Shown here piece after piece: positions 1 through 64,000 of a stretch of 64,000 bases of DNA. Under the pieces are notes generated by a model. That model was not told the DNA's origin and did not search any database. It saw only the letters and a list, made by a program, of their open reading frames with translations. The stretch covers positions 227,429-291,428 of the forward strand of contig QMRC01000003.1 of the NCBI GenBank assembly GCA_003649205.1. Direction: 5' to 3'. Origin of the DNA: Thermoprotei archaeon. Its GTDB lineage: Archaea; Thermoproteota; Thermoprotei; Thermoproteales; B15-G16. The stretch's first letter is position 1. Every line of letters starts with the position of its first letter. The translations under genes were made by a program, and so were the position numbers.

Positions 1-183
1 TGGAAACACATCAGAGTCAATATAACCAATCTCCTCCATATTCAAATTCCTAATCAATTGCATCACTGCTATGGCACCAACAAGACCAACATCAGGTAGA
101 CCCAGCACGAATAGTGAGTCTTGAGGAACATCTTTGTAGAGCTTGACCTCAACAGATACACCACTCACGACCTCACTACTCAT
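1..183 (-). CDS. PAC2-family proteasome assembly chaperone (5' part only; runs off the window start)
   Basis: Manual translation from ATG at 183: MSSEVVSGVSVEVKLYKDVPQDSLFVLGLPDVGLVGAIAVMQLIRNLNMEEIGYIDSDVFP; GLPDVGLVG is the PAC2 signature. Confidence 0.8.
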   Translation of the reverse strand, partial: MSSEVVSGVSVEVKLYKDVPQDSLFVLGLPDVGLVGAIAVMQLIRNLNMEEIGYIDSDVFP

Positions 184-212
184 CTCGACACCTGTTGTGT
201 AGTAGCCTCAGA

Positions 213-230
213 AGTAAAAAAGCTTTAAAG
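213..230 (+). promoter_or_regulatory. BRE/TATA-like promoter between the divergent PAC2 and DUF211 genes
   Basis: AAAAAAGCTTTAAAG upstream of SD GGTGAGG and ATG 275. Confidence 0.5.
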
Positions 231-274
231 AGGTACTAATCTACATTAACTTAGGAATCCTCGGTGAGGACTAC

Positions 275-547
275 ATGTTAAGTAGTGATAGAGAAGTTGT
301 CTGTAAATTGGTTCTCGACGTCTTAAAACCACATAACCCCTCAATAGTTGACCTAGCAAAGAGCATACTGAAGGTAGCTGGGGTTAAGCACGTGAGGATA
401 TCTGTACAGGAAGTTGACGTAAACACTGAAACCGTCAAGATAGTGGTTGAAGGTGAAGGATTTGACTTTGAGAAACTAAAGAAAGTTATCGAGAATTTAG
501 GTGCGGTTATCCACAGCATAGACGAGGTAGTTATACGCAAAGTGTAA
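275..547 (+). CDS. DUF211-family protein
   Basis: LVLDVLKPH..P and GAVIHSIDEV motifs; SD GGTGAGG upstream. Confidence 0.85.
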   Translation: MLSSDREVVCKLVLDVLKPHNPSIVDLAKSILKVAGVKHVRISVQEVDVNTETVKIVVEGEGFDFEKLKKVIENLGAVIHSIDEVVIRKV

Positions 548-594
548 TCTTCATCAATCTGTGCGAGAGTCCTACATCACTCAATCAGCTAACA

Positions 595-948
595 CTACTG
601 TGATAACTTAACCTCGTAAATGAGTTCTCCTCTATCATTTAATCTCTTAACTAACTTACCTTCCTTCTCAAGCTTTGAAATTACTGTGAACACCTTACTC
701 AGTGGTATTCTCCTTGTTTTAGCCCAATCGATTAAGTCCTTCTTCGTAACTCTCTTAAATCTTGTCAAGAACGAAGCAACAAGCTCCTCCTCGCTTGCTG
801 TTACGGTTGTGTGTATGGTTGTTAAGGTTGGTGCTGTGGTTGTTTTTTCCTCAACTACTTTAGTTGGCTTCTCTTCAGATTCCTCGACAAAGGATAGGAT
901 ACTCAATCCCTTACTCTCTTCACTCTTTCTTCTCCTCCTCTTACTCAT
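595..948 (-). CDS. Hypothetical protein with C-terminal winged-helix domain
   Basis: 117 aa; low-complexity linker followed by wHTH-like 'VFTVISKLEKEGKLVKR...IYEV'; overlaps upstream gene by 4 nt. Confidence 0.6.
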   Translation of the reverse strand: MSKRRRRKSEESKGLSILSFVEESEEKPTKVVEEKTTTAPTLTTIHTTVTASEEELVASFLTRFKRVTKKDLIDWAKTRRIPLSKVFTVISKLEKEGKLVKRLNDRGELIYEVKLSQ

Positions 949-1607
949 GCTCGATCACTACTTCTTTCAGGCTCAAAAACCTTAATATCCCTTACTTTCT
1001 CCATGAGCAGAGTAAGCACCTCTACACCTCTCATCCTAGTACCACAGAGATTACACACTATGTAGTAGTCTCTAACTGGACACTCGTATATGTATGAGGG
1101 TCTCCAAGTACGAGATACGTAGTAGTGCTCAATAACGTTACCACACTTGGGACAGGGTAGACCGTAGTGAGCTTGTGTAAGTAATTCGTTGTCCCTAACA
1201 ACCTCAAGCATGTACTTCGTAGTCACTGTGTATATTATCTTCTCAAAAGATGCTTCAACCCTAGTATCGTAGACACTAAGACCATAGACATCTACCTGAT
1301 ACCTAAGTCCATACCATCTCTCAGCTCTCTCAAAGCTAGTCTGAACCTCGTACACGACAATACTCGGTATCCTACACAAGATTATCACTGAGGTACCTCT
1401 ACCTTCATCAATACATAGCTTCTCAGCTAAGAACCTAGGATCGTGCCAAAACTCATCATTATTGAGTAGCCATAACCTAACACAGTGTGATCCAATAGAG
1501 ACATCATACACATCTAGATCGAGTTGAGTAACTTTTGTAGTGAAGTACTTAGCAAGATTGAGTACTCTATCGAGAACCTTCCTGTAGACAACTTCGAGCG
1601 CTGACAA
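945..1607 (-). CDS. Hypothetical protein with C-terminal Zn ribbon
   Basis: 220 aa; CPKC...CNLC motifs. Confidence 0.6.
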   Translation of the reverse strand: MSALEVVYRKVLDRVLNLAKYFTTKVTQLDLDVYDVSIGSHCVRLWLLNNDEFWHDPRFLAEKLCIDEGRGTSVIILCRIPSIVVYEVQTSFERAERWYGLRYQVDVYGLSVYDTRVEASFEKIIYTVTTKYMLEVVRDNELLTQAHYGLPCPKCGNVIEHYYVSRTWRPSYIYECPVRDYYIVCNLCGTRMRGVEVLTLLMEKVRDIKVFEPERSSDRA

Positions 1608-1697
1608 GATAGCTGTACCTCCTACTATTATACCTATAACTTAACAAAACATTGACTTAACCTTACCCATTTACTAAGTCAGAGTTGGGTCAAGAAC

Positions 1698-1922
1698 ATG
1701 GTTGAAAATAGTTCCTGTCCTTACTACTGTGAGACACGTGATGGAAGGAGATGCATCTTCCTATCACCGGAGGAGTGGAGAATTAGGCATGAGAAGCTAC
1801 TTAATTACTGTAGGAACGGAGGTAAGGGATGTTGCATCCTCGCTAGAGTACTACCACTACTAGATAGCTTTAGAAGGTATGGAGCAGGTAACCAGAATAC
1901 TCTAGTTGAGAGCATTTGCTAA
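1698..1922 (+). CDS. Small Cys-rich putative metal-binding protein
   Basis: CPYYC...C...YC....CC in 74 aa; divergent from the 945-1607 gene. Confidence 0.55.
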   Translation: MVENSSCPYYCETRDGRRCIFLSPEEWRIRHEKLLNYCRNGGKGCCILARVLPLLDSFRRYGAGNQNTLVESIC

Positions 1923-1983
1923 TACTTTAATACCTAGTAAACAAGTCTAAGTCACAAGTAGGGAATTACTTGGGTGAAATGCT

Positions 1984-2688
1984 GTGTCACTAGGTATTAG
2001 AGGACTGCTAATGGACGTCAATGTTGTGCTTGACTACAGTGAGTATGTCAATAACATAGCTAGTATGCTGAAGAGAGAGTACCCAATTAGAGAGGACACG
2101 GAATCCATAGCGAAGAAGTTGAGGAATGAAATCGAGAGAAGGTATGTAAATGCTATAGCAAGGGGTCAGTTTAGAAATATGAAGGAGATAATTCGAGATA
2201 GTGTACGAAGACTACTTGAGGAAAATAATATTGTCATTGGTCCTACAGAACTCGGTTTCCTAGCCGATTCAGCTATGACCTGCATGATAAATGCCGCAAA
2301 ACCCTATCAGGATTCAGAGGAGGCATTAGCTAAGTTGAGACAGAGAGGTATGTCATTGTGCATAGTGACTAATCTTGATGGTGACGTAGCTAGGAAGATG
2401 CTGATATCCTCAGGGCTATTCAAGTACTTTATAGGTGTTGTTAGTGCTGACGTTACTGGAGTACCTAAACCAAATAGAAAGATATTCCAGGTTGCTCTCA
2501 AGAAAATGAGGTGTAAACCCACTCAAGTACTGGTCGTGGGTACAAGTTGGGAAGATATCTTAGGCGGTAAGACAGCAGGCATAAAGACAATACTCCTAAC
2601 ACGTGGAAGAGATATACAGACATCAGTTGCACCGGACCTAACACTAAACAACCTAAGTGATCTACTGAAGATACTAGGTATCGTGTAG
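1984..2688 (+). CDS. HAD-superfamily hydrolase
   Basis: LLMDVN motif I, IVTN motif II, KPNRKIF motif III, VG...D motif IV (divergent). Confidence 0.75.
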   Translation: MSLGIRGLLMDVNVVLDYSEYVNNIASMLKREYPIREDTESIAKKLRNEIERRYVNAIARGQFRNMKEIIRDSVRRLLEENNIVIGPTELGFLADSAMTCMINAAKPYQDSEEALAKLRQRGMSLCIVTNLDGDVARKMLISSGLFKYFIGVVSADVTGVPKPNRKIFQVALKKMRCKPTQVLVVGTSWEDILGGKTAGIKTILLTRGRDIQTSVAPDLTLNNLSDLLKILGIV

Positions 2689-2704
2689 TAGAGGTAGCAG
2701 TGCT

Positions 2705-3178
2705 TCAGTGACCACCCTTAGCCCTAGCTGCTTCGTGTCTCTTCTTCAGCATCCTCTCCTTGTACTTCTTCTTCCACTTCCACTTATGTGTCTCATGTAG
2801 TCCAACGCTGTAGAGACCTCTCATCCTGTACCCTGCTGGTGTACAGCCTCTGAAGACTCTCCCTCTCTTCCTCTTAATCTTAATCACCTTCGGTAATGTT
2901 GGTTGTGGTGGTACAATCTCACCCTTCTTAACTTTCTCTAACCACTCTCTTAGTCGCTCAATGTTTTCCTGATACACTGTCTTCCTTCTCTCATCGACGT
3001 ATATACCGAGTAATCTAGCTTCACGAACTGTTAGTCCAAGAGCTTCTATCTCGCCGATGGAGTATCCTCTACCTACCTTGTACATTCTCGGTGGTACTCC
3101 ACCAAATGTAATTAACCTAGGTACCTTAACTATTGGTGGTGGAGGTGGTTCAACTCTAGGTTGCTGTATCTGGCTCAT
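2705..3178 (-). CDS. rpl13e: 50S ribosomal protein L13e with basic C-terminal extension
   Basis: [12 protein letters not shown]...[12 protein letters not shown] is the L13e signature. Confidence 0.9.
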
Positions 3179-3213
3179 AGCTTCACCTTATACCACACCA
3201 CTAGTCAGATCTT

Positions 3214-3471
3214 TTAAGTATTGCCTACATCCCTTCTCCGTACAACCCATAGACCTCTCACATTCACTAACTCCAGAAATCCTAGTTGTTCGAGTTCCTG
3301 AATTACAGCTTCAAATACGTCCTCTGTTACCTTAACTTCGTCTTCGACTAGTTGTCTAACCATGTCATAGAGCATGTTCTTCGGTATAGAATCATTGTGT
3401 TCAAGTAAGATGAATTCGATAGCTCTTTTAACTAATCTGTAGCATAGTAGGTAGTTTGTGAAGTCTCTCAT
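3214..3471 (-). CDS. Small winged-helix-like hypothetical protein
   Basis: FEAVIQELEQLGFLELV pattern; adjacent to the AbrB gene. Confidence 0.55.
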   Translation of the reverse strand: MRDFTNYLLCYRLVKRAIEFILLEHNDSIPKNMLYDMVRQLVEDEVKVTEDVFEAVIQELEQLGFLELVNVRGLWVVRRRDVGNT

Positions 3472-3663
3472 CTACCTACCCAAACTTCCTTCATTCTTAA
3501 CCTCTCTAACTCTTAATTTAGCAACTGGTCTCAGCACTAGTACGTGGTCATCTGCTCTGTACTCTATCTGCATCACTGTACCAGGCTTTAGCTTCAGTGC
3601 GTTTCTGATCACAGCAGGTACCTTGATAGAGAAGTCTTTCTTAACGACTACGTACTCTCTCAC
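3472..3663 (-). CDS. AbrB/MazE/SpoVT-family DNA-binding protein
   Basis: IKVPAVIRNALKLKPGT motif. Confidence 0.8.
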   Translation of the reverse strand: MREYVVVKKDFSIKVPAVIRNALKLKPGTVMQIEYRADDHVLVLRPVAKLRVREVKNEGSLGR

Positions 3664-3721
3664 TCACAGCACCTCGTTGTTGTAAAAGAGAAAAGTTTAT
3701 TTAACGGGGTCATAAACCTGC

Positions 3722-4234
3722 TCATTCTCTAAGCAAGTGAGTATACTTAATCAACGTGTCATATGTATCCAGTACCGACTCGGGGATCACCTTAGTACCA
3801 GCTATCACAGGCATGAAGTTTGTATCACCATTCCACCTAGGTACTATGTGTATGTGTACATGCCCTTCAAATCCTGCACCTGCAACTCTACCTATGTTGA
3901 TACCTATGTTAAATCCATCAGGTCTATACACCTCACGAAGCATCTTCAAACAACGTTTTGTAAGTACCATGAGCTCTGTAAGCTCTTCATCACTTAGCTG
4001 CTCAAGTGAGGGTACATGCCTATAGGGAGCAATCATCAGATGACCTGTATTGTAGGGAAATAGATTAAGCATTACAAGGCAGTACTTTGCACGAAAAAGC
4101 ACTAGGTTTTCTCTCTCCTTACCTACTTCATCGCGAGCCTTACAGAATATACACTCCTCAGTGGGTTTCCTAATTGCAGCGTATTTGACATATCTCATTC
4201 TCCAAGGAGCCCAGAGGAGGTCTAATGCTCTCAA
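3722..4234 (-). CDS. HIT-family hydrolase (Ap4A phosphorylase/Fhit-like)
   Basis: LWAPWR N-terminus, CIFC, HVHIHIVPRW histidine triad. Confidence 0.92.
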   Translation of the reverse strand: MRALDLLWAPWRMRYVKYAAIRKPTEECIFCKARDEVGKERENLVLFRAKYCLVMLNLFPYNTGHLMIAPYRHVPSLEQLSDEELTELMVLTKRCLKMLREVYRPDGFNIGINIGRVAGAGFEGHVHIHIVPRWNGDTNFMPVIAGTKVIPESVLDTYDTLIKYTHLLRE

Positions 4235-4244
4235 GTACGTAGCC

Positions 4245-5219
4245 TCACTTCATCGGTATCTTAATGTCTAGTTCCTTAGCCAATTCCTTATACCTATTCC
4301 TAACTGTCACCTCAGTAACTCTTGCTGCCTGTGCAATTTCTTTCTGCGTTCTCACTTCTCCAAGGAGGAGTGATGCAATGTAGATTGCTGCTGCAGCTAA
4401 TCCCGCTGGATCCTTACCTGCAGTTAACCCTCTCTTTTTGGCCTCCTTAAGTATCTCAATAGCCTTCCTGACGCACATACCACTAAGCTTTAGTTGTTCA
4501 GCTATCCTAGGTACGTAGTCTATTGGATCTGCTAGTGGTACTCTGAGGTTTATCTCCCTAAGCAATAGTCTGTAGCACCTAGCTACATCCTTTCTACCGG
4601 ACTTCGTGTATCTAGCTATCTCGTCTAGTGTTCTTGGTATCTTGTACATTCTACAGGCTGCGTAGATAGCTGCTGCCATTATTGACTCAATAGACCTACC
4701 TCTAACCAGTCCCTTCTCAAGAGCTTGCCTGTATATGTCTAGTGCCTGATCCATTACGTGTCTCGGTAATCCTAGCTGCGAACCAATTCTCTGAAGCTCA
4801 TTAACTGCCTGTGCTAGATTTCTCTCAATGGATGTCTGCATCCTAATTCTGATCTGCCACTTCCTCCATCTCAAGCTCTCTAGCTTTCTCTTGAGACTTA
4901 GCTCCCTACCTGTGTAGTCCTTACCCTTCCAATCTATCATCGTAACTAAGCTATCTGGTGTCAATCTAGTTAGTGGTGAACCAACTCTACTCCTCTTCTC
5001 CCTCTCTTCTGGTGTAAATGCTCTCCACTCTGGTCCTCTATCAACTATCCTCTCAGTGAATACGTAACCACATACCTCACAAATTATCTCTCCTCTTTGG
5101 TAATCTTGAACAAACCTTGTACTACCACAGATTGGGCACCTAACCTCTTCAGTAATTTCACTACTTACGTTCTCCTTCCTACGTTCCAAACCCCTACCAG
5201 AAGTAATTTCGGTGCTCAT
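4245..5219 (-). CDS. tfb: Transcription initiation factor IIB
   Basis: Zn ribbon CPICG..CEVCG, GPEWRAF B-reader, two cyclin repeats, [13 protein letters not shown]. Confidence 0.97.
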
Positions 5220-5312
5220 AATTCGTAACCTTTATTAACCCTTAACCACGCTCCCCTAGTTCTACCCCCTAATAAACCTTACTATTTCTTAACTGAATGC
5301 CTCACAGCAGAT

Positions 5313-6290
5313 CTACTTACAACTCTTCACGATATTATGTAGTTTCACTAGAATCCATGGGACAAGTAGTTCTGGTGAACTTCCCTCTAGAACTCTATAG
5401 TGAAATTCACCACAGAGATCAGCTAGCTTTGGTTTTATGTACTCAGGAACGTTTAATTTGATTAGTTCTCTGTGAAGTAGCTTAGCTAGGTCAACGCCAC
5501 TAATGCCATGCTCAGTCATTAAGTTGAGTAGCTTTATCGCTGCTTCACCTACCTTACCTTCCACAGCTAATTGGATTACGTTTCTCAAGTCTTTAGCACT
5601 GATCCTGCCTACGACACGGTATACTGTAGCTTCGTCAACTACTCTCGTAAGTGCAGCTGCTGCTTGAAGTAGATTTATTGCTTTTCTCATGTCTCCACCA
5701 GTGATGTCCCAAATTGCTTCAAGAGCTTCATCAGTTATTTGAAAACCTTCGCACTTAGCTATGTACCTTAGTCTTTCGAAGACAGCATCCTTTGGTAGTG
5801 GTGAGAATCTGAAGACAGCACACCTAGATTGAATTGGCTCTATTATTCCAGATAGGTAGTTCGCTATGAGACAGAACCTAGTAGTTCTCGAGTGTTCCTC
5901 CATGATTCTTCTAAGTGCTTGCTGAGCTTCAGACGTCATGTTGTCAGCCTCATCTAGTATCACCATCTTGAACGGTACATCGGGTACTGTAGACATCATC
6001 CTAGCAAATTCCTTAACCTTCTCACGGATCATAGCTATACCTCTCTCATCAGATGCGTTGAGCTCTAAAACATTCTCCTCTACCTTATCTCCATACAGTT
6101 CATACGCTAGACATAGTGCAGCAGTTGTCTTACCACAACCTGGAGGACCTACGAATAGTAAGTGGGGCATTGACTTAGCCTTGACAAATTCCTTAAGTCT
6201 CTCAACAACATCTCTCTGATCAACCATCTCATCAAGTCTCTTAGGCCTATACTTCTCTACCCATAACTCACCAAACCTTACTCTACTCAA
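5313..6290 (-). CDS. rfcS: Replication factor C small subunit
   Basis: WVEKYRP, GPPGCGKT, ELNASDERG, DEAD and SRC motifs. Confidence 0.95.
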   Translation of the reverse strand: MSRVRFGELWVEKYRPKRLDEMVDQRDVVERLKEFVKAKSMPHLLFVGPPGCGKTTAALCLAYELYGDKVEENVLELNASDERGIAMIREKVKEFARMMSTVPDVPFKMVILDEADNMTSEAQQALRRIMEEHSRTTRFCLIANYLSGIIEPIQSRCAVFRFSPLPKDAVFERLRYIAKCEGFQITDEALEAIWDITGGDMRKAINLLQAAAALTRVVDEATVYRVVGRISAKDLRNVIQLAVEGKVGEAAIKLLNLMTEHGISGVDLAKLLHRELIKLNVPEYIKPKLADLCGEFHYRVLEGSSPELLVPWILVKLHNIVKSCK

Positions 6291-6343
6291 AAATAATCAC
6301 CTCAGGAACTCCATCAATAAAGTACGTAGAGGGAGTTAACAAG

Positions 6344-6757
6344 TTATATCCTATACCTTGATTCTCTAGATGTCTCTCCTCTCTCCTCTTCCTCCTCTTC
6401 AAAGAGAGGGTGAAGTTCTTCCCTACTCTCAAGCAACTTAACTAGGTGATTTCTGTACTCATTAACGTGCTCAATACTTAGGTCGAGAATCTTCAGCATT
6501 ATATTGGACAACCTCTCTTGAACCTCCTTAACAACTTCAAGCGGCATGGGACCTACGATGAATGGTGATTGAAGCCAAGTCTCAAATCCCTTGATAGTCT
6601 TAAGCATTCTACTGCAGACATACCTTATGGTGAGAATTAGGTCCAATCTATCACACTTATCTAGCTTACTCCTATACCTCCTAATAAATTCAAGAACTCT
6701 CTTCTGATCTTCAACCCAAACATCTAGATTCCTGAGGAAGGTCTCAACATCTCTCAT
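6344..6757 (-). CDS. DUF2153-family protein
   Basis: DRLDLIL...R...TIKGFETWLQSP pattern typical of this crenarchaeal family. Confidence 0.75.
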   Translation of the reverse strand: MRDVETFLRNLDVWVEDQKRVLEFIRRYRSKLDKCDRLDLILTIRYVCSRMLKTIKGFETWLQSPFIVGPMPLEVVKEVQERLSNIMLKILDLSIEHVNEYRNHLVKLLESREELHPLFEEEEEERGETSRESRYRI

Positions 6758-6804
6758 ACTACATCACCAAATTACTTGCAGTAACAACTACCTCCTACTC
6801 ACTT

Positions 6805-7875
6805 TTATCCCTTCCGTGTACCTACCTCAGCAAGTACCTTAACAAAGAAGAATCCAGATAGTACGAGTGGTGTATAGTAGGTTATGATTCTCCACCAAAC
6901 TAGAAGTGAACCAACTACCTCCCTACCTAACCACATGGAGTAGAGGACTACGAAGCTTATATCAAAGAGACCGCTACCACCGGGTAGTATTGGTATGGCG
7001 AGCACTGCATGTAGTAGTACTTGGAGACAGGTATTTAGTATGAAGTCGAAGCTAGGGTCCAGTCCAGATATTAGGAAGTAGGCAACTGTGAAGAGATTTA
7101 TCCAGTGAGCAATTGTCAATACCATCAAGATAGTTAGTACTTTTGCGCCGCACTGGAGTAGGCTTCTTAAGCTCTTGCACCAGCTATCTAGCTCGAGTTC
7201 TACTTTACTCATGACTTTCTGTATGTCGTTATTGTTGAGTCTATTCTTCAGTACCTGTGTATTAGCTACTTTCTCAGCTAGTTTCCTCACTACTCCTATG
7301 ATTTTATGCATTGTTTTCTCATTGAGTAGTCTATACACAGTTAGGTAGAGGAGTGCTGTAGGTGTAACAAAGACGAGGAGTGTGAGTAGCATGAAGAAGC
7401 TACTGATACTGAAAAACGACCTCAGGTACGTGAAAGCTAGTAGCGATAGTATGCATAGTCCTGTGGTGTCTAGGATTATCTCCCACATAGCTACTGTCAC
7501 TGCTTCTCCATAGCTGATACCCCCATACCTTGAGTAGAGATACACTCTGAGTGGTTCACCACCGAAGTATGTTGGTGTTATTAGTGATAGGTATAGGGAT
7601 GATAGATTGACTTTGAGCGCGTTGAGAAGTGTGATATGTGATCCCAAGGTCTTTACTAGGATTCTTGCTCTTAAAGCTATTAGTATCCAGTGTGTGAGCA
7701 GTGCCATGTACGCTAGTATTAGGTAGCTAATGCTTAGCTTAGGTACGTGAGAGAGATCAATTATTCCAAGATGCCAAAGCACTATTACCGTAATTACGTT
7801 CACTGTGATACCTATGACCAGACCTAGCACTCTCTCTCGTCTGAGTACTAACTTCATGAGCATCTCTCCTTTCAA
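6805..7875 (-). CDS. Flippase-like membrane protein (LPG synthase TM/UPF0104)
   Basis: Multiple TM helices; TPTYFGGEP, PGGSG and WRIITYY motifs. Confidence 0.85.
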   Translation of the reverse strand: MKGEMLMKLVLRRERVLGLVIGITVNVITVIVLWHLGIIDLSHVPKLSISYLILAYMALLTHWILIALRARILVKTLGSHITLLNALKVNLSSLYLSLITPTYFGGEPLRVYLYSRYGGISYGEAVTVAMWEIILDTTGLCILSLLAFTYLRSFFSISSFFMLLTLLVFVTPTALLYLTVYRLLNEKTMHKIIGVVRKLAEKVANTQVLKNRLNNNDIQKVMSKVELELDSWCKSLRSLLQCGAKVLTILMVLTIAHWINLFTVAYFLISGLDPSFDFILNTCLQVLLHAVLAIPILPGGSGLFDISFVVLYSMWLGREVVGSLLVWWRIITYYTPLVLSGFFFVKVLAEVGTRKG

Positions 7876-7896
7876 CTCGTCGTAGTTATGAGGTAT

Positions 7897-7913
7897 AAGA
7901 AAAAAGTTTAAAG
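7897..7913 (+). promoter_or_regulatory. BRE-TATA promoter of trkA-mscS
   Basis: AAGAAAAAAGTTTAAAG about 40 nt upstream of ATG 7953. Confidence 0.55.
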
Positions 7914-7952
7914 TACAGGTATTGAGGTGCTTCTGGGTAAGGGACTTTAGTC

Positions 7953-8609
7953 ATGAATATCTTAATTGTTGGAGCCAATGAGATAACGGCTGAGCTAGCC
8001 AAGAAGCTAGCTCAGAAAGGTCATTCCGTTATCCTGGTTGGTAGAGATGCTAGCATATGTGAAGAGGTTGCTGCTACTTCTGATGTATTGGTAGTTACAG
8101 GTGACTACACGGATTTGGATTTTCTTGAGCGTCAGGGTATAGAGTTTAAGCGTATGGATGTCGTTGTCATAGCTACTGGTAGTGATGAAGTAAACCTGAT
8201 GTTATCTGTCATAGCTAAGAACTTGGGGGCAGATAGGGTTATTACCTTGGTCAATAATGAGAAGATTGAGAGAATACTCATGAGGTTAGGTATTGAGTGT
8301 CTCGGTTTTTCCAAGACTATTGCCGCACTCTTAGAGGCACGTGTAGAAGGTAGGAGAACTGTTACTGAGCTTCTTGAAGCAATGGGCTCAGACTATAGGT
8401 TGGTTGCTCTTCAGATTGAGGAGGATGACACTAGCGTTGGTAAGAGATTGAGTGAGTTACCTCTACCATCCATGAGTAGGATATTGGCTGTTTTTGATGG
8501 TGAAAAGCTCGTTCTCCCTGATCAGGATATCACGATTAAGCCTGGCTCTGTAATCATAGCTCTAGTACATAAGGACCATGTCAAGCAGTTTAGGGAGACG
8601 TTTAAGTAG
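7953..8609 (+). CDS. trkA: TrkA-family potassium uptake NAD-binding protein
   Basis: N-terminal Rossmann ILIVGA; TrkA-N plus TrkA-C (RCK) architecture. Confidence 0.85.
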   Translation: MNILIVGANEITAELAKKLAQKGHSVILVGRDASICEEVAATSDVLVVTGDYTDLDFLERQGIEFKRMDVVVIATGSDEVNLMLSVIAKNLGADRVITLVNNEKIERILMRLGIECLGFSKTIAALLEARVEGRRTVTELLEAMGSDYRLVALQIEEDDTSVGKRLSELPLPSMSRILAVFDGEKLVLPDQDITIKPGSVIIALVHKDHVKQFRETFK

Positions 8610-8623
8610 GTAGAGGGTTTTGG

Positions 8624-9397
8624 ATGGTGTTTGAGCTTGCTTTCATAACTAAAGAGCAGGGAATTAGTTTACTTGTTGTGATAATCACGGTGCTAATCAT
8701 CAGAATCGGTCTAGGTAAACTCATTACTAGGTTAGAAAGGAAAGATGTTATACTACCTTCAACAGCTGATGAACTTAGGAACGTACTCAATCTATTCGTA
8801 ACCATAATACTCATCATGGCAATAATCTCAATACTACTTGTACGGGTTTCACAGTACATAGCCTATGGTGTGTTAATACTATTTGCAGTAGCTTTGATAT
8901 CCATTAGAGATGTCATAGCTAATTACATATCTTACTACGTGATAGTCCTATCTAGAGTTGTGTCAACAAGGGATGTTGTTCACCTGAGAGAGAGCGACAT
9001 CAGGGGTAGGGTAATTAGGATAACCCCTATGTACACTGAGATTCGAACTGATGAAGGTCACATAGTTAGGATACCAAATTACGACCTCTTGAGAACCCCA
9101 ATAATGATTTATCGTGGTCTATACAGGATATGTATAATGTTGAGAATAAGAGGTAGGGGTAGAGTTAATGTGAAGGAGATTGAGGATAAGATTAGGTCAT
9201 TTCTAGAGAAATATGGTGAGATCGATAAGAGTAAACCACCTGAGATAGTGTTGTCCGACTTATCAGAGGAAGAGTGTTACATGAGGATTACCGTGTACGT
9301 AGCTAATCCAGAGAGAGTTAGTAGAGTCGCTATGGACCTAGTTGAGAGATTGAAGCGAGTACTAGCACCTCTTGAAGTAACAGCACACACAGCTTAG
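8624..9397 (+). CDS. mscS: Small-conductance mechanosensitive channel
   Basis: 3 TM helices; GRVIRI...TEIRTDEGHIVRIPN beta domain. Confidence 0.85.
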   Translation: MVFELAFITKEQGISLLVVIITVLIIRIGLGKLITRLERKDVILPSTADELRNVLNLFVTIILIMAIISILLVRVSQYIAYGVLILFAVALISIRDVIANYISYYVIVLSRVVSTRDVVHLRESDIRGRVIRITPMYTEIRTDEGHIVRIPNYDLLRTPIMIYRGLYRICIMLRIRGRGRVNVKEIEDKIRSFLEKYGEIDKSKPPEIVLSDLSEEECYMRITVYVANPERVSRVAMDLVERLKRVLAPLEVTAHTA

Positions 9398-9972
9398 CTA
9401 GCTCTAACGTAGATGTCACCTCTCTTCAGTACGTAACCTAGCCTATTTAGTAATACAAAGAGCTGCTGTTCACGCTCAGTAAGTACCTTATCTACGTCAG
9501 TTACCTTGAGCGGTAGCTTCGCTAGTATTCTTTCAATAACGTTTTTTGTCGTTACGACCTCTACATTAAGACCTTCATCACGTAAATGAACTAATGCACC
9601 CTCCTCAATTAACCTCTGGAGCTTCTTCTTAGCCTTGATTTCTGATGGGAATACGTAAACCCTACTCTCAATGTACTGGACAAGATCCTCATAGTACTTT
9701 CTCACTTCTTTCTTCACTCTTCTTCGCTCCCTAACCTCTAATAGTTCACGAAGTTCATCTAGTTTACCTTTCAAGACCTCGATCTCTCCCTCAATAACAT
9801 CTAGTCTGCTCAGAATCTCCCTCAACACCTCACTCTGCTCTAGGAATCTCTTAATCACGTATTCTAGAGCTTCACCCTCACTTCTTAAACCAGCTACCTC
9901 CTTAATAACCTTCAGCAACCTATACCCATCCTCAGTTATCTTAACCTCTCTCACACCAGACATAGCTATCAT
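9394..9972 (-). CDS. RHH/CopG-like coiled-coil protein
   Basis: N-terminal ribbon-helix-helix pattern followed by coiled coil. Confidence 0.55.
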   Translation of the reverse strand: MIAMSGVREVKITEDGYRLLKVIKEVAGLRSEGEALEYVIKRFLEQSEVLREILSRLDVIEGEIEVLKGKLDELRELLEVRERRRVKKEVRKYYEDLVQYIESRVYVFPSEIKAKKKLQRLIEEGALVHLRDEGLNVEVVTTKNVIERILAKLPLKVTDVDKVLTEREQQLFVLLNRLGYVLKRGDIYVRAS

Positions 9973-11141
9973 CCAGTGTGAATCTCAACAATATCACGAT
10001 CTTGAAGAACATAATCCTTACCAACTCTAAGTACTCTCTTTCTACTACCTTCAAATCTAATTATCTTCGCGTACTTAAAGTTCTCAGCTAATTTCCTGTG
10101 AATTCTCTCAGCAACATCTATCACTGTTGAACCAGCCTTTATTAGTAGAGGTTTCTCATCAGGTGCATCACGGTATGGACTCTTCGTGTACACTCTAATT
10201 AAATTGAGCGTAGTGAGTATGGTCTTAGCTATGAGCCCTCTATCCAGTCCCTTACCTGTCAAGCTAGAGACCGTGAGCACTGGATACCTCTCACCAACTA
10301 CCTTAGTGAATTCCCTAACTGTAACCTCATCAGCTACATCGAGCTTAGTCCCAATGACTATCGCTGGCTTGTAGACGTACTCCTCAAATATAGCTCTCTC
10401 AATGTCGTCTAGAGTAGCTTCACCAATTATCCTAACAAGTGCATGATGTATCCTGTACTCACTAAGTAACTTCCTTACATCATCTACTGTACAGCCAACT
10501 AACTTACCGACAACCTGAATACCACCACTAACTCTCCTCTCAATCTCGACGATAGCTCTCGGCTTATTAATCAAGATATGTGCTCTCTCAAGCTCACTTC
10601 TAAGGATCTCGAACTGTCTTAATGGATCACTACTCAGATCAACAACAAGTATTAAACCATCGGCATTCCTAGCAATTGACATAGCTAAAGTAGTTAGTGT
10701 ACTCTCACCGCCAGGTACTATTGATGGTGCTTCAACTAGTTGGAAGTACATGTTCTCAAAAATAAACATACCAGGTACAGGTAACTTCGTAGTGTAGGGT
10801 ACATCGCTAACCTCAACCTTAGCATTGGTGAGAGCACGGAGAAGAGCGCTCTTACCTGAGTTAGCTAACCCAAGTAGAGCTAACTGAACATCACCCTCCT
10901 TACCCACGTATACCTTAACTCTCTTAGCACCAGCAGCTTTCCTAACTCTCTCCCTAAGCTCAATCTCTCTCTTTAATTCAGCAATCCTACGTCTAACAAA
11001 TGAAATCAACTTCTCAGTACCCTTGTGCTTAGGGACTGAAGATAGGAACTCCTGAAGTGCCTTAATCTTCTCCTCTGGAGTCCTAGCTTCCATCACCTTA
11101 ATCCACTTCGCCTTGGCTTCAGCTGGTAGGTTTGTTACCAT
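9969..11141 (-). CDS. DRG/OBG-family GTPase with TGS domain
   Basis: MVTNLPAEA start, PKHKGTEK, GLANSGKS, PYTT, C-terminal TGS (YVLQDRDIVEIH). Confidence 0.92.
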   Translation of the reverse strand: MVTNLPAEAKAKWIKVMEARTPEEKIKALQEFLSSVPKHKGTEKLISFVRRRIAELKREIELRERVRKAAGAKRVKVYVGKEGDVQLALLGLANSGKSALLRALTNAKVEVSDVPYTTKLPVPGMFIFENMYFQLVEAPSIVPGGESTLTTLAMSIARNADGLILVVDLSSDPLRQFEILRSELERAHILINKPRAIVEIERRVSGGIQVVGKLVGCTVDDVRKLLSEYRIHHALVRIIGEATLDDIERAIFEEYVYKPAIVIGTKLDVADEVTVREFTKVVGERYPVLTVSSLTGKGLDRGLIAKTILTTLNLIRVYTKSPYRDAPDEKPLLIKAGSTVIDVAERIHRKLAENFKYAKIIRFEGSRKRVLRVGKDYVLQDRDIVEIHTG

Positions 11142-11185
11142 TGTGTCTACCTCATGTCTTGTGATTAGGGAGAGAGGGTAATAAA

Positions 11186-11668
11186 GTGATGTGTGTAATC
11201 TCACTGGGGAACTACTTGCTACCTATGCTAGTAATTACTATCGTAGTGGTAGTTCTAGTGCTGGTGATAGTGAAGCAGTTGAGGAGGCATGTACTCAATA
11301 TACTTGAAAAGTTGATCCCGAGTCTAGTACCCTACGGTGCTGATCTATACTCGATAGCTCATACCTACGGTCTGGATGCAGTGTTCATACTGAACTACGA
11401 AGGTAGCGTCATCGAGGCTCTCACGCACGGTGATGTAGGTAGAGAAGCGAGTTCTCTCTACATGCTGTACACAGCTGTGAGAGAATTCGATGTTACTGCT
11501 AGGGACTTCGTTCTCGATCTTGGTAGGGAAAGAGTTATTGCTGTTTCTGTTGATGAAGGTGGTAGGTATATTGCGTTGGTGAGAACGAGAAGGAGGATTA
11601 CGAAGAAGTACTTAACTAGGTTGAGGTTCTGTTTGAGGGATTATGTGAGGAGTAGGGGTTTAGTATGA
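11186..11668 (+). CDS. Membrane-anchored hypothetical protein, possible Roadblock/longin-like domain
   Basis: N-terminal TM helix; AVFILNYEGSVIEA and later beta-alpha pattern; true start may be slightly downstream. Confidence 0.5.
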   Translation: MMCVISLGNYLLPMLVITIVVVVLVLVIVKQLRRHVLNILEKLIPSLVPYGADLYSIAHTYGLDAVFILNYEGSVIEALTHGDVGREASSLYMLYTAVREFDVTARDFVLDLGRERVIAVSVDEGGRYIALVRTRRRITKKYLTRLRFCLRDYVRSRGLV

Positions 11669-12447
11669 GCGCAACAGCTAGGGAGTACTGGAGGAGAGTT
11701 AGGAGGGTTATCGATGATGCGGATGTCGTTCTTGAGGTAGTTGATGCTAGAGATCCTGAGGTTACTAGGTGTAGAGAAGTTGAGAATACTGTTCGTAGAT
11801 TGGGTAAGCAACTAATCATAGTGATCAATAAGGCAGATCTAATACCTCGTGACGTAGTTGAGAAGTGGAAGGAATATCTTAGTCAGGAGCACCCTACCGT
11901 GTACATCAGCGCTAAGGAGAGGAAAGGTACACGTAAGCTCAGGATAGCTATTAAGGCTGTTGCACCTAGATTACCTGTTAAGGTAGCTATTGTTGGGTAC
12001 CCAAATGTCGGTAAGTCAACAATAATAAATGTACTCAAGGGTAGGTACTCAGCACCAACATCACCTGTACCTGGCTGGACTAGAGGTGAGCAGATTGTTC
12101 GCATACACACGTGGCTAATAGTAATCGATACCCCAGGTGTCGTACCAATACCATCAGAGAATGCTGATGTCGTGTTGAGGTGCATGGTACCACCTGAGGA
12201 GATAGACGATCCTGTCCCCATAGCACTTGAGCTAATAGGTAAGGTACTGAAGTACACACCAGATGCATTTAAGACTTGTCTAGGAGTTGAAGGTAGTGAA
12301 CCCATGGAGATACTGGAGAACTATGCAAGGAGAAGAGGCTTCCTCCTTAAGGGTGGTAAACTAAATCTTGAGGAAGCTGCAAGGAGTTTAATTAGGGATT
12401 GGCAGAGAGGTAAACTAGTGTACTACTATGAACCACCACCTAGATAG
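11665..12447 (+). CDS. Circularly permuted YlqF/RbgA-family GTPase
   Basis: DARDP, NKAD, GYPNVGKS, DTPG in G4-G1-G3 order. Confidence 0.93.
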   Translation: MSATAREYWRRVRRVIDDADVVLEVVDARDPEVTRCREVENTVRRLGKQLIIVINKADLIPRDVVEKWKEYLSQEHPTVYISAKERKGTRKLRIAIKAVAPRLPVKVAIVGYPNVGKSTIINVLKGRYSAPTSPVPGWTRGEQIVRIHTWLIVIDTPGVVPIPSENADVVLRCMVPPEEIDDPVPIALELIGKVLKYTPDAFKTCLGVEGSEPMEILENYARRRGFLLKGGKLNLEEAARSLIRDWQRGKLVYYYEPPPR

Positions 12448-12778
12448 ACGTCATACATACATCAGTAAGATACTATCCACCTACAGAGCACTACTCACTA
12501 TAGACCATACCGTACTCAGAGAGCTACTACCTAGTACTCGTAAGTTCATTATAGTCGATGAGGTGAGTACTATAGTTAGAGGCTTACCCACTTCCATAAG
12601 GTTTTGCATCGAAGCTAGTTCTAGAGGATTGTGCATTGTCGAATACAGAAATGTGAAGTACATTAATCCTACTGAGCTTGACAATCTCATCACCGAGATC
12701 TATGGAAAACTACCGACTGCTGTCCTAAGGAAGAAGTCTAGACGACTATGGACCTTACTGAAGAGAGCACTTAAGGAA

Positions 12779-13297
12779 TTAGGTGGAGTAGAGTCTCAAA
12801 TCTCTATGTATCCTATAGAGTCTTAGAACTGTAATCCACTCAGAGACGATCTTCGGTATAATGATTTCAAGAGGGATACCACGACCAATACCACTGCACA
12901 CCTTATCAATATAGACGTAAACCTTAATTGACTTACCAAGTGGACTACGGTACACGTATACGGCATCCTCATCACGGGAATCTACTACACCAAGTGGCTT
13001 ATCCGTCACGTAGAATGGATAGCACCTACACACTATTGGACGTTCAAGGTATATACTACAGCGGTAACCTAGAGGAGTTCTCTCAAGAAATACACATGAG
13101 CCATCTGGTTTGGATCTTAGGTAGAATTTACCATTTCTTTCCTCAACTACAGGACCGTACTTCATGATGTAGTAGAGTGCTTCATGGGGGTAGAGTGGTA
13201 CTAGAAACTTTATACAGCACTTACCGCACCTAACACAGTGCCAGTACTTTACCCACCTCCATGGTACGTATTCATGAGCTACTTCTGTATTACTCAT
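12779..13297 (-). CDS. YkgJ-family cysteine-cluster protein
   Basis: CVRCGKCC, CVFL, CSIY..RP..CR.YPF. Confidence 0.88.
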   Translation of the reverse strand: MSNTEVAHEYVPWRWVKYWHCVRCGKCCIKFLVPLYPHEALYYIMKYGPVVEERNGKFYLRSKPDGSCVFLERTPLGYRCSIYLERPIVCRCYPFYVTDKPLGVVDSRDEDAVYVYRSPLGKSIKVYVYIDKVCSGIGRGIPLEIIIPKIVSEWITVLRLYRIHRDLRLYST

Positions 13298-13489
13298 CTA
13301 CATCACATCTACAGCTGCTGTACTGAGATGTGGTGTTAGTAACCTATTGGTAATCTCACTATGTGGAAGAGATGGAGGAGTAAAAAATCTATCCTCGTGC
13401 ACCTATGTATGTGTGATTTGATGCTACCTTTACTTTAGCTGTGAGCTATCCTTATAAGATCCTTATAGTTTAGTACCTTGTGATACGTC

Positions 13490-13804
13490 ATGGGTAGTAG
13501 GAAGAAGGGAGGTAGGTGGAGAAGAGCTTATCCTCATAACGAGGATATAGCTGAGGTAATTGTTGAGGTGCTATCTAGTAAACCCTGGATTTCACCACTT
13601 GATTTTGTTGATGAGGTAAAGAAGAAACTTGAGGAAAAGGGTTTCTTTACTGGGTTGGTTTCTGCTAAGCGAATTTGGAGATTGTATAGGGAGATGGTTG
13701 AGAGGGGTAGAATAAGTGATGTCTTAGGTGTGGTGCCAGGTTATGGTTATGTGAATCCCTATGAAGTCTTTACCGGTGAAGAAGGATTTAGTGAGGAGGT
13801 GTGA
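13490..13804 (+). CDS. Hypothetical protein (wHTH-like)
   Basis: 104 aa; KRIWRLYREMVERGRI; TATA-like CTTATAA upstream. Confidence 0.6.
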   Translation: MGSRKKGGRWRRAYPHNEDIAEVIVEVLSSKPWISPLDFVDEVKKKLEEKGFFTGLVSAKRIWRLYREMVERGRISDVLGVVPGYGYVNPYEVFTGEEGFSEEV

Positions 13805-13821
13805 GTGGGCTTAGTGTGTAG

Positions 13822-15138
13822 CTATAGCACTACGTTATCCCTCTTTAGGAAGGTAGGGAGTTCATGTATACTTACTTCCATCTGTTTTCCTGTTGTAAGG
13901 TTCTTTACAGCTACTTTACCTAGCTTAAGCTCCTTCTCACCAACTATTACTAGAAACTTAGCTCCGATCTTGACTGCGTACTCGAGATTTGCCCTAAGAC
14001 TTCTCCTCATCACGTCAACTATACAGGGTATACCATGTTGTCTAAGGAGATTCGCTATCTCAAGACATCTTGAGTACAGATCCATCTTAGGAGTAACTAC
14101 AGCAGCTACAGGTCTTGGATAATCTGTTGGTAACTTACCTAACCTTTCGAGAACCTCAATTAATCTCTCAATACCAATGGCCATACCTGTCGCAGGTAGG
14201 TTTGAACCTCCAACAAGCTCTATAAGGTCGTCGTACCTACCACCACCTGCAATACTACCTACATCCTCCTGTCCCTTCACGTAGACTTCAAATACTGTTC
14301 CTGTGTAGTAAGCTAACCCCCTTACAATGCTTAAGTCCAACACTACATTCTTCACATTGTACGACTTCAATAAATCAAGTAATGTACTAATTTTCTCTAA
14401 CTCAGTTCGAATAGTAGATCCAAAGAGCTTATCGAGAAGCTCAATTTTCTCCTCATTACTACCCTCTATCATCAATAATTCACGAACCTTCTCAATGTTC
14501 TCTCTAGAAATACCCAACGACTCTAAACCCTTAACAACATACTCAATACCGTACCTGTGGTACTTATCTATGTACCTATAGAAGTCTTCACGTAGCTCTC
14601 TAGGTATGTTGAGTGCATCGCTTATTCTATCAGCTAGTGCTCTACTACTGAACCTAACCTCAATACGCTCATCCTCAAGACCTACATCACGAAGTGAGTA
14701 CCAGGTAACAGCTATTACCTCAGCATCAGCTTCCACATGTGGTGAACCAATGAGTTCGATACCTGCTTGCCAGAACTCCCTCAATCTACCTAGTTGAGGT
14801 TCTTCATACCTCCAGACAGGTGCTATGTAGTAGAACCTAATTGGCTTAGGTAAGTGTGGCATTGTAGCGACAATCCTAGCTATTGGTGTAGTCATCTCGA
14901 ATCTAAGACCTAGCTTCCTACCTGCCTTATCCTCAAACCAGTAAATTTGCTCCCTAACCTCTGAACCAGCTTTTGCCTCTAATAGCTCTAGATGCTCAAA
15001 TGCTGGTGTAAGTACTTCTCCATAACCGAATCTCTCGAAGACAGACCTAATTCTCTCAATAACTACTCTTCTCTTGAAGCAATCAAGTGGTAAGTAGTCT
15101 CTAGTGCCTCGTGGTCTCTGAAGCCTTGTATCTACCAT
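13822..15138 (-). CDS. hisS: Histidine--tRNA ligase
   Basis: PRGTRD, LRFEMT, WRYEEPQLGRLREFWQ, VRGLAYYTG, GGGRYD. Confidence 0.97.
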   Translation of the reverse strand: MVDTRLQRPRGTRDYLPLDCFKRRVVIERIRSVFERFGYGEVLTPAFEHLELLEAKAGSEVREQIYWFEDKAGRKLGLRFEMTTPIARIVATMPHLPKPIRFYYIAPVWRYEEPQLGRLREFWQAGIELIGSPHVEADAEVIAVTWYSLRDVGLEDERIEVRFSSRALADRISDALNIPRELREDFYRYIDKYHRYGIEYVVKGLESLGISRENIEKVRELLMIEGSNEEKIELLDKLFGSTIRTELEKISTLLDLLKSYNVKNVVLDLSIVRGLAYYTGTVFEVYVKGQEDVGSIAGGGRYDDLIELVGGSNLPATGMAIGIERLIEVLERLGKLPTDYPRPVAAVVTPKMDLYSRCLEIANLLRQHGIPCIVDVMRRSLRANLEYAVKIGAKFLVIVGEKELKLGKVAVKNLTTGKQMEVSIHELPTFLKRDNVVL

Positions 15139-16549
15139 GACGTAACCACCCTACAAACTCAATACATATGGTTACTAATAATATCGTTAATGCTATTGTC
15201 AGTGTTGTGTGTTCAAAGGTTGTAAAGCACTTACCAAGTGCAGGTAGTACAACATCTAGGTTAATGTTCACATCAACAACACCTCTACACTCACTTGGCA
15301 GTGTTATATGGAGTACCTTAACATAGTCAAGATACCTAATTGTCAGTATGTAGGGTCCAGGTGGAAGAGGACCTATTAGCTTGTTTGAACCACTGTAGAC
15401 TACTCTCAATGTTCTATTGTGCATGACTGAAAGGGTCACTCTAAAGTCCCTTAGTGGTGCTGTAATAGTATTTGCCGTTATCCTCAAGTAGTTGAGAGGT
15501 AGTGAAACATTTGCAACAAGTGAACTCCTTAATTCAATGTGTTTAACTACCTTAACTACTCGTCCTATATCACGGTACCTACATACTACAGTGAAGCAGT
15601 ACTTTCCAGGTGGTTCATCAACTAGTAGAACAGTATCGACATCCCTGTACTTACCTACTGTGGTATTACCTCGCTTAACTGTAACTTCATCAGCTTTAAC
15701 TAGCTTACCAAGCGCATCTCTTATAAAGAGGACTAATCTGTACCTAGGTACTACAATACTGTACTTACAATCACCATTAACTACTACGAACTTCTTTGCA
15801 ACAAGAGAGCCTTTGTAGTACGTTAGTATTGTGTACCTACCTTTCTCAACTTCAAGACAAATCTCAGGACCTACATTAGTTACATTGTACACAACCTTAC
15901 CATCCTTTACAAGTACTACCGTAACATTTGCTACCTCTAGCTCGTGCTGATCAATGAACTTGAGTACTAGGTACGGATTCCTTATCCTGAAGCTATATGT
16001 TAACATTAATGTTGTACTTCCAATCCAGAGAGTACAGGTTACATTCCATACACCAGGGAATAGTGGTCTCGGTGTTGCTCTCTCTATGATCTTAGTACTC
16101 TTTGTTACACCTCTCTTACTGACTAAGTAGTACGTTACTGTTGCCGCTTCAGGTGAGCCAATTGGATAAGTTGCGACTATGTGTAGAACGCTAATGCCCT
16201 TGGGTAGTATTATGCTGTCATAAAAGCCAAACACTGTACCTGTCTTCTGTTCTCTAAATGTTACCTGATAACACACCTCTGTTCCTGGATGTAGTACCTT
16301 AATGTAGAGAACGATGTACTTTACCGTTACAGGTACTGCATCTTTAACCTCGGTTAGCTCAACAGGTTCAGGTACTAGACCTATTTCCTTGAAGGTGATG
16401 CCCACCTTAAGGTACGCAATGGGTTTCTCGCTACAGTAGGTTAATGGTATTGCTGCTGTAATAGCTAGTACTAGAGGTGAGATGATAAGTAGCAACTTCA
16501 GGGTTTTAACTATGGATGTAGTATGGTCAGCGCCGGAAGTAGAGATCAT
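15101..16549 (-). CDS. Secreted/membrane-anchored beta-sandwich surface protein
   Basis: Signal-like N-terminus, repeated GxY beta modules, several NxT/S sequons, C-terminal TM; the listed start lies inside a C/D sRNA, so the start is uncertain. Confidence 0.65.
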   Translation of the reverse strand: MISTSGADHTTSIVKTLKLLLIISPLVLAITAAIPLTYCSEKPIAYLKVGITFKEIGLVPEPVELTEVKDAVPVTVKYIVLYIKVLHPGTEVCYQVTFREQKTGTVFGFYDSIILPKGISVLHIVATYPIGSPEAATVTYYLVSKRGVTKSTKIIERATPRPLFPGVWNVTCTLWIGSTTLMLTYSFRIRNPYLVLKFIDQHELEVANVTVVLVKDGKVVYNVTNVGPEICLEVEKGRYTILTYYKGSLVAKKFVVVNGDCKYSIVVPRYRLVLFIRDALGKLVKADEVTVKRGNTTVGKYRDVDTVLLVDEPPGKYCFTVVCRYRDIGRVVKVVKHIELRSSLVANVSLPLNYLRITANTITAPLRDFRVTLSVMHNRTLRVVYSGSNKLIGPLPPGPYILTIRYLDYVKVLHITLPSECRGVVDVNINLDVVLPALGKCFTTFEHTTLTIALTILLVTICIEFVGWLRHGRYKASETTRH

Positions 16550-16580
16550 AGATCACTACTCCTGGCCTTCATCATCACTA
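16524..16580 (-). ncRNA. C/D box guide sRNA candidate
   Basis: Minus strand: ATGATGA (C) - AGGCCAGGAGTA - GTGA (D') - TCT - ATGATCT (C') - CTACTTCCGGCG - CTGA (D); two 12-nt guides. Confidence 0.65.
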
Positions 16581-16829
16581 CTCTGTCCTAGATAGTCTAC
16601 GTCTTAAGTCTTCCACTATACTTTCCCTAATATCGTCCTCATCTTTATCCAGTAGCTTTAGCTCCTTCTTAGAGACACAGTATTTACAAAGTGGATAAGT
16701 TAGTGTTAGAGTTACGTGATATTCAGAGCCATCTGCTGAGGGCTCTATTCTTATCTGGACACTTTTTCTACCGAGGTAGAGACCACAGGCAGGACAGTAG
16801 AGAGGTATCTCAAACTCACTCTCACTCAT
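16578..16829 (-). CDS. Small Zn-ribbon protein
   Basis: CPACG...CKYC in 83 aa. Confidence 0.6.
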   Translation of the reverse strand: MSESEFEIPLYCPACGLYLGRKSVQIRIEPSADGSEYHVTLTLTYPLCKYCVSKKELKLLDKDEDDIRESIVEDLRRRLSRTE

Positions 16830-16902
16830 GCTAAACCCCTTAGCTAAGAACTATAGCAACACTATAAAACTTACTAATTTATCAATGTGCTGGTTATCGA
16901 GC

Positions 16903-16957
16903 TGATCAGTGTCGGAGGGCTTCTTCACCAGTCCGCTGTAATACCACTCATCACGAC
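16903..16957 (-). ncRNA. C/D box guide sRNA
   Basis: Minus strand: GTGATGA (C) - GTGGTATTACAG - CGGA (D') - CTG - GTGAAGA (C') - AGCCCTCCGACA - CTGA (D). Confidence 0.8.
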
Positions 16958-17580
16958 TACCTAGAACCTCTACGTCTACTCAGTACTCGGTTCTTAATAA
17001 GTTCAAACTCTTCATCACTAACCTCCCTGTATATTGGTTCATACTGACCTCCAACTCTCCTAACACCAACCTTAATGAACTTTCTGCCTCTCATCTCTGC
17101 ATAGAGAGAACAGTAGTGAATGAGACAGATTATTGGTTTTCGATCTCTAGGCACTAAACACCTACCATCGCTATAAAATACGCATCTACCACCAGGACCG
17201 AGATCTAGCCTATACACCTTAACAGGGCCAATAACCGTATCAACCCACTTCCAGTCAAGTGGTCTATCAACTAGGTGTAGCGGTAGATCTCTAACTTCAT
17301 TCTCTAGAGCGAAAGCACCAGAATCACGTTCACAGCACCAACCACACTCAATACATATCATCCTGTACGAATTCTCGAGTATGTCACTAGGTACCTCAAC
17401 TAGTGCTCTTAAGTCTAGGGGTGTTCCCGGTGATGGTTTGAATACTGGTGCAAGTACACGGTACTTAGGTATGTAGTAGGTACCTACGTAAAATTTCTTC
17501 AGTTTAGCACCTACGTACAGTAGGAAGTAATCCCACCTAGCTTGTCCTGTTGGCCGACGGAGCATGTAGTACTTAGCCAC
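16957..17580 (-). CDS. YkgJ-family cysteine-cluster protein (second copy)
   Basis: CIECGWCC, CVFY..GRC, KPIIC..HYC. Confidence 0.75.
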   Translation of the reverse strand: MAKYYMLRRPTGQARWDYFLLYVGAKLKKFYVGTYYIPKYRVLAPVFKPSPGTPLDLRALVEVPSDILENSYRMICIECGWCCERDSGAFALENEVRDLPLHLVDRPLDWKWVDTVIGPVKVYRLDLGPGGRCVFYSDGRCLVPRDRKPIICLIHYCSLYAEMRGRKFIKVGVRRVGGQYEPIYREVSDEEFELIKNRVLSRRRGSR

Positions 17581-17587
17581 TAAATCT

Positions 17588-18310
17588 CTACACCCCTCTT
17601 AACTTCTTGATCATGTCTGTAAGTGGGAGTAGTGTTGTTGCAAGTGGTATACTCTCACGTTTAGCTATCTCTATACCTAGTTCATCAGGTTCCTTAATTC
17701 CATGAAGTACTACTAGTACTGGTCGAAGACCTGAAATAGCCATCATGGCCTTGATCGCTACTAGTGGAGATCTACCGTAGCGTACATTGGTGAAGATAGC
17801 TGCTCTCTGAGTACTCCTACCGTATAGTCTAAGGTATTCGTAGGAGGGTACCTCCAGAACTAGCTTCATGCTATCAACTACCGTATAGCCGTAGATGTGA
17901 ACATCACTGAATTCCCTACCAACGTGAAGTTCTGCATCAATTACACTACAGAATTCGCCGATGGTAATTGGCTTCGTAAACTCCCTCATATCTAGCACTG
18001 CTCTCCTAAATGCTGAGCTAACACCAATGACGACACTAGCTAACTCATTGATCTTCCTACCACCCTTCTCCAAGTCGATAGTTATCAATGCCTCAACAAA
18101 TCTCTTAATGAAGTGTGATCCAGGTGACTTCCTCCTACAGCTCTCGTAGTCACTTATGACGGAGGGTAAGGTACTCATTTTCGTAGCTACTTCACTTTGA
18201 GATACCCCAAAGTACTCTCTCCAATACCTCATTCTCCTACCGGGTTCATCAGAGAGGACTATGTCACCAGCAATGAAGGTAGCAATCTGCTTAGCTAGGA
18301 TCTCCGACAC
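17588..18310 (-). CDS. Cro/C1-type HTH transcriptional regulator (conserved archaeal family)
   Basis: IAGDIVLS, WREYFGVSQSEVA, SVISDYE..RRKSPG, GRSPLVAIK. Confidence 0.85.
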   Translation of the reverse strand: MSEILAKQIATFIAGDIVLSDEPGRRMRYWREYFGVSQSEVATKMSTLPSVISDYESCRRKSPGSHFIKRFVEALITIDLEKGGRKINELASVVIGVSSAFRRAVLDMREFTKPITIGEFCSVIDAELHVGREFSDVHIYGYTVVDSMKLVLEVPSYEYLRLYGRSTQRAAIFTNVRYGRSPLVAIKAMMAISGLRPVLVVLHGIKEPDELGIEIAKRESIPLATTLLPLTDMIKKLRGV

Positions 18311-18399
18311 CTACATCACCTACAGGTAACTTAACCTGAGTCCTCAGTCACCTCTATTGAGGTAGTAAAACATATATTTTCGTGATTAACAGGGTTCTA

Positions 18400-18455
18400 G
18401 CGGTGATGAAGCTCGAAAGGGGAATGATTGATGTTCGGACCGGGATTGCTGATTC
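18400..18455 (+). ncRNA. C/D box guide sRNA
   Basis: GTGATGA (C, 18403) - AGCTCGAAAGGGGA - ATGA (D') - TTGATGT (C') - TCGGACCGGGATTG - CTGA (D, 18449). Confidence 0.7.
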
Positions 18456-18483
18456 CTCACTAATGCGTATACTGTCTCTCTGC

Positions 18484-18538
18484 TCTGTGATGAGTCCTAA
18501 ACACGCAGATTAGTGAAGAGACCACGCAGGGCTGAGAA
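18484..18538 (+). ncRNA. C/D box guide sRNA
   Basis: GTGATGA (C, 18487) - GTCCTAAACACG - CAGA (D') - TTA - GTGAAGA (C') - GACCACGCAGGG - CTGA (D, 18532). Confidence 0.8.
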
Positions 18539-18550
18539 ACTACTTGTATT

Positions 18551-19285
18551 ATGACTGGGAGAAGTAGGTTGGATTCTCTGCTCAAGTCTCTATTCGATCT
18601 CTCATTGCAGTTGAATTTACGTAATGTGATTCGCCGTAACGATACATTAGTGGTTATTCTCGAAGCTTCCTGTCTCGCCTTCTCGCTAAGTAGCTACGTG
18701 AAGTTACTACGTGAATTGGTTTCACTATGTTGTTCCGATGTTGAGAAGCTGATTGCAGTTATTCTGTACCCTCGTTCTGATACCGTAATTCACGGTACTC
18801 TATCCAGTATCGATGTCGTGCATACTGTTAGCAGTGTGATTGTTGTTAAGTTCTCTCTAACCTGTAATGACACGAATACGGTGATTAGCTTTAGGATCGA
18901 TTTGTCTTGTGAAGAAGGTGAGGGAGTTAGTGATCTAGTCCATAGCTTGAATCATCTAGTTGGGTCAATGCTATACTATTACACTAGAAATCTAGGTAAT
19001 CTACGTCCAGATGTGAGAGGTGTTCAGTACCTCAATCTCACTACCAATGTAACACCTCATAGCTCAACTGCTGTAATCACTATATCCTGTCGATGTAGTG
19101 TAGATCTCCTCGATTACGTAGTATCTACACTCTACGAGCAGTATCTCGATAACCTAAGGAGAATGATCGATACCTTGTGTAAGTTACTGAATTCTCTAAC
19201 TGATCTACGTAGATTGCTCATGGATATAGTACGTTACGTACGTAACCTCTCATTAATCCTCGACCACGCATCATCATTGGAATGA
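18551..19285 (+). CDS. Hypothetical protein
   Basis: 244-aa ORF filling an otherwise empty gap; no recognisable motif. Confidence 0.4.
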   Translation: MTGRSRLDSLLKSLFDLSLQLNLRNVIRRNDTLVVILEASCLAFSLSSYVKLLRELVSLCCSDVEKLIAVILYPRSDTVIHGTLSSIDVVHTVSSVIVVKFSLTCNDTNTVISFRIDLSCEEGEGVSDLVHSLNHLVGSMLYYYTRNLGNLRPDVRGVQYLNLTTNVTPHSSTAVITISCRCSVDLLDYVVSTLYEQYLDNLRRMIDTLCKLLNSLTDLRRLLMDIVRYVRNLSLILDHASSLE

Positions 19286-19332
19286 GAGTGAGTTTAAGCC
19301 TCTCCAAACATATTCTCTAAGAACTACTTTTC

Positions 19333-20727
19333 TTGGAGTACATGTCTACGTGTAGTGCAGTTAGAGAGAAGATTAGGATAAGTAGGAGGGATTTAGCTGC
19401 TTTAGTTGAGGTTATAAAGGAAGCTGAGTACGTACATCCTAGTCAAGAAGCTAAACGTAGGATATTTCGTAGGTACGGTATATTGGGTACGTCTAAGGAT
19501 AGGATATTGACAGCAATATTCTACAAGGTAATGAGGAGGTTAGGTATTGTTGATAAGATAATCATCAGAGCTACAGGTCTACCCAATATCTACATCCTCG
19601 ATCCATGGCTACGAGCAGCACTCCGACTAGCTACGTATCTATTAGTTCTCAACGATCATCCTCTATCAAATAGCCTACTTCATGAGTTGAAGTATGGTGT
19701 AGCTAAGTTCTTAACTGAGGTTACACATCCATACGTTGGTACTTGGTACTGGGATCTAGTTGATAGAATTTTGATGAATTTTAGGTATGTACCGGAGAAC
19801 GAGATTGAGGAACTTGAGCTGAAGTACAATCTACCTGCTTGGTTCATAGAGAGGGTGAGGAACCTACTTGGACCTGAAGAGGCAGAGGAGTTGTTTAAGA
19901 AGTACAATAAGAGACCTCTCATTAGTTTGAGAGTTAATACGCTGAAAGCTACTGTTGAGGAAGTTATTAGGGAATTGAGGAGGATGGGTAAGGAACCTAT
20001 TGTCAGTAAGTATGTTCCAACTGTTGTTAAGGTTAAGGGACCATTTAAGTTCGATGAATGTAGGCTAGTGCGTGAGGGTAAAGTCATTTCTCAGGAAGAT
20101 GCTTCAGCAGCTGCCTCAATAATTCTCGATCCTAAGCCTGGTCATGTTGTTGTGGATATGTGCGCTGCTCCTGGTGGTAAGACATCACACATGGCTGAGT
20201 TGATGAGGAATCAGGGTAAGATCTATGCCTTTGATGTGGATGAATTCAGGATAAATAAGATGAGAAATGTATTGAAGAGACTTGGTGTTAGGAATGTCGA
20301 GATCTATCATGAAGATGTCTTGAAAGCACCTAAGATACTTGGTGAAGAATTTGCAGATAGAGTACTTCTCGATGCACCCTGTTCATCAAGTGGAACACTC
20401 CATAAGTATCCTGAAGTTAGGTGGAGGCTTAGATTGGAGAAGATTAGGGAGATTTCTGAGATGCAGCTTAAGATGCTTAGGGTCGCTATTCGATTAGCTA
20501 AACCTGGTGGGAGAATTCTGTACACTGTGTGTAGTATCTTTCCGGAGGAGGGTGAGGAGTTAGTTAAGAAGATATTGAGGGAGTTTAATGGATACATAAG
20601 GTTAATTCCACTAGATGGTCCCTTTGATCCAGGTTTCCTACCTGGTACCATGAGAGCTTGGCCGCATAGACACAATACTGTTGGTTTCTTCTACGCGCTA
20701 TTTGAGAAAGTTAGACCTTTGAAGTAG
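19333..20727 (+). CDS. RsmB/NOL1/NOP2/Sun-family RNA m5C methyltransferase
   Basis: LRVNTLK, DMCAAPGGKT, LLDAPCSSSG, YTVCS; NusB-like N-terminus. Confidence 0.93.
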   Translation: MEYMSTCSAVREKIRISRRDLAALVEVIKEAEYVHPSQEAKRRIFRRYGILGTSKDRILTAIFYKVMRRLGIVDKIIIRATGLPNIYILDPWLRAALRLATYLLVLNDHPLSNSLLHELKYGVAKFLTEVTHPYVGTWYWDLVDRILMNFRYVPENEIEELELKYNLPAWFIERVRNLLGPEEAEELFKKYNKRPLISLRVNTLKATVEEVIRELRRMGKEPIVSKYVPTVVKVKGPFKFDECRLVREGKVISQEDASAAASIILDPKPGHVVVDMCAAPGGKTSHMAELMRNQGKIYAFDVDEFRINKMRNVLKRLGVRNVEIYHEDVLKAPKILGEEFADRVLLDAPCSSSGTLHKYPEVRWRLRLEKIREISEMQLKMLRVAIRLAKPGGRILYTVCSIFPEEGEELVKKILREFNGYIRLIPLDGPFDPGFLPGTMRAWPHRHNTVGFFYALFEKVRPLK

Positions 20728-20734
20728 TGCTTTC

Positions 20735-20790
20735 CTTGTGATGAAGCAACTAGGGGCTGATTGGTGATGTGTCTTCCGGCTTCCTGACTA
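20735..20790 (+). ncRNA. C/D box guide sRNA, probably targeting 16S rRNA
   Basis: GTGATGA (C) - AGCAACTAGGGG - CTGA (D') - TTG - GTGATGT (C') - GTCTTCCGGCTTC - CTGA (D). The guides complement CCCCUAGUUGCU and AAGCCGGAGGA, which I recall as neighbouring crenarchaeal 16S segments. Confidence 0.85.
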
Positions 20791-21021
20791 CTTAATTAAC
20801 TCCTTCAGTGTCTCAATAGTTTTGTCTAGAGTACCTGTTATGGCTACCTTCTTGGTTGCTTCATCCAGTATTCTGAGTTGACCATAGCTGTAGAGTATGC
20901 GGTAGGATTTCTCTCCTATCTTTACACGGATGTAGTAAGGGTACTCACTTACTTCAGCATCCTTAAACAGCTCCTTAACCTTCTTTACTAGTTCACCCTT
21001 TATTTCAGACCATGCGCTCAT
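20788..21021 (-). CDS. Small hypothetical protein
   Basis: 77 aa, SD GAGGT upstream, normal codon usage. Confidence 0.6.
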   Translation of the reverse strand: MSAWSEIKGELVKKVKELFKDAEVSEYPYYIRVKIGEKSYRILYSYGQLRILDEATKKVAITGTLDKTIETLKELIK

Positions 21022-21092
21022 ATTCTCTACCTCAAGTCATTGAGGAAAACAACTAACTTACATATTTTTCGAACTGTCAGTACCGACGGGGA

Positions 21093-21830
21093 TTGTTTAT
21101 GAGAATTATTGAGCTACTTCTAGGTCTTCAGCGTGTAAAGGAGGTGTGGAGTAACTTACCTAAGGTCGTAGACCATACATTGCTAGATCCCTCTGCTCCT
21201 CTAGATGTTGTGGTTAAAGAGTGTGAACGAGTTAAGGAGTACGGATTCAGAGCTTTCTGCATCAGCCCACACCACGTACCTCATGTAGTTAAGTTATTGA
21301 AGGGTAGTGGTGTTAGGATTTGTACTGTTGTTGGTTTTCCGCATGGTTACCAGATTACTGATGTTAAGATTTTTGAAGCTAGGAAGTACATGGAGTTAGG
21401 TGCAGATGACATAGATATGGTGATTAACGTACAAGCTCTGAAGAGTGGTGAGTGGAAGTACATTGAGGAAGAGGTTAGGGCTGTTGCTGAGGTTGTCCAC
21501 TCATATGGAGGGATTCTAAAGGTAATTATTGAGACGGGTTACTTAAGTGACGAAGAGAAGGAAAGAGTTGCTCAAGTTCTCTCACGTGCTGGTGCTGATT
21601 TCGTTAAGACCTGTACAGGTTTTGGACCTGGTAGAGCAACAGTTCACGACGTGTCACTGCTAGCTCAGGTAGCCCACAGCCGTGGCCTCAAGGTCAAGGC
21701 TGCAGGTGGTATTAGACATCTTGAAGATGCTCTTACATTAGTGGCTGCTGGTGCTGATGTTCTTGGATCCTCAGCAGGTGTAAGAATCGTCGATGAGTGG
21801 AAAACTGCTAAGCAGAAAGTAAAGCTCTAA
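21093..21830 (+). CDS. deoC: Deoxyribose-phosphate aldolase
   Basis: VDHTLL, TVVGFPHG, DMVIN, KVIIETGYL, FVKTCTGF, VKAAGGIR. Confidence 0.95.
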   Translation: MFMRIIELLLGLQRVKEVWSNLPKVVDHTLLDPSAPLDVVVKECERVKEYGFRAFCISPHHVPHVVKLLKGSGVRICTVVGFPHGYQITDVKIFEARKYMELGADDIDMVINVQALKSGEWKYIEEEVRAVAEVVHSYGGILKVIIETGYLSDEEKERVAQVLSRAGADFVKTCTGFGPGRATVHDVSLLAQVAHSRGLKVKAAGGIRHLEDALTLVAAGADVLGSSAGVRIVDEWKTAKQKVKL

Positions 21831-23085
21831 GCGTCACTCTAACTACGCTAGACACTATCTTCGGGATCTCTCTGAAGTTCAGTACCGTGAAGAGAGTTTC
21901 GTATCCACCAATCTTAATGGCACTTGGTGTAGGTAGGTAACCTAAGTACGAATCAGCATAGCACACTAGGGTACAGTTTAGCTGCTTCAATGCTAATGAG
22001 TACTGTGCAAACATTTCGTACGGTACAAATGTTAGAGCTACATCGCTTAATGCTATAGCTGTGTGACGTACTTTAACTACCTTAGGAACTCTACAAAGTA
22101 CATCGTAGTACTTCTCCAGAAGTTCAAGAGCTAATAGTTCATGTCTCAACTGTATAGGTACCTCTTTCAACCTCCTTATCTTCTCCTCTATAGAACGCTT
22201 CCTCTCAAGAACCTCCTCAATCTCAGGTACACTAGTACCGACATCTAACTCCTCAACCTCAACACATAAGTGCTCAGTAGGGAGTTCCAGAGCTGTTTCA
22301 GAGAAGAGAGCTGTAGCTACAGTAGAACCAAGTACATAGCCTACTCTCCTAGCTTCACTAACTCCCCTACCCCTCCTAGTAAATCTAGTAGATACATCAC
22401 CACAAGCACCAGTAAACCACATTACCTCACAATTGAGGAACCTACGTAAGTACTCCCTCACGTAGTACGTGAAATCGCCACTGTAGTAAGCATTATCAGG
22501 ACCTAATACAGTTGGATGACAACCATACACTAGACAAAGTAGATCTAAATCCTCAGCCCTGAAGCGAAATACTGTAATCTCCCTATCTACAGGACCTGAA
22601 GGATCTCTCCTATTAGCAGCAACACCACCCTCAACTCTATACAGCTTGATACAATTAACCCTACGGGTTTCAGTAACCTTCTCAAACACTTCCCTAAGTA
22701 CCTGTCTAAGCTGTGGATAGAATCCACTCAAAAGCTCCCTATCGGTAGATGGATCAACACTGAAGATCCTGTAGAATGGATCCTCAAGATCTAGCACAGG
22801 ACCGGAGTGAGTATGTGTTGCTGTAACCACACAGTAGTCACAATCAACTACTTTCCTACACGTACTAACTACTAAGTTTCTGATAGCTTCTGATATGTGG
22901 AGAGTATCTAGTGAAACCACTGCTACCCTCTTATCACCTAGCTCAATAAGTAGGGTAGATAACTCTAAGGTATCTAGAAAACCTCTCGACTTAATACTCC
23001 TGTAATTCCTCTCCAAATACCCAGCAAGAGATAGGTTGATCGGTGGTTTAAGCTCTGTTCTTGCATACCCAATGTTCAAGTTCAT
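21808..23085 (-). CDS. Neutral/alkaline ceramidase-like amidohydrolase
   Basis: ATHTHSGP, YGCHPT, GACGDVS, YLGYLP...GYE motifs. Confidence 0.8.
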   Translation of the reverse strand: MNLNIGYARTELKPPINLSLAGYLERNYRSIKSRGFLDTLELSTLLIELGDKRVAVVSLDTLHISEAIRNLVVSTCRKVVDCDYCVVTATHTHSGPVLDLEDPFYRIFSVDPSTDRELLSGFYPQLRQVLREVFEKVTETRRVNCIKLYRVEGGVAANRRDPSGPVDREITVFRFRAEDLDLLCLVYGCHPTVLGPDNAYYSGDFTYYVREYLRRFLNCEVMWFTGACGDVSTRFTRRGRGVSEARRVGYVLGSTVATALFSETALELPTEHLCVEVEELDVGTSVPEIEEVLERKRSIEEKIRRLKEVPIQLRHELLALELLEKYYDVLCRVPKVVKVRHTAIALSDVALTFVPYEMFAQYSLALKQLNCTLVCYADSYLGYLPTPSAIKIGGYETLFTVLNFREIPKIVSSVVRVTLRALLSA

Positions 23086-23701
23086 CCCCTAAATCCTTCC
23101 TACTGAGAAGATTATTTATGAAATTGATGAAGTTTCTCAGAGCTGAAGGATCTACCCGCGATCAAGAGGTCATTATATACCATGTGGTTTAAGGTAGAGA
23201 CGATATTTTTCGAGGAAATTAACTAAGAGCATAGGTTGTATGAGGGTCTTGTAGTAGCTGCTGTGGTCTCTGTCACTAAATTGTTTCCAATAAATGGTAT
23301 TTCAAATGTTGAGCTTGCTACTATATAGTCATCCTAAATACCTTTGATGTCGGGAGGAAGGCATAGCAAGTTTAATCTGGCAAATAAATTGGGTGAAGTA
23401 CGTGAGCTAGTAGGTAATTTTGCTCTGTGCTAGAGTACAGTGAGTAGAGTCAATAAGTTAGTTAGGTTGTTCATGAGGTAGGGCCCATGGTCATGAACTG
23501 CATTTGTACTACCACGGCACTTACATGTAAGGTGACCAGAGCAGATATGTATTACATGGGTATACGGGATATAGCGGAGTAGCACTACCTGAAAACAACA
23601 TGAAGTTCTTGATAGTTATTGGAGGTAGAAAACACACGTATGGAGGTATTGAGGAATTGCTATGTTAATTCTTCGGTGACTCATAACATGTTAGCAAACA
23701 G

Positions 23702-24871
23702 CTAACGTTGATACACTACCTCCCCTCTAACGACAGTAGCTACCACATTTAGCTCCTTATCTAATACCGTCAAGTTAGCTATATACCCCACATCTACCCT
23801 ACCCCGTCTTTTCTCACCGAGTACAGTCGCTGGATTCACAGTAACCATTTTAAGCACTTCTCGTAGAGGAAGCTTAGTAACCTCAACCATGTTCTTAATA
23901 GCTCTATCGAGAGTCAGTGTGCTACCAGCAAGAGCACCTGTATCTTTTAACCTACTAATACCTCCTTTGACAACTATAGGTAGATCACCAAGCACGTACT
24001 CTCCATCGGGTAACCCTGTAGCTGCAATAGCATCAGTTATAAGAATTACCTTGTCGACCGGCTTACACTTAGTGACAAGTCTTATCGTTGTCGGGTGAAG
24101 ATGTATCAAATCGACTATCAGCTCTACATACACATCATCTCTCTCAAGTGCAGCACCTACAATACCTGGTTCACGATGGTGAAATCCCCTCATGGCATTG
24201 AACAGATGGGTACAGAGAGTTACACCAGCATTGAATGCCCTCATAGCTTCCTCATATGTCGCGTTAGTGTGAGCGGCAGAAACTACGAGACCGAGTTGCT
24301 TAGCTCTTTCGATGAACTCGAGAGCGTTTGGGAGTTCAGGCGCAATAGCTACGACTCTCAAGGTACCTTCCGAAACTCTATACAGCTCTTCTAGCTCACC
24401 TATATCAGGTTTCCTCAAGTGCTTTGGATTGTGCGCTCCCTTCTTCTCTGGATTAACAAAAGGTCCCTCTAGATATAGTCCAAGGATTTCTGCACCTACG
24501 ACCTTCTCTCTAGATCTCCTAACAGCATCCTTCACATTTCTAGCAATTTCGAGTAACTTATCCCTTGGTGCAGCTACATTAGCTAACAGAATAGCTGTAA
24601 CCCCATGTCTAGAAACCCCTCTACCTATCTCAACCAGATCCTCTACCGTACCTAGTGTCGTGTCGTGACCTCCATACCCATGTATGTGTATGTCTATGAG
24701 ACCTGGTACTATGATGTAGTCACTGAAGTCAATCACCTCGTAGTTACACGGCACCTTATCTGCTGGTACTAAACCCTCTATATAGCCCTCACTAACTAAT
24801 ACAGCATAGTTACGGTATTCAGTTTCTGGTGTTAGTACCTGGGAACCAATAAATGCTCTCTTCACTACCAC
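23702..24871 (-). CDS. nagA: N-acetylglucosamine-6-phosphate deacetylase
   Basis: PGLIDIHIHGYGG, LEGPF, HLFNAM, LITDA, LAGSTL. Confidence 0.95.
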   Translation of the reverse strand: MVVKRAFIGSQVLTPETEYRNYAVLVSEGYIEGLVPADKVPCNYEVIDFSDYIIVPGLIDIHIHGYGGHDTTLGTVEDLVEIGRGVSRHGVTAILLANVAAPRDKLLEIARNVKDAVRRSREKVVGAEILGLYLEGPFVNPEKKGAHNPKHLRKPDIGELEELYRVSEGTLRVVAIAPELPNALEFIERAKQLGLVVSAAHTNATYEEAMRAFNAGVTLCTHLFNAMRGFHHREPGIVGAALERDDVYVELIVDLIHLHPTTIRLVTKCKPVDKVILITDAIAATGLPDGEYVLGDLPIVVKGGISRLKDTGALAGSTLTLDRAIKNMVEVTKLPLREVLKMVTVNPATVLGEKRRGRVDVGYIANLTVLDKELNVVATVVRGEVVYQR

Positions 24872-24880
24872 ACACCTCGA

Positions 24881-25618
24881 CTAAAGTGGTTTAATTACCT
24901 TGAAGTACTTACTTAAGTACCTTCTATTGTACTCTACTCCTCCAGGAACATTAGCACTCATCCAGATCTCTGGTTCAATTCCCCTCTCAAGTAACTTTTC
25001 AACAGTTCTAATTGTAAGTAGTTGAATAATGAAGGAGTTCACTATTGTAGATACTGGAGCTATCTTCTGCGGTAAACCCTTTACCTCGTACACTGCATCA
25101 CCAATAGGAACTTTATTGTCAATAACTACATCGGCTACTTCAAATAATCTCTTACCAAGTGGATTATCTGGTGTTACAGATTTTGAGTATTCAGTTGATG
25201 TTATTGCAATGACCTTGATGCCTCTCTTCCTCGCTTCATAAGCCATCTCTACAGGTACAGCATTCTTACCAGAGTTAGATACCACTATGAGAGTTGAACC
25301 TGCTTCAACACCATAGTAATCCAGCAATACCCTAGCATACCCGCTCAACCTCTCAATACCTGTACTCTTGACAGCTCCATTTAAACCAGATATCGAGAGA
25401 TCGAGAAGCGGATACACTGGTACTAGTCCACCAGCCCTATAGAACATCTCCATAGCCATCATCATTGAGTGACCTGTACCAAATACATAAATGAACCTAC
25501 CACTAGCTATGGTCTCAACCATGCAGTTCGCTGCTCTCTCAAGATTATCCCTCTCTTCCTGAACAACTTTCTCAAGAATACTCACGACTATGTTTAAAAA
25601 CCTCCTATAGCTCTCCAC
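24881..25618 (-). CDS. SIS-domain sugar-phosphate isomerase/binding protein
   Basis: [29 protein letters not shown]. Confidence 0.88.
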
Positions 25619-25678
25619 AGAAGATCACCAACTATAGTGGGTACGCGGTGAATTATAACACAGTTAACCTAAGTAAAG

Positions 25679-25960
25679 CTAGAATACTATAGTAAATGTT
25701 TTGAAGTCACCTTTCACCTCCTCCCACTCAACCTCTATAGACTCAACAATAGCTAATGGAGAACCCCTTCTCGCAGCCTCAATTAACCTCTGAATAGAAG
25801 CCTCATCACCTTCAACCACAATCTCGACTTCTCTACCACTTGGTAAATTCCTAACATAACCTCTCAACCCAAGCATTCTAGCATGTTTATAGATGAAGTA
25901 CCTAAAACCAACACCTTGAACTAATCCCTTGACAATGATCCTGGCTCTCCTAACAACCAT
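25679..25960 (-). CDS. acyP: Acylphosphatase
   Basis: GLVQGVGFR, GYVRN. Confidence 0.95.
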   Translation of the reverse strand: MVVRRARIIVKGLVQGVGFRYFIYKHARMLGLRGYVRNLPSGREVEIVVEGDEASIQRLIEAARRGSPLAIVESIEVEWEEVKGDFKTFTIVF

Positions 25961-25961
25961 G

Positions 25962-26924
25962 TTACCACCTACCTCTCAACAAATCAACTACCGAGAATAT
26001 AGCTAAGAGAAACCTAATAACCACACTGATCAAGATACCGAGCATGAGTGCTTTAAGGAGCAAACCTCTCGGAACCCTGAACCTACCTAGCTCCAGATTA
26101 CTCCTCTCATAGTTTAAACCTCGAATCAATACAACAGGTATGGACTCACCAGTTTGCCCCATCAAGAGGGCAGCAGTAGCACACAACTCATCAGCAATCA
26201 AGTCAACACCACCATACTTAGATTTACCAAATCTATCGCTCTCACCGAATTTTGCTGTAACAGGAACTATACCTGAGGCACCAATAGCTATATCTAGTGA
26301 ACCAACTCTAAGAACTGATCCTTCAGTATCACTCAGAATAACTGCAACATCACAACCAGTCAGCTCCCTTATCCTATCCCTAATCCCTCTAGCAACTCTA
26401 TCTGGGTCTGATGGTGGTAAGCAAACGTACCCTGAAGGTACATTTGATGTGTCTATTCCAGCATCTGTAGCTACCCTATACCCAACGTCAACGATCATGA
26501 GGTACCTATCACTCTCGATAACTTTTAATGCTCTATCTCTATCACGGGATATGTAGTTCAAAATCGTTGAATGTTTAAGTAGCATATGTGCAGGGAATGC
26601 ACCTAAGATACGTTTAGAGTTCCTAAGTATTAGCTCTACCTCCCATGCTGGTTTGCCAAGGATCCTAGCTATGATCCTAGCCTTAGTACTCGGTCTAACA
26701 TCACTAATCTTCACTAGTAAACCCATAGCCTTAGAAACTACCTTTGATGTCACTACAATGACATCACCATCCCTAATACCAATACCGAGTCTATTAGCTG
26801 ACTCCACAATGGTTCTAGCTAGATCAGTACCTGGAGTGATCTCGGGTAGAGGTATTCCAAATACCTCTAGTTTCCTAACGACCATAGAAACCCCCGGACC
26901 TCTCAGTAGTGAATTTATACACAC
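25962..26924 (-). CDS. Coenzyme F420-0:L-glutamate ligase-like protein
   Basis: LPEI.PG.DL, TSKVVSKA.G, AGIDTSN, VILSDT, ADELCATAALLMGQ. Confidence 0.8.
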   Translation of the reverse strand: MCINSLLRGPGVSMVVRKLEVFGIPLPEITPGTDLARTIVESANRLGIGIRDGDVIVVTSKVVSKAMGLLVKISDVRPSTKARIIARILGKPAWEVELILRNSKRILGAFPAHMLLKHSTILNYISRDRDRALKVIESDRYLMIVDVGYRVATDAGIDTSNVPSGYVCLPPSDPDRVARGIRDRIRELTGCDVAVILSDTEGSVLRVGSLDIAIGASGIVPVTAKFGESDRFGKSKYGGVDLIADELCATAALLMGQTGESIPVVLIRGLNYERSNLELGRFRVPRGLLLKALMLGILISVVIRFLLAIFSVVDLLRGRW

Positions 26925-26992
26925 CTAATACGTACCGACTTAGGAAAAGTGTTATAAGTAACATGTGATACACCTCACAAAAACTACTTAAG

Positions 26993-27712
26993 GTGATTCC
27001 TATGCCAAGTGAGAAAGTTCTTGAGATAATTAACTCTGTAAAATCTGAAGGTAGGAAAGTACTGACATTTTATGAAGCTATGAGGCTAGCTGCTGAGTAC
27101 GGGTTACCAGTACCGAGAGTATTTCTCGCAAAGAATCCAGATGAAGCTGTTGAATATGCTAAACAAGCGGGTTTTCCTGTTGTGCTTAAGATAGTTTCGC
27201 CAGACATAACTCATAAGTCGGATATTGGTGGTGTTGTGGTTGGGTTAAATAGTGAGGAAGAGGTTAGGAAGTCATTTACGGAAATCATGGAACGGGTTAA
27301 GGTCAAAGCACCAAGTGCTAGAGTTCACGGAATATGTGTACACCACATGGCTCCATATGGAAGGGAAGTCATCATTGGTGGTATCGTTGACGAAACCTTT
27401 GGTCCAGTAATAATGTTTGGTCTTGGAGGAATCTTCGTTGAGATACTTAGAGATGTAACATTTAGATTAGCGCCACTAACTAGAGAAGAAGCTTGGGAAA
27501 TGATTGAGAGTATTAAGGGTGCACCCATACTGAAGGGTTATAGAGGTGAACCGCCAGCAGATCTCGATGCGCTCGTAGATACTATGGTTAAGGCATCTCA
27601 AATGCTCAGCGACCTAGCTGATTACGTTCATCAGCTAGACCTCAATCCAGTGTTCGTATATGAGAAGGGTAGAGGAGTTAAGATCGTTGACGTCAGAGTA
27701 GTGCTCAAGTAA
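26993..27712 (+). CDS. Acetate/acyl--CoA ligase (ADP-forming) beta subunit
   Basis: GFPVVLKIVSPDITHKSDIGGV, FGPVIMFGLGGIFVE, LDLNP ATP-grasp motifs. Confidence 0.92.
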   Translation: MIPMPSEKVLEIINSVKSEGRKVLTFYEAMRLAAEYGLPVPRVFLAKNPDEAVEYAKQAGFPVVLKIVSPDITHKSDIGGVVVGLNSEEEVRKSFTEIMERVKVKAPSARVHGICVHHMAPYGREVIIGGIVDETFGPVIMFGLGGIFVEILRDVTFRLAPLTREEAWEMIESIKGAPILKGYRGEPPADLDALVDTMVKASQMLSDLADYVHQLDLNPVFVYEKGRGVKIVDVRVVLK

Positions 27713-28184
27713 GTTTACCCTCTTCCTTCAAGCTTCTAAATTCCTCAAGTAAGTACTTTGTTGAAAATACGTACTGAGTTGTTGTCCTTAACTTTTTCCT
27801 AACCTCACATAGCTGAGACCTGTACAAATACATAGCATCTACCTTCTCAGGTCTAATACCTAGTACCTTAGATATCACCTCGACTTCAAGCACACCCTTA
27901 ACGACACCAACTAACTCACTGAAGGATGGATCTATTTCTATTAGTATTGGGAGGAGAAGCTCATCGGCTCTATCCTCACCAACGATACTGAGTAAGTACT
28001 CCAATTCTCTCCTCTTAAAGACATGCACTCTACCATCTCTACACAGTACATGAGGAATATCTTCCTCTAGTAATTGTTTCAATGTCTTTCTTCTCTGAGG
28101 TAAATGAGCATTAGCTATTCTAAGCTCCTCCTTAAGATACTCCTCAAGAAGTCTATAATCCCGATCATTCACTATACTATACAT
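27705..28184 (-). CDS. DUF61-family protein
   Basis: NAHLP..RKTL..LL, RDG..H.F...EL, LPI motifs; last gene of the ATPase operon. Confidence 0.75.
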   Translation of the reverse strand: MYSIVNDRDYRLLEEYLKEELRIANAHLPQRRKTLKQLLEEDIPHVLCRDGRVHVFKRRELEYLLSIVGEDRADELLLPILIEIDPSFSELVGVVKGVLEVEVISKVLGIRPEKVDAMYLYRSQLCEVRKKLRTTTQYVFSTKYLLEEFRSLKEEGKLT

Positions 28185-28822
28185 TAACTCCCTCTCCTCC
28201 TACTTAAAACAACCTTAATTCTCTTCAATCTAGCTTTATCCTCTCTCTCCCTCTCCTCGAACTTCATTCTTAAGTACTTGATTGTTGCTTCAATTCGTGG
28301 TATAACAATGTACTCGAGAGCATTGACTCTTCTCCTCATTTTAATGATTTCTAGAGATAGCCTTTCCATTGTCTTCTCAAGCTCTGCTAACTCAATGAGT
28401 TCAGGGAGTAGTTCCCTACATGTTCTAACTGCGTCATCTACGTAGCTAGAAGTTATGTAGAGTGGGTACAGTGGTGGCTTCACCTTAGATTCGAGAACCG
28501 GTACGGAAAGTCCTAAGATATTCCTCGTAGCAACCAGTATGGTCACGTACTTAGGTAGTATAGAGGCAATACTCTCACAGACCTCTAAACCATTCATACC
28601 TAGTGCTAGAGATACCTTGTCATAAGACTTAGCAAGCAGCTCAACAACTCTACTTCTCTTCTCTATTGCTTCTCTAGCATGTACTAAGTACTCATTAACT
28701 AGCAGGGATAATCTATCCTTGAGTATCCTATGTATCTTCCTCGCAAGTGCTAATCTCCTTCTCAAACGAATGAGCTCTATCTTGGTTGGTCTAACCCTGA
28801 GTAGACGAAGTGTGTGAGCCAG
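28184..28822 (-). CDS. atpD: A/V-type ATP synthase subunit D (probable CTG start)
   Basis: [12 protein letters not shown]; conserved N-terminal [11 protein letters not shown] lies upstream of the ORF-track start at 28765. Confidence 0.9.
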
Positions 28823-30266
28823 CTTCTCGACCTCTCCTATATTTTGGATGGTACCTCTCTATTAGCTCAGGTCTAATCAGTTTGAGCTCCTCTTCCGGTA
28901 ACATAGCTAGTAGGTCCCAAGCTAGATCTAGAGTATCCTCAATGGATCTCCTCTCATACTCTCCCTGGTTGATGAACTTCCTCTCAAATACGTCAGCAAA
29001 CTCTAGGTACTTCTTATCTCTTGGACTTAGTGCTTCCATGCCAACAATAGATGCTATCTCTCTCAGGTGACAGCCTTCAGCGTATGCTGCGTAGAGCTGT
29101 CTAAATACGTATGGGTGATCTTCTCGTGTCTTTCCTTCACCAATCCCTTCCTTCATTAGTCTCGAGAGTGATAGGAACACATCAACTGGTGGGTAGATCC
29201 CCTTTCTCTGTAGGTCTCTAGACAGCACTATCTGTCCTTCAGTTATGTAACCAGTGAGGTCAGGTATTGGGTGTGTTATATCGTCATCTGGCATCGTCAG
29301 TATTGGCATTATCGTTATTGAGCCTTTCTTACCCCATATCCTACCTGCTCTCTCGTATATGGTAGCTAGGTCTGTATACATGTAACCTGGGTAACCTCTC
29401 CTACCTGGAACCTCCTCTCTCGCTGCAGATATCTCTCTCAGTGCCTCACAGTAGTTTGTCATGTCTGTGAGTATCACTAGTACGTGCATATCATGGTACC
29501 ATGCTAGGTACTCAGCTGCTGTTAAAGCTGCTCTTGGAGTTGCTATTCTCTGAATGACAGGATCCGCTGCTGTATTTATGAAGACTATTGTCCTATCTAG
29601 GATACCTGCCTCTTTGAAGTTCCTTATGAAGAATGCTGCATCGTCATACGTAACACCTATAGCTGCGAAGACTACGGCGAACTTCTCCTCCTTACCTCTT
29701 ACAGTTGCTTGTCTCACTATCTGTGCGGCTATCCTATTGTGTGGTAGTCCTGAACCTGAGAATATTGGTAACTTCTGACCTCTAACAAGTGAGTTAAGAC
29801 CATCTATAGCTGATATACCTGTCTCAATGAATTCAGAAGGAGGCATTCTCGCTGCTGGATTAATTGGTGCACCGTTGATATCTAGGTACTCTTCAGGTAC
29901 TATCGGTGGTCCGCCATCTATTGGTCTACCGAGACCGTCGAAGATTCTACCCAACATATCTAGTGATACAGGTAGCTTAAGGGTTTCTCCTCTAAACCTT
30001 ACACGGCACTTCACCATATCGACTTCACTTACACCACCGAATACCTGAATCACAGTGACGTCCTTACTAACATCAATTACTTGACCGTACCTAACTTCAC
30101 CACTACCTAGCTCAACCTCAACTATCTCGCCGTACTTAACACCTGGAACAGTCTCAACAAGGAGTAGAGAACCTTTTGTAGCTCTTAGAGATGAGGTTTC
30201 CCTATAGCACAGAGGTACCTTAGGTACCTCCATAGTACTCATACTACCCAACACCTCCTGCACCAA
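28791..30266 (-). CDS. atpB: A/V-type ATP synthase subunit B
   Basis: [45 protein letters not shown]. Confidence 0.97.
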
Positions 30267-32025
30267 ACTTACTACCTAACTCCATGAACTCTCTCTCAAG
30301 CTCCTTCTCGTACTCCTTAACCTTCTCAACAACCTCTTCATTCCTCATGAACTTCAACCTAGCTATAGTCGTCCTAATGGGTAACTTCCTAATCTCAGCA
30401 ACAGGAATACCGGAATCAACAGCTTTCACACCATGTTCATAGAACTTAATGATTATCCTCAACATAGAGTACGTCTTCTCAGGAGCTGAGTAACAGTCAA
30501 CTGGATCAAATGCGTCCTGCATCAAGAAATCCTCTCTAATCATCCTAGCAACTTCAAGAACTAACTTATCCCTCTCAGGAAGTACCTCAGGACCGACTAA
30601 CCTAACAATTTCCTGTAATTCAGCTTCCCTCTGAAGCAACTCCATAGCCTTATCTCTCAAGTACCTCCAATCCTTACCAACTCTCTCACCCCACCACCTC
30701 TCAACAGTATCAACGTACAGACTATAGCTGATTAACCAGTTGATTGCTGGGAAGTGCCTCCTATTTGCTAGAGCTACATCGAGAGCAAAGAGACATCTAA
30801 CGATTCTGAGTGTGTTTTGTGTAACCGGCTCACTGAAGTCCGCACCTGGTGGCGACACTGCACCAGCTATCGTTACTGAACCTATTCTCCTCGGATTACC
30901 CAGACACACTACCTTACCTGCTCTCTCGTAGAACGAAGCTAGCCTAGACCCTAGGTAAGCAGGGAATCCCTCTTCACCAGGCATCTCCTCTAACCTACCA
31001 CTAATCTCCCTCATTGCCTCCGCCCATCTAGATGTTGAGTCAGCAACTAGAAGCACATTGTAACCCATGTCCCTGAAGTACTCAGCAATTGTAACACCTA
31101 GGAATACACTGGTCTCTCTAGCTGCTACAGGCATATTCGATGTATTTGCTATGAAGATTGCCTTCTCTCTAAGAGGTCTTCCGGATCTTGGATCTCTTAA
31201 CCTGAGAAAGCTGTGAAGTGCATCGGCCATCTCATTGCCTCTCTCACCACAACCAACATATATGTGGATCTGTGCATCAGCCCACTTAGCGAAGGTCTGT
31301 AGTAGAACTGTCTTACCTGTACCGAAACCCCCAGGTACAGCTGCCGTACCACCCTTAGCTAATGGAAATAACATATCTATAACCCTGACTCCTGTTATCA
31401 ACGGCTCATCTGGATCAAGTCTCTGTACATAGGGTCTCGGCTTCCTTATAGGCCACAGCTGGTACATCTTGACCTCATACTTCTCACTACCACGCTCTAC
31501 AATAGCTACAGGTTCCTCAATTGTGTAATCACCTTCAGGAACAACCTCCTTAACAACACCGTAGATACCTGGTGGAACCATTATCTTGTGCTCAACAAGT
31601 GGAGTCTCTTGAACAATACCGATGATATCTCCTTCACCTACCTTATCACCAACCTTCACAAGTGGTTTAAAGTGCCACTTCTTGTCCCTAGGGAGAGAGT
31701 ACTCCTTAACTCCTCTTCTAACGAAAGGACCCACTTTTTCAGTTAATACCGATAACGGTCTCTGTAATCCATCGTAGACCGTGCCAATGATTCCTGGACC
31801 TAATTCAGCACAAAGAGGTCTACCTGTACCAACTACCTTATCACCAACACTTAGACCTGAAGTATCTTCATATACCTGAATTATTGCTCTATCACCATCA
31901 AGACCAATTACCTCACCAATTAACCTATCCTCACCAACCTCAACAACTTCGTAAACCTGAACACCCCTCATACCTTCAGCAATCACTAGAGGTCCTGAGA
32001 TCCTATATATTCGACCAACTACCAC
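30244..32025 (-). CDS. atpA: A/V-type ATP synthase subunit A (no intein)
   Basis: GGFGTGKT Walker [33 protein letters not shown]. Confidence 0.97.
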
Positions 32026-32037
32026 ATTGATACACCT

Positions 32038-32376
32038 CTAAATCTCAACTTCGAAGCCTATAGTTCTCCTATGTAAATCCTTATACACTTTACGTGCATC
32101 ATAGCCAGCAACCTCGGTTATCCCAGGTAAGAAAACAACAATGGGTGTGAGCTTACCCCGTACCCTCTCAAGCAGATCAGCAACAGCACCCCTATACCTC
32201 TCCTCAACAACTACAACACCAACATCATCCCTCTCAAGAATCTCTTCAAGAGCCTTCCTAGCACTAGCTACATCATAGACCTCGTAATACAATTCAGCGC
32301 CCGCAAACCTCATGACAGAGACCAGAGCTTTACCACCGATAACACATAGCTTGACCTCACGAGCAATAGCCCTCAC
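32038..32376 (-). CDS. atpF: A/V-type ATP synthase subunit F
   Basis: VIG....V..MRFAG, RRTIG C-terminus; operon position. Confidence 0.8.
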   Translation of the reverse strand: MRAIAREVKLCVIGGKALVSVMRFAGAELYYEVYDVASARKALEEILERDDVGVVVVEERYRGAVADLLERVRGKLTPIVVFLPGITEVAGYDARKVYKDLHRRTIGFEVEI

Positions 32377-32382
32377 TAAACA

Positions 32383-33447
32383 TCACCTCCTTCTCGGAGA
32401 AAGTAGGAGACTTGAAATCAAAGTTCTCAACACCTTAACCTCCATCTCCTTAAGCATCATTACAGATACAACATCAGAAATCGTGAACTGTGGTCTCTTA
32501 GCTACATACTCAACAATACCCAGGAAGTATTCCTCAACACAACGTTCAAAATCAGTAACCTCACGGACTCTAGCCCTAGACAACTCGCTGTACACCGTTT
32601 CACGAAGTACTCTAGCAAAATCACTAACAGCAATACTAATGAGCTTACTAACCTCACGATCACTAAGCAAGTAACCAGACCTAGGGATAGCTCTCGATAG
32701 TATGTGCTCCTCAACACCCATAACCTTGCACCTAAGTACATTCAACATGAGCTTCAGATCATACTCAACACCAGAGAGAAACTCAAGTACTGGATCGCCG
32801 CAATCCCTCAAATCACAGACATACTGCCAATAAAGTCTAGACTCAATAGGTAGTATGTAGCTAATATCCTTAACCTCTGGGGCCAACTCCTCAATTAGAT
32901 CACCATACCTACCTAAGCCACATTCACGAAGTAACTCAACTAAATCATTAACACTAGCTACTTCACACAACTTAGCTAGCAACCCCCTACTCTCAATAAC
33001 ACCAAGAGGAACAAGATCTTCAACTCTAATCCTAGCACCAGTAACTAGTGAGGTTAAGGAGATGACTATGTTATGTAGGTCATACCTCCTAAGGTAGGTA
33101 TAGATCCTAGATCTCCACTTCTTAGGAATACGACTCATAAGGTAGTGTATTGTGGAAACTAGGTGGGACCACAAAGCCTTAGAGATCTCACCAAAGTTAG
33201 ATCTCTCTATATGGCTGAGAACCACCTTACCGATTTCAGTACCCTTAATAACGGGTATCAACTCTTCAACACTACTCAACCTACCAATCAACCTATGTAG
33301 CGCCTTAACATCACACAACTTACTGAGTACACATTGAGAAGCTGCTGTTGCTGGTACAATATCGGACCTACCTAACCTACATCGATACATTAGTGTATTG
33401 ACTATAGCATACACAGAACTTGGTTTACCGTAGCACTGAAACACCAT
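32383..33447 (-). CDS. atpC: A/V-type ATP synthase subunit C (divergent)
   Basis: RYDLHNI, KEMEVKVLR; size and position between E and F. Confidence 0.75.
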   Translation of the reverse strand: MVFQCYGKPSSVYAIVNTLMYRCRLGRSDIVPATAASQCVLSKLCDVKALHRLIGRLSSVEELIPVIKGTEIGKVVLSHIERSNFGEISKALWSHLVSTIHYLMSRIPKKWRSRIYTYLRRYDLHNIVISLTSLVTGARIRVEDLVPLGVIESRGLLAKLCEVASVNDLVELLRECGLGRYGDLIEELAPEVKDISYILPIESRLYWQYVCDLRDCGDPVLEFLSGVEYDLKLMLNVLRCKVMGVEEHILSRAIPRSGYLLSDREVSKLISIAVSDFARVLRETVYSELSRARVREVTDFERCVEEYFLGIVEYVAKRPQFTISDVVSVMMLKEMEVKVLRTLISSLLLSPRRR

Positions 33448-33452
33448 GGGCT

Positions 33453-34061
33453 TTATCCCTGAAAGAGCAACTTAGCTATATGAGGAAGCAATTTACTTCT
33501 AACCTGCTTCAACCTAGCATCATAAGTATTAACTATCTTGACCTTACCATCTAGAGTCTCAACAACTACACCACCATCAATATCATCTCTAGGTATGACC
33601 TCAGCAATGAACTTACCAACCTCTAAATTACTTCTCAACCGCTCTACAACCTCTAGATCCCTTTTACTAACGTAAATTCTAACACCTGTACCCTCACCAA
33701 CCTCCTTAATGGATTCAAGTATTAGGTTCCTCAGTGAGTTCTCAACATTAAAACCTCTCCTCTCTCGAAGACAACTTTCAACCTCTCTCATCAACTCATC
33801 GAGTATCTTCACCTTCTCACTAGTAATCTTCAAGTACGATTCTCTCCTAGCTTCAGCAATCTTCCTACTAGCTTCAGCTCTGTACTCCTTAATCACCCTC
33901 TCTTTCTCCTCCTTAATCCTTTCACTACGCCTACGTTCGGCCTCCTCAATAATCTTCTTAGCTTCCTCCTCAGCTCTCTCAATAATCTTCTTAGCTTCCT
34001 TCTTAGCTTTCTCCAGTACAGCTGATATTACCTTATCAATACCTGTACTCACGAAGTTCAC
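33453..34061 (-). CDS. atpE: A/V-type ATP synthase subunit E
   Basis: N-terminal coiled coil, GGVVVETLDG...NTYDARL, IAKLLF. Confidence 0.88.
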   Translation of the reverse strand: MNFVSTGIDKVISAVLEKAKKEAKKIIERAEEEAKKIIEEAERRRSERIKEEKERVIKEYRAEASRKIAEARRESYLKITSEKVKILDELMREVESCLRERRGFNVENSLRNLILESIKEVGEGTGVRIYVSKRDLEVVERLRSNLEVGKFIAEVIPRDDIDGGVVVETLDGKVKIVNTYDARLKQVRSKLLPHIAKLLFQG

Positions 34062-34529
34062 CTACCACCCAATCAATGTGAATCCGAGCAGCGTGAATAC
34101 CATAGCAAGTATTGCGAATAGCTCAATGTACACGATCAGCATGAGGTACTCAGGTGGCATGGTACCAGCTCTAGGTAGAGATGATATTGCATTAGCAGCT
34201 GCCTTACCTTGGTATATAGCTGAGATCAGTTCAACGATACCACACCCTGCACCTAATGCAGCTACCATAGATGCAGTACCCAGTGTTATCGTAGCTGCCT
34301 TAACCTTACTGAGTATGGTGAAGTATATTATGAAGCTATAGAAGCACTGTGTCATAGGTAGTGAAGTTAGCACTATAACGTTTCTTGCTTGTCTCCTATC
34401 TTCTGTAATCACTGCTAATCCAGCGAATACAGCAATAGCGACGCCAATAGCTGAACCTATTGAACCCATAGCTAGTACAGAACTAGCTGTGAGAGCGGTT
34501 AATAGGAGTGCTAATGTGGTGGCTTCCAT
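34062..34529 (-). CDS. atpK: A/V-type ATP synthase proteolipid subunit K/c (duplicated, 4 TM)
   Basis: GSIGSAIG, LPMTQCFY, SAIYQG, YIELFA. Confidence 0.9.
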   Translation of the reverse strand: MEATTLALLLTALTASSVLAMGSIGSAIGVAIAVFAGLAVITEDRRQARNVIVLTSLPMTQCFYSFIIYFTILSKVKAATITLGTASMVAALGAGCGIVELISAIYQGKAAANAISSLPRAGTMPPEYLMLIVYIELFAILAMVFTLLGFTLIGW

Positions 34530-34547
34530 AGAGGTCCCAAGTAGGTT

Positions 34548-36524
34548 TCACTGACTAGGTTTTAAGTGTATTCTTTTGACTGTTGTGATCTTCAGTGGCG
34601 TGTATTCTATTCCTCCACCTTCGTAGAACTTGGTCAAGAATTCGACGAAGCACAGTCTAAGTGAGTGGGCAAAGCAACCTATAGCGCTGAGTGCTAGGAA
34701 TAGTATGTGAACAGGTATTAGTAGTGCAGTAGCTACAATTATACCAAGACCAAGACCTACGACAGGTACTGATGCCGCTATGGCATTGGCTAGTAAGCTA
34801 CCTATTATGTTCATGCTCCTAGCTAGATAGTACGTTGAAAGTGCTAATCCAGCAATTCTACAGTATGAAAGTACATCACCTAGTAGACCTGTTAGGTCGA
34901 ATACCCACGATATGACACCCATACCCTTGTTCGTGATTATGTGACTTAGTATGAGTAGTCCGAGAGCGAGGTATATACCGGTTACTAGGTTAGATGGTTC
35001 GACGGGTAGTGGGAGATTGATCTTCAGAAGTTTAGTGATGACGTATGGTATGCCGAATAGCTGAAGGAGAAATAGTGCCATCTTGTTTATTGCTAATCCC
35101 CAATTCTTCATAATCATAGCTCTTCTCATGGCTAGTGCATGAGCTAGATCGACGTGAAGTAAACCGATAAGTAGTGAGAGCGCTATTAAGAATCCTGGGT
35201 CTGTCATCTGCTTCACTATGGCTAAGTTCACCTCATGACCAATTATGACACTCGGATCTCCTAAGTACGTACCTGAGAGCACGCCAAATACCATAGCTGA
35301 TATCGCTGCTATCATCAACATCCTCTTAAAGAGCTTAAACCCTTCACTCTCTGGATTTTCAACCAGTTTATCGAGTACGAAGAGTGCTGCAATAAGTAAC
35401 CCAGCACCATAAACGACGTCACATAGCATCAGTCCGTAGAATACCGTGAATGAGTATGCTAGTACAGGTGTAGGATCCCAATCTCCATACCTCGGTACGC
35501 CGTAGAGCTTAGTTAAGAGTTCAAAGGGCTTTACTGCTCTAGGATTTCTCATCTTTGTTGGTGCATCCTTAGCAACTTCATAACTTATGTAGTAGGGAAT
35601 CTTCGATTCTTCGAGAAATCTTGTGAAGTTACTGAACTCCGATACTGGTACCCAACCCCTAACGTAGTTTAGGTACTGTGTTGTAGCTAGCTGAAGAATA
35701 GCTCTCAATCTCTCAATCTTAATCAACAGTAGTTCTCTGACCTTAACTAGGTCCTCAATATTATTCTCGACGACTGACGATATTTCATTTCTGAGCTTGA
35801 TTTCAAGTTCTTGAAGTTCCTTAATCCTTGTACTTAACACATTGAAGTACTCAGAAATGCTGAGTTCAAGTTTCGGTAACTTAACAAGCTTACCACCTAA
35901 CTCCTCAATTAACTTCAGCAACTTATCGTAATCCTCCCTACTACCTGCAATCACAGCAAATACTTTCTCACCATAGGACCCAACATGTACGATAACACTT
36001 TCACGAAGGTACTTAGCTAGTGAAGTAGTGAATCCCTCAAAAGCTGACTTAGGTACACACACTACAACGCAGTACACATACTTGGTAACGATATCTAGAT
36101 CACGTAACTTAGCATTTAACTCACGAAGAGCGTAAACAACCTCATACGTACTACGTAACTCATCCAACTCTCTAGCTAAATTCCTCAGTCTGGAGTCAAT
36201 TTCCTCAATTTCAGAAACTACCTTCTCAATCTTAGGTAGAAGTCTCTTAAGCTCCTCATCAATACTGTACACGAAACGAATCTCAATTACTTTCTCCTCA
36301 CGAAAAAGAGCAATTACAGAATTCAATTTCTCTAAGAGCTTACTAAACCTAGTTATCTCATTCTCAATCTCCTTACGAGCCTCAGCAGGTACCTCCTCCT
36401 TTACCTCAGCTAGATGGAGAACACCACTTCTATGCACGTACTCCATCAGTACATCACGGAAGTCTCTAGGGACAACTAACGTGATCCAGTACATGTCCTC
36501 TGGTCGAGAGATGAGAATAGGCAT
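34548..36524 (-). CDS. atpI: A/V-type ATP synthase subunit I/a
   Basis: GWVP, PTKMRNP, YGVPRYGDWDPT, DVLSYCRI, HSLRLCFVEF. Confidence 0.95.
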   Translation of the reverse strand: MPILISRPEDMYWITLVVPRDFRDVLMEYVHRSGVLHLAEVKEEVPAEARKEIENEITRFSKLLEKLNSVIALFREEKVIEIRFVYSIDEELKRLLPKIEKVVSEIEEIDSRLRNLARELDELRSTYEVVYALRELNAKLRDLDIVTKYVYCVVVCVPKSAFEGFTTSLAKYLRESVIVHVGSYGEKVFAVIAGSREDYDKLLKLIEELGGKLVKLPKLELSISEYFNVLSTRIKELQELEIKLRNEISSVVENNIEDLVKVRELLLIKIERLRAILQLATTQYLNYVRGWVPVSEFSNFTRFLEESKIPYYISYEVAKDAPTKMRNPRAVKPFELLTKLYGVPRYGDWDPTPVLAYSFTVFYGLMLCDVVYGAGLLIAALFVLDKLVENPESEGFKLFKRMLMIAAISAMVFGVLSGTYLGDPSVIIGHEVNLAIVKQMTDPGFLIALSLLIGLLHVDLAHALAMRRAMIMKNWGLAINKMALFLLQLFGIPYVITKLLKINLPLPVEPSNLVTGIYLALGLLILSHIITNKGMGVISWVFDLTGLLGDVLSYCRIAGLALSTYYLARSMNIIGSLLANAIAASVPVVGLGLGIIVATALLIPVHILFLALSAIGCFAHSLRLCFVEFLTKFYEGGGIEYTPLKITTVKRIHLKPSQ

Positions 36525-36829
36525 TACACATCACCACTCACAATCTTGAGAACATACACCTTCACAGATTCCCAATTCCTCTTAGCTTGCTCCCTAATCT
36601 TCTCAATGGTTCTCTCAGTTTCCTCACGAATCTTCTCAATCTCTCTACATGTCTCCTCATCAATTTTCCTAATCTCATCCTCAATACCAGAGATCTCGAT
36701 AGGTCTGCTCAGTAACTCGCTAGCTCTCTTTCTAGCCTCCTCAATTATCCCATTGGCTCTCTTTCTAGCCTCCTCAATAACTCTCCTAGCCTCCTCTTCA
36801 GCTCTCTTCAGCTCATCTACAAACGACAT
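36524..36829 (-). CDS. atpH: A/V-type ATP synthase subunit H/G
   Basis: AEEEARRVIEEARKRA coiled coil; first gene of the operon. Confidence 0.8.
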   Translation of the reverse strand: MSFVDELKRAEEEARRVIEEARKRANGIIEEARKRASELLSRPIEISGIEDEIRKIDEETCREIEKIREETERTIEKIREQAKRNWESVKVYVLKIVSGDV

Positions 36830-36840
36830 GTAGGTACCCA

Positions 36841-37431
36841 GTGGTCGCATATAGCTTTCAATATTTAACCTTTCTCGTGAAGAAACTAATGAGGTTACTT
36901 GACTTGACAGGAGTAATGGTATTTAGGTTAAGTGACGTAGAGAAGCTCGAAGGGTATCTACGTAGCTTGATTAGGGGCAAGAAGTACATAGTCATGTGTG
37001 TAGGTAATGTACTGAGGAGAGATGATGGAGTAGGGTCGTACGTAGGTAGTAAGCTACTTGACTACGGTCTTCAGGATGTGGTAATTAACTGTGAGATGTG
37101 TCCTGAAAACTACATCGGCAAACTCCTCAGCATCGACGTCGATTTAGTACTTGTGATTGATGCTCTCCTTGATGAGAGGTACAGTGTCGGTACTGTCATA
37201 GTGACGAAATTACCGACTGCAGTAGAGGACCTTATCCCTGTAACAACACATACAATACCCCTCAACTACCTTGTTAACGTAGTGAAGATGTTTAAATCAG
37301 ATACAGAGTTTTACTTACTCGGTATTGTTGTTCGAGATCTTGAATTTGGAGAGGGTCTCTCTCCTGAAGTTCATCAAGTAGCTGAAAAACTCATCAAGGT
37401 CTTGAAAAAGGTACTGAGTGAACATGGTTAA
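36841..37431 (+). CDS. Hydrogenase maturation protease (HycI-like); real start probably ~36917
   Basis: VGNVLRRDDGVG, IDA, TTH.IPL, FGEGLSPEV. Confidence 0.9.
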   Translation: MVAYSFQYLTFLVKKLMRLLDLTGVMVFRLSDVEKLEGYLRSLIRGKKYIVMCVGNVLRRDDGVGSYVGSKLLDYGLQDVVINCEMCPENYIGKLLSIDVDLVLVIDALLDERYSVGTVIVTKLPTAVEDLIPVTTHTIPLNYLVNVVKMFKSDTEFYLLGIVVRDLEFGEGLSPEVHQVAEKLIKVLKKVLSEHG

Positions 37432-37474
37432 CATTTATTAGGACATTGTCTAGTGTATGTAGCAGTGAAGTGAC

Positions 37475-37933
37475 ATGGCGCTACTCAGTAGGCTACGTAC
37501 ATGGGCACTCACTAGATCACCATGGATACTCCACTTCAATACCGGTGCATGCAATGCCTGTGACATCGAGGTTCTAGCAGCTCTCACACCTAGATTCGAT
37601 GTCGAGAGATTTGGCATACTACTCAAGGGATCACCGAGACATGCAGACATCCTAGTAGTCACTGGACCAGTCACAAGACAGTGCGCACCTAGATTGAGGA
37701 GAATATACGAGCAGATGCCTGAACCGAAGTTTGTAATTGCTGTAGGTACATGTGCCTGTAGTGGAGGTGCCTTTCAAGGTTGCTATGGTGTGTTAGGTGG
37801 TGTAGATAAGGTGATACCAGTCGACATGTACATTCCTGGGTGCCCACCTAGACCTGATGCTATTGTTGAAGGTATAGCTAAATTACTTGAGAAGTTGAGG
37901 AGAGGTGGTTCATCTGGTAGAGGTAGAGAGTGA
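37475..37933 (+). CDS. Group 4 [NiFe]-hydrogenase small subunit (NuoB/MbhJ-like)
   Basis: GACNACDIE, SPRHADILVVTG, GTCACSGG, IPGCPPRP. Confidence 0.92.
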   Translation: MALLSRLRTWALTRSPWILHFNTGACNACDIEVLAALTPRFDVERFGILLKGSPRHADILVVTGPVTRQCAPRLRRIYEQMPEPKFVIAVGTCACSGGAFQGCYGVLGGVDKVIPVDMYIPGCPPRPDAIVEGIAKLLEKLRRGGSSGRGRE

Positions 37934-38375
37934 GGTTGCTGAGTACCTACGTACTAAGCTAGGTGATAAATTATTTGGGGTAGCAACACCAAAGAAGTTG
38001 AGAGTCGTTGTGAGAGTTAGCTCAGATGCTGTTAAATCATGTATTAGAGCTATTCAGGAGAAGTTCGGTGATGTCCACTTAACTACGATAACAGGGTGTG
38101 ACCTAGGTGAGGAACTTGAGCTTACGTACCACCTACATCTGTACGCTAATAACGTACACATCATGGTCAAGACTAAGGTACCTAAGAGTGAGCCGAAAAT
38201 CGATACGATAACTGATGTCATACCTGGTGCAGTACTGTACGAGAGGGAAGTCTATGAGATGCTTGGTATACAGTTCATAGGTCATCCAAAGCTTGAGAGG
38301 TTGTTCCTACCAGATGATTGGCCTGAAGGAATTTACCCACTTAGGAAGGACTGGAGACCGGAGGGTCTAAAGTAG
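37905..38375 (+). CDS. Hydrogenase subunit, NuoC/MbhK-like
   Basis: YEREVYEMLGI.F.GHP, PLRKD. Confidence 0.9.
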   Translation: MVHLVEVESEVAEYLRTKLGDKLFGVATPKKLRVVVRVSSDAVKSCIRAIQEKFGDVHLTTITGCDLGEELELTYHLHLYANNVHIMVKTKVPKSEPKIDTITDVIPGAVLYEREVYEMLGIQFIGHPKLERLFLPDDWPEGIYPLRKDWRPEGLK

Positions 38376-39551
38376 ATGTCGACAATAGACCTGATACTAG
38401 GTCCCCAACACCCAGCATTTAAGGAACCAGAGAGGTTCCTCTTCAAAACTGAGGGCGAGATCGTAGTTGATGTTGAGCCAAGACTAGGCTACGTCCATAG
38501 AGGTATTGAGAAGGCATTCGAGATGAGGAACTACATTCAGGGACTCTACCTAGCTGAGAGAATATGTGGGATATGTAATGTAGCTCATACACTATGTTAC
38601 GCACAGGCAGCTGAGGAAGTCTACGGTGTTGAGGTACCACCAAGAGCTAGGTACCTTAGAGCTGTAATTCACGAACTCAATAGAATTCACAGTCACCTAC
38701 TGATAATTGGTGTAGCTGCTGAGTTAATTGGCTTTGACACTCTCTTCATGTTGATCTGGAGGGACCGTGAAATAGTGATGGATCTCGTAGAGATGATGAC
38801 TGGTAATAGAGTCATATCAGCATACATAACGATAGGTGGTGTTAGGAGAGACGTATCACCTGAATTCATTGAGAAAGCTAAGAAGATGCTCACTAAGCTA
38901 GAGGAGAGAGTTAAGTACTACAGGAAGGTATGGATTGAAGACCCAATCATTAGAGCTAGATGTGTTGAAGTTGGTAAATTGAGTAAGGCGGATGCTATTA
39001 AGTTGTGTGCAGTAGGTCCAACAGCTAGAGGCTCAGGTGTTAACTATGACGTTAGGAGACATAGACCATATGCAGCATACGACGAGATACCATTCAATGT
39101 AGTCCTACGTGAAGAAGGTGATGTATGGGCTAGAGTTCTCTGTAGAATAGATGAAACTCTCGAAGCAATAAATATCGTGAAGTACGCACTAGACCACCTA
39201 CCAAGTGGCGACATAAGGGTTAAGGTACCTATTAGACCACCACCAGGTGAGGGAGTAGCATTCGTAGAGGCACCTAGAGGAGAACTACTTCACCACGTAT
39301 ACAGCGATGGTACTGACAAACCATATAGGTGGAGAGTGAGAACACCAACCTACGCCAACATACCAGCGGTCTGCCACATGTTCAAAGGCTGCTACATAGC
39401 TGATATACCAGCAATACTAGTCTCAATAGACCCCTGCTTCTCCTGCACAGATAGAGTAACAATCCTCGACATAAGGACTAATGAGAGGAAAATCTTAACC
39501 TGGACACAACTCAAGAAGATGTTTAGAGAGTTCAGGAGGCCAAAGGCATGA
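38376..39551 (+). CDS. Group 4 [NiFe]-hydrogenase large subunit
   Basis: GPQHP, ERICGIC (L1), DPCFSCTDR (L2) followed by a cleavable C-terminal extension. Confidence 0.93.
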   Translation: MSTIDLILGPQHPAFKEPERFLFKTEGEIVVDVEPRLGYVHRGIEKAFEMRNYIQGLYLAERICGICNVAHTLCYAQAAEEVYGVEVPPRARYLRAVIHELNRIHSHLLIIGVAAELIGFDTLFMLIWRDREIVMDLVEMMTGNRVISAYITIGGVRRDVSPEFIEKAKKMLTKLEERVKYYRKVWIEDPIIRARCVEVGKLSKADAIKLCAVGPTARGSGVNYDVRRHRPYAAYDEIPFNVVLREEGDVWARVLCRIDETLEAINIVKYALDHLPSGDIRVKVPIRPPPGEGVAFVEAPRGELLHHVYSDGTDKPYRWRVRTPTYANIPAVCHMFKGCYIADIPAILVSIDPCFSCTDRVTILDIRTNERKILTWTQLKKMFREFRRPKA

Positions 39552-39892
39552 GACTACCTGCAATAATTAAGGAAACATTTTCTAACCTCTTTAGAAAACC
39601 AGCAACAGTGAAGGTACCTATTGAGGAGAAGCTACCACCAGCACCAGGGTACAGAGGAGTACCCAGAGTAGACTACAGTAAGTGCACTGGATGTGGTCTC
39701 TGTGCTAGGTATTGCCCATCATTTGCCATAGAGCTAATTACCAAAGATAAGAGGAGGTACCCAGTATTCCACATATACCGCTGCATATTCTGTCACCAAT
39801 GTGTAGAGGTCTGTCCAGTAAAAGCCATTAAGCCAACAGAAGAGTACGAGCTATCTACTGATAGACCAAGTGATCTCATTATCAAACCTTGA
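39548..39892 (+). CDS. 2x[4Fe-4S] subunit, NuoI/MbhN-like
   Basis: CTGCGLCARYCP and CIFCHQCVEVCP. Confidence 0.9.
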   Translation: MRLPAIIKETFSNLFRKPATVKVPIEEKLPPAPGYRGVPRVDYSKCTGCGLCARYCPSFAIELITKDKRRYPVFHIYRCIFCHQCVEVCPVKAIKPTEEYELSTDRPSDLIIKP

Positions 39893-39921
39893 GAGTAGAT
39901 TTAAAGCCTTAGGTACCTTAC

Positions 39922-39998
39922 TATACCTAGCCTCCTCGGCAGGGTGACGGGGCGTTAGTCCACGCCCGGGATGAGCCCTGCAGCGCAGGTGATACACA
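39922..39998 (+). ncRNA. K-turn hairpin RNA, H/ACA-like guide candidate (or structured 5' UTR)
   Basis: Lower stem TACCT/AGGTG, internal loop, stem GCAGGG/CCCTGC, K-turn GTGA...GGATGA, apical stem GGGCGT/ACGCCC, ACA 12-14 nt after the upper stem; TTTAAA at 39900. Confidence 0.55.
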
Positions 39999-40321
39999 TG
40001 TGTTCTCAAAAGGTTAAGAGCATCAGGATGGAGTTCGTATCTAAGCTACCTCTAGAGGATAAGGAGAAGAAGGTACTTGTATACCTCCTCAAGAAGTCGC
40101 TAAAGGCAACACTACATATAGAGGAGAAGGTAGCTCTAGGATACCTCTTTAAGGAGCTTGTGGATAAGGGAATTTCACTGCAGGAACTGTCGACAAACCT
40201 TGGAATTCCGGTACCTGAAATTGAGAGGTTGATTAGAACGTACGAGAGAAAGCAGGATCTACATGAGAAGGCAAAGGAGAGGATTGACAAGCTCTATACG
40301 TTCTACTGTTCAGGAACCTAA
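39998..40321 (+). CDS. Small HTH-containing protein
   Basis: GISLQELSTNLGIPVPEIERLI HTH; SD AGGTGA before ATG 39998. Confidence 0.6.
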   Translation: MCSQKVKSIRMEFVSKLPLEDKEKKVLVYLLKKSLKATLHIEEKVALGYLFKELVDKGISLQELSTNLGIPVPEIERLIRTYERKQDLHEKAKERIDKLYTFYCSGT

Positions 40322-41073
40322 ACCTTCTCCCTAAGTAGTTTCTCAACATCACTTCTCTGAACCTTATGTGAACCGAAGAGAACCCACTTAAGATCCTCAT
40401 CACAGCACCTAAGAACGCATCTAATGAGTACACTTAGCACCTTCACCAGTACACCTCTTGAAGCTCTACCCAAGACTCCAGATGCGAGAACGGGAACACC
40501 ATCAGGACCTAGGAGAAGAGCTGTAGCGAAGCAACCTCTAATACCGTAATTCCTCAGAACCTGAGGTAGCTGAGCAAAGTCCACAATCCAACCAGCAAAG
40601 CAGTATGGAGTACCCTGAGCAACAGCTTCATCACTTAAGATCTTCGTAAAGACCTCAAGAGCTTCAGCAAGCTCCTTAATAGCACTAAGTGACTTACCCC
40701 TCCTCCAATTAACGTCAAGAGATAGGAACTTAATGGCTCTCTCACATAGATCAGCACCACTAACAGCAGCAGGAATACCCTTATCCAACTTCCTCAAGTC
40801 ACGAGGCTCAGCAAACTCAAGAAATTTACGAACACTGTAGTGAAAGAACCTACAGAAACAGCAAAACCACCTACTCCAAACAACACACTGAACAGGATAC
40901 AGCTCATAACTAGGGACATCTCTCCTCAACTCAATTAGGTACAGGCTACCACTAGGTCTAATGCGCCAAACATCACCAAAGTACTCACACAGAGTATTGA
41001 GCACAATCTCCATATAAACCACAACACTAAGTCTGTTACGTAAGGTACATAAGTACCTACCCGCAACACTCAC
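40318..41073 (-). CDS. Hypothetical protein (start probably ATG 41013)
   Basis: Long ORF with host-like codon usage; no motif recognised. Confidence 0.5.
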   Translation of the reverse strand: MSVAGRYLCTLRNRLSVVVYMEIVLNTLCEYFGDVWRIRPSGSLYLIELRRDVPSYELYPVQCVVWSRWFCCFCRFFHYSVRKFLEFAEPRDLRKLDKGIPAAVSGADLCERAIKFLSLDVNWRRGKSLSAIKELAEALEVFTKILSDEAVAQGTPYCFAGWIVDFAQLPQVLRNYGIRGCFATALLLGPDGVPVLASGVLGRASRGVLVKVLSVLIRCVLRCCDEDLKWVLFGSHKVQRSDVEKLLREKV

Positions 41074-41138
41074 TTAGACCCACAGAGACCCTGTTAAGAC
41101 AGGAAGCGATGAAGTGGGTCAACCGCGGGGATCACACA
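41058..41138 (+). ncRNA. K-turn hairpin RNA, H/ACA-like guide candidate
   Basis: Lower stem CCCGC/GCGGG, pocket, stem GACCCAC/GTGGGTC, K-turn CAGA...CGATGA, apical CCTGT/ACAGG, ACA 13 nt after the upper stem. Confidence 0.55.
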
Positions 41139-41185
41139 CCACACTTTACCACCTCACTAGTGGGGGTATCACCGAGGAAGAGTAC

Positions 41186-41671
41186 ATGGAGGTAATCTAC
41201 GTACCTAGAAGGCTTATAGAGAAAGCTCAGGAACTGGGTATTGATATTAACGATGTAGTACTGAAAGCACTGGCGAATACTCTGAATCTAGATGTACGTG
41301 AACTCACCAATGCTAGACTTGAAATTGCTGAGAAATTCCTTGAAGAAGCCAAGGAGTACATTAGGAAGAGAGATCCTGTTCAATCATCTGAGAAGCTGTA
41401 CAGAGCTGTTGAAGAGTGCATTAAGGTACTTGCCGAAGTACTTAAGGTACCTCAACTTGAAGAAGTTAAGAAGAGAGGTAGATGGACAACGTGGTTACTG
41501 GGAATGGCATCAACAGACCTATCCAGAGTACTTAGGGAAGAGAGGATAGCACTGACTTGGTCTAAAGCCTATGAAGTCCATGTATGGAGTCTCCATGAAG
41601 CGAGGTACAGGGTAGAGGACGTAGGGATAGCGGTACCAGTGGTAGAGTGGTTACTGACCTACACCAGATAG
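41186..41671 (+). CDS. PaREP1-family (HEPN-like) protein
   Basis: DPVQSSEKLYRAVEECIK, W...YEVHVWSLHE. Confidence 0.85.
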   Translation: MEVIYVPRRLIEKAQELGIDINDVVLKALANTLNLDVRELTNARLEIAEKFLEEAKEYIRKRDPVQSSEKLYRAVEECIKVLAEVLKVPQLEEVKKRGRWTTWLLGMASTDLSRVLREERIALTWSKAYEVHVWSLHEARYRVEDVGIAVPVVEWLLTYTR

Positions 41672-41724
41672 GTAGTGAGTAGAGAGGTTAAGTGAGGTAC
41701 TAAGTGAAGATGTTCTCTATGTAC

Positions 41725-42906
41725 TTACTCCCTTCTCACAGTCAGTAGGTACAGTACTAGCGACGATACTAGAGCTATAGTGAGAGAGTACGTGAAGGCA
41801 ATTTTCACTCCAACAACATCCCATAGGTAGCCAAAGATCGTGAAGCCAACTATCGATAGTACACCCGATGCTACCTGAAGAGCACTGTAACCAACACCTC
41901 TAAGTTCACTAGGTACGTACGTAGGTACAAGTGCTCTTGAAGATACCTCATAGATACCTTGATAGAGACCGTAGAGCACAGCAGTGACAACAGCGATTAA
42001 GGGGTTAATCTGCAGGAGTACAGGTACTGCACAGGTTGCCGAGTACATGAGAAATGACATCAGTAGCACCTTAGAGCTCCCAATTGCATCACAGAGAAAG
42101 CCACTGAGAAATGACCCTAGGACATTCATGAAGTGTATGAGTAGGAAGACCATTGGTACTAAGTACTCGGGAATACCCGATGACCTAGCTAGTAGGAGTA
42201 TGAATGAGAATGAGGTGAAGCCAATAGACATGATGGATATGGGTACTAGTACCCTCAAGTAGCTTCTAGGCAATCTCCTGTACATGGTGAAAATCGATAC
42301 CTCTCTACCCCCAGTACCAGTACCTACATCAACTACAGGGAGTAAGCTGAGAAGAGCTAGAGCACCAGGTATAGCTGAGAAGAGGAAGACAGACCTATAA
42401 CCAAGACCGAGTAAGAGGATGAGAGTAGCAGCTAGTGGACCGAGAGTAGCACCTAGCTCATCGAGAGCCCTTTGGATACCAAATGCCCTACCTGTAACCC
42501 TCTCCCTAACAGATAGACTAATTAACGCGTCTCTAGGTGGACCCCTAACACCCTTACCAAACCTATCTACAATCCTAATAACCAGTACGTGATACCACGA
42601 AGTAGCAAAGTAGAGCATTGGCTTAGCTACATTCGATATCGTGTAACCGAGAAAAGCAATCCACTTCCTAGAACCTAACCTATCAGCTACAGCACCAGAG
42701 AATACACGAGTCAAGTAATTAATACTCTCAGCTAGACCATCTACAAAACCAAGCAACCACCTAGGAGCACCGAGGACCTCAGTAAAGAACACAGGTAGAA
42801 TAGACAGCACGGACTCAGTAGACATGTCGGTGAAGAAGCTAGTTAAACCAAGTAAGTAGATGTTCTTCCAAAGAGACCTACTACCTGACTTACCCAAGTA
42901 CCTCAC
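41725..42906 (-). CDS. MFS transporter
   Basis: 12 TM helices; SFFTDMSTE, GAVADRLGSRK, DRFGKGVRGPPRDALI. Confidence 0.93.
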   Translation of the reverse strand: MRYLGKSGSRSLWKNIYLLGLTSFFTDMSTESVLSILPVFFTEVLGAPRWLLGFVDGLAESINYLTRVFSGAVADRLGSRKWIAFLGYTISNVAKPMLYFATSWYHVLVIRIVDRFGKGVRGPPRDALISLSVRERVTGRAFGIQRALDELGATLGPLAATLILLLGLGYRSVFLFSAIPGALALLSLLPVVDVGTGTGGREVSIFTMYRRLPRSYLRVLVPISIMSIGFTSFSFILLLARSSGIPEYLVPMVFLLIHFMNVLGSFLSGFLCDAIGSSKVLLMSFLMYSATCAVPVLLQINPLIAVVTAVLYGLYQGIYEVSSRALVPTYVPSELRGVGYSALQVASGVLSIVGFTIFGYLWDVVGVKIAFTYSLTIALVSSLVLYLLTVRRE

Positions 42907-43820
42907 CCCTCAACAACACCATACATGAGGACATCCCTAAACATCGAGATGACTCTCTCCTCACCATCAGACCTCGGAACAACAGAATCAACAACCTCAA
43001 TACCGAATCTACTAAGAACATCCCTAACATCACCAGGTACCCTACACCTAGACACAACAACAAACCTACAGGAATACACCTCAGGAACCATACACAGTAG
43101 ACCAACCTCCTTAACATAAGGGACATCACCACTCAAAACCAAGCAACTAGACACAATCTCACGACAATTGGAACTAAGCCTACTCTCGATAATCCACTTA
43201 AATAACTTTACATCAGGTACAGCCCTAGACCTCTCCCACCAACCAGAAGAACTACGACAAACAACAGCAAAACCACCACCCCTAACAGGAACCTCAGAAT
43301 CGACATCCAGCATACTAGTCACGTACCTACCATACACAAGAACATCGAGATTCAGTACCTGAGACAGTAGATTGAGTATAGACCTAGCTCTTTCAGGTAT
43401 AGACAGAGTAGTGGGCTTCGGAGGAACAGAGATAAACACCGAGACCACACGACCAAGCCTACTCTCCAGGTATAGATTAGGAAGAACTTGAGCACCAAAC
43501 TGAAGACCTCTCCTAACCAATGAAACGACCCTCCTACCCCTAGCATCGAGAGGAGACTTAACCCTCCTAATCAAATCCCTACACCTATCCAGTACACACA
43601 GCACGAAGTAGACCAGGTAGAGAACATCCCTAAACCTACGAAACCTACGAGCAAAATCAAGCCTAGAAACCTCACCAAACCTCACACGACCAACATCACC
43701 AAACAAAACCTTAACACACTCAGGAACAACAACCCTCCTACCATAAACCCTCTCAACACGATTAATCAACTCCCTAACAACCTCAACCTCCTGAAGCAAA
43801 TCCTCAAAACCAGGAAACAC
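42903..43820 (-). CDS. Hypothetical protein with possible PD-(D/E)XK-like C-terminal domain
   Basis: Start trimmed to GTG 43820 (SD-like GGGTG) to avoid overlap with LysE; VPDV....IIESR motif. Confidence 0.5.
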   Translation of the reverse strand: MFPGFEDLLQEVEVVRELINRVERVYGRRVVVPECVKVLFGDVGRVRFGEVSRLDFARRFRRFRDVLYLVYFVLCVLDRCRDLIRRVKSPLDARGRRVVSLVRRGLQFGAQVLPNLYLESRLGRVVSVFISVPPKPTTLSIPERARSILNLLSQVLNLDVLVYGRYVTSMLDVDSEVPVRGGGFAVVCRSSSGWWERSRAVPDVKLFKWIIESRLSSNCREIVSSCLVLSGDVPYVKEVGLLCMVPEVYSCRFVVVSRCRVPGDVRDVLSRFGIEVVDSVVPRSDGEERVISMFRDVLMYGVVEG

Positions 43821-43915
43821 ACAGAGCACCCAAACCAAGAAGTAGGGAGTAAAGGTAATTAAGGAATACCCAATGTAGGAAACACCAAGAACCAAGCAAC
43901 AGGGAGGTAAGGCAC

Positions 43916-44566
43916 TTGAGCAAGCTCCTCCAACTAATACTACTAACAATCGCCATAACACCAAGTGGAGCACTATCACCAGGACCACTAACCATAAGTA
44001 CAATAGCAGTAGGAACCAGGGGAGGGTGGAGGGCAGGTCTCGAGGTAGCAATAGGGCACGTAGTAGTGGAACTACCATACGTAACAACACTCACAATCCT
44101 ACTCACAACAGTTAGAGAGTACCTAGGTAAGTGGTACGTGATGACACCACTCCTAGCAGTGTACATAGGGTTCATAACCTACTTCTCGTACCTACTAGTG
44201 AGAGATGCGATACGGCAGAGGAGAGGAGGAGAAGTGATGTCCAATACGGCGATAAGGGGTATGAAACCAGTAATCATCGGTGTAGTACTGACAGGAACAA
44301 ACATATTCTTCCTACTATGGTGGGTAACAGTAGCCCTACCAGTCATAGCAGCAGTAGCCGAGCTAGGTGTAGCAGTAGCGCTACCAGTAATGTACCTAGC
44401 ACACGTATGGCTAGACCTCCTATGGCTACCACTAGTAGCGGAGCTATCTAGGAGGGGAGCTAAACTACTAACAGCGAGGTACTACTCCTACCTACTACTG
44501 ACACTAGCGATCATACTCATAGCAACAGCAGCATACACCGTAGTGAACTACCTCGAAATCACCTAA
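43916..44566 (+). CDS. LysE-family translocator
   Basis: TPSGALSPGP, GH.VVELP, N..FLLWW. Confidence 0.88.
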   Translation: MSKLLQLILLTIAITPSGALSPGPLTISTIAVGTRGGWRAGLEVAIGHVVVELPYVTTLTILLTTVREYLGKWYVMTPLLAVYIGFITYFSYLLVRDAIRQRRGGEVMSNTAIRGMKPVIIGVVLTGTNIFFLLWWVTVALPVIAAVAELGVAVALPVMYLAHVWLDLLWLPLVAELSRRGAKLLTARYYSYLLLTLAIILIATAAYTVVNYLEIT

Positions 44567-44846
44567 ATGCGAGGATGAGCATAGCCACGAGGAGCATAAC
44601 CCAACCAATAGCTAGGATAATACCGATAACCCTCCTGAACGCAGACACCAAGATCAAGACAGCGTAGAGAGCGGTCAAGGAAGTGAGTAGAGTAATAGCA
44701 GAGCTAAATTCACGAGCAACATCGGGATCAGCCTTGAAGATAGTCTCCTTTAGGAGAACCTCAATGAGACTCCTCATAGTATCGAGACCACGGAGAACGT
44801 ACTCACCAAGCTCCTTAACATCCATGAACAGAACCCACGTAGACAA
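44559..44846 (-). CDS. Small membrane protein
   Basis: Two hydrophobic helices. Confidence 0.55.
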   Translation of the reverse strand: MSTWVLFMDVKELGEYVLRGLDTMRSLIEVLLKETIFKADPDVAREFSSAITLLTSLTALYAVLILVSAFRRVIGIILAIGWVMLLVAMLILAFR

Positions 44847-44896
44847 GACAGTAAATACAGCATAAACCTAACACTCACCAAAAATACACAACACAC

Positions 44897-45772
44897 GTGA
44901 ACAATAGGAGAGAAGTACTGGAATTAATCACGTACACAGCACTATGCTACACAGCAATAACAGCACTAGTACACCTACTCAAGACAATGAACGTAGACCC
45001 ACAGCAAGCAATGATAGCAGTATCGTACGTACCCACAGCATCAGCCACAGCAGTAGACCTCGTAGTGAAGAGGAGGGTAGAGATCTGGAAGTACGTGAAA
45101 CCACTAATCAAGAAACCACAGCTAGCAATACCGACCTCACTAGCAATACCCTGGATCACCTGGGCAATAGCACTAGCAGTAGCGACAGCACTTGGAGTAG
45201 ACGTGAGAGGACCACTCGTAGAACCACTACACGAACCAAGTAAAGTACTCGACACAGCAACGTTCATAGCAACTACACTAAGTGCATCACTACTCAACAC
45301 AGCAGTCGTGATAGGTGAGGAAGTAGCTTGGAGAGGGTACATGTACGTAAAGCTCAGGAGAGCACTCAGCAAGTACAGGGAAACACCACTAGAGACACCA
45401 CTCCACAGCACAGTAGTGGGAGCAATCTGGTCACTATGGCACACACCAATGATACTGAACTACAGACTCAACTACCCAACAACAGGAGCAACAGGACTAC
45501 TAGTGCAGACACCACTCATGATAGCAGTGAGCACAGTGATGAAGGTACTGAGAGACGAGATGGGGTTCCTACCCTGCGCACTAGTACACGCAACCTACAA
45601 CACACTAGCACCCTACATGTACCTAAGCACACCACTACCAGACATACACTCACCAAGCACAGGAACACTAGCACTAACAGCATGGACCGCAACAGCAGCA
45701 ATAACCCACACAGTACACAGAGCAAAAACACGAAGAAAACAACATAAACCCCAGAGAGAAAACCGAAAGTGA
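44897..45772 (+). CDS. CPBP/CAAX-family intramembrane metalloprotease
   Basis: GEEVAWRGY, WSLWH, HATYN motifs. Confidence 0.88.
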   Translation: MNNRREVLELITYTALCYTAITALVHLLKTMNVDPQQAMIAVSYVPTASATAVDLVVKRRVEIWKYVKPLIKKPQLAIPTSLAIPWITWAIALAVATALGVDVRGPLVEPLHEPSKVLDTATFIATTLSASLLNTAVVIGEEVAWRGYMYVKLRRALSKYRETPLETPLHSTVVGAIWSLWHTPMILNYRLNYPTTGATGLLVQTPLMIAVSTVMKVLRDEMGFLPCALVHATYNTLAPYMYLSTPLPDIHSPSTGTLALTAWTATAAITHTVHRAKTRRKQHKPQRENRK

Positions 45773-45780
45773 GACCAAGA

Positions 45781-45869
45781 GCCCCCGTAGCTCAGCCTGG
45801 GAGAGCATCCGGCTGAAGACCAGAGCAGAGACCGGAGGGTCCCGGGTTCAAATCCCGGCGGGGGCACCA
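45781..45869 (+). tRNA. tRNA-Phe(GAA) with 12-nt intron at 37/38, encoded CCA
   Basis: GCCCCCG acceptor stem pairing with CGGGGGC-ACCA; anticodon arm TCCGG-CTGAAG|ACCAGAGCAGAG|A-CCGGA (intron 45819-45830); T-arm GGTTCAAATCC. Confidence 0.93.
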
Positions 45870-45896
45870 CCCCCACTCCTCCTATCCCCAAACCCC

Positions 45897-46316
45897 TCAA
45901 GACCTACTCCTCCTCAACTCATCCCTAATCTCACGAAGAAGAACCTCCAACCCACTAAACCCCTCACGAAATTCCCTCTCCAACCTCACAAATCCCTCAC
46001 GTAGCTCCCTCTCCAACCTTGAAACCCCATCATGAATCTCCTTCTCCAATCTCTCAAATCCCTCGTGAAGCTCGACCTCAGTATTCTCCAACCTACCAAT
46101 AATCTCCTCATCCCTACTCGTGAACAAACCATAGAGAGTAACGACAAGACCTAGGATACTGGCAACATCACCAACAACAGGAGGACTACTGTACTTCAGG
46201 ATACAGCCAATGACAATGAGCGCAATACCTATAGCAGTTATGATCCAGTACAGAATCCTCCTACGCCTAAGCCAAGCCTCAAACTCCTCCTCAGACCTAA
46301 ACCTCCTACGAGTCAC
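45897..46316 (-). CDS. Membrane protein with hendecad coiled-coil repeats
   Basis: 2 TM helices then 4x ~11-aa repeat E(L/I/F)xEGFxRLEx. Confidence 0.7.
   Translation of the reverse strand: MTRRRFRSEEEFEAWLRRRRILYWIITAIGIALIVIGCILKYSSPPVVGDVASILGLVVTLYGLFTSRDEEIIGRLENTEVELHEGFERLEKEIHDGVSRLERELREGFVRLEREFREGFSGLEVLLREIRDELRRSRS
45950..46080. repeat. Imperfect 33-bp coding tandem repeat (4 units)
   Basis: Recurrent CCCTCACG(A/T)A..TCCCTCTCCAACCT units. Confidence 0.6.
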
Positions 46317-46446
46317 ACAAAAACACCCGGTAAGTAGACACCAAACACCCTAATAACCCCACCACCCACAGACACCAAACCACCACAGGGCAAGTCACAT
46401 CCCCACAATACAGCTTTCCTGTAGACCCCCATAAGAATTCAGGAAT

Positions 46447-48669
46447 GTGGAGATCTCGGGAAGAACCATGTGGTACACCCTACCAATCAAGCTCCTAACC
46501 CTAACACTACTCACACTCTACACATTCCCCGGTACCTGGCTCAGCTACATCTCCCTCACCGAAGGAACTCCCACGTACCTCGTACTCGCTATTCCGTACT
46601 GGTTACTCTGGTTCTTTACCTTCCCCAAGTTCCTTCATTTCCTGTGTCTTTACCTGACTTCTCGTCCTCGTTGTGTGGATCGTGGTGTGTATGTTTGTGG
46701 TCATGGTTTGTGGTCCTGTATTCTGCTCGTGTTTAGGGTGAGGAATTTCTCTCATGTTCCTGATGTCACTACGTTGTTTAGGTGTGTTCCCTATGTTGCT
46801 AAGATCTTCTTAGTGCAGGTCTACGGTAGGGTTTTTCTCATTGTTGAGTTGCATAGGTTCTTCTGTTCTCGTAGTTGGGTTGAGGGTGTTGTTCGTTACT
46901 GTGCTGGTGTTGTCTCTGGTCTTGGTCTTGATGTTGAGTTGAGTGATTTCGATTTTGTTCTTGGTGATTGGTTTTGGGTTTCTGTCTTGTCCTCTATTGG
47001 TTTTCGGAGGGGTGATGGTTCTGGATGTTCTTCTGGTGTTGGTGTTAGGGTTTTGAGTAGGGGTGGTTGCTATGTTCTTGTTCTTGAGAGGTGTGGGTTG
47101 AGGGATTTGTCTCGTTTCTACTCTGGTGTTTGGAGGGGGTTGTTTGGTTGGTTTCGTTCTCTTGGTCGTGGTGGTGCTAGGGATTCGTTTGTTGAGGGTG
47201 TTTGTGGTTACTTTGTTAGGAGGTGTGAGTGTGTTGTTAGGGTTGGTCTTTACTCTGTTGTGTTTGATTGTAGGTTGAGTGGTTTGCTTAGGTTTTTGCT
47301 CTGTGTTTGGTGGAGGAGGTTTGTTCATCAGTTGTGTGCTCGTGAGTGTGTTGTTGGTGATGTTGTTTCTTCTCTTGTTTCTCAGCTTCTACGTAATCTA
47401 GAGCTCGATGTTGGTGGTGGGGGTGTTGTGCTTGGTAGGAGGGTTCTTGGGTTTAGGGTTTGTGGTGATGCTGTGTACTTTGTTCCTGATGGTCATACTC
47501 TCGTTGTTGGTATGACTGGTAGTGGTAAGTCTAGTACTGTTGCTTACTTGGTGAGGGAGTTGTCTAGGTGTTCTAGGGTTTTGGTCATTGACTTCGTGGG
47601 TGCTTTCGTTAATTTGCCTGGTGCTGTTGTTCTTGAGCCTCCTCGAGATCTCGCTCTTGATCCTCTTCAGCTTGGTTTCTGGAGGGGTATTGAGGTTGTT
47701 GAGGATGCTCTGGTGTACTGCTATGGTTTTGAGAGGGGTTCGTTCTCTCCTATTGTTGTTGAGGTTCTTACTAGGGCTAGGGATAGGGTTCGTGAGCTGT
47801 GTCTTCGTGAGCTTGTTGATGTGTTGAGGGGGATGTACTTTGAGTTTCCTGAGGGTAGTGAGTACAGGTCTGCTGTTGCTGCTGCTTTGAGGAGGTTGGA
47901 GCCTCTTGTTAGGTACTTTAGACCTGGTGACTTTACGTTGAGTGATCTCGGTTGTGGTGTTTACGTTGTTGATTTGAGTGGTATGGATTCTGAGGTTGCT
48001 AAGGCTGTCTTTGCTCTTACGTTCATGGAGTTTCTCTATAGGTTGGGGAGGTTGGGTGTTGGTACTGTTCTCGTTGTTGATGAAGTTCATAGGGTTGCTC
48101 CGGTACATGCTCGTGGTGAGTCTATTCTCGTTAAGTTGGCTAGGGAGGGTAGGAAGTGTGGTCTCTACCTAATTCTCATTGATCAGTCTATTGCTAAGGT
48201 GAGTGATGTTGTTCGTGGTCAGTGTCGTAATGTCTTGTTCTTCAGGCTCACTGAACCTAGTGAGTTGAGAATTGTTGAGGAGTATGGTATTGAGCCTAGA
48301 GAGGTTCAGACTTTGAGGATTGGTGAGTGTCTGTACTACAGGGACGGTCTCTACGCTAAGGTTAAGACGAATTACCTTGAGCTTGCTGCTCCTAGGGGGT
48401 TGAAGTTGAGGAGGGTTGACTTAAGTAAGTTGCGTGAATTAGCTAGGAAGTACGGTGTGCCTAGGGGTAAGAGAGAGTACTTGATCCAGTTCGTGCAAGA
48501 GCACGATGTTGAGGACGTAATTAAGTTACTGAGGGAGAGGTCATACCCAATATTTGCTAGGTCAGGTAGGTTGACGAACTTCGGGAAGGCAGTTCTAGAG
48601 TACTATGGATTGAGTGTCGATGTACCTGAAGTAAAGGAGAGTGGTTATCAAGGTTCTTCAGGTGAGTGA
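46447..48669 (+). CDS. Membrane-anchored HerA/FtsK/VirB4-like (DUF87-type) ATPase
   Basis: N-terminal TM helices; HTLVVGMTGSGKS Walker A, VLVIDFVG, VLVVDEVH Walker B, REGRKCG arginine finger, IDQS. Confidence 0.85.
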   Translation: MEISGRTMWYTLPIKLLTLTLLTLYTFPGTWLSYISLTEGTPTYLVLAIPYWLLWFFTFPKFLHFLCLYLTSRPRCVDRGVYVCGHGLWSCILLVFRVRNFSHVPDVTTLFRCVPYVAKIFLVQVYGRVFLIVELHRFFCSRSWVEGVVRYCAGVVSGLGLDVELSDFDFVLGDWFWVSVLSSIGFRRGDGSGCSSGVGVRVLSRGGCYVLVLERCGLRDLSRFYSGVWRGLFGWFRSLGRGGARDSFVEGVCGYFVRRCECVVRVGLYSVVFDCRLSGLLRFLLCVWWRRFVHQLCARECVVGDVVSSLVSQLLRNLELDVGGGGVVLGRRVLGFRVCGDAVYFVPDGHTLVVGMTGSGKSSTVAYLVRELSRCSRVLVIDFVGAFVNLPGAVVLEPPRDLALDPLQLGFWRGIEVVEDALVYCYGFERGSFSPIVVEVLTRARDRVRELCLRELVDVLRGMYFEFPEGSEYRSAVAAALRRLEPLVRYFRPGDFTLSDLGCGVYVVDLSGMDSEVAKAVFALTFMEFLYRLGRLGVGTVLVVDEVHRVAPVHARGESILVKLAREGRKCGLYLILIDQSIAKVSDVVRGQCRNVLFFRLTEPSELRIVEEYGIEPREVQTLRIGECLYYRDGLYAKVKTNYLELAAPRGLKLRRVDLSKLRELARKYGVPRGKREYLIQFVQEHDVEDVIKLLRERSYPIFARSGRLTNFGKAVLEYYGLSVDVPEVKESGYQGSSGE

Positions 48670-48675
48670 AGGTGG

Positions 48676-48796
48676 ATGAAACCCGACGTCGATAAGGCGT
48701 CGGGTGGATCCCCAGAGGTTAGGTCCGATGAAGGGGGTTATAGGTCCGGAGGCACTGCCGAGGAGGGACCGAAGCCGGGTCCTGACCGGTCCGAGA
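48676..48796 (+). ncRNA. Structured 5' RNA of the TnpB-like locus (hairpin, two K-turn hairpins, long-range pairing arm)
   Basis: ACCCGACGTC-GATAA-GGCGTCGGGT; CCCC-AGA-GG...CC-GATGA-A-GGGG; GGTCC-GGA-GGC-ACT-GCC-GAGGA-G-GGACC; arm 48772-48794. Confidence 0.65.
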
Positions 48797-48798
48797 GA

Positions 48799-49611
48799 AT
48801 GCAGCTTGTGGTTGGGTTTGACTACAATGTGAGGTCAGTGATTGCTGCGTACAGAGTTCATGATCGAGAGATGTTGCTTGACGTCTGTAGCGTAGTCAGT
48901 GAACGAGGTTTTGTGCCGAAGCTTATTGATGTTGGTGAGGGTGAGTACTACGTAGTGATTAGGGGTGTGGTAGAGGTGCCGAATCTAGTTAGCTACGTTA
49001 AGGAGGGTTTGAGGAAGTTCGTTGAGAAGTACCCGTTCGTTATGAGGTACAGAGATGTCAAGGTTGAGAGAGGGTCATGGGCTTGGAGGGAGATTAAGAG
49101 ATCCTGTAGACCGATACCGAGTGTATTCAGCTACGTCATTGAGCTAGTTGAGGAGTACGGTGTTGTACCGAATTGGTTGTTTGTGTACGATCTAGAGCTG
49201 TATCTGAGGAAGAAGGTTAGGAGATGGAGGAAGTGGTACGTAGTTGAGTTGAGGAAGCTACTGAATAGGTTAATGGCTTGTCTAAATAGGTTGAGCGAGA
49301 AGTACGACGTAATTGCGAAGATTGAGTGGTTACCGTATGTCGATGTGCGTAGTGAGGTAACTGATAGGGTGAGGGGTTGGAGGTACACGAAGTTGATGAG
49401 GGCATTAGTTCACTGCACGAGGAAGGGTATTAGGGTGGTTGCTATTGAGCCAGCTGGTACATCGAGGTACTGTCCGGTGTGTGATTCAGTAACTGAGGTA
49501 CTGAGCTATAGAGAGTTGAGATGTACTAAGTGCGGTCGTGTGTGGGATAGAGATGAGATGGCTGCGATTAATGTAGCGAGGAGTAGAGCTGTTAAGTATG
49601 TTCTGAAGTAG
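48799..49611 (+). CDS. N-terminally truncated TnpB/Cas12f-like RuvC + Zn-finger nuclease (270 aa)
   Basis: RuvC-I VVGFDYN at residues 4-10, RuvC-II KIEWL, GIRVVAIEPAGTSRYCPVC...CTKCG, RuvC-III DRDEMAAINVA. Confidence 0.85.
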   Translation: MQLVVGFDYNVRSVIAAYRVHDREMLLDVCSVVSERGFVPKLIDVGEGEYYVVIRGVVEVPNLVSYVKEGLRKFVEKYPFVMRYRDVKVERGSWAWREIKRSCRPIPSVFSYVIELVEEYGVVPNWLFVYDLELYLRKKVRRWRKWYVVELRKLLNRLMACLNRLSEKYDVIAKIEWLPYVDVRSEVTDRVRGWRYTKLMRALVHCTRKGIRVVAIEPAGTSRYCPVCDSVTEVLSYRELRCTKCGRVWDRDEMAAINVARSRAVKYVLK

Positions 49612-49635
49612 CGTAGTGCTAGTGCTCAGTTGTTC

Positions 49636-49843
49636 AGTGGCCCTGAGTCCTGGTCAGGGCTCGGGTTGATCTGTAAATTGATGAGGCCCGGGCCCTGGCC
49701 GGGATGATGAGGGGGCTTGGTGAGGAAGCGGAAGATGACTAAGGACTTGGCGACCGCAGACGCGGCGCCAAGCACCGGGGCCCTCAGTGTAGCTCAGTGC
49801 TGATACTTAAGTGTTTCGGACCGGTCAGGGCCCGGGGCTTTTT
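49636..49843 (+). ncRNA. Structured 3' RNA (omega/reRNA-like) with K-turns
   Basis: 19-bp stem 49648-49666/49686-49704 with four G-U pairs, bracketed by CTGA/ATGATGA and TTGA/TTGATGA K-turn boxes; hairpin CTTGGCG..CGCCAAG; arm 49816-49840; T-tract. Confidence 0.7.
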
Positions 49844-49845
49844 GC
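49836..49845 (+). terminator. Oligo-T terminator candidate
   Basis: TTTTT directly after the closing arm of the structured RNA. Confidence 0.45.
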
Positions 49846-49946
49846 ATTGTTTAGGTGTCTGTTCTTGAGCTAGGTCTATGGTATTTCTGTTCTGTGCTTC
49901 TTCATGTATGTTGTCTAGACTTATTTAGCTGTTAGGTCTGTGTTAT

Positions 49947-50363
49947 ATGGTAGGTGGGTATTTCTTGGGTGAGAGGGGGCTTTCGGCGAGTGATATTGTT
50001 GCTCTTTTCGAGAAGGATCCTTCAGCTCTTAAGAAGTTAGCTGAGCTTCTCGTTACGGTACCGGACATAAGGTTGGCAATAGTTGAGGGTGTGATGAGGG
50101 AGGTAGCAACGAAGAGAGATCTTGAAGCTCTTAGGAAGGAGCTACAGGAGTACATTGACAAGAGAATAGCTGAAGTAAGAAGTGAAATAGCGGAAATAAG
50201 GAGTGAGTTAGGTAGATTAGGTGATAGAGCAGCGAGATTAGAGGCAAGAGTAGCTAGATTGGAGGGACAAGTTAGTTTATTGATCAAGATCTTCATCGCG
50301 TTTAACGTACCAATCCTCATAGGGATAATAGGGATCTTACTCAAGATGGTACTAGCACCCTAG
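49947..50363 (+). CDS. PaREP-type coiled-coil protein with C-terminal TM helix
   Basis: VATKRDL motif, heptad repeats, hydrophobic C-terminus. Confidence 0.75.
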   Translation: MVGGYFLGERGLSASDIVALFEKDPSALKKLAELLVTVPDIRLAIVEGVMREVATKRDLEALRKELQEYIDKRIAEVRSEIAEIRSELGRLGDRAARLEARVARLEGQVSLLIKIFIAFNVPILIGIIGILLKMVLAP

Positions 50364-50381
50364 AGCACTAGGTGCTGAGTA

Positions 50382-51386
50382 ATGTTAGTAATTGAACCAA
50401 GGTTCGTAGATAGAGAACGAGAACTAGAGACACTACGTGAACTAGCTAGTTACGGAAGTCCACTACCAATATACCTCTACGGTCCTGAAGGTTGTGGAAA
50501 AACGAGGTTACTGAGAGAATTCATCAAGAGAGTGCACGGAGTGACAATCTACATAGATGCACTAGAGAGGAGGGATCCAGAGACAGCAATAGTGTTGAAT
50601 CCAGTGATTGAAGAGGTAAGGAAGTTCGTAAGGGAAGTAGCATTGCAAGCCATAGGACCGCTAGGTACGTACTTAGCAGATAGGATAACACTCATAGTTG
50701 AGAAGATAGCTGAGAAAGTGAGTATTGAAGGAAGGTCATTGATAGTGATTGTAGATGACATCACTAGAGCCATAGGGCTAGATAGAGTTGAGTGGTATGT
50801 AAAGTGGTTGTACGAGCTAATAGGTAAGCTACATAGGAGGTATAGTCCAAAGAGTATACTCATAGTAGCTACGACAAGTGAAGGTAAGAGCCTAGACCTA
50901 GTAATGAGACACACGTACACAGTAGTGAAGTTGATATGGAATTTACCGAGAGAACCCTTCTACGAACTAGTACAGGAACTAAAACCACCGAACCTCAACC
51001 TCAGAGAGGAGCTATGGCGGGTAACAGGTGGGAATCCAAGAGCACTAATAGAGATAGCACACGTACATAGATGGGATATAGGTAGCTGGTTAAATACCTT
51101 AGAGAGAAGGCTCACGAAAGTACTAACTACCATACGCTCGAGAAATCTAGAGAATGAGTTGATGAAGGCCATAGAGGATCCAGATACAGTACACACAGAG
51201 GCAACACCAAGAACTGAGCAACTACAGCAAATACTCACTGAAGAGAACCTACTCATCTACAAGTACGTGACAACACTACACAATACCGAAGTACCAAGTG
51301 ATCTAGAGCTAGGGATAGGGAAGTACTACGCATGGCAAATACCTGCATACAGAGACATCCTAAAGAAACTACTGATACAGAGATGA
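50382..51386 (+). CDS. Archaeal AAA/STAND-like ATP-binding protein
   Basis: FVDRERE, YGPEGCGKT, IVDD, ATTSEG, TGGNPR. Confidence 0.88.
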   Translation: MLVIEPRFVDRERELETLRELASYGSPLPIYLYGPEGCGKTRLLREFIKRVHGVTIYIDALERRDPETAIVLNPVIEEVRKFVREVALQAIGPLGTYLADRITLIVEKIAEKVSIEGRSLIVIVDDITRAIGLDRVEWYVKWLYELIGKLHRRYSPKSILIVATTSEGKSLDLVMRHTYTVVKLIWNLPREPFYELVQELKPPNLNLREELWRVTGGNPRALIEIAHVHRWDIGSWLNTLERRLTKVLTTIRSRNLENELMKAIEDPDTVHTEATPRTEQLQQILTEENLLIYKYVTTLHNTEVPSDLELGIGKYYAWQIPAYRDILKKLLIQR

Positions 51387-51449
51387 GGACAAGAGCAAGA
51401 ACATCAAGTACATAAGTGTGAGCAACTTGAGACATACCTAGGTGACACA

Positions 51450-52154
51450 GTGCAAATACCGTGGGACACAGTAGCAACAGTACTCACAGTAGTAACCTCA
51501 ATAGGAACACTAGCGTACTGGCTAGGAAGAAAATTCACAGAGATAGACAGTAGATTCAAGCTAATTGATGAGAGGTTTAAGACCATTGACGAGAGATTTA
51601 GAAGCATCGATGAGAGATTCAAGCAAATAGACAAAAGATTCGAGCAAATAGAGAAGAGATTTGAAGAGATAGATAGTAGATTCGAACGAATAGAAGAGAG
51701 ATTCAGGGAGATAGATAGGAGATTTGACGAGTTCAAGAAGTATGTTGATACAAAGTTCGAGGATCTAAGAAATTACATTGATGTTAGGATGGAGAAAATG
51801 CTTAAGACCATAGCAAGAGCAACAACACATACTCACGAAGTCGTTATCGAGTACCTAGGACTAAAGGGACTGCTAGAGGAAAAGGAAGTAACGTACCTAA
51901 GACACAGAGTAAGAGAAGTACTTGAAGCATACACCACAGCAACACCAAACCCACTAACCAAGGAAGAGTTGGAATTCCTAAAGAAACTCTTCAGCAAAGA
52001 CATCAACGAAATGACAATAGAGGAACTAGATAGGGCATACGAGATCGGGATAAGGCTCTTCAGTAAGGACATGGATGATAGAGGATACTTCATAGCAATA
52101 GCAGCCATAACCATAAAGGCATACCTAAAGTTCAAGAAAAAGCAAGATACCTGA
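51450..52154 (+). CDS. Membrane-anchored coiled-coil repeat protein (PaREP-like)
   Basis: N-terminal TM, ~9x FxxIDxR heptads, C-terminal NPLTKEE domain. Confidence 0.8.
   Translation: MQIPWDTVATVLTVVTSIGTLAYWLGRKFTEIDSRFKLIDERFKTIDERFRSIDERFKQIDKRFEQIEKRFEEIDSRFERIEERFREIDRRFDEFKKYVDTKFEDLRNYIDVRMEKMLKTIARATTHTHEVVIEYLGLKGLLEEKEVTYLRHRVREVLEAYTTATPNPLTKEELEFLKKLFSKDINEMTIEELDRAYEIGIRLFSKDMDDRGYFIAIAAITIKAYLKFKKKQDT
51534..51730. repeat. Imperfect 21-bp coding tandem repeat (~9 units)
   Basis: Units such as ATAGACAGTAGATTCAAGCTA / ATTGACGAGAGATTTAGAAGC. Confidence 0.75.
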
Positions 52155-52218
52155 TAAAGCAAACCACAACACTAAATGAGAGTAGATCCAGAATCATTAC
52201 GAAAGTAGGTGAATTAAC

Positions 52219-53217
52219 TTGACAATAGTCATCAAAGAGCTAGACATAGAGGAATTTCGTGGAGTAAGGAAACTAGCAAAGCCCATCAAATTAAAGAAAT
52301 TCAACATCATCATAGGCAGAAACAACACAGGAAAAACAACAATTCTAGAAGCACTGTACCTGCTAGCAACACCCTCCGGATACACAGCACCGCTAACTGA
52401 AGTAAGCAGACTAGATTTCATAACACAGCTACATGGAGGAAAATCGTGTCTAATCTATGGATATAGTGGAACAGCGAGAATAAGGTACCGGCTATTCAAT
52501 GACGAAGTAGTGACAGTAACCCTAACAGCAGGTACCCTAGAATCAATAGTAATAAACAATAGAGAAGCATATGTAGAGACATATATTGACTACATAGCGA
52601 AGCTACTCAACATAAGTAAGGATGAGGTACACAACCTCACACTCTACATACCAAATAGCACCGAATTCCTCAAGGAACTCCGAAACAAGCTAAAAGAACC
52701 CACAACCTGGTCCACACTAACCAAGTACGGAGCACACAGGAAGATAGTCACCGAACTAATCAACCCCACAGTCTACGACAAGTACACAGAAATCCTAATT
52801 GAGAGAAATGAGTTGAAGCTGAGAAAGGAGGTAAGTGAGGAAATCGGGCCACTCTACATCCACGTAGCAGATTTAGGAGACGGTATAGAACGAATATGCC
52901 TCACAGCACTAGCACTCGAGTATCTAAAACCAAGACTAGTACTATGGGATGACATGGAAGTAGCAGCACACCCAGGACTCATCGAGGTAGTGATGAAGTG
53001 GTTAACATCAAAGAACTGGCAAGTAGTAATCACAACACACAGCATAGACGTCCTCCTCGAACTAACATATCAATCACCAGAAGACAGCCAAGTAATAATC
53101 CTGAGAAAAACACCAGACGACATAGTAGAACACACAACACTAACACCAAACGAACTAGAAGAGTACTTCAATCGTGGAATAGACATAAGGAAACTAATCG
53201 ACCTACTCGAACTATGA
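52219..53217 (+). CDS. ABC-type (AAA_15/AAA_21) ATPase
   Basis: IEEFRG, GRNNTGKT, LGDG signature, LWDDME..AHP, ITTHS. Confidence 0.88.
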   Translation: MTIVIKELDIEEFRGVRKLAKPIKLKKFNIIIGRNNTGKTTILEALYLLATPSGYTAPLTEVSRLDFITQLHGGKSCLIYGYSGTARIRYRLFNDEVVTVTLTAGTLESIVINNREAYVETYIDYIAKLLNISKDEVHNLTLYIPNSTEFLKELRNKLKEPTTWSTLTKYGAHRKIVTELINPTVYDKYTEILIERNELKLRKEVSEEIGPLYIHVADLGDGIERICLTALALEYLKPRLVLWDDMEVAAHPGLIEVVMKWLTSKNWQVVITTHSIDVLLELTYQSPEDSQVIILRKTPDDIVEHTTLTPNELEEYFNRGIDIRKLIDLLEL

Positions 53218-53762
53218 AAGTAACGAGAGGACAAGTACCAAGAACAGTAGATACAGTACTCCTAACAGGTAACGGTGTAGAAGAGGTAAGAGTACTGAAG
53301 ATAATAGCAGAGAAGTTTAACCACAGAGGAAAAGTAATCATAATACCAACACTACCAACGAGAACAGGAGTAAGAGGAGTAATAGAGCAACTATCCACAC
53401 TCCTACACAAAACCAGACCCAGGTACTGCTTAATCATAATCGATAGAGAACACGTACCCAACAAGGACGTATTCTCAAGCACATTGAAACAATACGGCTT
53501 CGAAGTACTAGACATAAAGGAACTTAATGACCACGCACTAGTAATAACATGCCGCAAAGGACCAAAGCAAGTAACAATCTACATCGCTATCTCAGGATTC
53601 ACAGAGAAAGGCAACATAGAAGAAAACATCAGAAAATTAAGAGAAGTAATAGGCGAAGCAGCAACAAAAGAAGAACTACTCAAGAGAGCAAGCATGAAAC
53701 ACCTAGAACAAGCATTCCCTGGACTAACAACAATACTCAAACTACTCTCAGAAAACACCTAA
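53214..53762 (+). CDS. Partner of the ABC ATPase, TOPRIM/DUF3226-like
   Basis: ATGA overlap; GNGVEEV and IIIDRE acidic motifs. Confidence 0.6.
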   Translation: MKVTRGQVPRTVDTVLLTGNGVEEVRVLKIIAEKFNHRGKVIIIPTLPTRTGVRGVIEQLSTLLHKTRPRYCLIIIDREHVPNKDVFSSTLKQYGFEVLDIKELNDHALVITCRKGPKQVTIYIAISGFTEKGNIEENIRKLREVIGEAATKEELLKRASMKHLEQAFPGLTTILKLLSENT

Positions 53763-53867
53763 TCACAAACACCACACCCACTAGCGAATAAAAACACAAA
53801 ACCACAACCCAGAGCAAAGCTAATCCATAATAAGCACCCAAACAAGGAGAAAGCTCGGTGAAGAAAA

Positions 53868-54395
53868 GTGATAGACCTAATCATAATCCTAATCCTAGTA
53901 ATTACACTCCTCTACATCACCACAAAATACATCAAGCTCAAAGGAGAGGTAGAGCACAGAGCAAGACAACTATTCAACCAATGGAGAAGTAGAGAACTCG
54001 AGAAAGAAGCCACCGAAAGAGCAAAACTACTATTCGAAAAATGGAGAATAGAGGAGGAAGAGAGAATTAGAGAAGATGCTATCAAGAGATCCATAGCAAC
54101 GATAATCGGTAAAGTAGGTGAGCAACTAGCACCAATACTAATCTGCATGGAGTACGGCATAAATCCCAAAGACCTAAGATTCATAGGCTCACCAATAGAC
54201 TACATAGCATTCAAAGGATTCACAGAAGGAAAACCAGAAGAAATCACATTCATAGAGGTAAAAAGCGGCAAAACGACAACACTAAGCCAAAGAGAGAAAT
54301 GGGTCAAAGACCTAGTAGAGAAAGGCAAAGTAAGGTGGTTACTGATACACATACCAGCAGAAATAGAGAAACTGAGACAAAGAGCTGTTAAGTAG
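53868..54395 (+). CDS. Holliday-junction-resolvase-like endonuclease with N-terminal TM
   Basis: GKVGEQLAP, RFIGSPIDYIAF.G, FIEVKSG. Confidence 0.88.
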   Translation: MIDLIIILILVITLLYITTKYIKLKGEVEHRARQLFNQWRSRELEKEATERAKLLFEKWRIEEEERIREDAIKRSIATIIGKVGEQLAPILICMEYGINPKDLRFIGSPIDYIAFKGFTEGKPEEITFIEVKSGKTTTLSQREKWVKDLVEKGKVRWLLIHIPAEIEKLRQRAVK

Positions 54396-54512
54396 CAGAA
54401 CTGCTAGGTATAGTCACCAGTCAAGAAATAGCTTAATTTCAGGTATATTTACCAGAGCTGATGTACTTTACTCAAGCAGTGAAGTGTAAAACATTGTACA
54501 CTGGCAGTATCA

Positions 54513-55802
54513 GTGGTAGTGTGGGAAGTTATGACTCGGCTGAGAAATTTAATCACTATTGCTTTACTAAGTGGTAAATCCGTATTATTGGTTGGCGCTC
54601 CTGGAGTTGGTAAAACGAAGTTAGCTATCGATGTTGCTGCCGAGCTGACCGGTGCGCATCCTATTCTCGAGACTGGTCGTAGTGAGTTAACTTATGAACT
54701 GCTTACATGCTTCAATGAGCTGAGAGAGGTTAAAGGACATGGAGATGTACTGGTTAAGAGGTTAGGTTCTCTCGGTATTGCTATCCTAGGTACTTGGCTT
54801 AGAATTATTGAGGGTAAGGGCCCTCTATGGTATGTTCTCGATGAAGTCAATAGATGTAATATTGAGGTCGCACTAGGTAGAGTATTTACGGCTCTCGATC
54901 CTGAATACTACAACATTGCTGTGTTACCCCCTGATATATTGGATGAGGAGAAGCTTGCCGAGGAAGATATCACAGTACTAGCTAACTGTCTTGAAGTATC
55001 AGTCGACAGGTGTAAGGAGTTAATGGTGAAGTTGCGTAATATCCTAGGTAGTAGGGTTTGTGGTATCCCAATTCCTCGGTCTTTCAGAATAATTGGCACT
55101 ATGAATGTTGTTGATAGAGCACACCTATTTAAGATCGGTTATGCTTTAAGTAGAAGATTGATACCTATTCCTGTAATTCCTCCATATATGAAATACGATC
55201 CAGGGCTCGATATAGAGAACCTCATTGTGCAGTTATATGACAATTTTCATCTGGATAAAAACTCTGTGTTCACTTCCTTGCAGGAGTATGTTGAAGCACT
55301 AGTCTCGAAAGAAGTTGAGTTCCTTACCTTTAGGTTCACTAAATCACTATTACCCGAGTATGATGTACCCTGTTTGGTACGTATTGAATTTGATGAAGTA
55401 GTCAAATTACTAGACAGATTGAGAGATACTAGTAGTAAGTTAATTGAGAGCTTTGCCGGCATTTATGCCGTAGCACTCAATGATCTGAAGATTGATCTAG
55501 GAGTTTCCATATTAGTTGATTTCATCTCTCTGTTATTGGCTAGGTGTATAAGTCAGAATATAGCGTTAGTCTCAGTATCAGATGAGGCGTTACTAGATCT
55601 CGCCATAGCATCATTATTGCTACCTCAGCTCTCTTCCCTAATCCCAATGCTTAAGATTGAGCAGTTCCTTGGAAGCAGTCCTCGTACTATAGCATTTAGA
55701 AACTTCATGAAGTTCCTTGAGAATAACTTTAGTTCAAGTAGCCTCACATACCGTGCTGCTGAGGCCATTATGTATGAACTACCGAGTATTTCATCACCGT
55801 GA
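54513..55802 (+). CDS. McrB-like AAA+ GTPase without N-terminal DNA-recognition domain
   Basis: GAPGVGKT, LDEVNR, IIGTMNVVD (NxxD), YALSRRL. Confidence 0.88.
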   Translation: MVVWEVMTRLRNLITIALLSGKSVLLVGAPGVGKTKLAIDVAAELTGAHPILETGRSELTYELLTCFNELREVKGHGDVLVKRLGSLGIAILGTWLRIIEGKGPLWYVLDEVNRCNIEVALGRVFTALDPEYYNIAVLPPDILDEEKLAEEDITVLANCLEVSVDRCKELMVKLRNILGSRVCGIPIPRSFRIIGTMNVVDRAHLFKIGYALSRRLIPIPVIPPYMKYDPGLDIENLIVQLYDNFHLDKNSVFTSLQEYVEALVSKEVEFLTFRFTKSLLPEYDVPCLVRIEFDEVVKLLDRLRDTSSKLIESFAGIYAVALNDLKIDLGVSILVDFISLLLARCISQNIALVSVSDEALLDLAIASLLLPQLSSLIPMLKIEQFLGSSPRTIAFRNFMKFLENNFSSSSLTYRAAEAIMYELPSISSP

Positions 55803-57096
55803 GGACTCTATAGTTGATTTACGTAAGCTATGTAGAGAACTAGATGTTAGTGAATCACAGCTCAAGTTAATGATATGTGAGCTTAGAGATTTTCTTCGTG
55901 AATATAAACAACGGGTATTTGAGAAGTATGGTCTGGAAATTGAGTCGCGGCTGCCTGAAGTGGTAGGGACCAAAGTGTATACAGGTCAGTGGGTTGGTGT
56001 AGTTTCCATACCTAGATACAATATATGCTTGGTTTTTGAGCCAAAGATTGGGCATGAGTTTCTTAACATGCTTGATGTGATATACGGTAGCACGGTGCGT
56101 GACTTACTACATCTTGTAACAGCACATACCTACCTAATTACCACACATGAACGTACAGGTGAAGCACTCATTTTACCTCAACTACTTACGCATGTATTAC
56201 GGTTAATACAGCACTACATTCAGTCAGAGCCTTGGTACATCCTCCAGTACATACCTTCAAAACATGGCACATTGGTGAAGGTAAGTCCTAGCGACTTAGC
56301 ACTACTTAAGCCGAAGCAGATATTTAATACACGAAAGTACACAACACTTCTTGCTACCCTGGTGCTTGTCTACAAGGCACTTGCTAATATCATAGGTATC
56401 GTGTCCGAAGTGTCTACTCGAAGCGATTTCTTGCGTTCATTAGGTGAGAGACTTCGTACACTCACTACTTCACTTATATCCACCATTACCACTGAGATGT
56501 CAGTACCAGCATTAGTGTCGTATGCTGAATTAGGTGAGGTGAATATAGACTTCTTGGAGCGTATAGCCACCTTAATTCAGCTAACTCCATCATATAGACC
56601 TGGTCTCTTTGAACTACTACTTTACCCCAGCACAAAGGTCTATGAGCTATATGTACTTAGCAAAGTTCTCGAGGTACTTAGCAAAGAGTTCAGAGAACAC
56701 CCAGTATTGGAGCAGCTAAATGTTATCAGGTTAGGGCCTTGTAGGCTATACTTAAATAAAGCACCTTGTTCCAAGCTGGTAAAATCCATCAGCGGTTCTT
56801 TGCCTAGACCGGATATAGCAGTGGTTACTGATAATAAAGTCATTGTGCTTGAGGCTAAGTACCGGGATCTGAGTAGAAAGTTGCTGAGACTAAGTGATAC
56901 ACTTCGCCTCCTAGCCTATATCATTGATGTGGCTAAAGATAGAGCACTAAGAGCAGCTATCACCTGTTTAGGAAGAGCTAGGTATCCTCCACGAATTGAG
57001 ACGTACTTCAATGATGTATCAGTGGACTTATTCTTCATAGTTGTTAGACCTAGGTATTTCGAAGAAAATCTGTTAAGAGAGGTAATTGTCTCATAG
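55717..57096 (+). CDS. McrC-like PD-(D/E)XK nuclease
   Basis: WVGVV...EPKI N-terminus, YELYV, RPDIAVV...LEAKYR. Confidence 0.82.
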   Translation: MRITLVQVASHTVLLRPLCMNYRVFHHREDSIVDLRKLCRELDVSESQLKLMICELRDFLREYKQRVFEKYGLEIESRLPEVVGTKVYTGQWVGVVSIPRYNICLVFEPKIGHEFLNMLDVIYGSTVRDLLHLVTAHTYLITTHERTGEALILPQLLTHVLRLIQHYIQSEPWYILQYIPSKHGTLVKVSPSDLALLKPKQIFNTRKYTTLLATLVLVYKALANIIGIVSEVSTRSDFLRSLGERLRTLTTSLISTITTEMSVPALVSYAELGEVNIDFLERIATLIQLTPSYRPGLFELLLYPSTKVYELYVLSKVLEVLSKEFREHPVLEQLNVIRLGPCRLYLNKAPCSKLVKSISGSLPRPDIAVVTDNKVIVLEAKYRDLSRKLLRLSDTLRLLAYIIDVAKDRALRAAITCLGRARYPPRIETYFNDVSVDLFFIVVRPRYFEENLLREVIVS

Positions 57097-57101
57097 CTCT
57101 G

Positions 57102-58277
57102 TTGGGGATGGTTGTGTATTGGCTACTCAAAGGTCATGCAGATAATGTACTCTACAGTATCAGGAAGTGGGTTATGAATGGTAAGTTCTTATGGGGATTT
57201 CATAGCGGTCTCTATAGACTTTGGGAAAGAGAACTGCAAGCTGGACACATCGTTTTCATTTATGCTAATTTGCCAATTGGTGCAATAGTATTTCTCGGGA
57301 AGATAGTTAGGAAGTTTGAAGATAAGACCGAATTCTGGCCAATAGATTCTAAGTATGGAGATTCATGGCCTTACAGAATAGAGGTTGAGCCTCACCAATG
57401 CTTACTCGGACTTAAAGATCGCCTGCAAACACTAAGTGAAGGTGAGCTACTTAAAGTACTCAAGAGCCTTGGTATTACTAGGCATGAACTTAGGGAGAAG
57501 TTTGGTGTGGAAGTTATACCAGGTTCGGTTCAACGGCTTTCAGATGAAGTAGGCTTGAGGGTAGAGGAGCTATTTACTGCTCGTATCGAGCAGATTGCTC
57601 GGGTTGGTGACAGAGTGAGGAAAGTTATCAGAAAATTTAATCCAGTAATGCTTCAAGCATTGTTCATACTTCCGGGGGAGGATAAGTTTGAAAGGTACCT
57701 GCAGCTACTAGGTTATATTCTTAGGAAGCTATTGCTGCCTAAGGTTATGGAGCTTGCTGAAAATGCTGTATTTACTCGTGATGAAATAGTCAATGTAGCA
57801 AGTGAGTTTCTGAGTACTTCAGGTATTAATCTACCAGCTGAGCGTTGTAATCGTGAACTTAAGCCACGACTAACTAACGATCTAAGGAGATTAGACATAG
57901 TTCGAATAGATAACTTTCTTAGTGACTGGTCAACAGATAAGGTAGCACGTCCAGGTAAGACACTACTGTTCCTAGCTAGCAAACTACGCAATGTACCTAC
58001 GGACTTGCTGCTTGGTGCTATAGCCATAGCATCTGCTGCACTCGTAGGGGAGACCCCATGTTGCGAGGTCTTACGCCATCTCCTAGTTGGTGACATAGTT
58101 GCAGTAAGCAAATTAGCCGAGAAATATGAGAGTGAAGTCAAGGTTACTGAATTAGAGAAACTGCTTAATGCTGTACAACTCGAGTTGAAGAAATATCGTG
58201 AGGTAGTAGGACATGTACTATGGAAGTATGGTGTAAGCTACAGACTTATAACTCGCCTCTTAGGGGAATTGCCTTAA
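57102..58277 (+). CDS. EVE/PUA-like domain protein
   Basis: YWLL....N......WG...LQAGHIVFIY...GKI......FWP...WPYRI. Confidence 0.72.
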   Translation: MGMVVYWLLKGHADNVLYSIRKWVMNGKFLWGFHSGLYRLWERELQAGHIVFIYANLPIGAIVFLGKIVRKFEDKTEFWPIDSKYGDSWPYRIEVEPHQCLLGLKDRLQTLSEGELLKVLKSLGITRHELREKFGVEVIPGSVQRLSDEVGLRVEELFTARIEQIARVGDRVRKVIRKFNPVMLQALFILPGEDKFERYLQLLGYILRKLLLPKVMELAENAVFTRDEIVNVASEFLSTSGINLPAERCNRELKPRLTNDLRRLDIVRIDNFLSDWSTDKVARPGKTLLFLASKLRNVPTDLLLGAIAIASAALVGETPCCEVLRHLLVGDIVAVSKLAEKYESEVKVTELEKLLNAVQLELKKYREVVGHVLWKYGVSYRLITRLLGELP

Positions 58278-58452
58278 GCTACTACGAAAGGTCCTTACAG
58301 ACATTCTAGATATATCACCTTTGCTTATGAACACTAAGCGATACATTGCAGGAGACACACCATGTGGCGATTGCATTGTGCCATTGTTTGTGAATTTAGC
58401 GTCTCGAAGAGCTTTTATCTTCGTTGCAGTATGTGTGTCCAGATGATACATT

Positions 58453-58737
58453 GTGCAGTTTGTTAAGTTGAAGAGGAGGTACAATCCACGTCTTTATCCT
58501 AGCGTTAGTGTTGGTGTTGATCGATTGTATAGGGATTTGCAGAGTGTTCGTGGTTTTGGTGGGTGGTTGTCTCATTTCGCTATGTATGACTTAATTAGGA
58601 TCTATGGGTTTAGGGTGCTGAGGGGCTTGAGGTTGTCGAGGAGGATAGTTGATGAGTTGAGGTGTTTGGGTTTGAGTGAGGAGGATTTTGGGTCTGAGGG
58701 ATGCCCTTACGTTGATGCTGCATTGTTGGTCCTTTAA
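58453..58737 (+). CDS. Hypothetical protein or gene fragment
   Basis: 94-aa ORF at the compositional boundary; no motif. Confidence 0.3.
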   Translation: MQFVKLKRRYNPRLYPSVSVGVDRLYRDLQSVRGFGGWLSHFAMYDLIRIYGFRVLRGLRLSRRIVDELRCLGLSEEDFGSEGCPYVDAALLVL

Positions 58738-59390
58738 GTTCTTTCTTTTCACTCAGATTGTAATGTTGCGTGTTTACTACTGTCGGATACTGGTGATGTG
58801 TGTTTAGGTTATTGTGTGGAATGTGGTGTAGGTAAATCATCCTATTTTCATCGCTGTGTTTGACGAGGATTTGTATTCTGTGGTCTAGTGCTAGGTGTCT
58901 TTTTCATTAATGTTGGTTATTGGTATTGTATCTCTCCTACGTTTTTAGTTACTACCTGTTTTGCTTCGTTGAGTGTTAGGTCTTGTATTTTGTATTTTTG
59001 AGTTATGTTGAGAGGTCTTAGCTTAGAGGTTCTTAGTTAGTGGGTTTATGTTGAGGAATTTTGCTGGTAATTGTGCTCCTGTTATTTTGTGAGTGTTTGA
59101 AGTGGGTTAGGTTTCTTAGTGGGATTGCTGGTTCTGGAGGTGTAGGTGGTGTTCTGGGTCTGGTAGTGGTGTTGGGTTGTTGATTATTCATAGTTGTGTA
59201 CTCAAAGCTAGTGCTGGTATGTTGAGTATTGTTCCTTTCTATTCCCTAGGTGTTGGAGTGATTGTGGTTTTCTAGGTGATTATGCTGGTTTTTCGTCTGT
59301 GGGTCTAGCTAGATCTGCTAGATTTTTTATCTTTTCAGGTTCTAAGTTGGATTTATATTTGTTTTGGAGTTAGGTTATTGAGGTGGAGAT

Positions 59391-60077
59391 GTGGTGTTTG
59401 CTGTTGTTCCTTCGGTCGTTATTTATCTTTTGGATGTTGCTGGTGGTAGGGTTGTTGGGTTGAAGAGGGTTCAGAAGCTTATATTTTTGGCACTTTATAC
59501 GAGGATTGAGGGTGATTATCTTGAGTTGGATCCTGTAGATAGGTCGGTGCTTCGTGAATTTAGGTATGTAATTCATAGGTATGGTCCTTCATCAGCTCCG
59601 GTGTATAGGGCTGTTGTGAAGGAGTTACCTAGTAAGGGTTTTGTGGATGCTGTACGTGGTGAGGTTTGTTGGGAGTTTAGGTTGAATGTTGATGAGTTGT
59701 TGTGTAGGGAGGTTGAGGAATTTCTTGAACGTTCATGTCCTGGATTACCCGAGAGGATAAGGCGAATTTCCTCTAGGTTTATTCATTTTAATCCTGATAA
59801 GTTGACTGTTATTTCGTTGAGAGTGCTTGGTTTGACGGATTTTACTAAGGAGTTGTACAGGGGTTTTTCTGTTGATGAGCTTATCGATAGGTTGAGGCAA
59901 GTTAGGGGTGTTGTGGACGCTGTATTTGTGGAGTTAGCTCCTCAACTCAATGAAGTTGGTAGGGTTATTGAAGAGGTGTTTGGTAGGGATTTCAGTTATA
60001 GTGGTGAGAGGCGGAGGAAGTTACGTGAGGAGTTAGATAGGTATTTGATGAAGGGTGAGAAGGAATTGGATATGTAG
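59391..60077 (+). CDS. SocA/YwgA-like (Panacea-type) putative antitoxin
   Basis: GLKRVQKLIFL and F.Y....YGP.S motifs. Confidence 0.65.
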   Translation: MVFAVVPSVVIYLLDVAGGRVVGLKRVQKLIFLALYTRIEGDYLELDPVDRSVLREFRYVIHRYGPSSAPVYRAVVKELPSKGFVDAVRGEVCWEFRLNVDELLCREVEEFLERSCPGLPERIRRISSRFIHFNPDKLTVISLRVLGLTDFTKELYRGFSVDELIDRLRQVRGVVDAVFVELAPQLNEVGRVIEEVFGRDFSYSGERRRKLREELDRYLMKGEKELDM

Positions 60078-60110
60078 TTCCATGTATCTTTCAACGTTTG
60101 TTTTAGGGTA

Positions 60111-60668
60111 GTGGGGTTGATGAGTTCGTTTAGGAGAATTGACATAGCTGTAGTTGAAACAGAGTTTCTGTTTGCAATAGTTAACCCAAGGGATAAGCTA
60201 CATGAGTATTACTTAGCTATGTTGGATGCTGTTGCCATGAATTCCATAGGTAAGGTACTGATAGCACCTACGTCCTTTGTTGAGTTATTTCTGGTTCATT
60301 TATCTAGAGGGGCGGTTTCACAGTTTAGGTTAGTGATTAATGCATTGAATAACGTTATTAAGAGGGTTAATGACGTATTGAAGAGGTATAGGTATCAACT
60401 TCTCGCTTTTCTGCAGCAGGTAGAGGATGTGATTACTATTGGTAATGTGGATGTTAGGGATTTCATATTTGCTCAAAGTTTTAGAGATAGGTTCCCAAAG
60501 GAGTCTCCGTGGGATTTGTTAGTAGCAGGTTTCTATGAGAGGGTGAGACAGGATAATAGTGGGAAGATTGTAGCTATAGTGTCTGGTGATGTTGTGTATA
60601 GGAGGTTAGGTTGTTTACATGTATCTGTTAAGGAATTTCGAAGAATTGGGAGGGTTAAGTTAGGTTAG
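60111..60668 (+). CDS. PIN-domain (VapC-like) protein
   Basis: VVETEFLFA..N..D.LH, SFVE, WDLLVA, SGD..Y. Confidence 0.75.
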   Translation: MGLMSSFRRIDIAVVETEFLFAIVNPRDKLHEYYLAMLDAVAMNSIGKVLIAPTSFVELFLVHLSRGAVSQFRLVINALNNVIKRVNDVLKRYRYQLLAFLQQVEDVITIGNVDVRDFIFAQSFRDRFPKESPWDLLVAGFYERVRQDNSGKIVAIVSGDVVYRRLGCLHVSVKEFRRIGRVKLG

Positions 60669-60769
60669 CTGTGGAGGGCGTATCTTCGAAGTATAGTTTT
60701 GCATCTTCTAAGTGCTGACGTGGTTGGTGTTTTTAGGTTGCGGTCTCTGGTTGCTCTCTGAGATATTTT

Positions 60770-61252
60770 ATTTTGTGGTTAGTGCTAGATTGTGCGATGT
60801 TGTTCTTAATTTACTTCGTGAGTTTGCTCGTAGGAGGGGTAAGTATGTTGATGAGTTTGACCTTGGTCTCATTTGTAGGGAGCTTGATCCTGGGCTGAGG
60901 TTGAAGTTATTCTAAGTTTCATGAGAGGTTTCTTAGTGATGCTGAGGAGCTTTATAGGAGGGGTGATTTGGTTGAGGCTGGTGGGAAGTATTGGGGTGCT
61001 GTTACTGCGTTGCTTAATGCTGTTGCTTAGTTAAGGGGTTTACCTCACTTTACTCATAGGGATTTGTGGGATGTTGTTGAGTTCCTTGTTGGTAAGACTG
61101 GTGATCCTGAGTTTTCGACGTTGTTTAGGTTAGTTGAGGGTTTGCATGCTAATTTCTATCATAATTTCATGAGGAGGGAGTTGTTTGAGAAGCATAGGGA
61201 GGGTGAGTTGGGACTCATTGAGGTGCTTAGGGAGTTGATTGATAGGGTGTAG
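60770..61252 (+). pseudogene. PaREP1-family pseudogene
   Basis: Frameshift near 60913 and in-frame TAG near 61028; pieces read FLSDAEELYRRGDLVEAGGKYWGAV...*...HRDLW...LHANFYH. Confidence 0.8.
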
Positions 61253-61832
61253 GGTGTTGCTTGGGGAATTGAATCGGGGTAGTTATTTATTGGTGTGTTG
61301 TGTTTTCCTGTGGTGGTTTGGGTTGGTTATTGATCTGGTTACCTTGGTTTCAATGCTTGTTGCTCAGCTTCCATTAGTTGCTGTTGTTGTTCTAGTACTT
61401 GTTCTGTACATGGAGAGGAGGTTTAGTAATGTTGAGAGGAGATTGGGTGATGTTGTGAGATGTATTGGTGTTCTTGTTGATTTTAATGAGGTTTTGTTAG
61501 GTATTCAGGTTTTGAGGGGTTCTGTATCTGATTCTGAGTATAGGGCTTTGGCTGCTTTGTTGTCTAGTGCTAGGCCTGTGCATAGTTCTAGGTACTATAC
61601 GAAGGAGGTTTATGAGAGGCTTGGTGAGTTACTTAGGAAGGATCCTAATGAGCTTACTTGGGATGATGTTTTTGAGCTTGAGAGGATTTATGAGTTGTTG
61701 CTTAAGGAGGCTGAGGTTTCTGGTAGGTCTGATCTCGTGCGTTATGCTGGTAAGTTGAGGGTTCTCATTGCTATGGCTAAGGGTTTTCTGCTTAAGAGAG
61801 GTGTGTTACCTCCTCCTGGTAGGGTTGTCTAG
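61239..61832 (+). CDS. Membrane-anchored PaREP-like protein, paralogue of 51450-52154 lacking the repeat
   Basis: TM helix then RRFSNVERR; YYTKEVYERLGELLRKDPNELT resembles PLTKEELEFLKKLFSKDINEMT; true start probably downstream. Confidence 0.7.
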   Translation: MIGCRVLLGELNRGSYLLVCCVFLWWFGLVIDLVTLVSMLVAQLPLVAVVVLVLVLYMERRFSNVERRLGDVVRCIGVLVDFNEVLLGIQVLRGSVSDSEYRALAALLSSARPVHSSRYYTKEVYERLGELLRKDPNELTWDDVFELERIYELLLKEAEVSGRSDLVRYAGKLRVLIAMAKGFLLKRGVLPPPGRVV

Positions 61833-61862
61833 GTGTTTGGGCATTGATGTGGGGTTGCGTTG

Positions 61863-62273
61863 CTATACGCATATTATTCCTACGTACTTGAGTTTTCTCT
61901 GTACTAGGTCTATGGTGTGTCCTGTCTTGCTTAGATCTGCTATGCCTATGATTACGTCTTGTCTTGCTCCTAGTTTCTTCAGTGCTTCTTTAATTTCTTT
62001 GGATAATTTTACCATTATGACTGATGTTGCTCCTACTGGTCTACCCTCTATCTCCATGTACTTGAGGTTAACTAGCTTTCCTTCAACTGTACAGCATAGA
62101 CCTACCAGCTTTACTCTTTCTCGTTCTCTCTTTGGTACTGGTTCTACTCCGAGGTAGTTTGCTAGTTCCTCATCTATTACTGTGAAGGTTGCTCCTGTAT
62201 CTACTAGTGCTTGTCCTGCTACCTGGTTCTTCGTTCCTTGGAGAAGTACTTTAGCTAGAATGTGCTGTGTCAT
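61863..62273 (-). CDS. Retropepsin-like aspartyl protease
   Basis: ALVDTGATFTVI, IIG..DL. Confidence 0.85.
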   Translation of the reverse strand: MTQHILAKVLLQGTKNQVAGQALVDTGATFTVIDEELANYLGVEPVPKRERERVKLVGLCCTVEGKLVNLKYMEIEGRPVGATSVIMVKLSKEIKEALKKLGARQDVIIGIADLSKTGHTIDLVQRKLKYVGIICV

Positions 62274-62288
62274 CTATGCTTCATCTCC

Positions 62289-62489
62289 TCACGGTTTTAA
62301 CAGTATTGTCGTTATGATGCTGATCCACATTGTTATGAGTATTCCAACTATCCACCATAGTCTTGACTCTACTCTTCTAATCTCCTCTCTTAGGTGTGTG
62401 ATTTCGTTTTCTACTCTGGTTAATCTCTTGTCCATTTGCTCTAGAATTCCCTCTATTTTCGCTACTCTTGCTTCTAGGTTACTACTCAT
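62289..62489 (-). CDS. Small coiled-coil protein with C-terminal TM
   Basis: LEARVAKIEG...WIVGILITMW; resembles the C-terminal half of 49947-50363. Confidence 0.7.
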   Translation of the reverse strand: MSSNLEARVAKIEGILEQMDKRLTRVENEITHLREEIRRVESRLWWIVGILITMWISIITTILLKP

Positions 62490-62524
62490 TTCCGTATCCC
62501 ATTTCCTCTACTCCTTTGTTTCCT

Positions 62525-62902
62525 TTATAGGCTTCTTACTTTGTTTAGTCTCCTTACTTCTTCTTTTGCGTGGTGGAGTAGTATTGCTCTTATTCCTGGT
62601 TTTCTCTCTATGAGTATTTTGCCTTGTAGTGCTTTTTGTTGGAATGTTGGTGGTGCGTAGTCTAGTAGTTGTATGTCTACTGGTTGTTTGATCTTCTTCT
62701 CTAGTTGTTCTCTTAGTTCGTCTATGTACTGTGGTTCTTGTTGTGGTGGTACTGTGTGTTCTGTGTATACTGCTATGTCTATGTCTCTAAATACTTGTGA
62801 GGTGAGGAATCCTCCATGTAGTACTGCCAGTACTATCTCCTCTCTCTTATTTAGTTCCTGTACTATCTCCTCGATTATTCTCTGTCTCTCTTCCCATGTC
62901 AT
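62525..62902 (-). CDS. Minimal nucleotidyltransferase (MNT) antitoxin
   Basis: LHGGF....RDIDIAV, VDIQLLD.APP.F. Confidence 0.85.
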   Translation of the reverse strand: MTWEERQRIIEEIVQELNKREEIVLAVLHGGFLTSQVFRDIDIAVYTEHTVPPQQEPQYIDELREQLEKKIKQPVDIQLLDYAPPTFQQKALQGKILIERKPGIRAILLHHAKEEVRRLNKVRSL

Positions 62903-62927
62903 GGTTTTTGGTTTTCTCCTTTCTTCT

Positions 62928-63374
62928 TCAAGGGTCCTTAGTTTCGATATATTGCTTCACCTCTTGGATGAATTTCCTAAGTACTTCTACTCCTCCTTTC
63001 TTTGCTTCTTCATATATCTTGAGGTCATCCACTGTCCAGTACCTGTGTACGATGATGTTTCTTAGTGATGCTAGTTTTGCCATTTCTCGTGCTGTTGATA
63101 GGTTTATCACTGTGTTCTCTGCTAGTTTGATGAATGCTTCTCGATAGGTTTCTGCTACTTGGTTGAAGTCTTTTTCGAGTATTGCCACTGCTATGTCTGC
63201 TAGTGCTTCTACTGCTAGCACTATTGAGTACCTTAGACTAAATCTCGCTCTTCTATCTCTGATGAAGGTGCTCTCTTCTGTATTGACTATGCTCTCTATC
63301 TCATCTATGGCCTCGAGTGCTTCTTTGAGGAATTCCTCAACTATTTGCTTGTCGACTTTTGTCATGTTGGTCAC
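62928..63374 (-). CDS. HEPN/DUF86 ribonuclease toxin
   Basis: LRNIIVHRYWTVD (RX4H.Y). Confidence 0.9.
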   Translation of the reverse strand: MTNMTKVDKQIVEEFLKEALEAIDEIESIVNTEESTFIRDRRARFSLRYSIVLAVEALADIAVAILEKDFNQVAETYREAFIKLAENTVINLSTAREMAKLASLRNIIVHRYWTVDDLKIYEEAKKGGVEVLRKFIQEVKQYIETKDP

Positions 63375-63481
63375 TTTACTGATTGACTGGATTGGTTATA
63401 TGGACTGTTCCTCTATGCTTGTTCTCTCCAGTGTATTTTCCTTGGTAGTAGTTCTTATATTGGTGTTCTTGCTCTCTTCGA

Positions 63482-64000
63482 TTGTGTTTGTTTGTGTCTT
63501 CTAGGTTGAGGGATGAGTTTCTTAGGTTGCTTAGGGAGGATGTTGAATTTAGGTATGCTGTAATGGGCTTACTAGGTATTGAGGAAATTCTTAGGAAAAT
63601 TAGTGAGAATACTCAAGCTATTAGGGATTTGCAGAAGCAGGTTAGGGATCTTCAAGAGCAAATTAGAGATCTACAGAGGCAGGTTATTGAACATAAGTAA
63701 GGCGATTAGGGACCTTCAGGAGGTTATTAGGAGGCATGGTGAAATTCTCGAGAAGCATACTGTAGCCATTCTTGAGCTTCAGAGGGAGATTAAGCGTCTT
63801 GGTGATAGGGTTACTGCTCTTGGTGTTAGGTGGGGTATCTATGCTGAGGAGGTTTCTTCAGGAGTACTTTAAGGTTGCTAGGATTGAGAGGTGGTGTTAT
63901 GTTGATGAGGAGGGTTTTGTCTATGGTTATCCTGTTGTTATCGATGTTGATTTAGTTGTTAAGGATGGTGAGCATATACTGATTGAGGTTAAGTCTAGTG
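63482..64000 (+). pseudogene. Coiled-coil + PD-(D/E)XK (DUF3782/DUF1626-type PaREP) pseudogene, runs off the window end
   Basis: EDVEFRYAV.GLLG, heptads, LGVRWGIYAEE, then DEEGFVYGYP...DVDLVVKDGEHILIEVKS in other frames; frameshifts near 63697 and 63860. Confidence 0.75.

Follow-up and report, generated by a model that had tools for sequence, protein, structure and literature searches.

IStrons, which combine the TnpB of an IS607 or IS605 element with a group I intron, are among the closest described systems. As described in PMC10690162 (see also PMC4227781 and PMC13521648), a single tnpB transcript has mutually exclusive folds: one uses both ends of the element, and the other makes the 3′-terminal scaffold of the guide RNA. 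That mRNA and scaffold can come from one transcript is already established for TnpB, which processes its own mRNA (PMC10278001). In the 64-kb stretch of DNA analysed here (the window), an archaeal gene for a miniature TnpB-like protein is enclosed by an inverted repeat that is confirmed below. One arm of the repeat belongs to a conserved RNA directly downstream of the gene, and the pairing of the two arms may act as an RNA switch. The features of the locus are listed in Table 1.

Table 1. Positions of the features of the locus in the window.
Feature	Position	Strand	Details
5′ GC-rich structured domain	48674-48771	+	GGATGAAACCCGAC motif, hairpin, CCGATGAAGGGGG, GACCGAAG
Left arm A of the long-range stem	48772-48794	+	AAGCCGGGTCCTGACCGGTCCGA; 4 nt upstream of the start codon
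Gene for 270-aa miniature TnpB-like protein	48799-49611	+	Pfam Cas12f1-like_TNB, 1.9e-13
Hairpin H1	49639-49665	+	GGCCCTGA / GTCAGGGC
Segment C, local 5′ strand of the 3′ RNA closing stem	49684-49702	+	Resembles arm A as a direct repeat
C-box-like motif	49703-49710	+	GATGATGA
Internal hairpin of the 3′ RNA (predicted by folding)	49746-49772	+	CTTGGCG.CCGC / GCGG.CGCCAAG
D-box-like motif	49800-49803	+	CTGA; 94 nt past the start of the C-box motif
Conserved terminal motif	49805-49822	+	ACTTAAGTGTTTCGGACC; the right arm begins within it
Right arm D	49816-49840	+	TCGGACCGGTCAGGGCCCGGGGCTT; supplies the 3′ strand when paired locally with C and when paired over long range with A
T5 tract, possible archaeal terminator	49839-49843	+	TTTTT
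Breakpoint of strain variation	49851-49852	.	Contigs of three other samples match to 49851, then differ

The miniature TnpB-like protein and its family

The match of the 270-aa protein to Pfam PF07282 identifies the region of RuvC-II, the zinc ribbon (TNB) and RuvC-III as homologous to TnpB. Alignment of residues 129-270 with ordinary TnpB by hhalign has a probability of 99.7%, and solved TnpB and Cas12f chains match the protein at 2e-10; the NCBIfam model guided_TnpB gives 48.6 bits, under its cut-off of 100. In the ESM Atlas, the matches were confined to clusters of the TNB domain. In ordinary TnpB, an N-terminal WED and REC region precedes RuvC-I. Here the GxDxN motif of RuvC-I occupies residues 6-10, near the N terminus, and residues 1-128 aligned to no part of ordinary TnpB in the chain, NCBIfam and hhalign comparisons. 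The protein therefore falls outside the full-length TnpB architecture, no match to the N-terminal half being found. The database call of 311 aa, which starts at the ATG at 48676, probably adds a spurious N-terminal extension. Residues G6, D8, N10, K174, E176, L178, T221, S222, C228, C242, C245, R251 and D252 are invariant in the family alignment (A1), and D8, E176 and D252, present in 9 of 9 aligned sequences, are assigned by motif rather than by structure as the putative catalytic D-E-D triad.

Family members are 260-293 aa long and rare: a search of 1.84 billion sequences yielded seven representatives that align from end to end or nearly so. Profile searches detected the family, as complete or partial proteins, in 4 further genomes among 119 of the class and in one further genome in a sample of 400 from the phylum. 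Scans of metagenome contigs with alignment A3 gave 26 loci, about 10 of them full-length, and a scan of genome contigs with alignment A2 gave one; a single-protein scan of genome contigs gave no further family locus, and viral contigs scanned with A3 gave none. A divergent paralogue is present in the same genome as the window. Outside supplementary tables, nothing describing this family or the stem was found in the literature on TnpB with L7Ae, Thermoproteota, Pyrobaculum or box sRNA/orfB, and no such RNA is described there for TnpB with L7Ae. Likewise, this family is not described in PMC10691335, searched outside its supplementary tables for smallest, shortest or truncated TnpB and for Thermoprote or Crenarchaeota.

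Structured RNA on either side of the gene

The 3′ RNA contains a C-box-like GAUGAUGA and a D-box-like CUGA, which are 80-97 nt apart in seven family loci and 66 nt apart in the divergent paralogue. The C-box-like sequence GATGATGA lies downstream of the stop codon in the window, L064, L065, L069, L072 and L073, and the variants GGGATGAGG and GTGATGATG are found in L070 and the paralogue, respectively. Terminal motifs like ACTTAAGTGTTTCGGACC were recognised by eye at the equivalent place in L033, L070, L069 and L065. Segment C, which the preliminary description had not included, is a second, local partner of right arm D (19 nt, 89% complementary), and the 3′ RNA folded alone closes with C:D (z -5.0 and -4.3). 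A further segment, B′ (49649-49665), consists of the 3′ strand of H1 and the next bases; it is similar to the right arm, and both C and A are possible partners for it. The comparison among loci was made with single-sequence folds. A closing stem of differing sequence is predicted in five of the seven loci folded (the window, L065, L069, L072 and L073), and the stem co-varies among family loci.

The C/D-box-like motif is probably a kink-turn. Archaeal box C/D sRNAs, which are L7Ae-bound kink-turn RNAs, have RUGAUGA and CUGA boxes brought together by a short terminal stem, and canonical examples total approximately 50-60 nt. An Rfam scan with E up to 1 found no intron family, including group I, and its sole match was a weak one to sR18 (E 0.12). 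That match has 20.5 bits where the gathering score is 45, and no C′/D′ pair was identified; the 3′ RNA lies outside the class of box C/D sRNAs as defined by the gathering score and by C, D′, C′ and D boxes accompanied by guides of 10-12 nt.

In the 5′ domain, GGATGAAACCCGAC (48674-48687) overlaps a hairpin at 48681-48705, followed by CCGATGAAGGGGG and, just before the left arm, GACCGAAG. This hairpin, of 10 bp, is present in the fold of 48660-48810, with a z of only -1.75 for the region as a whole, and a CCCGA..TCGGGT hairpin is also found upstream of the ORF in L064, L065 and L036. The 14-mer GGATGAAACCCGAC is common to the omega-RNA region of four ordinary TnpB loci, L017 (14/14, E 0.005), L016, L013 and L057. 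The stem had been proposed to join the 5′ and 3′ structured domains. This proposal has to be corrected: the conserved 5′ hairpin domain sits outside the long-range stem, and the right arm is primarily part of the closing stem of the 3′ RNA, a stem conserved across the family.

The inverted repeat and its predicted competing folds

Reading of the sequence agrees with the arms and the pairing pattern first described. A and D form 20 contiguous pairs, then a 2-nt bulge (49836-49837) and three further pairs (AAG with CUU), followed by TTTTT. The only non-Watson-Crick position in the 20-nt core is one G-U pair, U(48780):G on the + strand. GAGA (48795-48798) separates the left arm from the ATG at 48799, which had correctly been placed 4 nt inside the arm. 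A repeat search returned arms at 48775-48794 and 49816-49835 (20 nt, 95% complementary, spacing 1021 nt), the best non-palindromic pair of eight inverted pairs of at least 18 nt and no more than 2.5 kb apart in the window. The strict local-complementarity score of A:D is 40, compared with a mean of 16.5 and a maximum of 24 in 300 dinucleotide-preserving shuffles of both flanks, none of which reaches 40. Under a permissive score the shuffles equalled the window, and the strict score was adopted; RNAduplex applied to the whole flanks pairs everything and is hence uninformative.

The 15-mer CCGGTCAGGGCCCGG, allowing up to two mismatches, occurs in the 2.07-Mb assembly at this locus only, four times, with A and C in one sense and B′ and D in the opposite sense. 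Each site was counted twice in the tally since the contig is a palindrome. A genome-wide repeat was also considered for the arm motif and was rejected, the motif being confined to this locus.

The minimum-free-energy fold of 48670-49850, a check that had been proposed with the first description, includes the stem. For this transcript the predicted probability of A:D is 0.98, 0.96 and 0.95 at 37, 75 and 90°C and that of C:D is 0, figures to be read against the tendency of minimum-energy folds of any 1.2-kb RNA to pair their ends (seven of eight folded loci had some 5′-3′ pairs). In silico, the full-length fold thus prefers the long-range A:D stem and the 3′ RNA by itself the local C:D stem. Duplexes are more stable in the sense than in the antisense strand for A:D (-52.0 versus -44.4 kcal/mol), C:D (-48.9 versus -37.0 kcal/mol), B:C (-48.8 versus -30.2 kcal/mol) and the corresponding duplex of L033 (-110.5 versus -84.7 kcal/mol), an advantage that may merely reflect the C-poor coding strand. 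The G-U pair and bulge had been taken to favour RNA over DNA pairing; that argument is weak because a C-poor coding strand by itself favours sense-strand G-U pairs.

The arrangement has a parallel in one distant homologue, L033, whose protein is 21% identical to that of the window. Here a 24-nt, 92% repeat flanks the 5′ leader, ORF and 3′ RNA, its arm sequences are unrelated to those of the window, and none of 300 shuffles reaches its strict score of 45. When the full-length sequence is folded, the 3′ strands are taken up by the 5′ leader, with a probability mass of 1.00 and 0.80 at 37°C and of 0.90 and 0.73 at 85°C; when only the 3′ RNA is folded, the same strand has a local partner (0.71). 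The left arm lies 3-4 nt before the ORF in the window versus approximately 150 nt upstream in L033, and an A/T-rich, TATA-like stretch was noted by eye immediately upstream of the L033 left arm, so that transcription may start within that arm and leave some of it out.

Long-range repeats above the shuffles were found only in these two of ten family loci; by the strict score, L064, L065, L067, L069, L070, L072, L073 and the paralogue have no significant one. With the 3′ tail alone as query, scores for L069 (24 versus a shuffle maximum of 23) and L070 (27 versus 24) were marginal, and the full fold of L070 contains no long-range pair. The switch between mRNA and scaffold states originally suggested is supported in part: a two-state design of A:D versus C:D is obtained in silico and recurs in L033.

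The preferred reading is that A:D and C:D form an RNA switch, which is plausible, with a probability of roughly 0.4. The locus encodes a miniature TnpB-like nuclease and a conserved structured downstream RNA with a C/D-box-like motif, and in this lineage the 5′ leader bears arm A, a mimic of C, the 5′ strand of the closing stem. Because of this mimicry, an RNA that begins in the leader, spans the ORF and ends at the T-tract would fold as a panhandle, with A paired to D and C paired to B′. In that state the scaffold of the 3′ RNA would be unclosed and the 23 nt immediately preceding the AUG would be double-stranded. A 3′ RNA made or cut free alone would fold into the canonical scaffold of the family, comprising H1 and the C:D closing stem. 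The likely role would be to balance protein-coding mRNA against free scaffold or guide RNA, and damped translation or protection of both transcript ends may be additional roles. The sequences themselves, the thermodynamic preference, the conserved 3′ RNA and the parallel in L033 are shown, and from these we infer that the leader is co-transcribed with the rest, that the protein and RNA bind and that a regulatory effect results.

Variation among close relatives is limited. L071 has 0 differences from the window over 48670-48798, compared with 1.9% in flanking coding DNA, and approximately 2.5 changes would be expected in these 129 nt at that divergence, which is too shallow to show selection. 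In those contigs of X2-X5, from four DNA runs, that cover part of an arm, no change in that arm is among those listed; for the X3 contig, which covers 49685-49826, five of seven substitutions are listed and a change near the contig ends is still possible. No compensatory changes could be scored among L071 and X2-X5, no change being listed where the arms are covered. One X2 contig carries 2081 other letters between 49851 and 49979, and X3 and X4 have loose ends with the same continuation as X2 past 49851.

It is unlikely that the arms act in DNA, as terminal or subterminal inverted repeats, or a long-range single-stranded hairpin, of a mobile unit carrying the gene and its RNA. The repeat encloses both the ORF and the 3′ RNA, and the sequence common to the three other samples stops 11 nt outside the right arm. 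The L033 repeat is the outermost conserved feature and adjoins a tRNA gene, and L004 and L005, two ordinary TnpB loci out of 17 from related genomes, carry 5′-3′ inverted repeats, which may thus be a DNA-level trait of these elements. The surroundings of the window locus look like a variable island adjoining tRNA-Phe, with ATPases and nucleases. However, of the marks of a DNA transposon (terminal repeats with a target-site duplication, multiple copies or empty sites) the repeat is present and the remainder were not found: the sequence read contains no direct repeat flanking the arms in the window or L033; no empty site was found, the best relative of the upstream HerA-like gene among 30 related genomes being 31% identical; the element is single-copy, its apparent second copy being an assembly artefact; and no transposase gene (TnpA) nearby, element ends or multiple copies were found. 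The structures also argue against action in DNA, as the conserved 5′ hairpin domain falls outside the window repeat, the right arm belongs to a conserved RNA stem with a local partner, and the complementarity in L033 spans approximately 70 nt and includes bulges and G-U pairs, a pattern not resembling that of terminal repeats bound by protein.

The left arm could also have no function and be a by-product of a local event in which the closing-stem strand was duplicated, its position upstream of the ORF being due to chance; this too is improbable. The resemblance of A to C, and likewise of B′ to D, is that of direct repeats, and segment C and its surroundings are missing from other family members and would therefore represent a local duplication in this lineage; most family loci are without the long-range stem. 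Against this, the independent locus L033 has the same arrangement in unrelated sequence, the arm is intact with one wobble and one bulge in 23 pairs, and it is unchanged where covered by L071, X3 and X5, although this sample is too shallow to speak for selection. If the stem acts in DNA or is only a by-product, what is left of the finding is one unusual protein in a gene family already known.

In its widest form, the RNA-switch reading would describe an undescribed family of RuvC/zinc-ribbon proteins of approximately 270 aa that lacks the N-terminal recognition half of TnpB and uses a downstream kink-turn RNA, perhaps with an upstream RNA domain too. In some lineages a panhandle would switch between silenced, end-protected mRNA and free scaffold, and in the boldest version arm A would be the guide of a 5′ scaffold targeting the 3′ end of the same element. 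This extended proposal is distinctly unlikely as a whole.

A very unlikely reading takes the 5′ domain as an omega-RNA-like scaffold in its own right, with arm A in the guide position and guide-target pairing with the 3′ end of the same element, in RNA or DNA. The GGATGAAACCCGAC match to ordinary omega-RNA regions points this way, as does the resemblance of the domain end GACCGAAG to GACCCGAAC, which precedes the flank in ordinary loci at a similar spacing of approximately 95-100 nt; arm A also matches only this locus genome-wide. Yet the likeness is confined to short motifs, the upstream part of such a scaffold would fall inside the HerA-like coding sequence, and inspection of L064 and L065 by eye revealed no complementarity between their 3′ flanks and the sequence following the CCGAA motif. 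This family is not known to require an adjacent motif, which was likewise counted against this reading.

Processing or circularisation was also raised in the preliminary description. Excision and circularisation of the enclosed RNA from a processing helix, as in archaeal rRNA or bulge-helix-bulge introns, is scarcely credible: it has the geometry of a long helix around approximately 1 kb in its favour, but a bulge-helix-bulge motif consists of two 3-nt bulges separated by 4 bp, which was not visible by eye, and the stem has a single 2-nt bulge on one strand; moreover, Rfam at E up to 1 returned no group I or other intron or any other family apart from the weak C/D match, and both flanking genes are complete, a stop codon closing the upstream one and a separate start opening the downstream one.

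Comparison with known systems

Apart from the stem, the family is of note for combining the catalytic core of TnpB, without the N-terminal half, with a conserved C/D-box-like RNA. The window protein is approximately 130 aa shorter than ordinary TnpB, and the family bears on the minimum size of an RNA-guided nuclease. As in canonical IS200/IS605 elements with their omega-RNA, a structured RNA is encoded in the sense of the nuclease gene, at its 3′-end and beyond. In contrast to the canonical omega-RNA, the window RNA begins past the stop codon, carries C-box-like and D-box-like motifs at fixed spacing and ends in a T-tract, a 3′ guide from flanking DNA is not evident, and the 5′ leader can, in silico, invade the closing stem.

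The 3′ RNA resembles box C/D sRNAs in its C/D-type motifs and in a predicted terminal stem, which co-varies among the family loci, the kink-turn and L7Ae binding being putative for the 3′ RNA. The two differ in that the boxes of the window family are 80-97 nt apart with two internal hairpins between them. The family is of interest for the question whether kink-turn RNAs and the guide RNAs of transposons are connected.

Fold-back inhibition in IS10 and IS50 involves pairing of a near-end sequence with the region where translation of the element's gene begins, in local helices that span tens of nucleotides at the 5′-end only. The near-end pairing at the start region is similar here, whereas the window helix spans 1 kb and uses the 3′ RNA.

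IStrons share with this locus the mutually exclusive folds of a TnpB transcript, one joining the ends and the other forming a 3′ scaffold, though here both folds are predicted only. The window locus is archaeal, has no group I intron signature in Rfam and no host exons to rejoin, and its long-range element, a simple helix, imitates the closing stem. Should the switch exist, it would be an archaeal, intron-free counterpart of the conflict between mRNA and guide in IStrons, and would show self-regulation of a very small RNA-guided nuclease system by one helix.

The mini nuclease and its genomic setting

The only Pfam match of the open reading frame, which encodes a 270-aa TnpB-like protein (the mini nuclease), is to the Cas12f1-like TNB zinc-ribbon family (1.9e-13). 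In a word-based search, the mini nuclease was its own sole match among 5.8 billion proteins. Run in full against 1.84 billion representatives, HMMER gave 210 matches at E <= 0.001. Among the 150 of these listed, seven align over nearly their full length, namely the protein's own record (P0001) and P0002-P0006 and P0008, which are 265-293 aa long and 27-32% identical to it; the remaining listed matches are ordinary TnpBs or fragments aligned over the C-terminal 60-130 residues. The family alignment (A1) also includes P0007 and P0011, though these are matched by their C-terminal halves only. Invariant in the nine-sequence alignment are G6, D8, N10, K174, E176, L178, T221, S222, C228, C242, C245, R251 and D252. 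The start codon supported by the family alignment is the ATG at 48799. An in-frame ATG further upstream gives the 311-aa database protein, and the added 41 residues are of low complexity, show no conservation across the family and overlap the GC-rich structured 5′ domain.

In profile-profile comparison, residues 129-270 align with positions 202-355 of ordinary TnpB (probability 99.7%), and residues 1-128 found no match in homology and profile comparisons; thus, as read from the alignments, a core of RuvC-II, zinc ribbon and RuvC-III is kept in the family. The family proteins carry GxDxN, which is also the RuvC-I consensus in ordinary TnpB, at their extreme N-terminus. The N-terminal half of ordinary TnpB is absent, and about 120 residues of unassigned fold stand where TnpB has about 25. 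The family is rare, with full-length or partial profile matches in 4 other genomes among the 119 searched in the class and in 1 other among the 400 of a phylum sample. One locus (L037, G094:C38) matches profile positions 94-194 only, and its 284-aa open frame continues into unrelated sequence; it may be an insertion or fusion.

Positions of features in the window
Feature	Position	Remarks
HerA/FtsK-like ATPase gene	46447-48669	upstream flank
5′ domain	48674-48771	GC-rich, structured leader
Upstream in-frame ATG	48676	start of 311-aa database protein
41-residue extension	48676-48798	
Left arm (A)	48772-48794	GAGA between arm and ATG
Inverted repeat	48775-48794 / 49816-49835	20 nt, 95% complementary, 1021 nt apart
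Mini nuclease gene	48799-49611	+ strand
Hairpin H1	49639-49665	
Segment B′	49649-49665	
Segment C	49684-49702	local partner of D
Variable spacer	49715-49733	purine-rich, after C-box-like motif
Right arm (D)	49816-49840	TTTTT directly 3′
End of common sequence	49851	window and three other samples
Segment replaced in sample X2	49851-49979	127 nt replaced by about 2081 other letters
DUF7310-like gene	49947-50363	coiled-coil; downstream flank

The gene lies in a region that comes after tRNA-Phe and has many ATPases and nucleases, and it may be part of a larger integrated element. An upstream HerA-like gene is also found at L069, and a downstream coiled-coil DUF7310-like gene at L072 and L073; the downstream gene of L033 appears coiled-coil by eye, with no significant coiled-coil match. 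Contigs from samples X3 and X4 diverge from the window at the same point as X2 and continue as X2 does. Contig C16 of the same genome carries a second HerA-like gene (34% identical); about 80-390 nt past its stop codon, GAUGA-plus-hairpin and AAUGAGGGGAUGAG motifs lie in a GC-rich region, and the contig runs out 387 nt past the stop.

The element is single-copy in its genome, because the apparent second copy is an artefact of contig C3 (291,428 bp; the window is C3:1-64000, minus strand). Along its whole length of 291,428 bases, C3 reads the same as its reverse complement; it is a perfect palindrome of assembly origin in which every feature is doubled, and the second copy was rejected. The only paralogue in the genome is 26% identical and lies on contig C1 (C1:186136-187030). 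In each of the two genomes of the genus (L027 in G001) it adjoins tRNA-Asp, and a GC-rich 5′ domain is missing. Within its 3′ RNA, which is shorter, a 9-nt stretch, CAGUCCGCC, shows complementarity to the adjoining tRNA-Asp in its anticodon arm, a match of a length that may arise by chance.

The conserved 3′ RNA

Ten further loci were compared with the window. The GAUGAUGA motif follows the stop codon, with CUGA 80-97 nt later, in the window and L064, L065, L069, L070, L072 and L073; the divergent paralogue has GUGAUGA..CUGA 66 nt apart, and most of the region is gone from L067, L068 and L034. Single-sequence folds give a common layout in five of seven loci, in which the bases immediately 5′ of the first motif and those 3′ of the second form a closing stem that encloses internal hairpins and a single-stranded, purine-rich spacer. 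The sequence of the closing stem varies (window, CCCUGGCCGG / CCGGUCAGGG; L069, GGCGCGUGG / CCACGCGCC; L065, GAGG / CCUC; L072, CCCGGGU / ACCCG; L073, CUCCCAGGC / GCC..GGGAG). The two motifs fit the C and D box consensus, suggesting a kink-turn; the Rfam match to C/D RNAs is sub-threshold only. In the X3 contig, one deletion and the five listed of seven substitutions cluster in the variable spacer, with no further listed change in 49685-49826, and this spacer may evolve rapidly and perhaps be guide-like.

The right arm is the 3′ strand of the window's closing stem. In the window and L033 it starts within a conserved terminal motif (..UUAAG.G.UUCGGAC) and continues into variable sequence.

Predicted competing partners of the right arm

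The preliminary description placed the two arms and their pairing correctly, including the single non-Watson-Crick position (U:G, + strand), the 2-nt bulge and the three pairs beyond it. A:D scores 40 for strict complementarity; when both flanks were shuffled 300 times with dinucleotides preserved, the maximum was 24. The whole window has 8 inverted pairs that are 18 nt or longer and spaced by up to 2.5 kb, and A:D is the best of those that are not palindromic. The repeat itself is confirmed. The long-range stem also appears, as had been proposed, in the minimum-energy structure of 48670-49850. In the partition function of this 1181-nt RNA, A:D has a probability of 0.98, 0.96 and 0.95 at 37, 75 and 90 °C and C:D of 0; C pairs with B′ in the minimum-energy fold. 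Folded alone, the 3′ RNA forms H1 and C:D (z -5.0 and -4.3). The 15-mer at the arm is present in four copies, all confined to the mini nuclease locus, with A and C in one sense and B′ and D in the other. Sense duplexes (A:D -52.0, C:D -48.9, B:C -48.8 kcal/mol) are stronger than antisense ones (-44.4, -37.0 and -30.2), a gain that may be a consequence of the C-poor coding strand.

The explanation best supported, with a probability of about 0.4, is competition at the RNA level between arm A and the 5′ strand of the closing stem. Arm A would imitate segment C and compete for its place in the stem that closes a conserved scaffold RNA, giving either a full-length panhandle or a free scaffold. Circularisation, also raised in the preliminary description, has no support.

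It is unlikely that the arms act at the DNA level. Strong 5′-3′ repeats also occur at two of 17 ordinary TnpB loci in related genomes, so they may belong to such elements as a feature of the DNA; at the mini nuclease locus no target-site duplication at the arms, transposase or empty site was found. In L004 (36 nt) and L005 (16 nt) the inverted repeats are A/T-rich and join sequence 5′ of tnpB to the omega-RNA spacer just after the stop codon. That the repeat is a functionless duplication is likewise improbable. That arm A is itself a guide-like segment, as short motif similarities to ordinary omega-RNAs might indicate, is very improbable; window 48674-48773 and omega-RNA regions of 400-aa TnpB elements in related genomes have GGATGAAACCCGAC and a GACCGAAG end in common at similar spacing.

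Comparison with other loci and known systems

Several findings at other loci weigh against competition at the RNA level. By the strict score, a long-range repeat exceeds shuffles in the window and L033 but not in the remaining 8 of 10 family loci. When the 3′ tail was the sole query, L069 scored 24 on a perfect 12-mer (shuffle maximum 23) and L070 scored 27 (shuffle maximum 24), both marginal, while L065, L072 and L073 were no better than shuffles. In L070 the local stem (-59.5) is stronger than the distal one (-52.2), and the full-length fold has no long-range pair. Ends pair in the minimum-energy folds of seven of eight loci, as is frequent in long RNAs. Compensatory changes, put forward as a check on the pairing, were not seen in close relatives, which are uninformative: no change is listed in arm A (X3 and X5 contigs) or arm D (X2, X3 and X4 contigs). 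L071 differs from the window at 42 of 2301 positions, with none in 48670-48798, where about 2.5 are expected.

A parallel is found at L033, on a contig of a same-class genome (G086) encoding a protein 21% identical. A 24-nt inverted repeat (92%; strict score 45, with 0 of 300 shuffles as high) encloses leader, ORF and 3′ RNA, and its arms are unrelated in sequence to those of the window. Complementarity spans about 70 nt, with 67 long-range pairs in the fold. Folded at full length, the L033 RNA pairs its 3′ strands to the leader (probability mass 1.00 and 0.80); when its 3′ RNA is folded alone, the same strand finds its partner locally, just 3′ of the stop codon (0.71). The left arm adjoins the start codon in the window, whereas in L033 it lies about 150 nt upstream. 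Since an A/T-rich, TATA-like stretch immediately precedes it, part of the L033 arm may lie outside the transcript.

A literature search covering main articles found no account of the mini nuclease family or of the long-range stem. Among known systems the IStron comes closest: passages of PMC10690162 describe the intron fold and the guide-RNA fold of one tnpB transcript as mutually exclusive.

Follow-up and report, generated by a model that had tools for sequence, protein, structure and literature searches.

A compact Thermoprotei protein family derived from TnpB that keeps the nuclease lobe alone

To our knowledge, every characterised TnpB, Fanzor and Cas12 protein has, joined to its RuvC lobe, a WED/REC lobe for reading the TAM or PAM and cradling the guide-target duplex, and we know of no TnpB or Cas12 that works without WED and REC. 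IscB and IsrB belong to a separate lineage, ancestral to Cas9, and carry a PLMP domain and a bridge helix. According to the sections of PMC10097598 that deal with these systems, the WED and REC domains of TnpB and Cas12 hold the TAM/PAM duplex and the heteroduplex, the RuvC domain of TnpB itself binds stems of the omega-RNA, and IscB/IsrB provide a precedent for an RNA that stands in for a REC domain. Specifically, in ISDra2 TnpB the same source assigns residues 1-12 and 117-176 to WED, 13-116 to REC, 185-326 and 360-375 to RuvC, and 327-359 to TNB (PMC10097598). Here we describe a gene of an uncultured, heat-loving Thermoprotei archaeon whose product is derived from TnpB and keeps the NUC lobe alone, that is, the RuvC RNase-H fold and the zinc-ribbon TNB. 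The gene lies in a stretch of 64,000 nucleotides, hereafter the window.

The coding sequence (48799..49611, + strand) specifies 270 residues and starts at an internal ATG (48799) of an enclosing open reading frame of 311 aa (48676..49611, +). An earlier note, made from the letters of this DNA alone, had read the product as a minimal TnpB-like protein, and every motif that it named is found where it had been placed. The protein starts with MQLVVGFDYN, in which the RuvC-I aspartate is D8 (VVGFDYN; GAC at 48820-48822), the RuvC-II glutamate is E176 (KIEWL; GAG at 49324-49326), the zinc knuckles are C225/C228 (CPVC) and C242/C245 (CTKC, in the CTKCG finger), and the RuvC-III aspartate is D252 (DRDEMAAINVA; GAT at 49552-49554). 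The RuvC RNase-H fold, the D-E-D triad and the CxxC...CxxC zinc-ribbon TNB inserted before RuvC-III are shared with the TnpBs of IS200/IS605 and IS607 elements, as is an archaeal-type RuvC-I, which reads GVDxNxR in the family and GVDxNxxNVT in archaeal TnpB fragments.

In searches of Pfam, NCBIfam and PHROG, residues 1-135 match no family. Beyond them, the Pfam family Cas12f1-like_TNB (PF07282) matches residues 206-259 (E 1.5e-13), a PHROG family named "transposase" matches residues 152-263, and the NCBIfam profile guided_TnpB (NF040570) aligns residues 136-261 with its positions 262-388 of 389 at 48.6 bits, below its cut-off of 100 bits. In addition, the chains of solved TnpB and Cas12f structures match by sequence from about residue 173 on, PADLOC returns Cas12f matches to the C-terminal part, and profile-profile comparison gives a confident alignment for the C-terminal 100 columns only, a pairing of RuvC-I with RuvC-I appearing as an alternative alignment with a probability of 9.7%.

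An AlphaFold2 model of the 270-aa protein, computed from a 19-row family alignment in which four rows duplicate others, has a pLDDT of 86.8 and a pTM of 0.81, and all 36 Foldseek matches in the PDB at E<=0.001 are TnpB, Cas12, Fanzor or TranC chains. In superpositions with VIA-align, the best structural match is OsCas12f (9nzs_A, Z 13.1; model residues 1-265 on chain residues 221-419); AsCas12f reaches Z 12.2-12.8, and the TnpBs of ISFba1 (8iaz_A, Z 12.9; 1-268 on 187-387) and ISDra2 (8h1j_A, Z 10.9, 172 residues aligned; 1-268 on 184-377) superpose across the whole window protein. Since residues 184-377 of ISDra2 TnpB are the span of RuvC and TNB in the domain description cited above (PMC10097598), the protein begins where the NUC lobe of TnpB begins. 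In other words, residue 1 of the model corresponds to residue 184-187 of TnpB, and the missing WED and REC lobe amounts to about 180 residues. The ESM Atlas model of a homologue (P0004) is similar to models of OrfB_IS605 over residues 2-272 (TM 0.54-0.59). The fold is that of a TnpB-type RuvC; a structure of another type would have spoken against the reading of the earlier note.

A second difference from TnpB lies between RuvC-I and RuvC-II, which are 168 residues apart in the window protein, compared with 81 in a canonical TnpB (P0015) and 87 in ISDra2 TnpB; the long insert after RuvC-I announced in the earlier note is therefore real. About 80-90 residues of the model in this interval have no superposed counterpart, namely helix 23-35 and strand 41-46, between beta2 and beta3, and helices 63-76, 94-102 and 107-119, ahead of the long helix 126-165. 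The insert, of about 80 residues, is mostly helical with a beta-hairpin, and extra residues in this number are conserved family-wide. A structure search with the insert of P0004 (residues 18-150) returned no neighbour above TM 0.37, and structure and domain searches gave no evidence for a DNA-recognition domain.

We call the protein TnpB-derived, and not a TnpB, because it has no REC lobe and scores under the curated cut-off of NF040570. Moreover, PF01385 is found at E<=1 in none of the 19 family members, PF07282 being detected in 18 of them. Neither a Y1 TnpA nor a canonical TnpB over the cut-off is found in the window genome, which is 94% complete. Cas12f (Cas14) and the miniature type V effectors differ in other respects, as the window protein is about half their size, has no counterpart of their N-terminal half of WED, REC and ZF, and is encoded in a window of 64,000 nt without CRISPR array or cas genes. 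The earlier note had reported neither TnpA nor CRISPR array in the window, and for Y1 TnpA the search of the genome likewise found none.

The evidence supports a distinct, compact, rare and unnamed family of Thermoprotei derived from TnpB. We found about a dozen homologues (252-346 aa); they are carried by four of 120 genomes from the class and by eight metagenome contigs. A phmmer search of 1.84 billion representative proteins gave 210 matches at E<=0.001; six besides the window's own are end-to-end relatives (265-293 aa, aligned from residue 4-5 to about 265, with 27-32% identity), two further end-to-end homologues were added with MAFFT, and the remaining phmmer matches are canonical TnpBs or fragments that align over residues 130-265 only. 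The closest relatives are thus members of the compact family and not the full-length TnpBs that would have spoken for a one-off truncation. In the nine-row alignment of the window protein's full-length family, D8, E176 and D252 are invariant throughout, together with G6, N10, K174, W194, T221, S222, P226, C228, C242, C245, R251 and N258, while the first knuckle reads PCC rather than CPxC in five rows. All nine proteins start near RuvC-I, and in homologues with an intact N-terminus the GxDxN strand is preceded by 3 to about 35 unconserved residues. In a tree of 114 C-terminal columns with a midpoint root only, the 12 core members group together in a single clade (SH-aLRT 99) that lies within the canonical TnpBs; the divergent pair that includes locus L026 falls apart from it on a very long branch, which makes its placement unreliable. 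The distinct compact family proposed in the earlier note is recovered by these results.

Searching 5.8 billion proteins with a profile brought in only a few members, and word-index searches, which at first returned the window's own protein alone, later returned nine proteins; related loci in metagenomes were sought with a closer set of sequences as seed. Among the 120 class genomes, full-length matches occur in G000, G019, G026 and, more weakly, G059, and partial copies in G033 and G034; in a phylum sample of 401 genomes, only two have a strong match. In collections of phages and plasmids, all matches were C-terminal ones to canonical TnpB, and no record covered at least 80% of the query. A member of the family is named "hypothetical protein [Thermoprotei archaeon]" in the database, and we found no description of a natural, N-terminally lobe-less TnpB family in the literature, although the supplements of PMC10691335 could list such clades. 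The window genome also carries a second, divergent paralogue (C1:186136-186945), whose syntenic orthologue is L026, in G059, a genome of the same genus. What looks like another copy (C3:276227-277036) is artefactual, since contig C3 is a perfect palindrome.

The family is under purifying selection, which in the pair formed by loci L025 and L035 holds for both halves of the protein. The two proteins are 91% identical, with a dN/dS of 0.089 at a dS of 0.52, and the ratio is 0.11 in the N-terminal and 0.067 in the C-terminal half. For the second paralogue, compared at the syntenic site between two species, that of the window and G059, dN/dS is 0.156, and the adjoining MBL-fold gene gives 0.14. 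Selection had been named in the earlier note as a point to check, and the two pairs answer it with ratios of 0.09 and 0.16. In a sister strain, the protein (P0158) differs from the window copy at 7 of 311 residues, and all 41 codons of the leader that precedes the internal ATG are unchanged. The window protein looks functional and, with the geometry of its triad as modelled, catalytically competent, and it would probably act as a metal-dependent nuclease.

The leader (48676..48798, +) comprises 41 codons in frame with the gene. Its GC content is 0.60-0.70, against a locus value of about 0.45. A 10-bp hairpin lies at 48681-48705 (+), and the leader folds with a z of -2.36, 5 of 200 shuffled sequences doing as well. 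In the homologues, N-terminal extensions vary from none to about 30 residues, and the family as a whole does not conserve them. Composition, folding and absent conservation agree with the description of these codons as GC-rich hairpin sequence, not a WED/REC domain. There is no space for such a lobe upstream, since the gene of a HerA/FtsK-like ATPase (46447..48669, +) ends at 48669; with the preceding gene ending 129 nt before the ATG, a WED/REC remnant is not possible there either.

The structured sequence extends beyond the gene. As in TnpB loci, it begins right past the stop codon, where a GC-rich 3' flank (49612..49851, +) with a T-run at 49839-49843 folds with an MFE of -116.8 and a z of -4.83, none of 200 shuffled sequences doing as well. 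Compared with contig C89 of G059, the flank shows 99% identity and the flanking genes 92-94%; homology breaks off at 49851, at which point G059 continues with 2,081 extra bases, and among the 120 class genomes the flank is confined to its own genus. Within it lies the C-box-like motif GGGATGATGAG (49701..49711, +), common to family loci, followed by GATGAC (49734-49739, +) and CTGA (49800-49803, +). Of eight distinct full-length loci, five (the window, L026, L031, L033 and L037) have the 10-mer GGGATGATGA 4-95 nt past the stop codon, and L035 is one base off; none of 15 canonical-TnpB loci has it. The motif forms the 3' arm of a hairpin starting at the stop codon in L031, L033, L035 and L037, and RNAalifold finds 19 pairs in this hairpin for L031, L033 and L035, five of them with compensatory changes. 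A covariance model of the hairpin recovers its three training loci only; it has no match in the window or in L037, L026 and L005. Alignments of the family's 3' and 5' flanks with MAFFT are poor. On the 5' side, L031, L033 and L027 have in common a block, ACACNGTG...CCCGA...TCGGGTCTAAGGGGGTGAAGGG, some 170-200 nt before the start codon, to which the window leader bears only a loose resemblance; the L026-type paralogue has no structured 5' flank.

The 3' flank is reminiscent of archaeal C/D-box sRNAs, with which it shares a RUGAUGA box, a later CUGA, a T-run and, in several loci, an AT-rich stretch 20-30 nt upstream of the box. In contrast to these RNAs, the boxes are 70-110 nt apart with internal GC hairpins, instead of following the C-12nt-D'/C'-12nt-D arrangement, and no consistent terminal stem is seen in the family flanks. 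The best Rfam match of the window flank is sR18-like, at 20.5 bits against a gathering score of 45, and neither the flanks nor two further C-box...CUGA elements of the window genome match any Rfam family above threshold. These two elements span about 70 nt, stand 110-150 nt downstream from tyrosine-integrase genes and have tails that resemble that of L031. Because similar elements stand beside integrase genes, the motif may mark small-RNA genes or attachment sites at the borders of mobile elements, instead of belonging to a partner RNA. Two candidate roles were dropped, as the 9-nt matches behind them equal shuffle maxima: pieces of tRNA repeated at the far end of the unit, and guidance of tRNA-Asp methylation by the L026 RNA.

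A reading that we favour tentatively, and hold at somewhat less than an even chance, is that the family protein, like the TnpB from which it descends, works as a ribonucleoprotein. Its RNA partner would be made from the gene's own flanks, chiefly from the 3' flank with its GGGAUGAUGA motif, and this RNA, the insert of about 80 residues, or both, would hold nucleic acid in place of WED and REC and so supply the functions lost with that lobe. The recurrence of GGGATGATGA in five of eight loci set in unrelated neighbourhoods, the stability of the window's 3' flank, its higher identity to G059 than that of the flanking genes, and the compensatory pairs of L031, L033 and L035 count for it. Against it count the want of any known TnpB or Cas12 that does without WED and REC and the fact that the flanking RNA is heterogeneous between loci and gone from some intact ones: L025 has no 3' element and L035 the first hairpin only, and their proteins are under strong purifying selection nonetheless. 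As a concept, a protein that hands the role of a lobe to RNA has its parallel in IscB/IsrB (PMC10097598), where, unlike in the window family, for which we infer it, the RNA partner has been demonstrated. A bolder form of the proposal, which we consider unlikely, is that this is the smallest natural architecture of an RNA-guided nuclease yet seen, in which a RuvC and zinc-ribbon core of 260-290 aa, a structured flank RNA, with k-turn-like RUGAUGA/CUGA motifs as possible binding sites of archaeal L7Ae, and perhaps the insert would together hold guide and target.

The genomic setting bears on a different explanation. The family gene is a single-gene module of about 1.1-1.3 kb with structured GC-rich flanks; its surroundings are variable DNA or DNA derived from mobile elements, and tRNA genes are often close by. 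In the window, a GC-skewed island of about 4 kb, which holds the ATPase gene and the family gene, lies between a tRNA-Phe gene at its left edge (45781..45869, +) and host-like genes. No trustworthy empty site was found among contigs from four DNA runs, a joint of 45870 to 50478 resting on 26 letters on its shorter side. The flanking hairpins may or may not be LE/RE ends of an IS200/IS605 or IS607 element, and the window genome, without Y1 TnpA, has one gene with a serine-recombinase (resolvase) domain, on another contig.

It is a real possibility, if on balance doubtful, that the protein is a mobile-element nuclease that operates as protein only, the core and its insert reading DNA structure or sequence alone or with a partner such as the HerA-like ATPase. 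Its role might then be the maintenance or homing of the element, the processing of integration sites or conflict between elements, and the neighbouring C-box-like RNAs would have no part in it, being small-RNA genes in their own right or sites of attachment. Consistent with this, a tRNA gene lies at most 3.3 kb away in 6 of 10 distinct loci, and a HerA-like ATPase gene stands directly upstream in two of the ten, the window and L037, whose ATPases are 30% identical over 389 aa. The intact loci without a 3' element and the like elements downstream of integrase genes in the same genome point the same way, as does the superposition of Thermus thermophilus RuvC on the model (Z 10.6, 140 of 166 residues aligned with VIA-align). 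Bacterial RuvC resolvases share the core fold and are of similar size; they differ in having no zinc-ribbon insert, and the sequence signal of the window protein is specifically TnpB-like. This explanation is opposed by the 10-nt motif, which is tied to the gene across unrelated neighbourhoods, by the ATPase, which is missing at most loci, the neighbours at other loci being housekeeping genes, and by the searches, in which nothing pointed to a domain for DNA recognition.

The ribonucleoprotein reading aside, RNA could also be the substrate. A long-range inverted repeat of 20-22 bp encloses the open reading frame of the window, with a 5' arm at 48775..48796 (+) and a 3' arm at 49814..49835 (+), the latter being also able to pair locally with 49684-49702. 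The strict repeat pairs 48775-48794 with 49816-49835 (20 nt, 95%), and its single mismatch is U.G in the sense RNA; with G.U pairs tolerated, it extends to 22 bp, compared with longest runs of 14.1 on average and 19 at most in shuffled sequences. The gene of L005 is enclosed by a repeat of 24 nt (92%), extendable to about 60 imperfect bp. In these two strict repeats, three of three mismatches are G.U in the sense RNA, so that the helices pair best as sense RNA, and TnpB reportedly derives its omega-RNA by processing the mRNA that encodes it (PMC10278001). Both observations would suit an RNA-directed enzyme that processes or regulates the transcript of its own gene or the C/D-box-like small RNA next to it, and is not a DNA cutter. 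We regard such a role as rather improbable, as enclosing helices are clear in just two of seven loci tested (the window and L005), with L037 borderline, and three of three is weak statistics; unrestricted duplex folding of the flanks was uninformative save for L005.

The same repeats could instead bound a small TIR element, a unit of about 1.1 kb moved by the RNase-H-fold D-E-D protein as its transposase. This we hold to be highly improbable: the inverted repeats around the genes of the window and L005 have no direct repeat beside their arms that can be seen by eye, and they are absent from L026, L033 and L035. Furthermore, the genomes inspected each hold one or two diverged copies at syntenic sites and no recent multiple copies, and in sequence and fold the protein falls within TnpB, not with the DDE transposases. 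Finally, degraded copies do exist in the family (L027/L038 and L032 with the N half only, L028 as a fragment), but we give next to no credence to a decaying, N-terminally truncated TnpB pseudogene, given the consistent N-terminus, the invariant triad, dN/dS ratios of 0.09-0.16, a preceding gene that leaves just those 129 nt before the ATG, and 80 extra residues that are conserved and confidently modelled.

A family that has no WED/REC lobe and is maintained by selection raises the question of how a RuvC/TNB core could be targeted in a new manner, whether RNA suffices for this or a small inserted domain or a protein partner does the work. The other possibility is that the core has been re-used for a job that is not guided at all. 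Either answer would bear on how RNA-guided nucleases arise from, or decay into, plain nucleases of the RNase-H fold. Should the family prove to be RNA-guided, a protein that is thermostable and has only about 270 aa would have practical appeal as a scaffold for very small editors.

The contig that carries the window in its own genome (C3, 291,428 bp) is, over its entire sequence, its own reverse complement, a self-complementarity that is an assembly artefact. The window corresponds to C3:1-64000 on the reverse strand and, as a consequence of this contig structure, all of its features are found twice in genome searches.

A second, divergent paralogue of the family of compact nuclease-lobe-only proteins adjoins tRNA-Asp on another contig of the same genome (locus L053, C1:186136-186945, plus strand), and its orthologue is found at L026:5959-6771 on the minus strand. 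This paralogue is syntenic across two species of the genus, with 93.6% nucleotide identity and a dN/dS of 0.156, and it retains the D-E-D triad and lacks the TS motif. The gene is followed on its 3′ side by a compact element of about 85 nt, composed of RUGAUGA, a hairpin, CUGA and a T-run, in which between-species change is confined to the hairpin loop. Immediately past tRNA-Asp, the window's genome carries about 1.8 kb (C1 ~184,032-185,843) and the same-genus genome 88 nt in that position (L026:7065-7153), a further example of an indel bordering a tRNA.

Within the family, the first zinc knuckle (residues 225-228 of the window's protein) reads T-P-C-C in place of C-P-x-C in five of the nine aligned members, and a pair of neighbouring cysteines would therefore need to coordinate zinc there. 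In addition, two independent loci, L027:5774-6439 (minus strand; also L038) and L032:35-592 (plus strand), each retain no more of the protein than its N-terminal 130-141 residues. Downstream of this N-terminal part, in both loci, lies a homologue of the unnamed ORF (L033:3099-3620) that sits 3′ of the intact family gene in L033/L034. Such copies could reflect a deletion that has recurred, or else an alternative version.

Upstream of the window's family gene, a HerA/FtsK-like ATPase ORF (46447-48669, plus strand), whose top PADLOC match is mad8, shows strong G+T skew on its strand. Its Val/Gly/Cys/Arg-rich N-terminal region, about 340 aa as read from the ORF, the true start codon being uncertain, has no family match. 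Immediately past tRNA-Phe, four tandem 33-nt repeats (45945-46076) lie inside a 139-aa ORF (45897-46316, minus strand), likewise with no family match.

On the downstream side, the structured 3′ flank ends at 49851, exactly at the breakpoint of a segment that differs between genomes: from here to 49979 there are 127 bases in the window versus 2,081 in the same-genus genome G059 (C89:253-2333, L043), the longer version being also present on one metagenome contig. The extra G059 segment contains two ORFs, of 177 and 290 aa, neither of which has a Pfam match. A series of ATPase and nuclease genes, of a content typical of variable or defence-like regions, occupies 50382-55802, specifically an archaeal ATPase_2 (50382-51386), an AAA_15/AAA_21 protein (52219-53217), a Holliday-resolvase-related endonuclease (53868-54395) and an AAA_5 protein (54513-55802); coiled-coil repeat proteins are encoded at 49947-50363 and 51450-52154.

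C-box-like elements also occur beside integrase genes. Two homologous elements of about 70 nt, GGGGGAUGAUGA...CUGACCCyUACCCCCUCGCC, map in the window's genome to C2 ~53,770-53,860 (L050 ~1575-1672, minus strand) and C6 ~48,750-48,850 (L051 ~1543-1650, plus strand), and neither matches an Rfam family. Upstream of each, at a distance of 110-150 nt, is a gene for a tyrosine integrase whose C-terminus bears a zinc ribbon; one of the two integrases is intact, at 387 aa, and the other is decayed. These integrase-adjacent elements may represent genes for small RNAs, or they may be attachment sites.
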